From Octopus vulgaris (taxonomy: Eukaryota), in NCBI GenBank assembly GCA_951406725.2, contig OX597827.1, forward strand, positions 26,846,001 through 26,910,000: a DNA stretch of 64,000 bases, written 5' to 3'. The position numbers and the translations under genes are program-made. Position 1 is the stretch's first letter. The number at the start of each line of letters is the position of its first letter. Below the pieces are notes generated by a model. The model was not told the origin of the DNA. It saw only the letters and a program-made list of their open reading frames with translations, and made no database searches. Below are positions 1-64,000 of the stretch, in pieces.

Positions 1-296
1 TATATAATATATATATATATATAAGGAAATATATAGAAAGGGAGAAAAGAAGGAAAGAAAGAAAGAAGGCTCAGAGTACGAAAAGAGGTGGTGGTGGTGG
101 AATTTTATAGGAATGGAAGTGCGAGGTATAGGAGGAGTAGACAAAGTAAGATGAAGAACTCTGCATATATATATATATGCATGTGAGTGTGTGTGTGTAA
201 ATGAGTGCATGTCTCACAGCATTTGTGTGTATCTGTACGTGCAGATGTATGAATCTATATATGTGTTCGTATATGTGTGTTTGTGCAGATATATAA

Positions 297-404
<108 letters not shown>

Positions 405-570
405 CTTTCTTCACAGGTACGTATGTATATACGCATTTGTGTATATGAATGCTATTCGTACAAAACTAATGTTTCTATGTTATCTGTGTATATGTGTGTG
501 TGTCTATATATATGTCTAGCTTTGTAGACTGTGCGCGACTTAGTGTGTCAATATATGTACATGCATACAT

Positions 571-601
<31 letters not shown>

Positions 602-838
602 TACTTGTACGACACTACGACGTAGGTGGAATGTTTTTCATGTGAATATAATAAGCAGCAGTTGCAATTTGCTATCAGAAAAAAAACGTGTGTGTGTGTC
701 ACATTTCGAAAGAGCTTTGCAGACGACCGTTGCGTTGGCATGTCGCTTACGGCATAGAAAAGCCGATTATATTCGCCGTTAGACATCTATTTGGACTGCG
801 TGTATGTATGTAATATATATATATACACGCACTATGTG

Positions 839-879
<41 letters not shown>

Positions 880-922
880 GTATGTATGTATACAAACATA
901 TATACATACATACATATATATA

Positions 923-955
<33 letters not shown>

Positions 956-1154
956 GTATAGATTTATTTAAAAGATATATATAATGTGTGTGTATGTGTG
1001 CACCCAGTTGCTTTCGTAGTGCGTCTTGACGAATGGTTTCTGGTGCATCAGAGATGAAACTGCGAGATTGGAAGATTTGTAGATTGACGTAGAGTAGAAA
1101 GAAAGGAATAAAGCAAGAATTAAAAGAATAAATAAAGATGGCAGAGAGTCAGGC

Positions 1155-1162
1155 AGGCAGAT

Positions 1163-1196
<34 letters not shown>

Positions 1197-1270
1197 GCAG
1201 ACAGCCAGGCAGACAGACAGACAGACAGACAGATAGATTGATATATATAGATATATATATAGATAGATAT

Positions 1271-1312
<42 letters not shown>

Positions 1313-1313
1313 T

Positions 1314-1393
<80 letters not shown>

Positions 1394-1400
1394 TAGACAG
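1155..1400. repeat. Compound (GACA)n/(GATA)n microsatellite
   Basis: Directly visible tetranucleotide arrays. Confidence 0.95.
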
Positions 1401-1856
1401 ATATAAATATAAAGATAGGCAGATAGATGGATAGATGGAGAGAGAGGGGGTGAGGGGACTGTGAAATTGGTGAAATAAAGAAAGCTAGATAATAACAAAT
1501 AAAAACAATTACTGAACAAAGAAAAGCAGAGGAAATCCCTTACAGGAATAAATGAAAGACAGAATGAATGAAAAAGAAAGAAATATAATACTGACTGAAG
1601 GATATAAGAAGACGAACGTAAAAAGTGAAGAAAATTTCAACGAGATACAAGAAAGAAGAAAGAGAACTGAAAGAAAATAATTAATAGTGAATGCATTGTG
1701 TACGCGCTTATGTTTTTGTTTAGTTCTGTCTTCTCAGTCTAAATTAATCCGAAGTGGATGTCATTAACCCATAGCTTTCATTTTATGTAATCTATCTAGA
1801 GTTGGGAGATAGAGAGAGGAAAACTAATTCAGGTTAATTCCGGTTACTGATTTATG

Positions 1857-1899
<43 letters not shown>

Positions 1900-2189
1900 A
1901 TATACTTATATATTCTTTAGCAGCTTCGAATTAAGCGCAAAGCAGAAGAACAACAAAACAATCGTGTGAATAAGTCGCTAGTGGTGATGCTACAAGGATA
2001 AATAGGGGGCTTTAAGCCGGAAAAATCCGATGATGCAATAATATTCTGTATCGGTTACAATTAGTTAATAATAAGAGATTTTAATATGATGTCTTTGAGA
2101 AGTTCAGATGCTATAAAGGGTTGAGAATCTAGCGCTTCTGACCTTTGGCCTTCGTATTGTATAAATTAAATATGAGTTCAAATCTCGTA

Positions 2190-2360
2190 TGTCGAATGTG
2201 ATTCAATATTTGCCGTTTCTATATGCTCCGAATTCAAATTCCATTCATCTCAACTTTAATTTTTATACCAGCTGGATCAATAAATTGAAGTTTCAGTCAG
2301 GGACCGGGGTTAATGGTAACGACTAATCCCTTCCACCAACAGTTGCTGCTGTTGTTAATA
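2190..2360 (+). mobile_element. Decayed SINE family B copy
   Basis: GCTCCGAATTCAAATTCC...CAACTTT...GGATCAATAAATTGAAGT...CCGGGGTTAATGGTAACGACTAATCCC resembles the intact copy at 44822. Confidence 0.5.
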
Positions 2361-2479
2361 CTATTGTCGGTTGGTGTTATACACCGCTGGCTACGATGCC
2401 AGTTCGTCGCATAGTTAGCCATCTACGACTGAATGGACAGCAGCAATGTTATAGGAAGTGTTTTACTCAAGAACGCAAT

Positions 2480-2562
2480 GCAATACCGGCCTCCAAATGG
2501 AAAAACCGTGACCTTGCCATCGTGAGCGCAACAGCTTGACCACTAACCCACGCATCTTCACA
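2480..2562 (-). mobile_element. Decayed tRNA-derived SINE head (family D)
   Basis: Reverse complement GTGAAGATGCGTGGGTTAGTGGTCAAG... resembles the heads at 29947-30012 and 48276. Confidence 0.45.
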
Positions 2563-2573
2563 CACACACACAC

Positions 2574-2615
<42 letters not shown>

Positions 2616-2726
2616 GACAGGCTTCCGCGCAGTTTCCATTGACCAAATTCATACACAAGGCATTGGTCAGCCCAGTACTATAAAAGAAGACAGGTTAGAT
2701 TTGACAAATTTTCAGCCATAATGTAC

Positions 2727-3326
2727 CTAGGGCTACACCATCCATAGTGTCCTTTTCTAAAAACAAAATGGTAGCTTATATTTAATCTGTGAGATATAGG
2801 TATCTACTTCTAGCGAGTCAAACTTCAACATAACGACTCCCTTATTGGTTTGCTTCGTTTCCCGTAATAAATGAAGCCAACCTCTGTTGTTAATCTGTTG
2901 TTAACTCTTAGTGTATCTAGGGTTACATCATCCGATGTATTCTTCCTTTTTTGGTAGTAGTACATCCACTTCTACCAGACTGATCTACCACATAACGATT
3001 CTCTCTGTAGCTTATCTTGTTCCATGCTATAAATTCCAACTCTGTTGTTTTCACCTCTGGTCAGTCTAAGGGCATCCTTTATTTAAAGGTGCCAGTTATT
3101 AGTAATTTAAGATTTAAGTATCTATTTTTAGGAAAATAAGCTACCTCATAGAGTCTCCCTTATTGACTCTCCTCTTCTCTCGTTATAGACAAATTTCAGT
3201 GACTCTAGGACTTTCAATATCCAGTGTGTCACTCCCATTTTATTTAAAGATGGTAGTGTATCTGTTTCTAGCAAAACAAGCTACCACATAGAAACTCCGT
3301 TATTGGCTCGCCTCGTTTCATATTAT
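2727..3326 (-). repeat. Four degenerate tandem units (about 140-190 bp) derived from interspersed repeat family C
   Basis: Units start at CTAGG/CTAAGG (2727, 2917, 3066, 3205) and share CATCC..., TCTA(C/T)TTCTAG..., CACATA..CTCC.TTATTGG motifs. Confidence 0.7.
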
Positions 3327-3327
3327 A

Positions 3328-3382
<55 letters not shown>

Positions 3383-4247
3383 CTCACACACACACACAAA
3401 CACACATACGCACAAACACACACATACACACACACACATATATATGTGTCTGTTTCTCTTGGTTTTATGATCTAACCACGTCACGGACTAACAAAGGATA
3501 TATCGTGTGAGATATTATTACATATTTTCAGACTACAAGATGTAATAAAACCAAAAAAAAGACAAAACAAAAACAAAAAAGGGGAAGATATAAATGGATC
3601 ACGTGACTAACTACACGAAGTTCGGGGTCAATACTGAACGCTTAACAAACCATCGACACAGTACGGTTCAAAGATTACAAACGAATCAATCACAAGCGTA
3701 GATTAGACATAAGCACGAAACTTGCCTCGCCATTTTCTCGCATTCATTTTCATCTCCTTTTCATTGCATTTCCACATCCATTTTTATTCAAACTAATCAA
3801 TACATTCATCATCTGTTGCTGTTTTTCGTGTTGCTGTTGTTATTGTTGTTGTCGTCATCGTTGTTGTTGTTTTTGTACGCTATTACTGTTGTTCCTTTCC
3901 GAGTTATCTTTGTTTCTTTTTGTTTTTGTTTTTTTCATGTTTCAAAAAGTTTTTTTTTTAATCAATCGAGTTGTCTGTTTATCTATTTATCATTCGGAAA
4001 GTTCATCCATTTATCGATCTCTTGTCTCACACTATCTTCTTTTTCTCTCATCTCCCTGTCCCTCTCCTTCTCTCCTTACCTCTCTGTTTATCTGTCTTTG
4101 CTATCTTATTTCTTTATCGGTCTTTCGGCATATCTATTTATCTGACATATGACTGGCCACATAGGCAAAGTGGTCAGTTGACAGGCGAATAGATGCTCTC
4201 ACAAAGTTATACATACATACGCATAGATAGATAGACAGTCAGATAGC

Positions 4248-4422
<175 letters not shown>

Positions 4423-5609
4423 GTAGGTAGAAACTATCCAGACTATCACTCTTTACCAACAAAATCAATATATTTCGTCATTATCACTACTACAACTGAT
4501 GCTGCTGCTGTTTTGCTTGCCTTTATCCTCGGCTAATCAATCAAACGAGCTGTCTATCTATTTATCACCCTAGCAATCTGTCTGTCAATTTATCGACTAA
4601 AGCGATCACAAGTTCGCTCATACGCTTCGATCGACTACATGTCTCTCTTTCTCTTTTTTTGTTGCTATCTCTCCCTCTCCCTCTGTCGCTCTCTCTTTCT
4701 GTATTTTTACACCTTATAAAGTGTACCAAATGTGTATACGTACTTTAAATGATCCCTCGACCATGCTTATGACTCTCCTCTCAATCAGGCATAGCCTCAT
4801 TCTGAATCCACACAGATATATTTCATCACAGTTCAATCACGACCTTGTTTCCCTTTATTCCTCTGCTTCTTCCCATTCCTCTCTGTCTCCCCCCCTCTCT
4901 TTCTCTCTCTCTCTCACTCTCTTATCTATTTTAATCAATCATTAAAATATATATTAGCATGTATTAAGCATGTATCAATGTACAGGTGAGCTTTCAGGTA
5001 TCTATAGAGAAATATGAATGTGTTTGAGCCAGATGATATTCTAGTTAAAACATGATACCAAATGGATTTTGAAAAGATCGATGCAATGCAACATGTTGTA
5101 GGTAGGAAAAGGTAGGAGCTTAAAGGCATTGATTTCGACGCCGGGGGGGTCACAGGCAGAAATAATCTCGGCTAGATACGAACTTAGAACCGAACGTTAT
5201 GCAGCTGAGAAGTTAGTTACTCGATAATCTACCGATTGTGCCGTTTACCACCCGTGTTCGTTGCAAGATAATAAAAAGGTTGATGAGGCCTAGCTAGGTT
5301 GAAATAGTGACAATTCGGTCGTTACAGGTGCATGTTCTCTTTAAGGGGTTATTTTCTGAACATTTCTGTTTGAACAACAACGTTTGATATGTTCTCTTAT
5401 ACGGAATGAATTCATTTCTACGTTCCGAGTACACACGCAATCATACACACACACACACACACACACACATACATACTTACATACATACATACACACACAT
5501 ACATACACACACATACACACACATACACACACACATATATAAATTATATATATATAAAGGTACAGACCAAACATGTATATGGGTATAAGTATCTTTTTAT
5601 ATACATGGG

Positions 5610-5640
<31 letters not shown>

Positions 5641-6943
5641 GTATGCATGTATAGGAATGCATATCTATCAATCTATCTATATATATATATATATATATGT
5701 GGGTGTGTGTGTGTGTATGAGCATATGTATGTAAATGAACGTTTGTATATAGGAGGGTGTATATATATAAGTATATGGGTTCATAAGTATGTGGGTATGT
5801 GTCTGGCATTCATTCCTGTCGTTGATCATACGTAATAGTTACGAGTGAAAGGACCACGTGACACGGAACAGAAATCGATGACCGGAGCAAGAAGAAATGA
5901 AGCCATCTCTGTAGCAGACGACAAAGAAAGACTTTCAATAAAATTTATCGTTCGGAACTTGTAGATGAGTTTTATAGAGTGGAGCGGAATATATGACGAG
6001 AAGATGGGTAGGTGTGGGTGATAGATACCCCTTTTGTGACGGCAGAACTACAGAATTCTCTGAAATGAACTGGAATCGGAAGCTGTCAGTGCTGAAGATT
6101 CCTGTCAAAAGATCTTATACATGTGTGTGTATGCATGTATGTATGTATGTATGTATTATGTATGTATGTATGTATGGATGTATGTATGTATGTATGTATG
6201 TGTAGGTAGGTAGGTAGGTATGTGTATATATGTATGTACGTGTATGTGTGTATATATATAAGTGTATATTTATATATCATAAACATCTATATATATATAT
6301 ATATATATCTTTGTATTGCACGTGCATATATATAAACACGGTGATAGATATGTCTCTCTCAATCTCTCCCCCCTCTCTAGTTATCTCTCATTCTTATACA
6401 TATGCATGTATGTATAAATGTATGTATATATATATATATATGTGTGTGTGTATGTGTGTATTTGTGTGTGTGAGTGTGTGTGAATCTAATCATCGTTTTG
6501 TACATGTACGTCAGTGTAAATATATAACAATGAGTATTGAAACGTGGGTTTATACACGAGTATATATATAAGTTGGATATTTTTTATTTATATTCCTGCA
6601 AGTGGTTTCACTATAACCTGGTTCTTCATACATTATCTTTTATTCTAACCTTTTGAACAAATTCACAAAAATCTAGACTTGTAGTTTATAAAACATTGCC
6701 TGAAGAACCACGTTATGGCAAAACTCCATGTAATGAGATGAAACAAGCTTATTTAACTAATAAATACATACAGGATTCTACATTTTAGTATTGATGTCTT
6801 AGTTATATTATGTTTGAGTGTAATCAAAGTCTAAAGACAAAATTGATCTCGAAGGCACTAAATGAGATTTGTATATCTGTAATATAAACGAAATGAAGCG
6901 AAAAGTAATTCAAGACGTATTACTGAAATAAATTATATTCATA

Positions 6944-7356
6944 GGTGTATGATCGAGAAGCTTTCTTCTCAACCATGTGGGCTTGGCTTCAGTCCCACTG
7001 CGTGGCACCTTGGGCAAGTGTCTCTTGTTATAACAAGCTTGTGAGTGAGTTTGTAAGAGAGAAACTGAAAGGAGCCGATCGTATGTATACTTATGTGTGT
7101 ATGTGCATGTTTGCGCGTGCCTGTGTGTGTGTGTGTGTGTGTGTGTGTATTATGTTTGACCCTCACTCCTGTTTGACAATAGGCGACGGTTTATTTACGT
7201 ACCCGTAGCTTAGCGGTTCGATGACAGAGACCATTAGAATAATCTCCTGGATTAAACATAAATGCTGGTTCCAATTTGTTCCGTCAAAACCCTTCGATGC
7301 AGCACTTATCTTGTAGCATGGACGCAGCTCGAAGGCTGAAATAGGCAAAAGAGAAG
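6944..7356 (+). mobile_element. SINE family A (tRNA-derived, CORE-like), near full length
   Basis: CAGTCCCACTGCGTGGCACCTTGGGCAAGTG, internal (TG)n, GTAGCTTAGCGGTTCG...GCATGGACGCAG...GCTGAAA; colinear with 33457-33890. Confidence 0.8.
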
Positions 7357-7791
7357 ACACTACTTGGACATGGGCTGTATTTCTGCAAGAAGAATGCCAG
7401 TAACTAAATTCATGTCTAGAAGCTTCGTGTGCTGGTATCGAAACATCTTTTGTTAGAATAAAATTCCACGAAATATTGATAAATATCCGAGGCTAATGTA
7501 AAAGGGAATATGAATGGTAAAACTTCGAAATGAAAATGTAAAGAAGGGTTGAATTGCTTTATATGTAAAGCGAGGTGAATTTCTGGCGCAAAGTTTAAAT
7601 TATATGAATAAACGAATGCATTTAAAGCCTATGGAACTGATTATTGTAGTGTCCCAGCATGGCGGTTGCCTTTAAGGTTGAAACTAATAAAAGAGCAAAA
7701 GTGTGTTTGTGTATGTACGTGATAGATAGATAAATAGATCGATCGATCGATAACTAGATAGATAGACAGATAGATAGATAGATAGATAGAC

Positions 7792-7875
<84 letters not shown>

Positions 7876-8289
7876 GGATAGATAATCAGTATCGCCATTG
7901 CAACAACATATCTGACATTCATATCAGCCAGGATCGTTTTTCCTTGTAATTATTTCTAATTATCTGCGGTATGTTGGTTCTCCTATTGTTTTTTTCTGTT
8001 GTTTCCTTTTTCTTGCTATTGATGTTGTTATTAACGTTGCGGTTGCTGTTGTTGGCATGTAGATATACTTTAACTAAAGTGGTATACATTCTCACTTCAT
8101 GTTTCTCACGATACTATTTCCAACGAAGGGGTTTGTGCGTCAACATGGTCATACGAAATGCATGAAATAACAGCCACTCCCGACTCCACTTTGCCTATTT
8201 TTCCTATACTCCGCCATTTCATTCGGTTTTTCAAAATTTAAAAACAGTCTCCATCCGGTAACTTTGTCCTAGGGTCATTGCGTCTGAAC

Positions 8290-8358
8290 ATATTGGGCTT
8301 CGTATATTTTACCCCAGTGTCACATGCACTGCTCTCTCACTCAATAATAATAATAATG

Positions 8359-8415
<57 letters not shown>
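8290..8415 (+). mobile_element. 5'-truncated copy of the (AAT)n-tailed retroelement found at 22008-22555
   Basis: GGGCTTCGTATATTTTACCCCAGTGTCACATGCACTGCTCTCTCACTC(AAT)n matches the reverse complement of 22065-22125 with a short deletion. Confidence 0.8.
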
Positions 8416-8417
<2 letters not shown>

Positions 8418-9244
8418 GAAATTGGAGAACAGTTGCCCCTAAATTTGTTTGATCGGAGCTCACCGAGGGCTCAACAAAAACAACAACAACTGCTCTACGA
8501 TATTGTTACTCTTACTGCTGTTATTTTGTTCTTTTTACATTGCCTTGTCAGCTTGAATTTAAAAAAAAACAACAAAAATAAATCCTAGTTCAGTCAGTGA
8601 ACATGTGATATGCTTTACTTCCGATGTTATTCTTTCTATGAATGCATTCCTTGCAGAAAGAGGAAGCAAATAAACGAAAGTTTACCTTTCAGCCGCATAA
8701 TTACTTGAATGGATTTTACCCCAACGAAACTGTAGACGTTTCAAACAATGAAAAGCATTTAGTGACTTGTTGTAGGATCCAACAACATTTTGTTCAATTT
8801 GCTTTGGTATGGCGAGCCTCGAAATGACCCAAGCGATTGCCCCGTCACCCGAACTTTGCGATTCTTTCATGTTGCAATTTTCATGTTATCATTGTTTTTA
8901 ATACTTATTTTAATCCGTGTTTCCTTGCTATTCTTTCTTCGAATTTCTTTCACCTGTTTCAGTCATTGGACTGCGGACATGTTGGGGCACCGCTTTAAAG
9001 GGTTTTAATCGAATAAATCGACTGCAAGAAATGTTTAAAACCCATAATTGTTCTGTCAGTCTCTTTTACTGGAGTAAAACAAAAACAACATCAGCCACGC
9101 CCAAATCTCTGATCCTTAAACCTGCTATCTCTTCTCGTAGCCTCACTACTATAGTGTTTTAACCCCATTGAGTCTCATTGATCCCATCTCCATTCAGAAC
9201 CACTAGGCTCACTACACGTCTCTTCTCTTCCTGCCACTCAGAGA

Positions 9245-9470
9245 TTATCGGGTGGGGTTAGTTTTAAAAATAGCTTACTGCTGTTCAGTACCAATATATA
9301 CGTTTTCTGCCAATGCACCATATCTTGCTCCTCTGGTCTACAAATTTTTCAATCACATTCGCTCGATCTCACCCTATTGAAGATTTCCTCAAAAGATGGT
9401 ACGGTGAGTGAGCTGTGTTCAAAATCTTAACAAACTGTAGCGTATAAGGCATAATTACTAGTTACATATA
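9245..9470 (+). pseudogene. Highly decayed Tc1/mariner transposase fragment
   Basis: Frameshifted peptides NAPYLAPLVYKFFNHI and SLDLTLL..DFL..W resemble the GAPxHxAxxVxxFLN and SPDLTPLDFFxWG motifs. Confidence 0.35.
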
Positions 9471-10099
9471 ATTATTCTTTTACATACACTTTTCCATTGA
9501 GCGGTGACACTAAGTAAGCGAGTTTGTTGTCAGCCTATCAACATCGGCCAACTGTGGAAACAGAACTTTCAAAAGCCTGAAATCCGTGGGTAAATTTATT
9601 TAAAGGTTTTCAGTTGTGTAAGCGAGGCAAACCACATGATATCCGCTATCGTCTCTCTAAATTGTCAGCCCACCTTCAAATCCCATACTAACCTAATCCC
9701 TTAGCCTAATCGTACATCCTCACTGCAACTATATCTCACCGGTTTACACAATTTAGTTTCAGTTATCGACCAGCGCAAGTTCAAATTGAAGATTATTTTC
9801 AGCAATAACACCTTATCTTAGCCACTCATCTGTTTAATTTAGTCTTTAATTAAATAATAGAAGATAGACTTTATTTCCACAAGAGCTGATTTTTAAAGCA
9901 ACATTCATTGCCATAGTAACAATCAATCACCATACTAACAGTCGACGTCTTGCTCGTTCAGTTATCAGAATCAAAACCGATGTAACGTTGGTGTTTAATC
10001 CCTGACAATGGCTGTTATTGTGTCAGCTACTTTGTGAGAGAACATTAAATGCTCCAGCACGGTCGTTACTATTTTACTCTAATATCTGTTGATGATTCT

Positions 10100-10440
10100 G
10101 TTGTTGTTACGGAGGTTGAGATTGAGGTTGAGCTAACGGTCTTCGTCCCAGAGCTCGCAAGCTGGGAGAAGTCCGAAACGTGGTCCTGTGCTATTCGTAA
10201 AACCCGCAGAAGAGAAAAGCAGGTCAACCCCCGACACCAAGAGCATCAACGGATGGATGAATGCGCATCCAGGCTCAGCGGTTGCGTAGGAAGTCGGGGA
10301 CAAGAAACAGGAAGAAAGTGTGAGAGAGAGTTGGGCCGAAAGAGTAAAACAGGGGTCGCCATCCCACCCCCTGTCGGGGACTCGTGGAGCTTTATGTGTT
10401 TTCGCTCAATAAACACACACAACGCCCGGTCTGGGAATGT
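10100..10440 (-). mobile_element. SINE family D body, 5'-truncated at the B box, with an AAC-rich tail
   Basis: Reverse complement ATTCCCAGACCGGGCGTTGTGTGTGTTTATTGAGCGAAAACACATAAAGCTCCACGAG aligns with 48340-48395. Confidence 0.75.
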
Positions 10441-10839
10441 TGCAGCTGTTGAGCCCCAGGCAAGACCTACTCCAGCAGACTTTTGACATATATTCAAACC
10501 AAAACCAATCAGATTTTTTTTCAGAAATAGTGTACCTAAAATTACATCCTTTTCTTTCGAGACGATATATTATGATCTGAGAGAAATATCATTCCAAAAC
10601 GTATTACAATATATTTCATCGGTGGGATACGGTTTATACCTACATGATGATGGCTGGGATCTAACGTTTTGGTCAGCTCTACTTTTTCAGTGCAGAATGA
10701 ATAAAGGTCTCAAAACTTTGACTGATTCATAATTTCGTTATCTAGTGCCAAGCCCTTCATTTTCACATTCTCTCTGTGTTTAGAATATTAGATTTCTTTC
10801 TTGCAGAATAAGTAAACATTTTCAACTGTTTGAATTAAC

Positions 10840-11060
10840 CGTTGTTTAGCTCACGTCAACCATGATATAACAGATCTATGATCAAAGACATTCCAGCCAT
10901 ACCTCTCCCTTTCTTTTTTTGCTCAGGCGTTCGTCAGATCGCAGTATCTGAAGTGATTGATTTCTTTCTCTAAGTGGTAGGGTATGAGTTGAAGTAGGGA
11001 GATTCTACTGCTATTTCCAGAGGGTCATGCGATTATATAAAGGCTCCCCTCACTGATTCA
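10840..11060 (-). mobile_element. Interspersed repeat family C (old SINE-like element with AAC tail)
   Basis: GTTTAGC...CAGATCTATGATCAAAGACATTCCAGCCAT...CTGCTATTTCCAG...GGCTCCCCTC; reverse of the copies at 39025-39445. Confidence 0.7.
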
Positions 11061-12007
11061 TAGTTAAGTTGGTAACCTAGGAAAAGAATTCGTTGTGGAC
11101 GAGTTTAATACGGTAAATACAGGAATTACTAACAGAAAAAAGGATTGACAGTATTACGTTGAACTTTTTAGGATTTGAGGATTATATGAGTTTCGTTTCG
11201 ACTATGCAAAAATTCCTGGTATTTTTGAAGAGTGAAGGAAGGAGGGAAATAAGGACAATGATGTCTTTCCTATGGAGATTAGTGATGTAAGCGAAGTGAA
11301 CCGAAATGAAGCTAAGTGACACGGAGTGAAAAAGGGACTCTTCAAGTGAATTGGTGCCAGTATGCCCAAAGCTTCCTTTCTCTACAACGATCGATCACCA
11401 TTTCCTTACTTTTTTTTTAGTGATTACATTATTTACTTCTTTTTTAATGTTCAGTGCAAGAGCACTCCTTCTACTAGAGATTGTTAGCAGGCTCAGGCGA
11501 AAACTGTGCTTGCATCGCGGTTTCAATTCTCGTGTGAATCTTTACGCACAACACGTTTTATTCATATATATATTTATATATTTTACATTCTTGCATATAT
11601 ATGTACATACATGTACATTTAAGGATATGCATGTACATGTATGCATGAATGTACAATATACATGCAGGTGTAACTGTATACGTGTATATACGTGCATATG
11701 TACGGGTGTGTATGTTTATATATGAAATCCTTTCTGCGAGGCAATTGATGCTGTTCATTTGCAATTATTTTCGTCGCTCTTTCTCAGCCTCGAATACAAA
11801 GAAATCAAAGCCGCAGTTTTCGGTATTGAGACAATACTTCATATAATTTTTCATTTTGCCAAATGAATATTTACCTGTAAAAATCTTTAATTAATAGTCC
11901 CAGGGACTATTGATTGATATGTACATCGAAATAACTTGGACGAAAGTCCACAGAAGATTACTGTCTCAATATTCCTGGATGCTACCACATGACACCACAC
12001 ATACACG

Positions 12008-12078
<71 letters not shown>

Positions 12079-12082
<4 letters not shown>

Positions 12083-13211
12083 AGGAAATTATTAATTATT
12101 ATGTGAAGTAAACGGGAAAACAGTTTTCATGCTGCAATGCAAGGGCGAAGTCCATTGTCGAAATGGGGGACGCTATAGTTATTATCCAAAATTGAAACCA
12201 TGACAAATTGGCAAACTTTATATACAGAGATAATTTTACACCCCTCTTCTAGTTTTTTTTGTGACAGTTTTTCTGTGTGGGAATTTTGTTCTACTAGATT
12301 CTGAAAGCTGTGCTTGCCTGTTTGGTTCGTGCTCTTAGTGCTTTGTGTTGGGCATTTGTGGAATTGTTTAAGCTCCAGGAATTCGCCAGAACTTTTGTAA
12401 AATTTAAGATAATTTCTGTGTTACATCTGGGTGAGTACAAAAGAAAAATCTCTTAAGTTATGTTATGCTATAATATTAATATGAATTTTGAACCCTGCAT
12501 GTGTGGAAAGTTGTGTAGTAATTTTGCTAGCTATTTTCTGCTAAGATAAATGTTAAAATTTGCATAAGTAGGTAACGGGTGTATGAATTAATTTTTCATG
12601 TAGCCAAATTTTGGTATTAGATAACTAACTGTAAATTTTGTCTAATGGTTACACAGTATGCTTGTATGAAGCAGTTTTGTGTGAATTTAAAGTAAACTAG
12701 CTTTTTGTTTGACCATTTAATTTTTTAACGATAATTATTGATGTAGTCTGGCAGCCGTTTTGTGTCATGTACTTTTAGTTTAAATGGTTGCTTTGACATT
12801 AGATTTAATTATGTTTAGGTCCAAGGTATGACATTCCAAGGTTCGAAACTCAAGGCTGAACACCGACAGATTTTATAAAGTCAAGTTTCGAAATCCGAGT
12901 TTTGAAAACCGAATGTTTACAAAACTGGAAATCTGGATTTTATAAAACCCAAAATTATTAGAATGCTATTTTTGAAAAACCAGGATATCCTGAACTTATG
13001 AATTGTGTATATATGTTACCCTTGTAACTTTTGAGTGCACGTCGGGTGTAGCATTGGCTGTTTGTTTGTATATATATTTGTTTGTATGTAAGCTGTTTTT
13101 ATGTTGACTATTAATAGTATTTTACAAAAATTTCATGGTGTGGTGTTGGTTTAAATTCAACGTATCCACGTTGATTCTGTGATTTCGGGTTATGGCCACC
13201 AGGTCGTAACA
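12079..13211 (+). mobile_element. Probable solo LTR (about 1.13 kb, Gypsy-like termini)
   Basis: Microsatellite-free block bounded by TGTTA... and ...GGTCGTAACA (5-bp terminal inverted repeat, TG/CA ends), inside a (TA)/(TG) tract. No clean TSD; strand is tentative. Confidence 0.55.
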
Positions 13212-13361
13212 ATGGGTGTGTGTCTGTGTGCGTAAATGAACGCATGCGTATATGCAAATATATATGTATATATATATATATATGCATATAAACGTATGTA
13301 TATATATCTATATCTGCGTATATGTATGTGTGTGTGTGTGTATATGTATATATATGCAGGC

Positions 13362-13434
<73 letters not shown>

Positions 13435-14444
13435 AATATATACGTAAACAGACACACTCAAACACACACACACACACACACACATGCATACACACATATA
13501 TGTAGGTGTATTGTATGAAGATGAAGATATAAAAGTATATTGATGAAATTATGATCATCTCGATTAACTGCTGTCCTGTCAATGAGTCACTATAGTTCTA
13601 ATTAACACTTTGATTATCATAACAGACATTTTTTTTCTTCTTCTTTTGCACATAAAATTAAGATTTTATCTTCACACACACACACACAACACACACACAC
13701 CTTCATACATACATACACACATCCATCGATTATGCATTCGACTGCATTACATCATTGAACACAGAGAATTTTTACTTTTAAATCTCTCTTCCCACACACA
13801 CACACACACACAAGCACATTGTAGTTCCCACACACACACATACACACAAGAACATTATAGTTTAATGATATTAATTCGTTATGTCATCTATCTTCCTATA
13901 CGTTGTCGGTGTGTTTTTTTGTATTTGTGTTGAGTTTGTTCTTGTTGCTGCTTAAAACCAGTCAGTTTTGATCGATCAGTTCAATGATCAAACGTGAGCT
14001 AAAGTAATGTTGTATACTAAAGACATTTGCTTTGTAACCAATCGATCTTGAGTTCGATCTCATTGTACAGAACATTTTGCAAGTGTCTTCTAGCGTGACC
14101 TCGAATAGGGCGAAGCCTTTTGAGTGCACGCAAGCCCTTTGCACAACCGTTTCTGATATTGGGTCGTAAGTACTGACCCCTGCGATTAGGTTTCCTTTTA
14201 CGGGACCTAGACATTTGTGTACATACAGGCCAGGGATTTTGGTCTGCTAATAATTTTCTTCCTATCTCTTACCAGTCTTGGGGCTGTTGGAAATTATCCT
14301 GAATCCTGTCTTTCGATTTAGATTAAATGATAGACTATATAAAAGGCGTTCCAACCGTGACAATCTAGAAATTTATTCAGATATATTGTATACAGGACTA
14401 TACAAGACACTGCAGTCATTATTTTCTCCCTAAGGTTAGTGACA

Positions 14445-14620
14445 GGCGGTGGTGTGGCGTGGTTGTACGGTATGAAGATTGCTTCTCAATCACATGGTTC
14501 CGGGTTCCGTCCCACTACGTGGCACTTTGGACAAGTGTTATTTTCTCTAGCCTTGGGGTGGGGGGCGACTAAACCCTTGTGAGTGGACTTGGTAAACGGA
14601 AAATGAAACAATCGCATTCC
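14445..14620 (+). mobile_element. SINE family A head
   Basis: CACATGGTTCCGGGTTCCGTCCCACTACGTGGCACTTTGGACAAGTG...CCTTGTGAGTGGACTTGGTAAACGGAAA. Confidence 0.8.
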
Positions 14621-14704
14621 AGACAGACAGATAGATAGGCAGACACAGACAAAGAGACAGAAAGACAGACAAAGAGACAGAAAGAGAGACAAGCAGAAAG
14701 ACAT

Positions 14705-14725
14705 GTAGATAGGTAGGCAGATAGG

Positions 14726-14756
<31 letters not shown>

Positions 14757-14801
14757 GTAGGTAGGTAGGTAGGTAGGTAGGTAGGTAGGTAGATAGGTAG
14801 G

Positions 14802-14852
<51 letters not shown>

Positions 14853-14865
14853 GTAGGTAGGTAGG

Positions 14866-14936
<71 letters not shown>

Positions 14937-14940
14937 GCAG
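14705..14940. repeat. Compound (GATA)n/(GGTA)n microsatellite
   Basis: Directly visible. Confidence 0.95.
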
Positions 14941-15449
14941 ACAGACAGGCGAACACACATTCTCATGCATATTTACATACATACACTCAGTTATACATCG
15001 AAATATTAGACTGACACTTAAAGGATCCGCAACTTTGGTATCAAGACTAGAAACGTACTAACCACCAGTGGCTGCTTTCACATAAGCAGCGACACTGACA
15101 AGATTTATGTTAAACGGAGGGGATGGAAGTTGACATAAGGTCAGTAGGATGATTTCATTGGAACCACAAGGGTTAAACAAGGAGGGGATAATACAAGGGA
15201 CAAATGGGGTCGGGGACTTATCGAATGATATAAATGAATATATTATTATTACGGATGAAGACGAAACAAAAATGAATGGACGCAGAATAGGTTTGACCCC
15301 ACCAACCACATTCCTGCGTTGCATCGTTTAGTTTTGTCCGTTTTTTTTAAACCCGCATAATTTGGTGCTTACATACCCAGCATTCGGGCTACTTTTTTCC
15401 ATCTTCTTTCGTACTTTTTTGCCATCAGGCATTTCTTCTCCAGACATGC

Positions 15450-16560
15450 TTTCCCTCTCAGGTGATATAAAAAGTGGTTAACCAAAGCATGCTCGGAGAC
15501 GAAGGTGCCTGATGCGATACCTCATCCATGCATCTTCCATATCACTTCTTTCGCTACAGCTATTACGGTTAGAAAGCAGAATTTCTCTTTTCCTGTTAGA
15601 GAAGACGGCGGAACGATCTTAATAATCGATTCGGCTGACAGCTGAACTATCCCCAGCTGTGACAGTACGGACAGCCTTTGCTGCATCGAATCACTCAGAC
15701 AACCCTCTACTGAGCAATAACAGAACTAAGTCAATCACGTGTGTACTCAACAGCACAGTAATAACATCACGAGGGTTCTGAGTAGCTTCCCTGAGTGTAT
15801 AGCTAATCCAGGTGAACCAAGATTAACTGGACAAACCTGCTTAAACAGAAGTTGGATTAGTAAACAGTCTGAAACTAATGCGTAGATAGATATCCTGCAA
15901 GCATGAAATTATTAAAGACTTTGGCCGGAAATGTGGTCTCACCGGAACCTGCATCAAGAACTGTTGCATCTCATCTAGAAGGAGAAAACCTTTACTATTC
16001 AACTCTTTGCGATGCTATTTGCAGAACAGAATGGCTCGACGGACAGATTAAAAACACACCGGTTCTTGAATATAGCTATACCACTGAAAAAGGTTCTCCT
16101 AAGGACAGCAACGCGGTGAAAATACAATGGTCCTGATATTTTGTTGAACAAGGAAAAAAAAAAACCTTGCCCTGCTGTCGGGCTCAGCTACCCCGATAGG
16201 AATGCCTAGTTTAGATTAAAATAAAAGAGAACATATATGGTGAACTAACGAAAAGCTTTCAGCAAGCTTATATCCTTGCTATCGATTAACATTTTTGCAC
16301 GAGATTACGCAACCAGAGATTTACATAAAAGCCTTGAAATTCCGGGTGTTTCCAAGAAAGAACACAGTAGACCGATTCGCATCGCCAAAATACAACCGAT
16401 TGGTGTTGCAGTGAATATTTGTAAAGCATTCCAAGAATTCTCCATCTGATTTCTTGGAATGAACTTATGCACACAATGGCCTGTGCATATGCTGCATAAA
16501 GGGTAATGAAAGGCACAATCCACACTTCTGTTCTAAAGAGATATGCACACATATTGCATG
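15450..16560 (+). pseudogene. Decayed non-LTR retrotransposon with restriction-like (REL) endonuclease (R4/Dong- or NeSL-like): ORF C-terminus plus 3'UTR
   Basis: Frameshifted peptides in the expected order: VREDGG (LYxxRxxGGRGL), ASHLEG, TLCDAICR..EY, KYNGPDILLNKEKKKPC..VGLSYPD (HNRPD..E..P; from 16120), IKENIYGEL, LYPCYRLTFL, RDLHKSLEIPGVSKKEHSRPIRIAKIQPIGVAVNICKAFQEFSI-stop (TGA 16447-16449). A weaker RT-like trace may extend back to about 15020. Confidence 0.75.
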
Positions 16561-16619
16561 GGTACTAATTTATCAGCGCATGCAGCAGTGTGCGGGTGTA
16601 TGTGTGCGTGCGCAGACAT

Positions 16620-16733
<114 letters not shown>

Positions 16734-16742
16734 GAGAGAGAA

Positions 16743-16813
16743 ATTGAGTGACTAGAGACAAGTAGATAGATAGATAGATAGATAGATATTGAGTGACTAG
16801 AGACAAGTAGATA
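16743..16813 (+). repeat. 26-bp exact direct repeat flanking a GATA run
   Basis: ATTGAGTGACTAGAGACAAGTAGATA at 16743 and 16788. Confidence 0.85.
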
Positions 16814-16930
16814 CACAGATAGATAGATTGGTAGATAGATAGAAAGACAGAGACAGACTGACAGACAGCCAGATAGATAGACAGCTAGACTGATAGATAG
16901 ATAGATAGACAGACATATAGATAGACAGGC

Positions 16931-16992
<62 letters not shown>

Positions 16993-17342
16993 AGATAGGT
17001 TGGGAGTTTTGAAAGTAAGCGACACAAACTTGATAAGGTCAGTAGTAAGTTGACTAAGATCTGCCAGCAATAATGTGCATCTCATCTCGTTTCACTGCAG
17101 CATTTACTAGCAGTTACACCTGCACTGTTGTTCCACAGGTGAAGTACAGTGAGATAATTAGCATAAACGTCAGAGACTACACTGCATTGTCGACAGCGCC
17201 ATATTGCTTTCCTATTTTCTCTTCTCCATCATTTACTCCTCCCGCACCTCCTTTCAGTTCGCCTCTTCCTTTTTACCTGAACAGCACCTGCGTTTAAGTA
17301 TTAGTGCCTGAGTACAGTGCCTGAGTACACACACACACATAC

Positions 17343-17404
<62 letters not shown>

Positions 17405-17622
17405 CGATAATACTAAGACACATTATAACATTATGTATGTGTGTGTATTGTTACAGATAGGAGATAGACAGACAGATACGCATAAATATATCTTTGTGTG
17501 TGTATGTGTGTGGCGGGAGGGAAGGAGATATAGACAGGAACATATGCATGCCCGTTTATTCCTATATATCTATATATATAGATATACATATATTCATATA
17601 TATATATATACATATATTCATA

Positions 17623-17673
<51 letters not shown>

Positions 17674-18221
17674 GTATCTAAGTATAGATAGAGTGTGAAA
17701 GAGGAAGCGATAGACACAAACAGAGAGAGAGAGAGACAACTAGAAGGCATGCAATTTGGTAAGTACCGAGTGAATTTGAACAAAAGAATAGATTGGCGGA
17801 AATGTAATTTGAAACGTTGAGTGAGAAAAACGTTGAAAAGATTTGTATAGCTTTGTGCTATGGAGTACATATAGGGCTAAAACGTAGATATACTAGAAAC
17901 AATATAATGTCTGCTGTAATAGACTGTAGAATTCGAGGCCTTGTGGTTTCATGTGATACATATACGATCATCAGTGGTGGAAGACCAATATTTTAATCAT
18001 TTTTACTGAATTTAGAGTGGTTCCGTGCTTTGAGAAGATAAAAATGACAGGAACAAGCAGCGTAACCCAAATTAAATTAAATATATTCTTAAAACTCACT
18101 ATCTTCAGGAGAATAAATGTGAAAGGAAATGAATTTTATAAAATGCTCTACTTCATCGCTAAGAAACTATATTTTCTCATCATAGTATATATAGAGTATA
18201 CTATATATTTATATATTCTTC

Positions 18222-18770
18222 ATTTACTTCTTCCAGTCATTTGACTGCGGCCATGCTTTAGTCGAACAAATTGACCCTAGGAGTTGTTCTTTGTAAGCCT
18301 AGTACTTATTATATCATAACCTTTTGCTGAACCGCTAAGTTACGGCGGCGTAAACACAACATCGGTTGTCAAGCGATGGTGGGGGTGGACAAACACAGAC
18401 AGAAACCTATTTATATATATATATATATACACATATCAAAAGGATGTGTCATAATACTATTCCACAGCGACACCAACAATCTAACATACCTCCATCATCA
18501 GCTGCCCCACGGATATCATTACGGTTTCGACATCTGGGCAGTACCATTTAATCCAGCGGTGTCAACAGCACTAAAATAAGTGTTATTTAGGAACAAACAA
18601 ACAAACCCATATACGACGAGCTTCTTTCAGTTTCCGTCTACCAAATCCACTCAAGGCTTTGGTTGACCTGAGGCTATAGCAGAAGTCACATATTCAATAT
18701 GCCACACAGTAGGACTGAACCTAGAACCATGTGATTGGGAAGCAAGCGTCTTCCCACACAAACACTCCTA
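18222..18770 (-). mobile_element. SINE family A, full length, with an insertion of about 160 bp in its internal microsatellite
   Basis: CAGTCATTTGACTGCGGCCATGC...GAACCGCTAAGTTACGG...TTTCAGTTTCCGTCTACCAAATCCACTCAAGGCTTTGG...GAACCATGTG. Confidence 0.85.
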
Positions 18771-18784
18771 TACATGTGTGTCTA

Positions 18785-18827
<43 letters not shown>

Positions 18828-19189
18828 CCAACTAGTACAAGTGACGAAACGTCTTGGTACTTGGCAAGAGGAAGATGGGTGAGTTACTTCAGTTGATTCC
18901 TTCGACTAGAATTCGAGGTAGTGCACCAGTATGGCCGCACTCAAAAGATTGAAACATATTTCCTATGATGCCACTACTAGCGGTACATACACGGTGACCA
19001 CAATCACCAAAGCCAACACAATCACAATGGCACAGAAGTGGCCACAAAATCCAGTCTTTGTTGCAGTATGATGGCTCTTGGGCTTCAATAACTCAGGGTG
19101 CCACGCCATCGGGTAGTAAGTTCTTTGTTGGGGCCTTGCATGCTGGACAAGTCAAAGGGTGTGTTCCAGACTAATATGGACCATCTCTT

Positions 19190-19475
19190 TCCAGCGATAA
19201 AAATGGTTTTGCATTGGGTAAACACTTGTACCAAACATTTACAGAAACCTCAATTGCAATTCAACACCAACGAGTCTGGAGAGATGAAGGACTTCCGTTT
19301 AGGAAACATTCCACAAGGAAGACCCTCAAAATAGATGGTGGCATGATTCTGTAGCAGAGCTGGAAAAGCATGGATCCAACTCGAAAGTCGTAGAGAGGAG
19401 AGTCTTGAGTCGAGAGCATTGGAGAAAAGTCGTTGACGGCCGATGCTCTACAGCTGTGGGTCCCAAAGTGAGCGA
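19190..19475 (+). pseudogene. RTE/RTE-X-type LINE ORF2 C-terminal relic
   Basis: KWFCIG*TL (KWxWIGHTL), GNIPQGRP, NRWWHDSVAELEKHG..VERRVLSREHWRKVVDGRCS (GRPxxTW..EL..G..A..R..WR..V.GLCS). Confidence 0.65.
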
Positions 19476-19799
19476 TACTGCAACCTCTGGGAAAGGGTTG
19501 GATGGAATGATCCCGTGGGGCGTTGAAAAAAGTGGGGTGTTAATGGGGTGGCCATGTAAAAGCAACAAGATAATGGGTTCATTAGGTTAAGTTTTATTTG
19601 TGAAACACAGTTGTTTTGAATTTGCTTCAGAAAGAGGTCTATGTTTGTGGTGGTGGTGGTGGTGAGTGGAGGGGGAGGGGCACTAGGAATGTGGTCTGGA
19701 TGCCAAAGGGACAGTAACCCTAAAAAGTTGGGGAGCCACTGTCCTACATGATGCGAAGGACTTGAGTAAGCATAAAACCTTCCCGTGCCAACGAAGGAG

Positions 19800-19990
19800 C
19801 CTGAAAGTAGCTACACTTTATGCTAAAAATGCCAGCCAATTCTCTCTTAGCTCAAACCTTACAGAACGGCTTGACGAAGTACCCATTGGTTAATGTGATG
19901 TTGTGTGTGATATGAATAAAAAGATGGGGTGGTCACGTCTGGAACACGTTTAATCATTGATCTATTCGAACTGAGTTGACCAGGAGCTAC
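19800..19990 (+). mobile_element. Interspersed repeat family C copy
   Basis: TGCTAAAAATGCCAGCCAATTCTCTC...GGTGGTCACGTCTGGAAC...TTGACCAGGAGCTA. Confidence 0.55.
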
Positions 19991-20962
19991 CAGAATATTA
20001 ACTGAAACTAAGACGTCTTTAATTCCACCACCACCACCACCACTACTACTACTGGTACATACACCACCATTATTTCTACTACCACCACCACTACTGGCAC
20101 CATAGTCACCACACCACAAATAATAGCACCGACACCACCGTTGCCATTACCATCGTCACTACCATCACCTTGATCAACTCTCAGATATTTCTGGTAGATT
20201 CTGGCAGCTCTGAAACAAACAAACAAAAAAATGAAATCTTTAATCTAGAACAGCCACGATCGATCACAAATGTTCTCTCATTATCTTACAATCAACTCTT
20301 CTAGCTCGGTCTGTATATATACATATACATATACACATATATATTTATTGTGTATGTGTGTATGCACACACACACACACACACAAATAAGTATGTAGGTG
20401 TATGTGTGTATTGGTGTATCTATGTATTCATAGATATGGATGTAGTTGCACGTGCCCGTATGTATGTATTTGTGTTTGTGTGTGTGTGTGTGTATGCGTT
20501 TGTGTACCACTTATTCCGCTTTCTATCGCTCTTACCTTGCATCTCTCTCTCACTCTCTCTGTCTCTCTGTCTCTCTCTCTCTCTCTCTCGTTCTTGTTTC
20601 TTCTCCCTCCTTCCATCTCTCTCTCTCCCCTTCACAAATCAATTTGTCATTTTTTATTTAACCTCATTTTCGCTATGTCTAATTCCCGATGCTCTCATTC
20701 TCCTTTTTTAATCATAGATCTATACTTTCACACACACAAACACACATATATACACACACGGATACACACATTCACAAAGAAACGCGCACGCACTCCCACA
20801 GACAAATGCACACATACTTACAAACACATACAACACATATGTTCAGTCATATACACTCACTTATACACATACATACACACAAACGCACTGACACAAACAT
20901 TCAGCCAGACAGACACACAGACACACAGGTACGTGAAAACACGCGAAACTTATGTACACACA

Positions 20963-21003
<41 letters not shown>

Positions 21004-21266
21004 GCAAATGCGTGTGTTTACTTGTATGCGTGTGTATGTATGTGTGTGTTTATTTGTTATTCGCAGAAGTAGCATCAGATTAAAACAGACATCTATGTAT
21101 CATGCTTAATGTAAATACTTCGTTGGAAGTCAATTTACTGCGATATTCATCCAGAGATAGCATCTAATATGGACATGCTATGATTAATCCCCCCCACACA
21201 CACACACATGTATATATATATATATCAGAGGGAAATGAAAATCGTTCCAGCAGCGTGTAGCGAGAG

Positions 21267-21308
21267 CATTCAATGCATTTCGGCAATCTGAACCTCGTCA
21301 GTGGTATG
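21267..21308 (-). ncRNA. Minimal hammerhead ribozyme core, stem I degenerate
   Basis: Minus strand: CTGACGA-GGT[TCAGATT]GCC-GAAA-TGCA-TT; stem III is palindromic. Confidence 0.45.
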
Positions 21309-21474
21309 TACTCACACGCAGCCACATGCTCCGATATAAGAAACGGGGAGTAAAATATTCTCTGATACTGCGAATAACTGCCCGGCTGAATAAAATCCCA
21401 TTTTCTGCAATGGAAATAGTGATAAATCAAAATAACCATCTAGATTTCATAAATATATTGTTCAAAGAAAAATC

Positions 21475-22005
21475 CCGCCAAGGTTAACTTTATTTTTTTT
21501 AACCCGAGAAGGATTAAAAGCAAAGTGCCTATCATATACTGGGGTCGATATAACCAACTAATCCTTTCCCCTAAAATTACTGGACTATTCTTATTTTTAT
21601 GGTGTCAAGCTGGTAGAATCGTTAGCGCGCCTAACTAAATGTTGAGCGGCATTTCATTTGGCTCTTAATGTTCTGATTTCAAATCCTGCTGAGGTTACGT
21701 TTGCCTTTCATTCTTTTGGGGGTCGATAAAATAATGAACCAGCTGGCCCCTCCCTCTAAAAATTGCTGTCCTGTACCAACATTTCAAAAGACAGGCAGTG
21801 TTCTTGTAGAATAGAATGAGCTGTGAGAAGAAATGCTTCGCAGCATTTCATCTGGCTGTTAACGTTCTGATTTCAAATACCACCGAGGTTAACATTGGCT
21901 TTCATACTTTCGAGGTCAAAACAAGTGCCAGCCATGGACGAGGGTCAATGCGAATCGACTAACCCCTTCTTCCTAAAATTTCAGTCCTTGAACCAAAATT
22001 TAAAG
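21475..22005 (+). mobile_element. Three tandem SINE family B copies (about 21475-21590, 21600-21790, 21795-22005)
   Basis: Repeated GCTGGTAGAATCGTTAGC / GTTCTGATTTCAAAT..CCGAGGTT / TTGCCTTTCAT / GGGGTCGATA motifs. Confidence 0.75.
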
Positions 22006-22006
22006 C

Positions 22007-22007
<1 letters not shown>

Positions 22008-22057
<50 letters not shown>

Positions 22058-22551
22058 CATTATTGGGTGAGAGAGCAGTGCATGCCATCAAAGTGACACT
22101 GAAGTAAAATATACAAAGCCCAGTATACCCATCATGACTACCTGTCAGATATGGGTACACCAGACACATGCATCAAAACCATATGTGTGTGGCATGGTGA
22201 TCTCACATCAAGATAAACAGCGCATGACCTTGCAAATGGGGGCCCAGTTAGAATTTTCTTCTGGTCGAGTAACCCATCCGCTCAAAAGGTCCCTGAATAA
22301 GGATTGTTTAAAGATGTTGAACGAAACACCCATGTTTCCAGAGGTGAATTATTCAAATCCCAAATAATCCCTCTCAACACACGGCTATGATGCTCCCCCA
22401 CAACTTCTGCTCGTGATCAGAGATGCACATATCGTCAGCCACTAAGAGACATGCTCAATTGGTTAAGGTCAAACAAATAGACAAAACAATGTACACGATA
22501 ACACTTCCAATCAGTTAAGATCAGATCCATGAGAGCCACTGCCCGGTACTG

Positions 22552-22555
<4 letters not shown>
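22008..22555 (-). mobile_element. Non-coding retroelement of about 0.5 kb with an (AAT)n tail (putative non-autonomous R4/Dong partner)
   Basis: Unique-complexity block between (ATT)n and (CAT)n. Its 3' end recurs at 8290-8415 with an (AAT)n tail. No tRNA-like head and no credible ORF. Confidence 0.7.
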
Positions 22556-22607
<52 letters not shown>

Positions 22608-22617
22608 AGGTAGCAAG

Positions 22618-23060
22618 GTAGCAAGCTGGCAAAATCGTTAGCACGCTGGACGGAATGCTTAGCGGTATTTCGTCTGTGCTACTTTCTGAGTTCAAATTCT
22701 TCCGCGGTCGACTTTCTTTTTCATCCTTTCGGAGTCTATAAAATAAGTACCAGTGAAACACTGGAGTCAATGTAATCGGCTTGTCCCTTCCCCTAAAATT
22801 TCAGGCCTTGTGCCTATATTAAAATGGATTATTATCCTTATTAATAAGGTGCTGAGGTGGCAGAACCGTTAGCACACTGGGCAAAAGCTTAGCGGTATTT
22901 CATCCGTTTTTACGTTCTGAGTTCAAATTCTGCCGTGGTCGACTTTGCCTTTCACCCTTTCTGGGTTGACAAAATAAGTTCCAATTGAATACTGGAGTCG
23001 ATGAGATGGACTTAACCATTCCCTGGGGTTGCTGGCTTGGTATCAAAATATGAAACCATT
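22618..23060 (+). mobile_element. Two tandem SINE family B copies (22618-22830, 22848-23060)
   Basis: GCTGGCAAAATCGTTAGCACGCTGG...TTCTGAGTTCAAATTC...GGTCGACTTT...AAATAAGTACCAGTG; ATT-rich tails. Confidence 0.85.
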
Positions 23061-23653
23061 ATTATCGCTTTTATTAACGGAGATACACGCATATTCTTAC
23101 CACTCTCTAAGCGTAATTCCTAAGTCGTCTTTAACACAGTCTCTGACGCACACTCCTTGGTACATCTATCCAGAAACGCAAAGACACACCGTCACACAAA
23201 CACACATCGTCACTCTAACAGATAAATATGTATGAAAAAAAGAATGTGTATACATATATACAAAAATATACGCATGCATATACACCCGCATACCCCACTA
23301 TTTTTCCGCCTGTCTGTCTCTCTCTCTCTCTATCTCTCTCTCTTTCTTTCCTCTCGTTCATATACATAAGGCTTTTGCCTGTTTTCTTCCCTTTATCTTA
23401 GACTCTTGCGAAATTCTTTTTTTTTTCCGACCGTCCATTGTTCTCGTCCATTTATCTTCATTATCAGAATCTTACATCTGTGAGCGGCTGTAATCTCATT
23501 TTTTTTTCCTATTTAATTTATTCTCTATCGATACAAGTAGAAGTAATATCAGAACTTCATATAAACCCTTCACTTTATAGATACTGCTTCGAGACAAACG
23601 TAGGTGTTTTATCTATTTCCAAATTTAGTCTTCGTGAAGTGTGAGACCAAGCA

Positions 23654-23861
23654 CCGTATTTTCTGGCATACAAGTCCAGTTTTCAGACCAAAATTTGCAA
23701 CCAATAAAAGGGAGGTTGACTTCTACACTAAGGTAATTTTAAAGGACCAAAACCCCACCTGAATTGCAGCAGGATTTGAAAAGAGAATGATGGTGTTTTG
23801 AATGTTTATACTACATGTTTACATTATATAGTGCATCGAATTTATATGTCAAAAAATACGG
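23654..23861. mobile_element. pogo/Tc2-like MITE (about 208 bp)
   Basis: TIRs CCGTATTTTCTGGCATACAAGTC / GAATTTATATGTCAAAAAATACGG; TA on the right, CA on the left (decayed TA TSD). Confidence 0.65.
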
Positions 23862-24479
23862 TAGTTCTATTTTCATTCGTTTCATCAGAATTTAAACCTT
23901 GGTTATTCCTTCTGTCTGTTGGGCTAAATCATCTTTTATTTACATCCGTTTTCAAGAGTGTTGGTTTCACTTCGAAAGACATATAGCTGCTATATTTGTA
24001 TTTCTTTATTTGCGTGAATGCCATTTCGTTGAAACGAGTGTTGGACATTCCGTTTTCGTTTTTTGGCATGTTATATATTTTAGGACTTATTCAAAGTCGT
24101 CTTCACCGACGTCATCATCACCATCACCATCATCATTATCATCAACAACAACGTGAGGTCTATATGTCAACTCTATTTGGAAGTTTTTCAGTGGCCGAAA
24201 TAAAGAGTTGGTTGCATACTTGTCCTGCCTGTACTTTCCCAGTGTAGGAAAAGCTATACTGAAGGGTGCAACGGGGTTGTCTGTTTGAACTCAAGCCCAA
24301 AGCAAGGAGCTGGTATTCTCCTAGACTGCTTGGTAACGTGAAAAATCAGTGCAGTTTAAGCAGTCGTCCAGATTCTTGACAGTGAGATATTAATGACTGA
24401 AGTGATTGAGACGAACGAAGACATTGAAGGGTGGAGCCATTGTTTGCAGTCTCAGCCGTAAGAAATACATATTGGTGCT

Positions 24480-24870
24480 GACGAGACTGGGTGGTAAAAA
24501 GTTTGCTTCCCAAGCACATGGTTCCAGGTTTAATCCCACTGAACTTATTCTATCGGTCTCTTTTGCTAAGCCGCTAGGTGACAGGACATATATAGATATA
24601 TGTGTATGGGTAAGTCTTTGTTTCAGTGTTTGTATTTGTCACTCACCATCGCTTCACAACCGATGCTGGTGTATTTGTGTCCCCGTAACTAAACGGTTCA
24701 GCAAAAGAGACCGATAGAATAAGTACCAGGCTTAACAAAATAGATAAATAAATAAGTAAATAAATAAATAAATAAGCACTGGGATCGATACATTGAACTA
24801 AAATTCTTCAATACGGTGCCCAAGAATGGCCGCAATCAAGTGAGTGACACGCATAAAAATTAAGATAAAA
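24480..24870 (+). mobile_element. SINE family A, rearranged copy
   Basis: GGTAAAAAGTTTGCTTCCCAAGCACATGGTTCC...CCCCGTAACTAAACGGTTCAGCAAAAGAGACCGATAGAATAAGTACCAGG. Confidence 0.75.
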
Positions 24871-25006
24871 AATATCATACTTCCGCCTCTTCTGCTGGGC
24901 ATTGTATTTCAATATAGGGTGGAAAAAGAAGTTATATCAAGTATTGTCATCCATATTTAAGACAATAAAATTAAAATGATCGTTAGTAAAATCAGATCGG
25001 GTGATA

Positions 25007-25520
25007 CAGGTTGAGGCAGGATAACATCCCATGTTTTCGACGGCCATTTATATGACGTTAGTACAGATAAGTAAGTAGTAAGGGGTCATGAAGTTACTAT
25101 GACTTTACTATTTTCTTCGTTTACTAATATGATTTAACCCGATGCAAGCCGAGCGTCTGCAGCTACAACATTTGTCAATTTGTAAAATATTAGGGATCTT
25201 TTTATTGCCCCTTAGATCTATTTTATGTTCTTTCTATGTGTTTAAATTCAGTTTCTACCTGGTGGAAAACGTGCGCTTCAATTTTATTTTGTGACTCAAA
25301 TAAATTCTCACAATTTAGTTTCTAGTAACTAGTTTGGATGAGATATTATTATCAGAGATTCTATATCCGTAACCTGTTAAATAGCTCCGATTTCATCCCA
25401 TCCTGGAGAAACGCCACCGGAAATATCTCTACTTTACAATATCTGAAATCCTATGACATTGTAAGAAACTACTTCCGGAAAAAGTATTTCCATTTTTAGC
25501 ACAATGAGTGTTATCAATGT
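25007..25520 (-). pseudogene. Decayed Tc1/mariner element end (TIR plus transposase C-terminal trace)
   Basis: TA-CAGGTTGAGGCAGGATAAC TIR-like start; minus-strand peptides FLQDG, YGYRIS and RRSACI occur in transposase order. Confidence 0.35.
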
Positions 25521-25715
25521 ATTCCTCATTCTCGCATTGTATGTCTATGTAGACACACATACATACACATACACACACACACGGAAACACACACATGCAC
25601 ACACACGAACATAAACACTGTTTTGCACACACGAGCACACACTGTTTTGCACACACATATACACACATATGCACACACATGCACACATATATGTGTGCAC
25701 ATGCACACACATATG

Positions 25716-25757
<42 letters not shown>

Positions 25758-26086
25758 TGTATAATTTGTCCTTATATATACGTTAAGATGTACAGAATGA
25801 AATATATTACACACACTACAGACACATAAAGAGAAAAAGACGTTCATATTTAAACTTACACTTATATATATACATATATATATATACACACATATATATA
25901 TATAGATGTAAAGACCACTGATACACGTAATGACATTTTTAAATAAAACTTCAATAATTGAAGGCAGCTCTTCCATCATGCTATGAAGTATATTTATTCT
26001 AAATCTTAATGACAAACAATTTACAATGCTTTAGAAGCCATAACAGCGATATGTCACGTGTTTAGAGGTTTCAAGCTTTATGTATA

Positions 26087-26153
<67 letters not shown>

Positions 26154-26269
26154 TCTTTTACAGTTTTTCAAAGATTTCTTAATAATAATAACAATAATAA
26201 TAATACGTTTAAAATTATGGCTATATTTCACACTCTAACACGACACCGACAATTACCAATTTCGATCGT

Positions 26270-26306
<37 letters not shown>

Positions 26307-26674
26307 CTCCTATATAGTTCATGCTTTATTCTGAGAGGGAAGGTAATTAACTCCTCTCAATACGAAAGCTGCAACGCATTCGCTTATAACACGCACACTA
26401 CGTGTATGAGTGCCTGTGTGTGTGTGTTGTGTGTGACTGTGCGAAGGTTTAAATGTATTGATGAATTTATGTACAATTATTTATAGACTTATATGTACAA
26501 ATCTGTACGAACATATATGTGTGTGTGTGAGTATACCAACATGTGTGTATGTACAAGTATTTAAATTTACATTAATGTGTGTAAATATATGGAAATATTT
26601 GAAGGCATATACTTTCAAATGCTCCCACATATATACCTGTTATATATACAAATATATATATGTATACATATATA

Positions 26675-26727
<53 letters not shown>

Positions 26728-27154
26728 ATGTTTATGTTTGTATAAACACGCACATACATCGGCACACGAAGGCATATATTGTTAGTGGTGTGGTTATAAA
26801 TATTAGAATTTATTCCTACTAATAAGACGAAATCTTCAGCAAATATTTAATGTAGAAATTTATAGATTACTGCATGCGGCCACTCAGCTTCGTCACTTTT
26901 GGGTGGGGGAACTAAAAGCTACCTCTTGTTGGAGTTCATAAATTCTAATTGAGAGACATATCCTTTTCTCCATACATTTACTACCTTAGGTAATAACAGG
27001 TAGTGTCCCACCTGCAATTAATTCAAAGTTAAACAGCATTACAGTTGTTGGTAACATATACCTATTGTTCATAAAGTGAAACATTATGGTTAATTTTAAT
27101 AATTAAATTAATATTTTTTATTCTGAAAATTATTATTCATTTCATTAATACATG

Positions 27155-27475
27155 ACTGGTACTTATTTCATCAACCCCCGAAAGGATGAAAAGGAAAGTT
27201 GTCCTCGACAGAATTTGAACTCAGAACGTAGCGGCAGACAAAATACCTATTTCTTTACTACCCACAAGGGGCTAAACACAAAGACGACAAACAAGGACAG
27301 ACAAACGGATTAAGTCGATTATATCGATCCCTGTGCGTAACTGGTACTTATTTAATTGACCCCGAAAGGATGAAAGGCAAAGTCGACCTCGTGGAATTTG
27401 AACTCAGAACGCAACGGCAGAAGAAATACGGCTACGCATTTCGCCCGGCGTGCTAAAGTTTCTGCCAGCTCGCCG
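27155..27475 (-). mobile_element. Dimeric SINE family B
   Basis: Reverse complement of the 44822-45234 structure, including the GTAGTAAAGAAATAGGTATTT junction. Confidence 0.9.
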
Positions 27476-27476
<1 letters not shown>

Positions 27477-27536
<60 letters not shown>

Positions 27537-27586
27537 GAAGAAGAAGAAGAAGAAGAAGAAGAAGAAGAAGAAGAAGAAGAAGAAGA
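27477..27586. repeat. Compound (ATT)n(GAA)n microsatellite
   Basis: Directly visible; source of the poly-L/poly-K ORF. Confidence 0.95.
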
Positions 27587-28914
27587 ATAGCACTGCTTGG
27601 AACCTCTCGAATACTCCGGAAGGTGCTCGAAAAATAAGAGGTGTTACCTTAGTTCACTGGTAGTGAACAGCTGACACTGTAGTATATCTCCAACGTTAGA
27701 AGCTGTGCAAAGGCAATAATAATAATGATGTTTTAAATTTTGGCACAAGGTGAGTAATTTGTCGGAGGGTTAGTCGAGTTCATCGACTCCAGTGCTTGAC
27801 TGAATTTTTCTCTACGCTCTGAGGGATAAAAGACAAAGTTGAGCATGGTTGAGCATGGCAGTATTTGTACTCAATGCGTAAAGAAACGAAACCATGATGA
27901 AGCTGATGAGGACAATTTCTTGGATCCACATACGTCCATAGATTCTCTAATTCCGCGTTGTGAGGGGGAAATAGGAGTAATGGAAGGGGAAACGTAGAGC
28001 GGGAACAGAGACTTGGAGAGAGGGGGAGAAAGAAAGAAAGGAAGAAAGAAAGAGCAAGTGAGGGAGACAGTGAGACGGAGAGAGATGTGAAGATATATTG
28101 TGGGAGAGTGATAGACATGAGTATAATGAGACACAAGGGAAGAATAAGAGGTAGAGAGAGGAGAGACTGGAAGGAGAGGATGAAAGACAGAGAGAGAGAG
28201 AAGTTAGAACCAGATAGACAAAGCGAGAGTGAGATACTAAATGAGGCAGAGTGGGAGGTAAAGAAGTAAATGAAGTGAGATAAGTAAGAGATGGAGAGGG
28301 AGAAGAAGGGGAACAGAAGGAGAAAGATGAGAGAAGAAGAGTTAAAGAGAGATAGAGAGATAGAGAGCGAATAGGCAAGAGAACTCTGAGAATAAACATA
28401 AGAATGCAAGACGCAATGTGAAAAGAGTTAAGGAGAAACATCCAGATGGAATTAGAGAAAAACCGTTTATTTCCACAGGGATTAACCTGGATTTATGCAT
28501 AAAGCTGGTAAATCTTACTTTCAGTCTTGACTATTCTCCTTTTGATAATCTCTCTCTCTTTTTCTCTCTCTCTCAATCTCTTTCCTTCTGTCTCTTTCTC
28601 CTGTCTTTGCCTGTGTCAGTCTGTGCGTTTCTCCCGTTGTCCCTCTTCGTCTCTCTGACCTTTTCTGTTTCGTTACCAGACACACACGAGACACAGACAT
28701 AATCGTTTATCTTTGTGCATAAAAGTTGCATATACAATAGGAGACGTGTAGGCATTTATATACATATAGAGTCTGTCTGCATACATACATATATACATAC
28801 ATACATATAATATTATATATATATATATATATATATAATGTCATATATGTGTGTGTATGCACATATATGTCAGTGTATATGTACAGTGTGTATATACATG
28901 CGTATATATACGTA

Positions 28915-28990
<76 letters not shown>

Positions 28991-29386
28991 TGTATGTATA
29001 TATAGTTATACACCCTTTGTTTCTGAAAGCCTACGTGTGAAACATTGGAGGTCATAAACTTTAAACCAGTACAAAATGAAACCAATAATGGAGAGATTTG
29101 GAGGTTAGAGTCTCCCTCTCTCTCTCCCTCTCTCTCTCCCTCTCTCTCTCCCTCTCTCTCTCCCTCTCTCTCTCCCCCTCTCTCTCTCCTTCTCTCTCTC
29201 TCTCTCTTTCTCTCTCTGTGTTTCATCTTCAGATGAAGATGTAGCCAAGTTTATTCCACCTCCTTGATGCAGGAGTTGTCTTAAAGAATAACCAGACTCT
29301 CGTTTACAAACGTTCGAGTACGAATACAGATATGCACATATACATGTGTGTACGTAGGTGCAGCTATATGGTAGACAGATAGATAA

Positions 29387-29447
<61 letters not shown>

Positions 29448-29787
29448 TATAGATAGACAGATAGATAATCGGAATACATCTCAATGCAAGCAACGCTTTA
29501 TGTAACAGGAAGCCGGCACAACTTAGAAAATAGAATGGAGTTCCACATCAAGGCAGATGTCCAAGACTGAGATAGTTACATCGAAGCTATTAATAAGCAT
29601 ATTTATTATACATCGGACTCATATATTGAGTTCATAGAAACACGGGTTCGATTCCATCTCCCAGTTTGGCACAAAGCATAAGCTGATACATTTTTTCTTG
29701 TTCCTTGATCAGCAATTTAAAAAGACATAGTACAGTTTACTCGTACATATAAATCTGTTAAATATGATGCTAAAACACGGATCACAT

Positions 29788-29839
<52 letters not shown>

Positions 29840-29888
29840 ATATGTATGTATCGATATGGGTTCCGTTAAATGAAAAAATTATATAGAT

Positions 29889-30040
29889 CAGTGGTTCCCT
29901 AACTTGGGTCCGCAAAGGTAGTACTGGGGGTCTATGAAAGAAATCCAAATCGAAACCACAATCTTACGATCATGATGCTGACACCCTAACCACTAAGCCA
30001 CGCACCTCCACACACGCACACACACATATATATGTGTATA

Positions 30041-30107
<67 letters not shown>

Positions 30108-30183
30108 ATAAGCATATTAAAAAGGGGTCCGTGGGAAAACTCATTTAAATAAAAGGGTCGGGAACCCCTGCTGGGAACCACTG
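29889..30183. mobile_element. hAT (Charlie-like) MITE containing a SINE head and (TA)n
   Basis: TIRs CAGTGGTTCCC / GGGAACCACTG; 8-bp flanks ATATAGAT (29881-88) and ATCTAGAT (30184-91), 7/8 identical and fitting the NTCTAGAN target. Confidence 0.8.
29947..30012 (-). mobile_element. tRNA-derived SINE family D head nested in the hAT MITE
   Basis: Reverse complement GTGGAGGTGCGTGGCTTAGTGGTTAGGGTGTCAGC...GTGGTTTCGATT contains Pol III A and B boxes. Confidence 0.7.
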
Positions 30184-30942
30184 ATCTAGATCTATACAAT
30201 GTAAAGGTAACGCAGAGCGTCGGCTCAGTTGCACTTCTGAATTCCATGTCCCATTTTGATAACAATATATAAATATTGAGATTATTTGTCAAATATTATT
30301 AAATCTTTCCTTCTTCATTCCCATTTAGCCTAAATTTACATTTATTTGATGTTTTTAATGCTATTTCACATTTATTTACAAATTGTTTTTCATTGTTTGC
30401 TTGTTCGCTTACAATAATCCCTCATTGTCATTATATTGTTATTATTATTATTATTATTATTATTGTTAGGGTAATTCTTGTATTTTTTTCCCCTTGTTTG
30501 GGCGGTAGGCGAGATGGGAGGGAGCTAAAGGATGCTTCAATATATAATATTTGATGCTTAATGTTGTGGTTTTTATTAAGAACATTTTCTACAAGAAATT
30601 AAACTCTCTTTAGAATCTGCTCAGTTTTTCTGGAATTTTTTTCTTTCTCTCTCTCTCTCTCTCTCTCTCTTTCTGTCCTTCTTATTCTCTTCCCTCCCTC
30701 CCTCTCTCCTTCTCTCTCACTCTTGCTCTCTCTTCCTATTAAAGTGTGTGATTAAACCCAACCTCGTCACCCATAATTCAGCTTAAAGATTTACTCTTTT
30801 CTTTATTTCTTTTAGTCACCATTTCTTTTTACCTTTTCCTCATCTTCCTTTTCGATTTCCTTAATCATTTTCGCCTTTCTTCTTCATCGTTATTATCATC
30901 TTTTTCCTTTTTCTACTAATTATAATAATCATGTTATTATTA

Positions 30943-30979
<37 letters not shown>

Positions 30980-31192
30980 AGCAGCAACTTGGAAGAACGG
31001 TTAGCACATTGGACAACATGATAAGCAGCATCTATTCTGACTCTTAACGCTGTGAGTTCAAATTCCACCGAAGTCGACTTATCCCTTCCTCCTTTCGTGG
31101 TCGATACATTGAATACCAGTTGCGTACTGGGTCGATCTAATCGACTGGGCCCCTCCCCACAAAATCCAGGCCTTGTGCCTATTGTAGGAAGG

Positions 31193-31250
<58 letters not shown>
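30980..31250 (+). mobile_element. SINE family B flanked on both sides by (ATT)n
   Basis: GAGTTCAAATTCCACCGAAGTCGACTT...GGTCGAT...CAGGCCTTGTGCCTATTGTAGGAAGG(ATT)n. Confidence 0.8.
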
Positions 31251-31252
<2 letters not shown>

Positions 31253-31796
31253 TCTTACTTTAGTTTTCTATCTTCAGACTTTTACACACAGAAACATACG
31301 CAAACCATTTGTAGTTACACATTCTCCCTGACTCATCTGTCGCCCTTGTGGCAAATAAAGGAATTAATATCATTGATGTTGTTATTATTGTTGTTGCTGC
31401 GGTTGTTGAGAGATTCTAATCAGATCAGAGGTGTTCGAGGCAACCGTAGCTTTCTCGATATTCTGTACATCAGTTTCTACATAGTCCAAAACGTCCTTCC
31501 TTATACCCAGACTGGTTAGTATGTAAACTGAAGGCAGACGCTTCTATTTCTAACAGATCTAGTGAGCAACCATATGAGGCTGCTCTGTAACCCAATACTA
31601 GTAGCAATAGTATGTTACAAACTATTGTGTGTGTGAGAGCATGTGTGTCTGTGTATACACACAAGACACACATACACATACTAAAGACAGAATGAGATAA
31701 AAATAAAATAAATATATTTTATATACGTGTACAAAGTTAATATACAAATCCATATAGACACATACACGACACTCATGCTAAACACATGAACTTCAC

Positions 31797-31840
31797 AAAC
31801 TGTTACTCAGAGTTTCACATAACCGTTCATCAGACAGTTT
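31797..31840 (-). ncRNA. Canonical minimal type-I hammerhead ribozyme (Penelope-like element type)
   Basis: Minus strand AAACTGT-CTGATGA-ACG[GTTA]TGT-GAAA-CTC[T]GAG-TA-ACAGTTT: perfect 7-bp stem I, intact core, stem II, quasi-palindromic stem III and a GUA cleavage triplet. Confidence 0.85.
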
Positions 31841-31970
31841 TAATAATACAGACTACTAAAGACTTTCTGTTGATTGTGATACTCTGAGTAACAGTTTTTT
31901 CTCAGCTTTAATAAAACAATATTTTGCTCCACCTTTGGTATTCGAGTACTATTTCCACCACTTTGCGTAA
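31797..31970. mobile_element. Penelope-like pseudo-LTR fragment with an inverted partial duplicate
   Basis: Inverted copy GTGATACTCTGAGTAACAGTTT at 31876-31897, AATAAA at 31910, and GGTATTCGAGT.CTATTT shared with the copy at 56255-56450. Confidence 0.7.
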
Positions 31971-32749
31971 CAGCTATGTGTTATTGGTAGTATTTGCGGT
32001 TGTAGTGGTTATATTGGTTGTGGTGGTGGTGGTGGTGGTGGTGGAGGTAGTCATTGTGGTAGTGTTGGTGTTGGTGGTGGAGGTAGTCATTGTGGTAGTG
32101 GTGGTGGTGGAGTGGTTATAGTGATAGTTATTGTGTTGATAGCAGCGGTTATAGTGAACTGTAGTTACTGCAGTAGTGTTGATGGAAGCTATTGTGATGG
32201 TGTTGGTGGAAGTGGTAGTTAATGCGGTGGTGGTTATTATCGTGACGGCAGTGGAGATGGTGGTAAAACTGAATAAGCGGGTGGGGGCAGATTCATTTCA
32301 AGACGTCTTGAAACGAAAACAAAGAAACATTCCTAAAAGCCGGAACAATGGCAACAACAACAACAACAATTTTAATAACTGCAATAAATAAATAAATGAA
32401 TAAAGGAGAGTAAGGAAATGGTAAAGAGAGAATCTGGGTGCGGCGCGTTTAAAGTTGAGATATTTCTTGAAGTATTTGTTATTGGTGAGTGATTTAGATG
32501 AGGGGAGGGGAGGTGAGGTGGTAGTGGGAGGGGAAATGGTGTTTGGATTAGAGTAACGGTGTAAGGAAGATAATAGAAGAGGTGAGGGAGAGGAAGGTGT
32601 GTTAAAGTAAAACAGACAGGTTGGTGGGCAGAAGGGGTGAGACAAGGAGAGACGGGGAAAGTGGTTCAGAGATACAGGGAGAGAGAGAGAGAGAGAGATG
32701 GAGAGAGATGCACAGGGAAAGATGAGGAAAGATGCTAGAGGAGACAGAA

Positions 32750-33180
32750 AGAGAGAGAGCACTGAGAAACAGAGAATCGCATACAAAGAGAGAGAGAGAG
32801 AGAGAGACGGAGACAGGGTGACGGGGAGAGACGCAAAGTGAGAGAGAGAGAGAGAGCACTAGGAAACAGAGTCGCACAAGGAGAGAGAGAAGGAGGCAGG
32901 GAGACGGGGAGAGACGCAAAGCGAGAGCGAGAGAGGGAGAGCACTGGGAAACAGAGAGACTCACACAAGGAGAGAGAGAGCCGGAGGCAGAGTGACGGGG
33001 AGAGATGCAAAGCGAGAGAGAGAGCGAGAGCACTGGGAAACAGAGAGACTCACACAAGGAGAGAGAGGAGAGAGAGAGAGGGGCAGGGAGACGGGTGAGA
33101 CGCAAAGCGAGAGAGAGAGGGGCAGGGCGACAAACGAATAGAGAGACGGAGAGAGACGGACTGAAAGATGGAGAGAGAGG
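32750..33180. repeat. GA-rich minisatellite, 4 units of about 85-97 bp
   Basis: GCACT(G/A)(G/A)GAAACAGAG anchors at 32759, 32856, 32941 and 33030. Confidence 0.8.
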
Positions 33181-33456
33181 AAGACAGGGAATGCCGCGCC
33201 GAGAGACGAGGAGAAACAGGCAAGGGGACGGGCAGGAAGACGAGGATAACGACGGGCAGCGATATAAAGACAGACGGTCAGGCAGACAGAGGATGGAATA
33301 TGGACTGACAGATTATCAAGTGATTTAGTTCGGGAGTTTGAGCGGGTCATGAATTGATGTAAATCAAAGGAGACAATAAAACACACATTTTCATCTGAGG
33401 GTGAAGATTCTATCTTCAACTGTATGTGTGTCTCTCCAAAGCCATTATTAAAGAGA

Positions 33457-33632
33457 GGCACGGGCGTGGCTGTGTGGTAAGAAGCTTGCTTCCCAGTCAC
33501 ATGGTTCCGTGTTCGGTCCCAATGCGCGGCACCTTGGGCAAATGTCTTCTACTATTGCTTCGGGCCGACCAAAGCCTTGTGAGTGGATTTGGTAGATGGA
33601 AACTGAAAGAAGACCGTTGTATATTTATATAC

Positions 33633-33695
<63 letters not shown>

Positions 33696-33890
33696 TCCCC
33701 TACTATCGCTTAACAACCGATGTTGGTGCATTTACGTTCCTGCGACCTAGCGGTTAGGTAAAAGAAGCCGATAGAATAAATACTAGGCTTACAAAGAATA
33801 AGTCCTGGAGTCGATTTGTTCGACTAAAGGCAGTGCTCCAGCATGGCCGCAGGTAAATGCCTGAAACGTGTCAAAAAAGTACAAGAGTAA
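33457..33890 (+). mobile_element. SINE family A, best-preserved full-length copy (tRNA head, CORE-like ACCTTGGGCAA segment, internal (TG)n)
   Basis: GGCACGGGCGTGGCTGTGTGGTAAGAAGCTTGCTTCCC...GTTCGGTCCC...ACCTTGGGCAAATG...GGCAGTGCTCCAGCATGGCCGCAG; more than 15 related copies in the window. Confidence 0.9.
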
Positions 33891-34404
33891 ACTCTGAGTA
33901 CATGAAGATGGATATCCGTCGATATCAACGATGAGCTTTCCTTTGCTAATGGGAATGTTGTTGATTGTTCCATAGATGTATGGCATTTAAAGAAATCCTT
34001 GAGTAGAGTCCATGTGACACCGTGTGAGCAAGGCTGCATCTTTAAATAACAGGTGCAATCCCTTCGATAGGCTTCCACGTAGTTTCCCTCTACACAATTT
34101 TCACTCACAAGGCTTGGGTTAACCTGAGGTCATGGTAAGAAGATAATCAGTGAAATCGAACCCGGAACCGAGAGAAAGAGAGGGAGAGAGAGGGAGGGAG
34201 ATAAGAGAGAGAGAGAGAGAGAGAAAGAGACGGAGGCAGGGAGACGGGGAGAGACACAAAGCGAGAGAGACGGAGGCAGGAAGACACAGAGCGAGAGAGA
34301 AGGGGGAGGGAGGGAGGGATACAGGGAGACAAACGAATAGAGAGACAGAGAGAGGCGGACAGAAAGATGGAGCGATCTTTTAACTTTGGCATGTTTTTTT
34401 CTCT

Positions 34405-34805
34405 TTTATCTTGTTTCAGTCATTAGACTGCGGCCATGCTGGGGCACCGCCTTGAAGAAGTTTTAGTCAAATGAATCGATCCCTGTACTTGTTTGTTTAT
34501 TTATTTATTGTTAAGCCTGATACTTATTCTATCGGTCGTAATTGCTGAACCGTTTAGCTACGGGAACATAAACACACCAGGATCGGTTGTCAAGCGGTGG
34601 TGGGGGAGAAACACAGGCACAGACAAATACGCACACACACACGCATCTATACATGTCCTATAACTTAGCAGCTCGACAAAAGAGACCGATAGAATAAGCA
34701 CCAGGCTTTAAAAAAAAAGGACTGGGGTCGATTCATTTGACTAAAAAATTCTTGAACGCAGTGCCGTAGCATGGCCACAGTCTAATGGCTGAAACCAGCG
34801 AAAGA
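34405..34805. mobile_element. Two SINE family A 3' halves in inverted orientation (34405-34625 minus; 34655-34805 plus)
   Basis: TTTCAGTCATTAGACTGCGGCCATGCT versus AGCATGGCCACAGTCTAATGGCTGAAA; CTTATTCTATCGGTC versus GACCGATAGAATAAG. Confidence 0.85.
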
Positions 34806-34943
34806 TACTGCAGATGTCGATTTTTCACAGTGACTCAGTTGTGATTGAACGGAGGTAGAATGAGACCAGCCAACTCTGAACAGCAGAGGCCATTAGTGTA
34901 GTGGTTGAAGGGGCCATGAGAGGTTGTAGGCAAGAGGCCAGAA

Positions 34944-35029
34944 CAGTGCTTCCCGACCTTTTCACAGTGGCTCCCAACCCTTTAATTTAAATGAGTTTTC
35001 CGACAGATGCCTTTTAATATGCTTATCCT

Positions 35030-35060
<31 letters not shown>

Positions 35061-35223
35061 AAAGAGATAGACAGACAGATAGATAGACGGACACACACAC
35101 ATACACGCATACATGCACACACATACACACACACACATACACATATATATATAGGTAGATAGATGGATAGGTGAAATTTTGAATTTAGTACTACGTTTGT
35201 GGACCCCAGGTGGATAGCCAGTG
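34944..35223. mobile_element. Second copy of the hAT MITE, opposite orientation
   Basis: CAGTGGCTCCCAACCCTTTAATTTAAATGAGTTTTCC...TTTTAATATGCTTATCCTTAT matches the reverse complement of 30101-30170. Confidence 0.75.
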
Positions 35224-35729
35224 GGCTAGAATTTGGCCGTGAGGGATGGTTTTTATCCTACTCGCTACCCTAGATGGGATATATCTACTATGTCAGTGTG
35301 TACAGCAGCATCCCTTTCTTAGATATGAGAGCAATAGTCCATTTTGGATCTCATCGGAGAATTGTAGAGTGTTAACAATTCTTAGGGAGTGAAATATTTC
35401 TGACCCCAGAGAGAAGGTATTAACAAACTGACTCAAAGAATAGGTGTCACGAGTCTGGCAGAAAAAGAATGGATTGGAAGATTCCATTCTTTTTTATCTT
35501 TTTTCTTGTCTCAGGTATTAGACTGCAGTCATTCTGGGACACTTCCTTGAAGAATTTTTAGTCCAACGAATCAACTCCAGTATTTTGTCTGCTACTTATT
35601 TTATCGATCCCTTTTGCCGAACCACTAGGTTAAGGGAACGTAAACACACCAACACAGGTTGTCAAGTGCGGTGGTGGGGGTCAAAGACACTCATAAACAC
35701 ACACATACACACACACACAAATATATATA

Positions 35730-36118
35730 GTTGGAACTTATAGAAAAACATAAGACGAAGACAGATGTATGAACAACAAGTAAGTGTATTAGTTTCACGC
35801 TCTGGAAAAAAAAAGTATTTTACGTTTCGAGCCTACGCTCTTCAACAGATAGGAATAAGAGAAAATAAACAGAGAAAGAAGGGAAAATGTATAGAGTTAT
35901 TTATACATATATATAAATATATAGAAAGAGAAAGATTACGAAAATAAACAAAAGACGAAGGCAGGTGGAGTACAAACAAATGTATTAGTATAGCGTTCAG
36001 GAATAGAAAAAGTCTTTTACGTTTCGAGCCTACGCTCTTCGACAGAAAGATGCACAGAAAAAACAAGAGAAACAAGGAGAGAAAAAAATGCGTGTAGTAG
36101 CTAACGATCTATCATGGC
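35730..36118 (-). mobile_element. Tandem-duplicated Penelope-like/retrozyme-like element carrying two hammerhead motifs
   Basis: Direct repeats AAGACGAAG.CAG.TG...TGTATTAGT...TTTTACGTTTCGAGCCTACGCTCTTC.ACAGA at 197-nt spacing. Confidence 0.7.
36013..36050 (-). ncRNA. Minimal hammerhead ribozyme with variant core CUGUCGA
   Basis: Minus strand TCTTT-CTGTCGA-A-GAGC[GTAG]GCTC-GAAA-CG-TA-AAAGA; stems I and II are perfect. Confidence 0.6.
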
Positions 36119-37091
36119 ATCCTATATATATATACACGACGAGCTTCTCTTAGTTTCCGTTTACCAAATTCACACACAAGTCTTTGGTCGACCAATAGCT
36201 ATAGTAGAAGACACTCACCCAAGGTGCCACACCGTGGAACTGAAATTGGAACCATGTGGTTGGAAACCAAACTTCTTACCACACCGCCACACGTGCGCCT
36301 TTGGACAGTATGCAATCATTTGAGGCATATTTGGTATCTCTTTCTAGCAGGCGGTCCTGTTTGCCTTCGTAAAACAATCAGGTGATTCGATGATTGCTAG
36401 AAAATTCTCTGAAGTTCTCAAAAGAATTTACACTGAGAACTTGTCACATTTTGGTGATTTTGAAAGCGGGAATATATTTGTATGTATGTTTGTGTGATTG
36501 ATGCACACGGATGTGCAGATGGCAACGGCAGCAATGCATTCGGTCTCAGCTGGTATCGTTACCAATATTACACTTTCGAGTGTTTTACTGCTTTCTTTAA
36601 TATTTCTGTCTGCATGTTCGTGTACTTCAGGGTGGTGGGTGTATGGTGTGTATGTGTGTGTGTGTGTGTAGGGAAACAGGAGTGGGGGAGGAGGGTTTTT
36701 TATGTGTTAATATATGTGTGTGTGTGAAGCACTGTAATTCATCTATGTGCTTCACAATGTGTTCTGTGTGTTTGTGTGTGTATGCGCGCATGTTTGTGCG
36801 TTCACAAAAGTGTGTGTGTGTGTGTGTGTTAATTTTCGAGTCTGCGAGCGAGCTTCAGTTTCTTTTTATAAATGCATTTGACACACGAACATCTAGCTGT
36901 ATAGATATCCTTACTAGAGGTATATAAAAGAGAATATAGACAGACAGACAGACAAATAGTTAGATAGATAGATAGAGAGAGAGATAGATAGATAGGTAGG
37001 TAGGTAGATAGAGAGAAGTAGATGGAGATAGATAGACAGACAGATGCATAGATAGAAAGATAGATAAACAAGCAAATAGATAGATAGATAT

Positions 37092-37226
37092 AGGTGTAAG
37101 GAGTCTGCTTGCCAACCACATGGTTCCGAGTTCTGTTCCTCTGCGTGTGTGCCTTCTACTATAGCCCCTAGCTGAGCAAAGCTTTTTGAGTGGATTTAGT
37201 TGACAAAAACTGAAAGAAACCCGTCA

Positions 37227-37275
<49 letters not shown>

Positions 37276-37500
37276 AAACGCACGTATATAGGTTTGTGTG
37301 TGTGTGAGTGACTCTCTGTGTTTGTCGCTTAATAATCTGTCGTGTTTACGTCTCCGTAACTTAACGGTTCAGCAAAAGGAAATCTATGGAATATGAACCA
37401 GGCTTAAGATGAAAATAAGTCGATTCTTTCTACTAAAATTCTCCCCAAGAAGATGCCCCAGCATGGTCGAAACCGAATGGCTAAAATGAGTAGAAAAGAT
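37092..37500 (+). mobile_element. SINE family A
   Basis: CTTGCCAACCACATGGTTCCGAGTTC...GAGTGGATTTAGTTGACAAAAACTGAAAGAAACCCGTC...CCCCAGCATGG. Confidence 0.75.
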
Positions 37501-37510
37501 ATATACATAC

Positions 37511-37554
<44 letters not shown>

Positions 37555-37984
37555 CGTGTGTGTGAACCCAGTAAGCTATAGATATTGAGATGTTATCACT
37601 CATATATGCATATACGTTCATAAATATGATGACACAGACACACAGACAGACTGACGGATAGATTGATTGATGGACAAGCAAACAGACGGATGGATGGACG
37701 GACAGACAGATAGACAGACATATAGGCATATTATCTTTAATAGTGAGCTCATAGGAGAAAGCGATGTACTGAAGACATTTCTTAGGGGACTCTGAAGTTG
37801 GCGGGAGGAGGGAGCGAGAGATGTAGGGCGGGAGGGCCAAAGACCTCATCAACCTGAAGACCTGACTAACAAGTTTGCAGCATTTCGCATTCCACCAAAG
37901 GAACTTAGGGGCCAGCATACACACACACGCGCGCCACCCACCACACACACACATATGCAGACAACGCATACATACATACATACA

Positions 37985-38020
<36 letters not shown>

Positions 38021-38446
38021 TATATGCAGATGTGAAAGAGTGTGAAAGAATAAACGGTGAATCAGAGAAAATATGGCGGTCGAATACGAGAAACGTATCT
38101 CATTTTCTTACATACCTATCATTCTCCATATTTGCAACGCTTGTCTATTAAACTCTGCCGTCGCCGCCCTCGTTTCGCTCCTAACAACGATAGCAACCCT
38201 AACACCGCCGTCGCTGCCCCGCCGCCCCGCACCGACGCCACAACTGCCACCGCCTACGTTTTCATTGCCATCGTTAGCCTCTTTAACAACCCGATTCCCC
38301 ATTTTATTTCGTTTGCTTCTAGGATTTTCCTTCTCACAACGCTATAGTGTTCGGAGACTGTGTAGTCTTAATTGTATGTATGTGTGTGTGTGTGTATACA
38401 CAGACACACACACTCACGTAGATATTTGTCTATGTATGTGTATGCG

Positions 38447-38518
<72 letters not shown>

Positions 38519-38569
38519 TACTTAGATGTAAGTATTTTGTATATGTGTGTATATATATGTACATACACA

Positions 38570-38730
38570 CGAGGAATCTTTCAGTTTCCGCCTACCAAAT
38601 CCACTCACAAGGCTTTGGTCGGCACGAGGCTATAGTAGAAGACACTTACCTAAGGTGCCACGTAGTGGGACTGAACCCGGGACCATGTGGCTGGTAAGCA
38701 AGCTACTTACCACACAACCACGCCTGCGCC
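38570..38730 (-). mobile_element. SINE family A head, well preserved
   Basis: TTTCAGTTTCCGCCTACCAAATCCACTCACAAGGCTTTGGTCGG...GGTGCCACGTAGTGGGACTGAACCCGG...CACGCCTGCGCC. Confidence 0.85.
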
Positions 38731-38932
38731 TATATATATATATAATGCCAGACCCAATTCTGCTTGTCTCCATCACTACCTTCATATCATCTCGCCTTGG
38801 ATTTCTCTTTTAGCTTTTCTTAACGCCTTGGACCTAGTCTTGGATGAAGAATTCGCTCTTTTAATTTCAAATTCATTTACGATCTACTACATGCTTTCTA
38901 TACTGAGTATATCTAGCTCTCAGCTATTTTCT

Positions 38933-38988
<56 letters not shown>

Positions 38989-39024
38989 ACATACACACAT
39001 AAGCGTTAGGCGTCTTTGAAACCA

Positions 39025-39445
39025 GCGTGGAAGGCCGCTATGTGGTCGTTCAACATGCTAGAAATAACAATCAAATGCTCTTCAAATATTACCCAAATAT
39101 TTTAAATTTCAAAAAAATGAAACACGTTAATGTACTCAGTCCTTCATACTTTTATACAGACATGATGGTCACAGCTGGAGTACCTTTGAGCTAGGTTTGC
39201 TTATTGAAAACTGAAGTGGTGTTTAGAAAAATGAACGAAAAACCGAGATTCCATAGCAAAAACAGTTGCTAGAAAAAGCAGTCAAGTAACCTTTAAAGCG
39301 CACCTAAATGTCTTAAGAATAGACCTAACTCAAACATTTTAATCAGTTCTGTGTCTCTTTATAAAGAAGGGTCGATCGTAGCTGAAATATCTTTGATCAT
39401 AGGCCTGCCCAGTCGGGGGCTGGCGACCTTTTGCTAAATAACAGC
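39025..39445 (+). mobile_element. Two tandem family C repeats
   Basis: TGCTAGAAATAACAATCAAAT...GATGGTCACAGCTGGA..CCTTTGA, repeated at 39265-39445 and ending in an AAC-rich tail. Confidence 0.65.
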
Positions 39446-40804
39446 AACATTAATAACAACAACAACGCGAACAACAATACTATTTCGTATTGGTGTGAAA
39501 CAAAACCTATAAACCAATCAGTCCCTCATCAATTGTGTATTGGATAAAAGTTAAGATTGAAGAATTAATTCCCCATAATTTGGTTGCTAATAACAGAGTC
39601 TTTGTCGAAGAGGAGGCGTAGCCATGATGTTAGCCATTTTAATATCTGAATATTGGACTTGGCACATAGGAATTACATGTATACATGGCAATTAGATTTC
39701 ATTTCCTTACTACTATTAAAGATATCGATCTTGACAATTGATTGAACACCGAGTGGTAGATGGCGTTGGTGGTGATTGGCGATGATTGGTGGTTGGCAAT
39801 GGTGGCGAGAGTGATTGATTCTTGTGAGGGCGATGATGATGGTGGTGATGCTGGAGATGTCGATTGTGATGGTGGTGGAGGTGATGGTGGTGGTGGTTGT
39901 TATGAGGATGTTCATTGTGATTGTGTTGGTGATGATGATGGTGATAGTGTTGTGATGTTTATTGCAATGTTTTCAGTGTTGGTTCTTACTGAGGTGATGA
40001 TGATGATGATGAGAGTGGTGATTGAGATGGTGGTCAGAGTGAGTACGATGTTAATGATGCAGATGATGATTGTTGTATTGATGATCATGATGATAATTGT
40101 GCTTACGATGATGATGATGATGATGATGATGATAAAATAGTTCTGATTGACTAAATGCCGTTGATGGTTAATGGTTGATGATTTTTGATGTAAGCTGGCT
40201 TTTATCGTTGGTGGTGTTTAATGTCAGATGGCTGATGTTGTTAGTGGTGATGACTGGTGATAGGTGATTATTGATAAAAGATTGGTGATCGATGGCTCGT
40301 GTTGGTCGGTGGTCGATGCTTATTATTTCTATTGCTGTTGCTAATTAACCCTAGGTGGCAGCAGTTATGTAAGTGGCGGTAGTGGAAGTGGCGGGAGAGG
40401 TGATAGTGTTTATGGTGATAAACTTCGTTATCGTCGAAATGGTGTTTCTGATCTCGCTCGGGATGGAGGGTACTTAATTCTGAGGCACAGGGGCTACATG
40501 TTGTACCAGATAACTAAACCTTCATTTACACGCACACACAAGTTATTATTCTTTATCCTCACGCTTCAAATTCATTTTACCCCTCCAGGTTCACTTCCGA
40601 TTCACTACTTCCGTTTCCTACTTGCTACCCTACCTTATTCTCCTGTCTTATACTTACCTTTCTCACTTAACAAATCATGTGAATGACTTGTGGCATACGT
40701 GTTGATGATGATTATGATGATGATAAAAGTGATGATGTTGATTTATATGTGAGTCTGTGCGCGCTAGAATAGTATATTTTATACGAAACATCGTGAATTG
40801 CAAT

Positions 40805-40851
<47 letters not shown>

Positions 40852-40981
40852 GAGCAAAAATACTGGAGATTCAGCATACACTATGTAGCAAAATTGAGTT
40901 GAAAAGATGTGGGAAACATGTTAAACGAAGGCATTTCTCTTCCACTTTTTATATAAATGTTTTCCACATATTTTCAACTAT

Positions 40982-41228
40982 AAGATTGTCCCAAAGGAGA
41001 TCAAAGAGGAAAAGGATCCCATCACCTTTAAACGGAATCTGGACAGATTTCTTCAAAGAATACCGGATAAGCCACCCATACCAGGATACAACTCACTCAA
41101 CAAGAACTCACTACTTGAATGGACCATAAACAAAACTTGACATAAACAAGATTTAGATAATCCTATCAGGTGGTGCTATTAAGTTAGACATGGCCTGGAC
41201 CAATCTTTGGTCGAAACATATCTAAGTT

Positions 41229-41230
<2 letters not shown>
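40982..41230 (+). mobile_element. 5'-truncated CR1-type LINE 3' end
   Basis: 40985-41140 reads IVPKEIKEEKDPITFKRNLDRFLQRIPDKPPIPGYNSLNKNSLLEWTINKT-stop, the LP..I......FK..LD.FL..IPD.P..PGY...NSL..W C-terminus of CR1-group ORF2. A short 3'UTR follows, then (TA)n. Confidence 0.8.
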
Positions 41231-41276
<46 letters not shown>

Positions 41277-41282
41277 AATACA

Positions 41283-41506
41283 AACTGGGACAAGAACGCA
41301 AAACATTTAGAAGACGATACAAAAAACACGGGCGGGACATTCGAAGCCTTCAATCTTCAGTCAAGAACCGGATCATCCTCGCAATTTCGGCTGATTAATC
41401 TTGAGATTGCTCCAATCTGGCGCCAGCCCCAGATGCTTCGAATGTATACAAAACAAAGACGGGAAAACGGACGATGTTACACGAATATGAATGCAAAAGT
41501 AAAAAC

Positions 41507-41550
<44 letters not shown>

Positions 41551-41640
41551 GTAAAAACAATAATGATAATAATAATAACAAAAACAGGACGTCACAAACA
41601 GGTGTCTTTCGACAGGACGAGTAAACTTGAGCTGGCGTGC
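41283..41640. mobile_element. Unclassified interspersed repeat, possibly Penelope-derived, with an internal inverted repeat
   Basis: ACATTCGAAGC (41338) and GCTTCGAATGT (41435) form an inverted pair; A-rich asymmetric composition like the other PLE fragments; inserted after (TG)n. Confidence 0.4.
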
Positions 41641-41957
41641 TAGGAATTTGTCTTAGGGCAGAGAGAAAAAAATGAGTGTTGCCGTGACGACTGCTAGACT
41701 CGAAAGAGCAGCAGTCGGTCAGTCAGTCACGTGTGAGGAGAAGAGAGAGGAAAAGAGGGACAGAGGAATTAAGGAGGGGGAGAAGAGAGAAAAAGGGGAA
41801 CAAGGAATTAAGGAGGAGAAGAGAGAGAGAGCGAGAAAGAGACAGATCAAAGTGAAGTGCAAAGTATGAAAGGCAGAGAAATGTAGGAGAGTGGGGGTGA
41901 AACAGTGTTATAGAGTCGTACCAAGTTTAGAGAATATGTACTTACATATAAGACAAA

Positions 41958-42003
<46 letters not shown>

Positions 42004-42659
42004 AGTATGCCCTGACGCAGTATTCGCTACCAGATATACACGACACAGTCTTGTTCAATATTCTACTCCTATAGCGTGTTGCGTTATAACCGTATTATCC
42101 AAACAGGACATTTCACTTGCAACGACTGAAGATGATAATATTTGCGTAAAAATTTGCTGCGTAACCACTTGAAACGTGTGTATTAAATGCATTCGAGATA
42201 TTAGCAATTGGTTTTGTGGTTACTCTAACACGCGCGCGCGCTAAGAATATACTGTTCAGCCATCGTAAGTAGCAAAAGTAACATGTGACCTGAAACAGAA
42301 TTGGGAACCAGCGAAACCTGAAAATCATTTACGTTCCCGATAGCATGAAATTATTAGCAGCACAGTTACCACAACACTACACCACTACTACCATTTCACA
42401 AAAGCCAACACTGCATTAATACTATATATCTGCGTTACCACAATACCACAGCCACAAAGTTACATTAGTACTACACCAACACTACCACAACACTAACCTA
42501 TACCGTGTGTGTGTGTGTGTCTAAGTGTGATTGCGTGTGTATGTGTGTGAATGTGTGTGCGTGCTTGTGTGCTCTGTATGTGTGAGTGTATGTTTGTTTG
42601 TGTGTGTGTGCGTGTGTGTGTGCTCCAGGAAATTCATTTATTCATTATGAATCAACGAA

Positions 42660-42862
42660 AAGTCTTGAAGTCATTCGATCTGCTAGAAATAATAACAAAA
42701 TTCCGTTCAAATCACGCCCTACAATCTTAAAATTAAAAGTCAAACGGGTGTATGAAATACATACCGCACGCCTGCTTAATATTATCCTCTTGAGAATACA
42801 GTGTTTAGGAGGAATAAAATGTGGAATGGTCATAGCTGGAACGCTACTGGGACTAAACAACA
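42660..42862 (+). mobile_element. Family C repeat
   Basis: TCGATCTGCTAGAAATAATAACAAAAT..CAAATCACGCCCTAC...GAATGGTCATAGCTGGAACG..GGACTAAACAAC. Confidence 0.65.
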
Positions 42863-43631
42863 GCCAATATACAATCCTTCATCTTAAAGACTTCTTGTCA
42901 CGCCTAGATATTTCCTTTGCAGATAATTTATTTCTCTTTTACTTTTTTTGTACCCATAAAATAGTTCACAGCACCACGATAATAACTAGAACAAGAACAT
43001 CAATAACAACAACAACACCACCAGCTATGACAATAATAACGATAACACCAACATCACCGCAATAACAACAGCAATAACAATAACGACGACGACAAAAGCG
43101 CCAAAGAGCAAAAGCAGTACAAGAATAGGGCGAGGAGAGGCGCGGTGGGTGGAAACATGATGGCGTAGCTGCTGCTGCTGCTGAGGTGGCGGTGGTGGAG
43201 AAAGCGGCGGCGGTTGCTAGCTAAAGAAATTCCAGAGCAGCAGTTAAGAACGAAACAGAACATTGAAGGGAAAAACCACACCCCACCGCCATTACCGACT
43301 ATTCGTCCCTCCTCGCCACCATCCCCAACACACATACACGTCCTTATTCCCACAACTATTTATTCCTCTCCTCACCCCTGCCATCTACCCGCCAACCCCC
43401 ACACCCCCACCTATTTCTCATATTTGCCATCTTCAGAAGCTGTTCCTCTTTCTTACTTCGCTCCTGTCAATGTGGTTATTGCTGTTTATTGTTGTTGTCG
43501 TTGTTGTTATTGTTATAGCCGTAATCGTCGTCATCGTGGCTCCATCCCCCCACACGCCCTCCACCCCTGTGGCGTGGTACACCCACCACCACCACCACTA
43601 CCATTACTGCAACATGGCTTTACACCTACCA

Positions 43632-43954
43632 CTGCGACGGCAGAATCGTTAGCAAACCGGACAAAACGCTTAGCGGCATTTCGTCCGTCCTTACATTCTG
43701 AGTTCAGATTCCGCCGAAGTTAGACTTCGCCTTTTATTCTTTCGGCATCGATAAATTAAGTACCAGTGAAACACTGGGGTCGATGTAACCGATTACCCTC
43801 CTCTCCCAAAACTCCAGACCTCGTGCCTTTAGTAGAAAGGATTATTTTGTTTTTGTTTTTTTCTTTTAACTTTTGCATACTATGTAAACGTCTCTAAACC
43901 CCACACTTTATGTCTGTCTTTGTATTGTCCACCTCATCTTTTGCCCTGGTGGCA

Positions 43955-43997
<43 letters not shown>

Positions 43998-44297
43998 GTT
44001 GTTGTTGTTATTATTGATGTGGTGAGGTGGCAGAATCGTTAACACGCTGGACGAAGTGCTCATCGGTGTTTCGCCCGTCGCTACGTTCTGAATTCAAATT
44101 CCGCCGAGGTCGACTTAAGCGCCTCCCCCTAATGGGAGTTTTAATTGTTACTTATATTTCGTTGTTATCCTGCTTTTGTACACGGACTTTTTCAAACGGA
44201 CAAAACCCTTTGTAACTTTCGTCCTGTGTTTTGTCCCTTTATGTTTTAATTGATTTTTGTTAACCCTTGTGGCCGATAAGCGAACGAATTATTATTA

Positions 44298-44340
<43 letters not shown>

Positions 44341-44820
44341 CATCATCATCATTTCAACGGCTTTATCCGCCACTTTTCAACCTCCGCCGCTGCTTCCGCC
44401 ATTTTCGTACAGATAAATTACTTGAGTCAAGCACTACATTATAAAATGCCACCACCACTACTACCGCAGCTACTTTCACAACTAACTAACTGCTACTACT
44501 ATTACCAGTAAACAGTTCCCCCTCCCACTCTCCCAACAACAACAACGAAGGAGTTTCTCTTTGGATGCTCTACCGACTAAATTTGGCCGAATCGTAAGAG
44601 TGGTAGATAAAATATCTCACAGAATTTGTTCCGGCGACCTATGCTCTGAGTTGAAACCACGCCGAGGTCAAATTGGCTTTTATCTTTTCAGGGTTTAGAA
44701 ATGGTGTCAATCCTAGATGGTAGATTATTGGAACTATTGTATGAAAGTCAAACTGAATGCCTTTGTAGTATTTGTCGCGAATCTTTACATTCTGAGTTCA
44801 AATCCCACTCTAATATTTGA
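43632..44820 (+). mobile_element. Cluster of SINE family B copies (43632-43845, 44018-44117, about 44580-44700, about 44720-44810) interleaved with (ATT)n
   Basis: Repeated GGCAGAATCGTTA / TTCTGA(G/A)TTCA(G/A)ATTCCGCCGA(A/G)GT motifs. Confidence 0.75.
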
Positions 44821-44821
44821 A

Positions 44822-45234
44822 CGGCGAGCTGGCAGAAACGTTAGCACGCCGGGCGAAATGCTTAGCGGTATTTCGTCTGCCGTTATGTTCTGAGTTCAAA
44901 TTCCACCGAGGTCGACTTTGCCTTTCATCCTTTCAGGGTCGATAAATTAAGTACCAGTTACGCACTGGGGTCGATGTAATCGACTTGATACGTTTATCTG
45001 TCCTTGTTTGTCCCCTGTGTTTAGCCCCTTGTGGGTAGTAAAGAAATAGGTATTTCGTCTGCCGCTACGTTCTAAGTTCACATTCCGCCGAGATCGTCTT
45101 TGCCTTTCATCCTTTGAGGGCTGATTAAATAAGTACAAGTTATGCACTGGGGTCGATGTAATCGACTTAATCCCTTTGTCTGTCCTTATTTGTCCCCTCT
45201 ATGTTTAGCCTCCTGTGGGCAATAAAGACAAATA
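44822..45234 (+). mobile_element. Dimeric SINE family B (tRNA-like head; central GTCGACTTTGCCTTTCATCCTTTC.GGGTCGATAAATTAAGTACC segment resembling the Deu/Nin domain)
   Basis: Full monomer 44822-45048, then a second monomer starting at GGTATTTCGTCTGCC. The domain name is from recall. Confidence 0.9.
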
Positions 45235-45446
45235 TTTGCATGGTTTCCTTAATCTATAGCTATGTTTGGCCCCTCCACTTGCAACCTTTGATATCTTTAG
45301 TGGAGTCCAGTCTACTACAACCATTCAGGTCAGGTCTACTATCTGAGGAACCCTTTCCCCTTTTTTCTAGCCTTGGAATTTCATGTAATGAAGTTAAGGG
45401 CACTGCTCTTCCCTCCTGACAAGAAAATACAAAATAGTAACCATCA

Positions 45447-46035
45447 GCGCGGGAGTTGCTGCGTGGTTAACAAGCTTGCTCCCCAGTAATGTGTTCTTGG
45501 GTTCAGTTCCACAACGTGACACCTCCGCCTAGTGTCTTCTTCTATAACCCTGGGCCGACCAGAGCCGTGTAATGAATTTATTATACGGAAACTGAAAGAC
45601 GCCCCTCAAATACACACACACGTACACTTGTTAATATCGAAGCAGTGAGAATGGGTACCACATACCGCATTGGAGAATAAATATTTCTTTATTTGTGGGT
45701 TAATAAGGCGACCAATGGTTTCATGTAAAGAGGAAGCTCATAAAAATTGTCAAGCCTGTCACATGGGAACGTTGGTACTCGTCTCCATTTTGGAGGAGAA
45801 TGCATATAAATATTCGTGTGTGTCTTTGCGTTTGTCGCACCACCACCGCTTGACAACCAGTGTTGGTTTGTTTACATCCCTGTAACCTAGCGGTTCAGCA
45901 AAAGAGACAAGAGAATAAGTTATCAGGCTTTAAAAATAATTAAAAATAAAACTGCTGGCGATTTGTTCGACTAAAATCCCTTCAAGACGGTGTTCCAGTA
46001 TGGCCGCACTCCAATCATTGAAACAAGATAAAAGC
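45447..46035 (+). mobile_element. SINE family A with an internal insertion (about 45630-45810)
   Basis: Head GCGCGGGAGTTGCTGCGTGGTTAACAAGCTTGC and tail GTAACCTAGCGGTTCAGCAAAAGAGAC...CCAGTATGGCCGCA. Confidence 0.75.
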
Positions 46036-46399
46036 AAAGAAACCTCCCACGTATCACCCCACCACCACCATCGTCTTAGGCAATATGCTCCCTGTTGTAA
46101 AAAGGAAAAAGGCGGAATAGTCATGGCTGGCATGTCTTTGATTATACGTGTGCCTTTTAGGGTTTAACTAAGGATTAAACTACCGCGACAACTACACACC
46201 ACCTCTACTACATCCCATGTCATATATGACTACTGTCGACTGACGATCGAGGTCTTTCTTTCTTGCTAGATTTGTTAGAAGTAGCAGCTAAATTCCCCTC
46301 AGATCATTCACTGTTGCCTTTGTAAAGGTCACGTAAAATAATGTGGTCTTGCGGTTCCCCCCTAATTGTAGGGCTGCTGGATCACGGTTGAGCTGTGAT

Positions 46400-48275
46400 T
46401 GAAGGCCAGCAGCAGCAGCTACAGCAGCAGCTACAGCAGCAGCAGCAGCAACAACATCAACAACAGTATAAGCCTTACAATGCAGACTATTGGACCATCA
46501 GCAACATCGCCACCATCACAGCACCAAGAACAAACAACAAAACAGCAAAACCTTTACAAAAACAAGGTCTATACCATACAGAACAATTAGATAAATGATG
46601 ACAATCGGTGACAAGGTCGTGGCTAGAACGATTTTAACTATAGACTGAGATGTGGTGCGTGGTAAAGATGGTATGAAGTGATCTTAGTTGCTTAGTCACA
46701 GGCAAACATTGAGAGCCGACCAAGGGTTAAACAGCAACAACAACGAACAAACCACCATTACTACCACCACTACCACCACCTCCTACTACCACCGACACAA
46801 CTGCTACTACTACAATCACCACCACAGCAACCATCACATTATAAACTTACAACCACTACCACTACCACCAATACAGCACCACCCTTGTTATTATTATTAT
46901 TATTATGATTATTATTATTACGATAAATATCTACTACTACCGCTACCACTAGCACAAGAACCACAATTGTCACCACTGCCAACATACAAACACCTTCACT
47001 ACCAACACCACTGGTTATACCACTGCCAGCACTAACATTTCCACTAGCACCCCAGTTTATAGTAGCTCCGCCGCCGCCGAACTGCCATCACTACCACCAC
47101 TGACAACCACCACCTATACAACATTGGCATCAAAAGCGTTATCACCATCATCATCATCGTTAACGTGAGCAGCGGCGGTGGTTGTGGTGATGGCGGCGGC
47201 GCAATGGCAGCAGTGGCAGCAGTAGCAGCAGCAGCAGGCAACGTAGCCAAGTCAGCATCTTCATCATCGTCACCATCTCCCCCATCACTATTGATGACAG
47301 CGTCAGCGGCACCAACACAAGCAGCAGCAGCAGCAGCCACATTCCACGCATTCTCTCTGACCAAGAAAGAGTCGATAGCAAGTAAAATTACGATATTGTA
47401 ACAACAACAACAACAACAACAACAGCTGCATCAATAACAGCAGCAGCAGAAGCAGCAGCAATAATAACTGCAATGGTATTAACAGTGACAGCAGCAGCAA
47501 TAAAACCTGCAACCGCAGCAATACCGACAGCAGCCTAACAACAGCGACTGCAACTTTATTAGGTGCAGCAGTAACAACGACAGCAACTGTAACAGCAAAA
47601 AGCAAATGTTTCCTTTTAACATTAGCAATAACAAAGTCAATAACAGTACTGTAGCAGTGACTGTAACATCAGTGACACGGCAACGACAGCAGTGTGACTA
47701 CAACGGCGGCACTGTATCAACTGCAGCAGTGTAACAACGACAATTGTACAGTAACAGAACAGGCGCGCTGTAACAATAATAGCACTGTAACAAGAACGGA
47801 GGCAGTGTAACAATAGCGTTTTACAATAATGCTGTGACAACAATAGCAGTGTGACAAAAACAGACACAGTAACACAATAGCTCAGTAACAACAAATGTGA
47901 CTAGAACAGTTACAAAAGAATTGTAACAACAGCATCTTGCAAATAGCGTTGTAACAGCAATAGCACTGTGACAAAAACAGTAACACAATATCACAGGAAC
48001 AAAAGCTGTGACTAGAGCTGTTACAAAGAATAACATAAATGAATGACATGGGACAGATGTTGTTATGACCGTAGCTGCAATTGCTAAATAATAACTGATG
48101 TAACTAAATTGAAACAACAGCAAAAATAGCTGTTGTAACAAGGGACTTAATAAATAATGAGATCAGAAACAATGGGTAAACGTGTAGCAATAATGGCGTA
48201 AATATCCACAGTAAACAACAATAGCAAGCAGAGCGCCATCTGTAACAAGACTAGTCGCATCAGCAACAGCAGCAG
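46400..48275. repeat. Low-complexity trinucleotide-derived region (CAG/AAC/ACC/ATT)
   Basis: Cryptic triplet periodicity throughout; produces poly-Q/A/S/L ORFs. Confidence 0.8.
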
Positions 48276-48475
48276 TGTGGAGGCGCAATGGCTCAGTTGT
48301 TAGGGCAGCGGACTCGCGGTCGTAAGAAAGCGGTTTCGATTCCCAGACCGAGCATTGTGTTTATTGAGCAAAAAATACCTAAGCTCCATGAGGCCTCGGT
48401 GTGTGTGTGGGGGGGGGGGGTCCCCGCTGTACTCTTTCACCACAACTTTCTCTCACTCTTTCTTCCTACTTCTGC
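48276..48475 (+). mobile_element. tRNA-derived SINE family D, 5' half
   Basis: A box TGGCTCAGTTG, B box GGTTTCGATTCC, then a body matching the minus-strand copy at 10100-10440. Confidence 0.8.
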
Positions 48476-49966
48476 CACAAAGCAGAGGAACCATGGCGTA
48501 ACCCACTATGGTGTGGTAAACTTTCAGACTCTAGTCTAGATTGCGAATCCTCTGTACCCCAGGATGGTTCATCTCCCCACCCGTTAAAAGCCACCGTGCA
48601 ACAACCAGTCTATCGCGTGTGGTGGGTGGATCTTCAAGTTGCCACACGCATTCTTAGTAGCTTAGGCTCGAATTAGAGATTATTCTTTGAGTCCTGATTA
48701 AAAGAAGAAGAAGACGGCAGCAGTAACGGTAATAACAATATTAAGAGGACCTGTAAAATGAACAGTAAAAACAAGAGCAGCAAGTGTAGCGATTGCAGTA
48801 ACATGAAGAATAACAAAAATATAAACACGAGCAGTTGCAACAACAAGATCAGATACAAGAGGAAGAGAAGAGAGGATGAGAGCAGCTAGATTAGTAACGA
48901 TAACAACAGGGATAGAATAACAGTGATTATAAGAACTAGAGAGAATGACAACCATATGAAACAATGAAGCAACAGGGGTCCCTGTAGGCTTAGGGATGGC
49001 GGGGACCTAGTTTAGTGCAAGAGGGATCGTTTGATATATATGTAAGCAAACCAAAAATAATAGACAAGATAAGACAACAAAAATCAGTCGGATGTGCAGA
49101 GTGAATGTATTAGATTGGCGCTCAGTGAACGTTTTAGATGGGAAAATAGGAGTAGAGGTGACGTTTCGGACATGGTTCTTCGTCGGAATGAGGGAAAGAG
49201 GAGAAAAAGTAGGAAGGAGTAGATAATCCGGAGAATTGCGCGTGGGTCATTACATTGCCTCTGTGTGTGTGTGTGTGTGTAGTTGATGTCATAAGAATTT
49301 ACAAACTGTCGAGAGAACGTGAAATAATGCTTTTTTAGAACAGAGAGCTATGAATAATAGCATGGATTGAAATAACTGGATTGAAAACCCTATTGAATAG
49401 AAGAGGTCTATTAGAGATCTGCCCGTGGGACACGAACCCACTTATCTTGTAGACACGACTTTGATATTTTTTCTCCAAAGGGTTTATCAGCTCAATATTT
49501 ACATGCTTTTATTAACACAGAGAAGAACCGATCAGGGCACGTCGTCGAAAAGGTCGCTGACTTTGAAAAACGAACTTTGGGAAACCAACCAACTCAGTGA
49601 AGAAACCTATCGATTACTTCTTTAGTTAACTAAGAGCTTGGTTATGAAAAATATTAATACAACTCCTTGGCGGCATGACCTTCACAATGTACAAATCACA
49701 GGCACTAAGAGAGTGTACGCGTTCGTATATATACTGGTGTATGTGTGAAATGAAGAGACTACGAAGAAGACTCCAATAACAAACACTGAGAATGTGTGGC
49801 GGGGATGTATGTTTCCATCCATCCAGCGGTGTAGCGGTTTCTTCGTGTTATCACAGTGGCAGCTGGAATGAGAGGTCAAAATACCGATCCCTGGTGACGC
49901 TGTGTTAACATAGGGAAACAGTTGTAACATGTGTGTGTGTGTGTGAGTGTGTATAAAATTCTGGCT

Positions 49967-50476
49967 TAGAACTGTGGATCTCGAAGCATATAATTCTATA
50001 GATAACAGGATGTTAATATTGGGCTAAAAAATTCTTTTGATAGAAAAAGTCGAAAGCAACCTGCAGGACGCGAACCCACATCTGTAAACAACTTTATGCT
50101 TTATCTAAGACTTTTTTTAGCTCAATATTTATCGTACGCGGACAGGATTCCCAATGCACTTTTGCCGAAGGAGAAAAAGCCGAAGCCAAGAAGCCCAACG
50201 GACAAAATAATAATAATAAAATAAAAACCATTCCTGCCTACATAGTTTAATGACCAATTGACTAAATTAACAATTAAGATTTAACGAGCTTAAATTTTAA
50301 TTTTCGTATGTCTTTTCGGTATCTTGTCTGTTCGGCTTTATGTCTGTTCGGCTTTATGTCCGTTCGGCTTCATGGCTTCTTATTCTTCGACAAAAGTGCA
50401 TTCAAGATTCCGTCCGTGTACCATATTTATACACTGTTATCTATATAGTTTCTTTGCTTCGAGATCCACAGTTCCA
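49967..50476. mobile_element. Palindromic MITE interrupted by a younger MITE
   Basis: Left arm GAACTGTGGATCTCGAAGCA...TATAGATAACAG...AATATTGGGCTAAAAAA pairs with a right arm split into 50100-50132 and 50431-50474. Confidence 0.75.
50133..50422. mobile_element. MITE with long TIRs, 15-bp subterminal repeats and an 8-bp TSD (Merlin- or MULE-like)
   Basis: TSD ATATTTAT at 50125-50132 and 50423-50430; TIR GTACGCGGACAGGATTCCCAATGCACTTTTGCCGAAG / CTTCGACAAAAGTGCATTCAAGATTCCGTCCGTGTACC; three copies of TGTC(T/C)GTTCGGCTT. Confidence 0.8.
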
Positions 50477-51843
50477 GTTTAACACAGTCATGCAATCAGG
50501 GCTTCTAGGATGCCTTTCGCAGAATCCTGGTTGTTTCAAGCACAGAGGCCATGTACCCCCTTTTCCCCCCAATAGTCACAAAACGTCATAAAAGGTGTCA
50601 AACAAGCTTCCTTCACAAAGCCACATGAAAACAATTTTAGTTTTTCGAAAATACTTCTTGCCTAGTTTTGAGCGTACAATATCGTTTAAGAGGATGATGA
50701 TGATGATGATAATGATGAAATGGTGGTGCTGATGGTAGTTGCGTAAGTGATGATACTGGTTATTGTTGTGATGGTGATGCTGGTAGAGAAGGTGTGGTGG
50801 TGTTGGTGGAAATGTAAATAGTGGTGCGGTGATTCAGAAGATATTGATGGTAGTGGTGGTTGAGGCTGTTGATCTCGTTTTTGTTTTTTGTGGAGCGGTG
50901 TTGAAGGCACTGGTGGTGGTGGCTGTATGAGTTGCGGTGCAGTTTGGCAGTTTGTTGTGGTTGCTGCTGTGGTGGTGGTGGCGGTGGTGGTGATGTTAAG
51001 TTTTGCTGCAACATAGGAAAATTAGGTGAGCGCGCGCAAGTGCGTATGTTTATACGAGAATGCATATCTATATACGAGTATGTATGTGTGTATATTCATA
51101 TGTATTAGTGTGTGTGTGTATGTGTGTTCGGATTCCTATAACCTCGCGAATATGTATAAGGGGTGGGTGGGTGGGAAACCAAATGGGTCGTAGTAACAAT
51201 TGATGTCGGTGGGTACGATACCGAACGGGGAGAGGGGGCAAGGAGCATGATGTAATAGCAGGGGGAGGGGGAAGGTGCTGCAAGCGGGTGGGGCGATGGG
51301 TGCGGGGAAGGAATAATTGAGTCGGCGGCTTTTCCGGTTTATTTCAAGGAGTTCGATTTCCATTGTTCTATCATAATATTAAATGATAGCTTTCTATTAT
51401 CTTAGCTGTTTGCTGCAGTTACAATAGCTAAAAATCATCATGGGTGTGGAGGGGGCGAAATCCGTCCCCACACCATCACCACCACCACCACTATCATCAT
51501 TACCACTACGGAAAACAATGACAGGAACCAATCAGGGAGCCTGTACGAGGTCGATCGGCATGCAAGAAATAATAGCCACAAATCTGGCTCGGATTTGCGC
51601 TGTATTGTCTTGCAAAATAAATATATAAATAAGTTAATCAATTAATTAAAAATGAAGGAAAAAAGTGGTTATATTTGTGAGGGTAGTCTTAGGTGCAATA
51701 CGTCTGATTTAAAAAGACAGGATGGTCGTGGCTAGAGCGCCAAACAACATCTATTATTGACGACGCCGCATTTACACTACCTTCAACAGACGACACACAC
51801 CGATACAAATTCCAATACTACCAAAACCACCACCATCACCATC

Positions 51844-51881
<38 letters not shown>

Positions 51882-51963
51882 AACTACTACTAATTCTGCT
51901 GTCCTCTCCAACGCCAACACTATCACTCCGCCATCATTACTAATATTACTAAAAGTATCATAC

Positions 51964-51995
<32 letters not shown>

Positions 51996-52184
51996 TATTA
52001 TTATTATTATTATTAATACTACCACAACTACTACTACCACTAGTATTGCCATCAATACAATCAACGCTACGACGACGACGACCACCACCACTACAACAGC
52101 TAACATTGCTACCACTGCTGCGGAGTTCTTGTGCTACTTCCCCAATTCCAGTGCACAAAACACCTCATTACCTTCCAAACCGGT

Positions 52185-52235
<51 letters not shown>

Positions 52236-52255
52236 CCCACCCATAGACACTTATT

Positions 52256-52300
<45 letters not shown>

Positions 52301-52305
52301 TACAT

Positions 52306-52361
<56 letters not shown>

Positions 52362-52806
52362 GTACGTATTTATGCACACACATACAAACATCTATGGAGA
52401 ATGCATACACAAACAACCCATAAACATACGCATACATACACTCACACACACACACACCACATACATATTTACATGCACATAGCCACACACATACATGCAT
52501 ACGCTCATAGATCCATCCATCCATCCATACATACATACATACATACATACATACATACATACATACATACATACCAGCACACATGCACGCCCCACCAAAC
52601 ACAAGTCATACCGACACAGTAATTCTGTCAAGCCTCGTAATATTTGTGTCATGAGTCAGATAGACTGTCTGTCGTAGTAATAGTGGTGGTGGTGGTGGTG
52701 GTGGTGGTGGTGGTGGCGGTGCAGGCAGTGGTAGCAGTAGGAGTTGTGGGGAGGGGTGGTAGTGTGCATAGGTACATAGGGTTTATATACATACATATCA
52801 TATACA

Positions 52807-52841
<35 letters not shown>

Positions 52842-53836
52842 ACACTTGTGTGTGTGTGTGTGGAGGCTTCCGTTCGTTTCATTTATTCTTGTATTCCTGA
52901 CAGACCTTTCTCATTTCGAACACTTTCCTACACACGCACACACACATACACACACAATCACACATGCACGCACGCACACGCACAGACGAATACATTAAGC
53001 TCCAGCCTTTGTTTCAATCACCAGGATGCCCTAAATATGTGTGTTTGCGTGTGTGTGTCTTCACACACGTGGCTCTCATGCGTCTTTTGTTCTTTAACGA
53101 GCAATCGCGCCATCTCTTTTTCTCTCTACATAAGCATCATGGAGGCTTTCATTTGCTTCCATTCTCTATTGCGATTTATATCTTATCAATCTCTCTCTCT
53201 CTCTCTCTTTCTCTCACTATATATATATATATATGCATATATGAGTGTGTGTGTGTGTACCCAGACATACCCGTATCTATGTATTTATCTAGCTATCCAT
53301 CTAACCACCCCAATCTATCAGTATATATCGATTATATTTACCCAATGCTTTTCTCTTTGTGTGTGTGTATGCGTTGTGTGCATTGATATATATATATATG
53401 TATGTGTGTGTGTGCATTATATATATGAGTGTGCGTGTGTATCGATCGAGCTATGTATCATATCTACCCATCTCTTTATCAACATAGCTTTCTCTCTTTC
53501 TACACACACAAATGTAAACACACACGCACACACTCTCATACACACACACATGCGTGCGTGCGGGCGTCTGTATGCATTTGTGTATATAAGTGTGTGGGGT
53601 GGGGTGCAAGTGTGTGTGTGTGTGTGTGTGCTCTCTCCCTTCCTCTCTCTCATCTTCTCACTGTTACATCCTGATCCTGACATACTTTATGTCATATGAC
53701 ATACATATTACATAACTTCACAATTATTCTGACGCTCTTCCGAGTACATCCAGCTCGCCACCTCACACAACACCAGGCTTTTCCAACAGCCATACAATAC
53801 CACTGTACACCCTCTACTTTTCTTAACTCTTGCCTT

Positions 53837-53869
<33 letters not shown>

Positions 53870-54101
53870 ATTTCTATTTCTTCCTCCCCCTCTCTTTCTC
53901 TCTGCCCACTTTATACATGCACACCACACATATCTTCACACACACACACAGAGTCAAATTACCATTTTTTCCTCTTCTCCAGCTCTTCCTCCTTCTCTCT
54001 TTGAGCATCTACCTACCCATCCGCTCTCTCTTTCTCCCACGTATATGTATAAACAATACACACACATTATATGTAGATATATATATATATGCATATATAC
54101 G

Positions 54102-54154
<53 letters not shown>

Positions 54155-54213
54155 ATATATATACATATATACGTATATATATATGTATATATATACATAT
54201 ATACGTATATATA

Positions 54214-54267
<54 letters not shown>

Positions 54268-55539
54268 CGTATGTGTGTGCGTATAAAGTCCACCTTGTGT
54301 TTAACATTAGTAAACGAATATCGTTTTTTGTCTTTGAAATTTCTTTCAATAGCATCACGAACCATTAAAATGTAGCATAATAAAAATGTATTACATATAA
54401 AATCATACCAATGTTTGTAAATAGAGGAAAAAGAAGATTCTTAGGTTCAACCCACCTTTTATTTTATATACTCGTCCAGTCATCACCTCCTCTCCCTTCC
54501 TCTGCGTGTGTGTGCGTGCGTGTATGTGTGTACGACTGCTTATTCCATATGCGTCTACATTATTTAAACGTTTTATTGTAGCTCATTGTTCGTCTCCGTG
54601 CTATATTGGAGATCGCATTGGCAATGGATTGTCGCTTGATGGAAGCGTCATGCAATCACTTCCATGGTCAAGATATGACCTCGAAATACGGTTTCCTTTT
54701 TTTTTTTGTTATTCGATATAACTGTTTGTTGCTTTTCCTCTTTTGTTTTGTACGCAAATACTCGGCGGATCCCGTATATCTACGTGCATTTATGTACGCA
54801 TGTGTACATAAGTATGCCACCGCACATTTAATGCTCAAATATGTGGAAAGTAAATATTACGTTTATGTCGACGTATATGACGTATATATATATGTATGTG
54901 TGTCTGTATGAATATGCATATATGTGCGTGTGTGTGTATACATATGGCTATATGTACATATATTTATCCGTATAAATATGTAGATGTATATGTATTTATA
55001 TGTGTATATATATATGTATACATATGAATTTCTGGATGTATATGTATTTATATATGTGTATGTGTGTGTGAGAGAGAGAGACCGGAGAGAGAATATCTAT
55101 TTGAGTGCATATCTGGGTTTGTATGTATGTGTATGTGTTAATGTGTGTGTGTGTAATATATTTAAAGGAGAATAGGCAATATCTAAAAAGACTGCGTTAA
55201 AATACCTGACATATTTATTACACAGTTGTTATATAATTCCTCCTACACGCTTATTTAACGATTATAGCCCAACATACCCGTATCCGGGTATTGCAGCAAA
55301 ATGACAGCAGTTAATACTCTTTCCTCACGTTGATATTCCTTTATCCATTGCTCGGTGTCCCTTCTAAAATATTTGCTGTATTTTTCTTTTAAATTACAAC
55401 ATTAGGTATTGCTGCTGTTACAGTTGTTGTCATTATCGATGTTGCATGCAGTTGCTTCTAAATTAACGTTTCTGAAATAAAGCAGATTTCAAAAATGAAA
55501 TTAATCAGAAAACAAAGTTTCCGTCAATTGTAATTAGTA

Positions 55540-55880
55540 TCTTCATATTTTGCAAGACTATTTAAGTGGTGAGGTTCATGGTTTTACCTAGATTACTATA
55601 TGCACGAATATTCACATCTAAATACATTATTTGTGGCTTAAGAAGGTAACCAATGTTTTCATATGAAGAGATCTTCACAATTGTTAAGTGCACCATATGG
55701 AGAAGTACTTGTCTCCATTATGGACGAGAATACACCACATGTACGAGACTAAACGGGATTTTGAAATAAATGCACAGATCATAGAAGGTAACTTGTAATA
55801 ATATCTTGCAGTATCCTTGGAGATTTTGCAAATCAAAAATATTAATCCATACTTGCAGTTTTGAACACTCATTGTCAGTG
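55540..55880 (+). pseudogene. Highly decayed Tc1/mariner transposase fragment
   Basis: Frameshifted SGE/FYLDYYM, LW, DLH..KCTIW resemble FSDE..FHLxGYVN..W..LH..KxTVW. Confidence 0.3.
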
Positions 55881-55914
55881 TTCCATATTAGCGTATACGT
55901 TCGATATTGATTAG

Positions 55915-56210
55915 AGGAAAACTGAAAGAAGCCAGTCGTACATGTGTTTGTATGTGAAAGGGAGAGAGAGAAAGAGAGTATCTGTGCATATGTGTGTGTG
56001 CCTTCTTGTATACGTGTTTGTCCACCACCACAGCTCTACAACCGGTGTTGGTTTGTTAATATCCCTGTAACTTAGTGGTTCGGAGAAACAGACGGATAGA
56101 ATAAGTACCAGGCTTTAAAGAAAGTACTAGGATCGACTCGGTCCACTAAAAACTTCAATGCGGTGCCCCGGCATGGTCGTTGTCTAACGACTGAAACGAG
56201 GAAAAGATAA
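55915..56210 (+). mobile_element. SINE family A (3' two-thirds)
   Basis: GGAAAACTGAAAGAAGCCAGTCG...GTAACTTAGTGGTTCGG...GATAGAATAAGTACCAGGC...GACTGAAAC. Confidence 0.75.
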
Positions 56211-56254
56211 CACATATACATACTTGCATATATATACATACATTTATACATACC

Positions 56255-56450
56255 TATACTTTGTTAATGAAGCTGCAAAGACATCACTAAATCTGCTACT
56301 CAGAGTTTCATGTTCCCACTCGTCGGAACGGGAACGTGAAACTGAGTAACAGTTTTTGTTATGTCTTTGCAGCTTTATTAATAAAATATATTACTCTACA
56401 TCCGGTATTCGAGTGCTATTTTCCCCACCTTGTTTCACATTTATGTGCTT
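56255..56450. mobile_element. Penelope-like pLTR fragment forming a palindrome of about 135 bp with head-to-head hammerhead remnants
   Basis: TAATGAAGCTGCAAAGACATCAC..CTGCTACTCAG pairs with CTGAGTAACAG..GTTATGTCTTTGCAGCTTTATTA; same family as 31797-31970. Confidence 0.75.
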
Positions 56451-56483
56451 ACTCTGACACACGCACACCACACACCACGCACG

Positions 56484-56584
<101 letters not shown>

Positions 56585-56838
56585 TGGTGGGTTGGAACAA
56601 GTGTGCACCGATTCCTGCGAACCAGTTGTTTAGTATTGCTTTTAAAATAAGATGAGGTTGTTAACTTTTTGCTAGTCACTGAAGACATTTATTAGAGAAA
56701 GAGTCATAATGATCACAGAGTTTACTACAGAGTCCAAATGACTCACCTTGCCTCTATTCCCAGTCAACGATGCTAGATCTTAGGGATGGCGCATAAAGTT
56801 CATGAAGCGAAGCTTAAACATTTTAAACATTGTGTAAA

Positions 56839-57000
56839 TCTTACATATTAAAACTGAAAATGTCTGCGTTTGGATGTGTATCGGTATATCCTCATTTTGC
56901 GCCAAAACGGCTCGAGTGATTTTTCTTAAAATTCATACGCACATTGCCTATGTGTCTGGGGAGGTTTTAAGTATAAATTGATTTCGAAAAATGTTCGGGT
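56839..57000 (+). mobile_element. Possible non-autonomous Helitron 5' end
   Basis: A|TC..ATATTAAAACTGAAAATGTCTG...AAAACGGCTCGAGTGATTTTTCTTAAAATT resembles Lep1-type Helitron 5' regions (from recall). No CTAG/hairpin 3' end was found. Confidence 0.35.
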
Positions 57001-57309
57001 AAACGGCAGGAGGAATAACATGTGGGTGCGGTTGAATGGCGGGGGTAATTATTTTAAGCTTCCAAAGGAAATAACCCTTTCCCGCCTTCGTAAATTATTT
57101 GGTAAAAATGAAATTGAGTATAATTATTTCTTAGTATTTGAATTATTTTAGTTATTTTTTCAATTTATCCAGTACAATGCTTAAATAAGTTAATAGTATT
57201 CTCCTAAACAATAGATCCACTTACTTCGGTTAGTGATTTATTTACGAATATACCAACACTAGTGCTGCTGAGGGTAATGTTCTCTGGGAATGCACAAAAG
57301 CTTTTTTCA

Positions 57310-57800
57310 GTTTACATTCCTGTAACTTAGTGGTTTGGTAAAAGACACTGACAGAATGAGTACTAGGCCTCCAAAGAATAGATCCTGTAATTGATTTCTT
57401 TGACCAAGGGCGGTGCTCCAGCATGGCCACAGTCACATGACTTAAACAAGTAAAGTAATCAGCAGCTATCTCGTCGCCTTCACTTTCATTTCCTCAAAAT
57501 GAAATCTTTCTTTCAAGCGGGAAACTGAACGAAGCCTGTCCTAAATATATATACATACATGTGTGTGAGTATGTACATATGTGTATGCGTATGTGTGTGT
57601 GTGTCCTACCACTGCTTGGCAACCAGCGGTTGCTTGTTGATATCTCCGTCACGTAGCGTTTCGACAACAAGAGAGCGACAGAGTAAGTACTTGGCTCAGA
57701 AAATAAGTCTGTGCGTCGATTTGCTCGACCCGAACATTTACCAAATCTTCAAGGTGATGCCCCAGCATGGCCGCGGTCCAATGACAGAAACAAGTAAAAT
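57310..57800 (+). mobile_element. Two SINE family A 3' fragments (57310-57455, 57520-57800)
   Basis: GGCGGTGCTCCAGCATGGCCACAGTC and CCCCAGCATGGCCGCGGTCCAATGACAGAAACAAGTAAAA. Confidence 0.75.
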
Positions 57801-58803
57801 ATATAGATACTCCCTTACTTGCGCCTTTCTTTCGCACCACCGCCACCACCACAACTTCGATTCCTTTCTCTTTCATGATCGCCAATCATCTCGTTCTCCC
57901 CATTCGCTATATCTTCCTCACTCTGCCATCCTCCCCGATTCACTCTGTCTCATGTTCCTCATCCCCATACTCTCTCATCTCTCTCCCTCTCTTTCTTCCT
58001 TTCTCTCTCGTTCTCCTTCCGTCTCTCCCACCTCTTCCGCTATCCATATTCTATTGCCATCTGGTTGTTGTGCTAATTCAGCCATTCAGTGATCCACTTA
58101 GCTATTATTGTAAATGTGTGACATAATTCTTTCATTATTGATTAACTTATCAATACATACATATTTAAACATATCCTAGACGTATTTTCTGACAACACAC
58201 ACACACACACACACACACATACGCACGCAACGCATTTATACATATATATATATATATATGTAACCTGTCAGCTCAGGAGGTTAGAGTCTCGTGTGAATAT
58301 CGTGGTTTCAATTTCCATATTGGCTAGCTTTCAATTATTTTCAAGCTGATGTCCCAGCAGAGCTGTACTCCAATGGCTGTAACTAATAAGTGTGAGTGTG
58401 TGTGGCTTTACACACACACATACACACACATCATTTGCTAGTAGCCCAATAGCCATCGTAACTCAAGTGCTAGGAGTTTCGTGTCAGTGCTTTTCTAAAC
58501 TTGATATTCATTCGAACAATGATCAAGGCCCTTGAATCGCTCGCTGTACGTTCTCCGCAATTAGAATAATGCAACATGCTCTGATTGGAGGAAGAATATT
58601 ACTTCTTGGGTGAAAAATACTTCCTCATCTACTATTTCTTCTTCACCCTCATTATCTTCTCTCTCCCGCCTGATACACGCACACACACACACACACTCAC
58701 CTATTATTTTAAGGAAATCAATTACCCCCAAAATATTAATTATTGAGCCAGTATTTCCTTGGATGACGCCATCCCTTCATGAGGCTAACATAACCTCTAA
58801 ATT

Positions 58804-58839
<36 letters not shown>

Positions 58840-58851
58840 TATTTTATTTTA

Positions 58852-59261
58852 TTCTTTTACTTGATTCAGACATTTGACTGCGGCCATGCTGGAGCATCGC
58901 CTTAAATGGGGTTTTCTTAGTCGAAAAAATCGACCCCAGGACTTATTCTCTGTAAGCCTGCAACTTATTCTATCGGTTTCTTTCGTCAAACCACTAAGTT
59001 ACGGGGACGTAAGCATACCAACATCGGTTGTCAAGCGATGGTGGAGAAACAAAAGACACAAAGACACACATACAGAAATATATATATATATATATATATT
59101 ACGACGGGCTTCTTTCAATTTCCGTCTACGAAATCCACTCACACCGCTTTGGCCGGCCCGAGGCTATAGAAAACACTTTCTGAAGGTGCCACGCAGTGGG
59201 ACTGAACCTAGAACCATGTGGTTGAGAAGCTTGCTTCTTACCACACAGCTACGCCTGCACC
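58852..59261 (-). mobile_element. SINE family A, full length
   Basis: Colinear reverse complement of 33457-33890. Confidence 0.9.
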
Positions 59262-59553
59262 TGGAGTTGCTTTCATGTCGAGTCATAATAAAGAAAATTT
59301 AGATGAAGCTGAACGATTCGTAGAATGCATATTTTTTATCGTTATATATTGGGATGATCATTTTTTCTTGGCAGTTAAACACGCTCACTGTTTATTCGTT
59401 CTTCACTTGTTTATTCCTGTCCTTATTTTATGTCTATTCTCTGGAAATCTTTCGCCACTCACCTGTGACCTCTTCTGCTACTTTCTATCTCACGTGTCTC
59501 CTATTCTGTTTAGTCCATTCCCAAAATATAGCAATATATGTTTCAACCCACTA

Positions 59554-59930
59554 CAGGATGATTCAAAAGTCGCCATTCATAGGAATAATTTATCTTTTTT
59601 CTTTTATAAAAAACAGCTTATAAGAACAGGTTTTTTTTATTTAACAGGCTCTGAATGGTTACAATTGTTTTGATTACACATTGCAATACGTTTACCCCAC
59701 TCATTGTGAACTCGTAATTGCACATCTGGTGACACGTATGCAAATGAGTTGGTGATGCGTTCCTTCAAATGATTTAGGTCTTTTATCTTTCCACGATACA
59801 CCATACCTTTCAAATGCCCCCAAAGATAGAAATCGGGAGGGGTCAGATCAAGGGATCTAGGGGATCTTATAAACTGTTTCATTATAAAAAGTAATTTTCT
59901 CCTATGTGTGGAGACTTTTAAATCATCCTG
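59554..59930 (-). mobile_element. Internally deleted Tc1/mariner element (377 bp) retaining both TIRs and the transposase C-terminus
   Basis: TA|CAGGATGATTCAAAAGTCGCCATTCATAGG ... CCTATGTGTGGAGACTTTTAAATCATCCTG|TA; ORF 59637-59882 contains PRSLDLTPPDFYLWGHLKGMVY...LKERI...RIAMC. Confidence 0.9.
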
Positions 59931-60374
59931 TATTTCACATTAGGAATCCTTGAAAAGCAAATTCATAAACCTAACATATTTATTCTTCTTCTACAAGAAT
60001 ACTCTTCGCAGAGGCTTTGAAGTTTCGGCTTTCTTAACCCTCATCCGATGAAGAGTAAAAGCAGGGCTGAAACTTCGAAATCACCATCAACACTATATTT
60101 ATGGAAGAAGTAGGTGTATACACATAGTCCATGTTTAATAGCTTCCGTCTCTCTCGTCCCTTCCTCTCTCCCTTTCTCTCTCCCCCTCTCTCCCCCTCAC
60201 TCTATTGGTCATACAGACTGCATTTATTCTCCTGACTCTCGTTCCTCATTCTTTTGCCTTGTCTTGAAGTGCACAGCTGTGAATGTTTAGGCCTGTTTAT
60301 GTGCGAACCAGGCGCTGTTTGTCATAGAATGGTAAACATACGTGACGGCGTTTATAAACCTAAGTAGGTGAGTA

Positions 60375-60420
<46 letters not shown>

Positions 60421-60568
60421 CATATACATACATACATACATACATATATACATATACACACGCACACACACACATATATATAAGAGTGAATATCTATATT
60501 CTCAAAGACATATACATAATGATTTACGTATGCTTTCTTACGCATATTTATATCTTCCGGGTTTCTCC

Positions 60569-60729
<161 letters not shown>

Positions 60730-61055
60730 GATGCGTATATGTGTGTTTGAATGTATACATATGTGTCTACGAACAAATGTGCATGTTTTGGAATTGGGGG
60801 TGGCGTATATACATACACGTTGGCACACAATATGCATGGACATAACGGTTGTGGTGGGTGGGGGTGCTTTTGTCGCTGAGTCTGCTTACGTTTTGTCCTT
60901 TACGCAATTACTGGCTATACGTATGGACAGCACAGAGAGACATAGAGAGGCGGAGGGGCGGAGACAGACAGATAAACGGACGGACAGCCAGACAGACAGA
61001 CAGAAGATAGGTAGTAGACAGACAGAGAGAGAGAGATACAGAGAGAGATAACGAA

Positions 61056-61179
<124 letters not shown>

Positions 61180-61530
61180 TTTGGTAGACAGACAGACAGA
61201 TATCTACACCGACAGTCAGACGCACTGAAACACACACACATACGTACACACACACATACACACGCATTAATGCATATGTTCTTTGTTCACGCTTCAAAAG
61301 ACATCTCTCCGCCTTCTTTCCGATCGTTATGTAGTCAGGTTATATTAAAAACCCACAAACAGCCGAGTAAAACAGCTTTGTGAAGTATATGATGAGGTCA
61401 CGTTTATTGACAGAGGACCACCATCTTGGTTACCATTAAACACAGTAACCGTTGCTACACGGAGGATTCTCCGCATGACTGGACACTGGATGTTGTTATT
61501 TCCACACACACACACACAACACACTCAAAC

Positions 61531-61581
<51 letters not shown>

Positions 61582-61600
61582 TAAACACATACATACGTAC

Positions 61601-61652
<52 letters not shown>

Positions 61653-62454
61653 CCCACCACTGACCTGTCCTAATCATAGAGGCCAGGATCTCTCAACGCA
61701 CGTCCCCCTTTAATCCTCGTCATTCACACTATGTTCCCACCCTCAGCCAGCTTCCCCACCCGTCCCATGATGCATTGCACTAAGTACAACCTTCAGACTT
61801 CCTTTACCACTACGTCGTTCTTTTGGAATTTCCTTCCTGCAAAACGGCTTTCTTGTGGCTTTCGATCGACCATTGTTGAAGAGACACATTAACCGTTTCA
61901 TCGGTCTCTAAAGACCTGTGAAGGCCATAAGCACCGCACAGTCTCTCCTTTGTGACCAGCCCAATAAAAAAAAAAGGAAAGAGAAGGAAACAAAATGGAT
62001 GACGTTCCAATCGTTATCGTCCCATCTTTTGTACAGCCAGTCTGCATCTCCTTCGATATTTTCTAAAGCGTTCTATTTTTGTTTTGTGTTTCGGTTTGGT
62101 CATTTTTTTTTTTTTGCCAAATAAACACACGCACTATAACTTTGTTCTTTATTCGTTTGTTTCTCTTCTTATTCTAACTCATCTCCATTGTCCGGAAATC
62201 TTTCGTCACCCTTCTCTGACCTCTTCAACGATACTTTTCCTCTTCGTGTGTGCTCTTGCTCCACTTATTTCATTCTGTTTTTCTATGATGTGTATCCTTA
62301 TGTGCGTATGCATTTGCGTCGATAAGATGTAATTTCTGGAGGACTTGGCTGCTATTTTTAGCAGGACGTACAACCATATCAAACTTTCCTCTTTCCCTCG
62401 TTTTATGCACTGGTTATTGCTATTTAAGATGCCAAATGCTTTTTAGCTTGTACC

Positions 62455-62778
62455 TTTTACTTGGTTCAGTCATTACACTGCGACCATGCTGGGGCATCGC
62501 CTTAAAGAATTTTCAGTCGAACGAATCGACAATGGAATTTTAAGCATTTTTAGGCTGGTATTCTTTTGCCGAACCGCTAAGTTACGGGGGCGTAAACACA
62601 CCGGCTGTCAAGTGGCAGGGGTGAAAAAAAAACAGACACAAACACACAAAACAGGCTTCTTTCAGTTTCCATCCAGCAAATGTTGAAGACACTTGCGCAA
62701 GGGGTCACACTGTGGGACCGAACCTGAAACCATGTGGTTGGGAAGCAAGTTTCTTACCACACAGCTACGTCTGCGCCT
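62455..62778 (-). mobile_element. SINE family A, internally deleted
   Basis: TTCAGTCATTACACTGCGACCATGCTGGGGC...GAACCGCTAAGTTACGGGG...AAACCATGTGGTTGGGAAGCAAG...CTGCGCC. Confidence 0.85.
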
Positions 62779-62993
62779 AATATAAATATGTGTGTGCGCG
62801 TGCGTGTATAGAGATGCTACGGTGTGGTTTAAAGAGAATTTAACTGCTATTTCTAACATGACAATTATCCATGTAAGGGCTCTTCATTTACTCTTCGTGT
62901 GTATCAGCTGAAGATTTTTTGCCAGAATCTAAGCACTCTCTGTATCAAAGCCCATTCTAATGAGCTTGGAGTATGTAGCGCGTTCCATTTCAG

Positions 62994-63067
62994 TGAACTC
63001 TGCGGCTAATACAGATTTAATTATTAAACGCTTAGTCGAGGAGACAAATGTCAACGTGACCTTTCAG
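62994..63067 (+). other. Candidate 74-nt exon (unverified)
   Basis: TTCCATTTCAG acceptor, CAG|GTAAG donor, open frame [25 protein letters not shown]; no recognised homolog. Confidence 0.2.
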
Positions 63068-63132
63068 GTAAGGTTGACTTGACCTCACTAGATACATACA
63101 TACATACATACATACATACATACATACATACA

Positions 63133-63190
<58 letters not shown>

Positions 63191-63805
63191 CATATATATG
63201 TATATAAATAAATTAATAAATAAATAAAACATATGCATATATACATACATATATGTACGTACCTACCTCTACATGTATATATACATGCATATATGGGTAC
63301 AGGACACCAAAACAACCTCAAACACAATGAGAAACGAAAACATAAACACAAAACCAAGGATATGGACATTTTTCTTAAACACAGAAAAAATAGAGTACAG
63401 GACATACAAAACAAGGAAAATTCCCCTTCTTCAGTCGCCTTTGTTTCATCTACTCCACGTTCGAAGGTTATATATATATATATATATATATATATGCATT
63501 TATAGAGAGAGACAGCTATACAGACAGACAGAGATGGTCATTTTTGGGGCCGAATAAACACACGCACTATATATTTGGGCTTTATAAGGACACATCTTGG
63601 ATTGTAATCCTTATATATACATATATACATGCATATATGTCTGTGTGAATGTGTGTATGCATGTGTGCGGTGCTTCAGCATGGCTGCAGTCAAATGACTG
63701 AAACAAGTAAAATAAAGGAATACACGCACACACACACACACGTACTTCTATATTACATAATACACATGCATATGTGAGATCTTTCTCTCCCTTCTTTTCC
63801 TCCGA

Positions 63806-63837
<32 letters not shown>

Positions 63838-64000
63838 CTTCCGTTTAAACCCCGGTTCTTGTATTTATCTCAGCGGGTGTCAAACTCCACACCACCCCAC
63901 CACCGGCTAATAACCCTATTTGAGTCTTGTCCCCTCATGTATTATTTTCCTTCTTATCTTTTTACTGGTTATTTCATACTGTGTGATAGTTGGGGTGAGA

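What the first reader, a model, noticed from the sequence alone, without database searches (positions are those of the whole stretch)
31797..31840. Fully intact minimal type-I hammerhead ribozyme on the minus strand
Seen: the minus strand reads AAACUGU-CUGAUGA-ACG(GUUA)UGU-GAAA-CUC(U)GAG-UA-ACAGUUU. Every catalytic-core base is present, stem I has 7 perfect pairs, and predicted cleavage follows GUA (between 31804 and 31803). Established: minimal HHRs with a loop-less or 1-nt-loop palindromic stem III are the hallmark of Penelope-like element pseudo-LTRs and are thought to work as dimers. Inference: if transcribed on the minus strand, this could self-cleave, probably aided by a second copy, and truncate a host transcript.
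Basis: partly seen in the sequence, partly recalled or inferred. Interest (0 to 1): 0.72.

Follow-up and report, generated by a model that had tools for sequence, protein, structure and literature searches.

The report
Hammerhead relic of a Penelope retroelement
The self-cutting RNA motif is really there, but it is one of thousands of leftover end-pieces of a known kind of jumping gene (a Hydra-type Penelope element), and here it sits beside its own mirror copy, which is predicted to zip it shut, so it is likely ordinary and inactive.

Summary
The 44-nt minimal type-I hammerhead at 31797-31840 (minus strand) is confirmed base by base and is not chance (0 of 300 strict shuffles). It is not a lone ribozyme. 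It is the short arm of a ~190-bp head-to-head pair of pseudo-LTR fragments: a second, broken arm with the Penelope 'tail' lies on the plus strand at 31863-31983. The family has thousands of copies (3046 exact hits of a 17-mer, 305 with this canonical core). Young members sit in the pseudo-LTRs of tandem 710-aa RT/GIY-YIG elements with Hydra-clade motifs, and window-type arms follow decayed Hydra ORFs. A published Hydra hammerhead (Hydra-2_aMil) has the same inner stem I, stem III and cleavage site. In context a perfect 17-bp antisense stretch is made first and traps the cleavage site: the cleavage-ready fold costs about 29 kcal/mol, against about 6-11 in the autonomous element. No same-strand partner lies nearby and genomic copies decay neutrally, so truncation of a host transcript is unlikely. 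The scan noted inverted Penelope termini and a CCGA-core hammerhead earlier in other families of this genome. Side result: 3910 copies carry a U4C core.

The parts
31797..31840 (-). Minimal type-I hammerhead, canonical core, palindromic 1-nt-loop stem III; predicted cleavage 31804/31803
31791..31862 (-). Short arm: 5'-truncated pseudo-LTR of a Hydra-clade Penelope-like element, ending before the family's AATAAA end
   Evidence: 82-93% identical over 56-72 aligned bases to 11 close family arms; 85% over 48 nt to the autonomous pLTR in L179; 91% over 47 nt to the arm behind a decayed Hydra ORF in L243
31863..31916 (+). Long arm: inverted pseudo-LTR fragment with a dead hammerhead (A6U, A14U, 6-nt deletion in stem II, stem I 5' strand lost)
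   Evidence: alignment with family arms; coordinates
31917..31983 (+). Penelope 'tail': about 70 nt that in autonomous tandems is the start of the 5' UTR after the pseudo-LTR
   Evidence: 68% over 114 nt to L179 pLTR plus tail; tail on exactly one arm in 39 of 48 arm pairs
31881..31897 (.). Perfect 17-bp inverted repeat of 31797-31813; on the minus-strand RNA it is made first and pairs with stem III, the cleavage site and the stem I 3' strand
56258..56456 (-). Second, independent palindromic copy of the same family (U4C core, predicted hairpin -72 kcal/mol)

Best explanation
This is the hammerhead of a Hydra-clade Penelope-like retrotransposon, left in an old, ORF-less insertion made of two inverted pseudo-LTR stubs, and at this locus it is predicted to be folded shut and likely inactive. 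Shown: the motif, the head-to-head arms with a tail on one arm, thousands of dispersed relatives, the same hammerhead in the pseudo-LTRs of intact RT/GIY-YIG elements, and window-type arms 1.1-1.2 kb behind decayed Hydra ORFs. Inferred mechanism: in the parent, tandem pLTR-ORF-pLTR RNA carries two hammerheads 3.4 kb apart whose palindromic stems III pair into a dimer and cut about 175 nt before the start codon, probably helped by the element's protein. Insertion copies the RNA from two start points about 70 nt apart (pLTR end and tail end); when both cDNAs stop early, a short inverted pair like this one results. Any RNA read through this stub meets the antisense arm first and forms a long hairpin over the cleavage site. 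The canonical core has survived here by chance, as in about 1 in 10 comparable arms.
For: Family: 62 matches from 40 scored of 1029 candidates; 3046 exact 17-mer hits, control 1; 305 with a canonical core, control 0. Architecture: 48 head-to-head arm pairs under 400 nt apart in 143 loci, tail on exactly one arm in 39, neither in 8, both in 1; arms mostly end in (TA)n or (CA)n. Parent: L144 has inverted arms around a GIY-YIG C-terminal ORF; L179 is pLTR-ORF-pLTR-ORF-pLTR with two 726-codon open frames; RWK, DKT, YRDD, CxxC and CxH present. Window-type arms behind decayed ORFs in L242 and L243 (32-40% identical to the young protein) and a related arm in L247 (61-70%). Occlusion: cleavage-ready fold 29.0-29.8 kcal/mol above the ensemble in 3 of 3 windows that include the antisense arm, against 6.2, 11.1 and 7.0 in 3 windows of L179; stem I probability above 0.1 in 0 of 13 palindromic arms and 14 of 38 others. 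Decay: in 26 of 30 arms chosen only on the 3' half, G5 is changed in 5 and G8 in 2, like stem II CpG sites (5 and 4). Literature: opposite-strand pairs of minimal hammerheads 100-700 bp apart tied to truncated PLEs, and no monomer cleavage (PMC4209133); inverted 5'-truncated copies and one-sided tails (PMC8557442); two RT start sites and a protein-assisted hammerhead (PMC11167929).
Against: No cleavage assay and no stranded raw reads exist here, and equilibrium folding ignores kinetics and proteins; even in L179 one of three windows gave stem I probability 0.0. The window copy keeps every core base while its partner arm is badly decayed, which is what selection would also produce. The direct parent of the window's subfamily was seen only as decayed ORFs. 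The Hydra CxCx5C linker reads C-N-F-x5-C in the young protein, and Pfam gave 0 families for it. The tail is about 70 nt, longer than the 30-40 nt described.
Confidence: 0.9

Rival explanations
1. The copy is an active, possibly co-opted ribozyme that cuts a minus-strand host RNA, dimerising in trans with abundant transcripts of the young family or starting from a promoter inside the element, downstream of the antisense arm.
For: All core bases and a 7-bp stem I are intact. Stem III self-duplex -7.9 kcal/mol, and the young family has the same palindrome with a different central base. Isolated, the motif forms stem I with probability 0.43-0.48.
Against: Even 30 nt of upstream context without the 17-bp repeat drops stem I to 0.0. 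Stem II probability is 0.04 in isolation. About 10% of comparable arms keep the core (305 of 3046). No exon-like ORF among 19 window ORFs scanned with Pfam (two weak hits below cut-off on a low-complexity frame). Published metazoan minimal hammerheads cleave poorly even as dimers.
Confidence: 0.05
2. The palindromic stub matters as a hairpin, not as a ribozyme: read-through RNA forms double-stranded RNA that is edited by ADAR or diced into small RNAs that could silence the active Hydra family.
For: Predicted hairpin of -50.8 kcal/mol over 31760-31920; both strands fold; many family copies are palindromes.
Against: No editing or small-RNA data seen. The window's arms are diverged from each other and 68-85% identical to the young family. 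One A>G difference in one low-depth contig lies outside the element. This would be a side effect compatible with the best explanation.
Confidence: 0.1
3. The ~190-bp palindrome is a MITE-like DNA transposon or a retrozyme that spreads as its own unit.
For: Many short copies of similar size (arm distance 58-82 nt in most pairs) with inverted ends.
Against: Arms are asymmetric (tail on one side), junctions differ from copy to copy (21-362 nt), the same arms flank ORF pieces of any length, and no tandem hammerhead monomers occur at this locus.
Confidence: 0.03

Closest known systems
Hydra-clade Penelope-like elements and their hammerheads, e.g. Hydra-2_aMil and Hydra-1_Obim (Craig et al. 2021, PMC8557442; passages, section 11, supplement searches and part 2 of 59 read)
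   Same: C-terminal GIY-YIG, RWK, DKT, CxxC/CxH motifs, (TA)n insertion, inverted truncated copy and one-sided tail. Hydra-2_aMil's listed hammerhead has the same 4-bp inner stem I, CUGAUGA core, ACUC-N-GAGU stem III and cleavage after A.
   Different: A separate family: Hydra-1_Obim has another hammerhead; here stem II is only 2-3 bp with a mostly GNRA loop, the linker's second cysteine is Phe in the young family, the tail is about 70 nt and the unit is 3.4 kb.
Minimal PLE hammerheads (Cervera and de la Pena 2014, PMC4209133; parts 1-2 of 4 read; Lunse et al., not held, known from the review PMC6765202 passages)
   Same: Type I, small palindromic helix III, dimer requirement, mostly found as scattered pieces of truncated PLEs, including opposite-strand pairs.
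   Different: The G10.1-C11.1 pair is A-U here and not kept across subfamilies; helix II is shorter than the 6-8 bp reported.
Poseidon element PAc of Anolis (Frangieh et al. 2024, PMC11167929; parts 1-2 of 4 read)
   Same: Tail explained by two RT start sites; hammerhead near the pLTR-ORF junction.
   Different: Different clade; there the cut is inside the ORF, here about 175 nt upstream of the ATG.
Non-LTR retrozymes (bioRxiv 10.64898/2026.07.22.740005; part 1 of 5 read)
   Same: Non-coding, PLE-derived, type-I hammerhead.
   Different: Retrozymes are head-to-tail tandem units; this is a head-to-head stub of a coding element.

Membership tests
Type-I hammerhead ribozyme (minimal, dimer type) | Conserved core C3-A9, G12-A14, A15.1-U16.1, H17 | tested here: met
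Type-I hammerhead ribozyme (minimal, dimer type) | Stems I and II; palindromic stem III able to pair between two copies | tested here: met
   7 bp and 3 bp; self-duplex -7.9 kcal/mol
Type-I hammerhead ribozyme (minimal, dimer type) | Fold accessible in its genomic context | tested here: not met
   stem I probability 0.0, about 29 kcal/mol penalty; prediction only
Type-I hammerhead ribozyme (minimal, dimer type) | Stem covariation across copies | tested here: inconclusive
   57 arms: covariation score 0.077, reached by 236 of 500 shuffles; the 3' half was invariant by selection
Type-I hammerhead ribozyme (minimal, dimer type) | Self-cleavage | not testable with these tools
   needs an in vitro assay
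Rfam hammerhead families | Score at gathering threshold | tested here: not met
Penelope-like elements | Single ORF with RT and GIY-YIG endonuclease flanked by pseudo-LTRs in tandem | tested here: met
   in relatives L179-L181; YRDD motif; weak BLASTP match to a GIY-YIG-positive PLE of this genome, E 1e-7; the window copy itself has no ORF (one search used the other family's proteins)
Penelope-like elements | Inverted 5'-truncated copy and tail at one end | tested here: met
   window element; 39 of 48 pairs
Hydra clade | RWK motif; DKG changed to DKT | tested here: met
   residues 37 and 113
Hydra clade | CxxC and CxH around the conserved E and N of the endonuclease | tested here: met
   residues 666 and 694
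Hydra clade | CxCx5C linker | tested here: inconclusive
   C-x-F-x5-C at residue 561: second Cys missing in the young family
Hydra clade | Insertion into (TA)n | tested here: met
   young copies end in (TA)n; the window copy's own flanks are decayed
Hydra clade | Placement in an RT phylogeny with named Hydra elements | not tested
   named reference proteins were seen only as text in the supplement; compared by eye
Non-LTR retrozyme | Head-to-tail tandem units each with a hammerhead | tested here: not met
   one descriptor hit in the window; partner arm inverted

The most novel reading that the evidence does not exclude
This octopus-like genome holds a large, recently active Hydra-clade lineage whose hammerhead has spread through successive subfamilies with a U4C core (3910 exact copies) and a two-pair GNRA-capped stem II lacking the 10.1-11.1 pair, and whose commonest short insertions are self-occluding palindromes. 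If these variants cut only with the element's protein, the lineage is a natural mutational series for asking what Penelope hammerheads are for, and the palindromic stubs could be a built-in source of double-stranded RNA that restrains the active family.
Probability: 0.2. Interest if true: 0.5.

Novelty: new member of a known kind. Interest (0 to 1): 0.15.

Why it matters
For this locus, little: it is one of hundreds of intact-looking cores among thousands of relics of a known kind of retroelement. It is a useful caution that an intact hammerhead consensus in an animal genome says nothing about activity until the flanking inverted copy is folded with it. The family is of moderate use to specialists: intact tandem Hydra-clade elements at 97-99% identity offer a testable system for the open question of what Penelope hammerheads do, and the U4C subfamilies are a ready comparison.

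Tried and rejected
Rfam: no hammerhead family at gathering or at E<=10; best hits were miRNA hairpin models on the palindrome. First parent search with Pfam GIY-YIG (150 scored of 6136) returned mainly a different, Neptune-like family; only 1 of 30 loci (L038) had an arm, adjacent through a TA repeat, so rejected as parent. Pfam and PDB sequence searches with the Hydra protein gave nothing useful. Expression: no RNA holder listed; contigs of 4 runs guessed to be RNA gave patchy low-depth cover without strand or end information, so nothing is concluded. Selection at the orthologous locus: contigs of 2 of 3 DNA-type runs span 31795-32007 with one difference, outside the hammerhead; too close to test conservation and possibly not independent of the assembly. 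Host gene: no convincing exon among 19 window ORFs scanned of 93 listed. Covariation: 57 of 72 non-redundant arms aligned (15 left out by eye, mostly for truncated or junction-derived 5' flanks); no signal above shuffles. Lunse et al. was not available. Earlier scan notes near this place or by sequence: none. That this family is not in print rests on paper searches, on passages of PMC13282606 (no mention of hammerhead or Hydra) and on a supplement search with 0 hits for two 17-mers and one peptide (wrapped and cut lines could hide a match; Repbase and Dfam were not searchable).

Full report
Observation. All core positions are present, stem I has 7 Watson-Crick pairs, stem II has A-U, C-G and G.U closing GUUA, stem III is a palindrome with one central U, and the cut would lie between 31804 and 31803. 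A type-I descriptor found this single hit in the window; dinucleotide-preserving shuffles gave a loose hit in 4 of 300 and an equally good one in 0 of 300. Rfam has no model that scores it.

Surroundings. The window is microsatellite-rich animal DNA from a 2.8-Gb assembly; that it is octopus-like is my inference from size and recalled repeat types. Just upstream on the minus strand lies a perfect 17-bp complement (31881-31897) of the hammerhead's 3' part. It belongs to a second, inverted arm on the plus strand (31863-31983) whose hammerhead is dead (A6U, A14U, deletion in stem II) and which runs on into a 70-nt extension. The finding is therefore the short arm of a head-to-head pair of about 190 bp.

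Family. A genome search gave 62 matches from 40 scored of 1029 candidates. An exact 17-mer spanning GAAA to the cut site occurs 3046 times (control 1); 305 of these have a canonical CUGANGA at the right distance. In 143 fetched loci there are 48 head-to-head pairs under 400 nt apart, with the extension on exactly one arm in 39, on neither in 8 and on both in 1. Arms mostly end in (TA)n or (CA)n. Craig et al. describe this layout for Penelope-like elements: an inverted 5'-truncated copy and a tail at one end (PMC8557442, passages). Cervera and de la Pena already noted opposite-strand pairs of minimal hammerheads linked to truncated elements (PMC4209133).

Parent. Searching with upstream sequence of another arm exposed a young subfamily, 95-97% identical among the 40 scored. 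One locus holds inverted arms around an endonuclease ORF end; that protein matches 150 scored places at 96-100% identity among 18469 candidates. L179 is a full tandem, pLTR-ORF-pLTR-ORF-pLTR, unit 3430 bp, with the hammerhead in sense in each pLTR, 37 nt before the pLTR end and about 175 nt before the ATG; the 'tail' is the next 70 nt of 5' UTR. The 710-aa protein has RWK, DKT, YRDD, CxxC and CxH, the Hydra-clade marks of Craig et al. section 11, though the CxCx5C linker has Phe for its second Cys; Pfam gave no family for it, and 1037 database proteins match it, almost all unnamed among the 120 listed. Their supplement lists Hydra-2_aMil with the same inner stem I, stem III and cleavage site, and an octopus Hydra-1_Obim with a different hammerhead. 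The window's own subfamily is older: arms like it lie 1.1-1.2 kb behind decayed ORFs 32-40% identical to the young protein in L242 and L243, with the tailed arm inverted upstream in L242. The abundant Neptune-like family found first is not the parent.

Can this copy cut? As an isolated 56-mer it forms stem I with probability 0.43-0.48, stem II 0.04, stem III under 0.01, so it needs a partner; the stem III self-duplex is -7.9 kcal/mol. With its upstream arm, which is transcribed first, the RNA folds into a hairpin of -50.8 kcal/mol and the cleavage-ready state lies 29-30 kcal/mol above the ensemble, against 6-11 for the autonomous pLTR. Across fetched arms with a canonical core, stem I probability exceeded 0.1 in 0 of 13 with an antisense arm upstream and 14 of 38 without. 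The neighbouring arm cannot be the dimer partner, being on the other strand and broken. The other family copy in the window (56258-56456) is also a palindrome. Published metazoan minimal hammerheads do not cut as monomers and cut weakly as dimers; the Anolis one needed the element's protein and was not needed for insertion in vitro.

Selection. In 26 of 30 arms picked only on their 3' half, G5 is changed in 5 and G8 in 2, the same CpG-type decay as stem II (5 and 4). An alignment of 57 arms shows 89% pairing but no covariation beyond shuffles (236 of 500), with the caveat that the 3' half was fixed by the search. Inserted copies thus decay neutrally, while the kept core and palindrome between subfamilies and across to a coral element point to selection in the active parents. 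One in ten comparable arms keeps the canonical core, so an intact core here needs no special explanation. Against my reading: the window's short arm is fully intact while its long arm is heavily decayed, and no experiment or stranded read set tests activity.

Side result. The commonest 5' core in the unbiased sample is CCGA, a U4C change (15 of 26 at that column), with 3910 exact copies genome-wide (pattern allows A or T at the stem III centre). The base before GAAA varies among subfamilies, so the 10.1-11.1 pair is not kept. U4C is known from a viroid, where it lowers activity in vitro but permits infectivity (PMC3088659, passage). An earlier scan note reports a CCGAUGA core in a retrozyme of this genome (not checked).

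Verdict. Real motif, known kind: a Hydra-clade Penelope pseudo-LTR hammerhead in an old inverted stub, likely inactive at this site. New family member, interest 0.15.

Noticed in passing
window 56258-56456: Second palindromic stub of the same Hydra family, U4C core, near-perfect predicted hairpin (-72 kcal/mol).
   Followed up: partly
G000 genome-wide: 3910 exact copies of a U4C-core version of this hammerhead; the base at 11.1 is T, G, A or C by subfamily, leaving a 2-bp GNRA-capped stem II.
   Followed up: partly
L179 (G000:C12:43652500-43662499), L180, L181: Intact, very young Hydra-clade elements (726-727-codon frames) in tandem and inverted arrays; probably still or recently active.
   Followed up: partly
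L040, L045 and others: A second abundant young Penelope family, Neptune-like, 781-codon frame; no canonical hammerhead found within 1.5 kb of the endonuclease by my descriptor.
   Followed up: no
L038:160-340: An inverted arm whose junction falls at stem I, giving one hammerhead a ~38-bp perfect-like stem I; suggests stem I complementarity can seed the inversion.
   Followed up: no
L147:1-1764 (10 kb before the window): 588-codon open frame of a non-LTR reverse transcriptase (RVT_1 and zf-RVT).
   Followed up: no
window 59640-59939 (-): 100-aa frame resembling a Tc1/mariner-type transposase C-terminus (motif recalled; no Pfam hit).
   Followed up: no
window 31040-31165: Very high-copy short repeat with deep contig cover in all four putative RNA runs; likely a SINE.
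   Followed up: no
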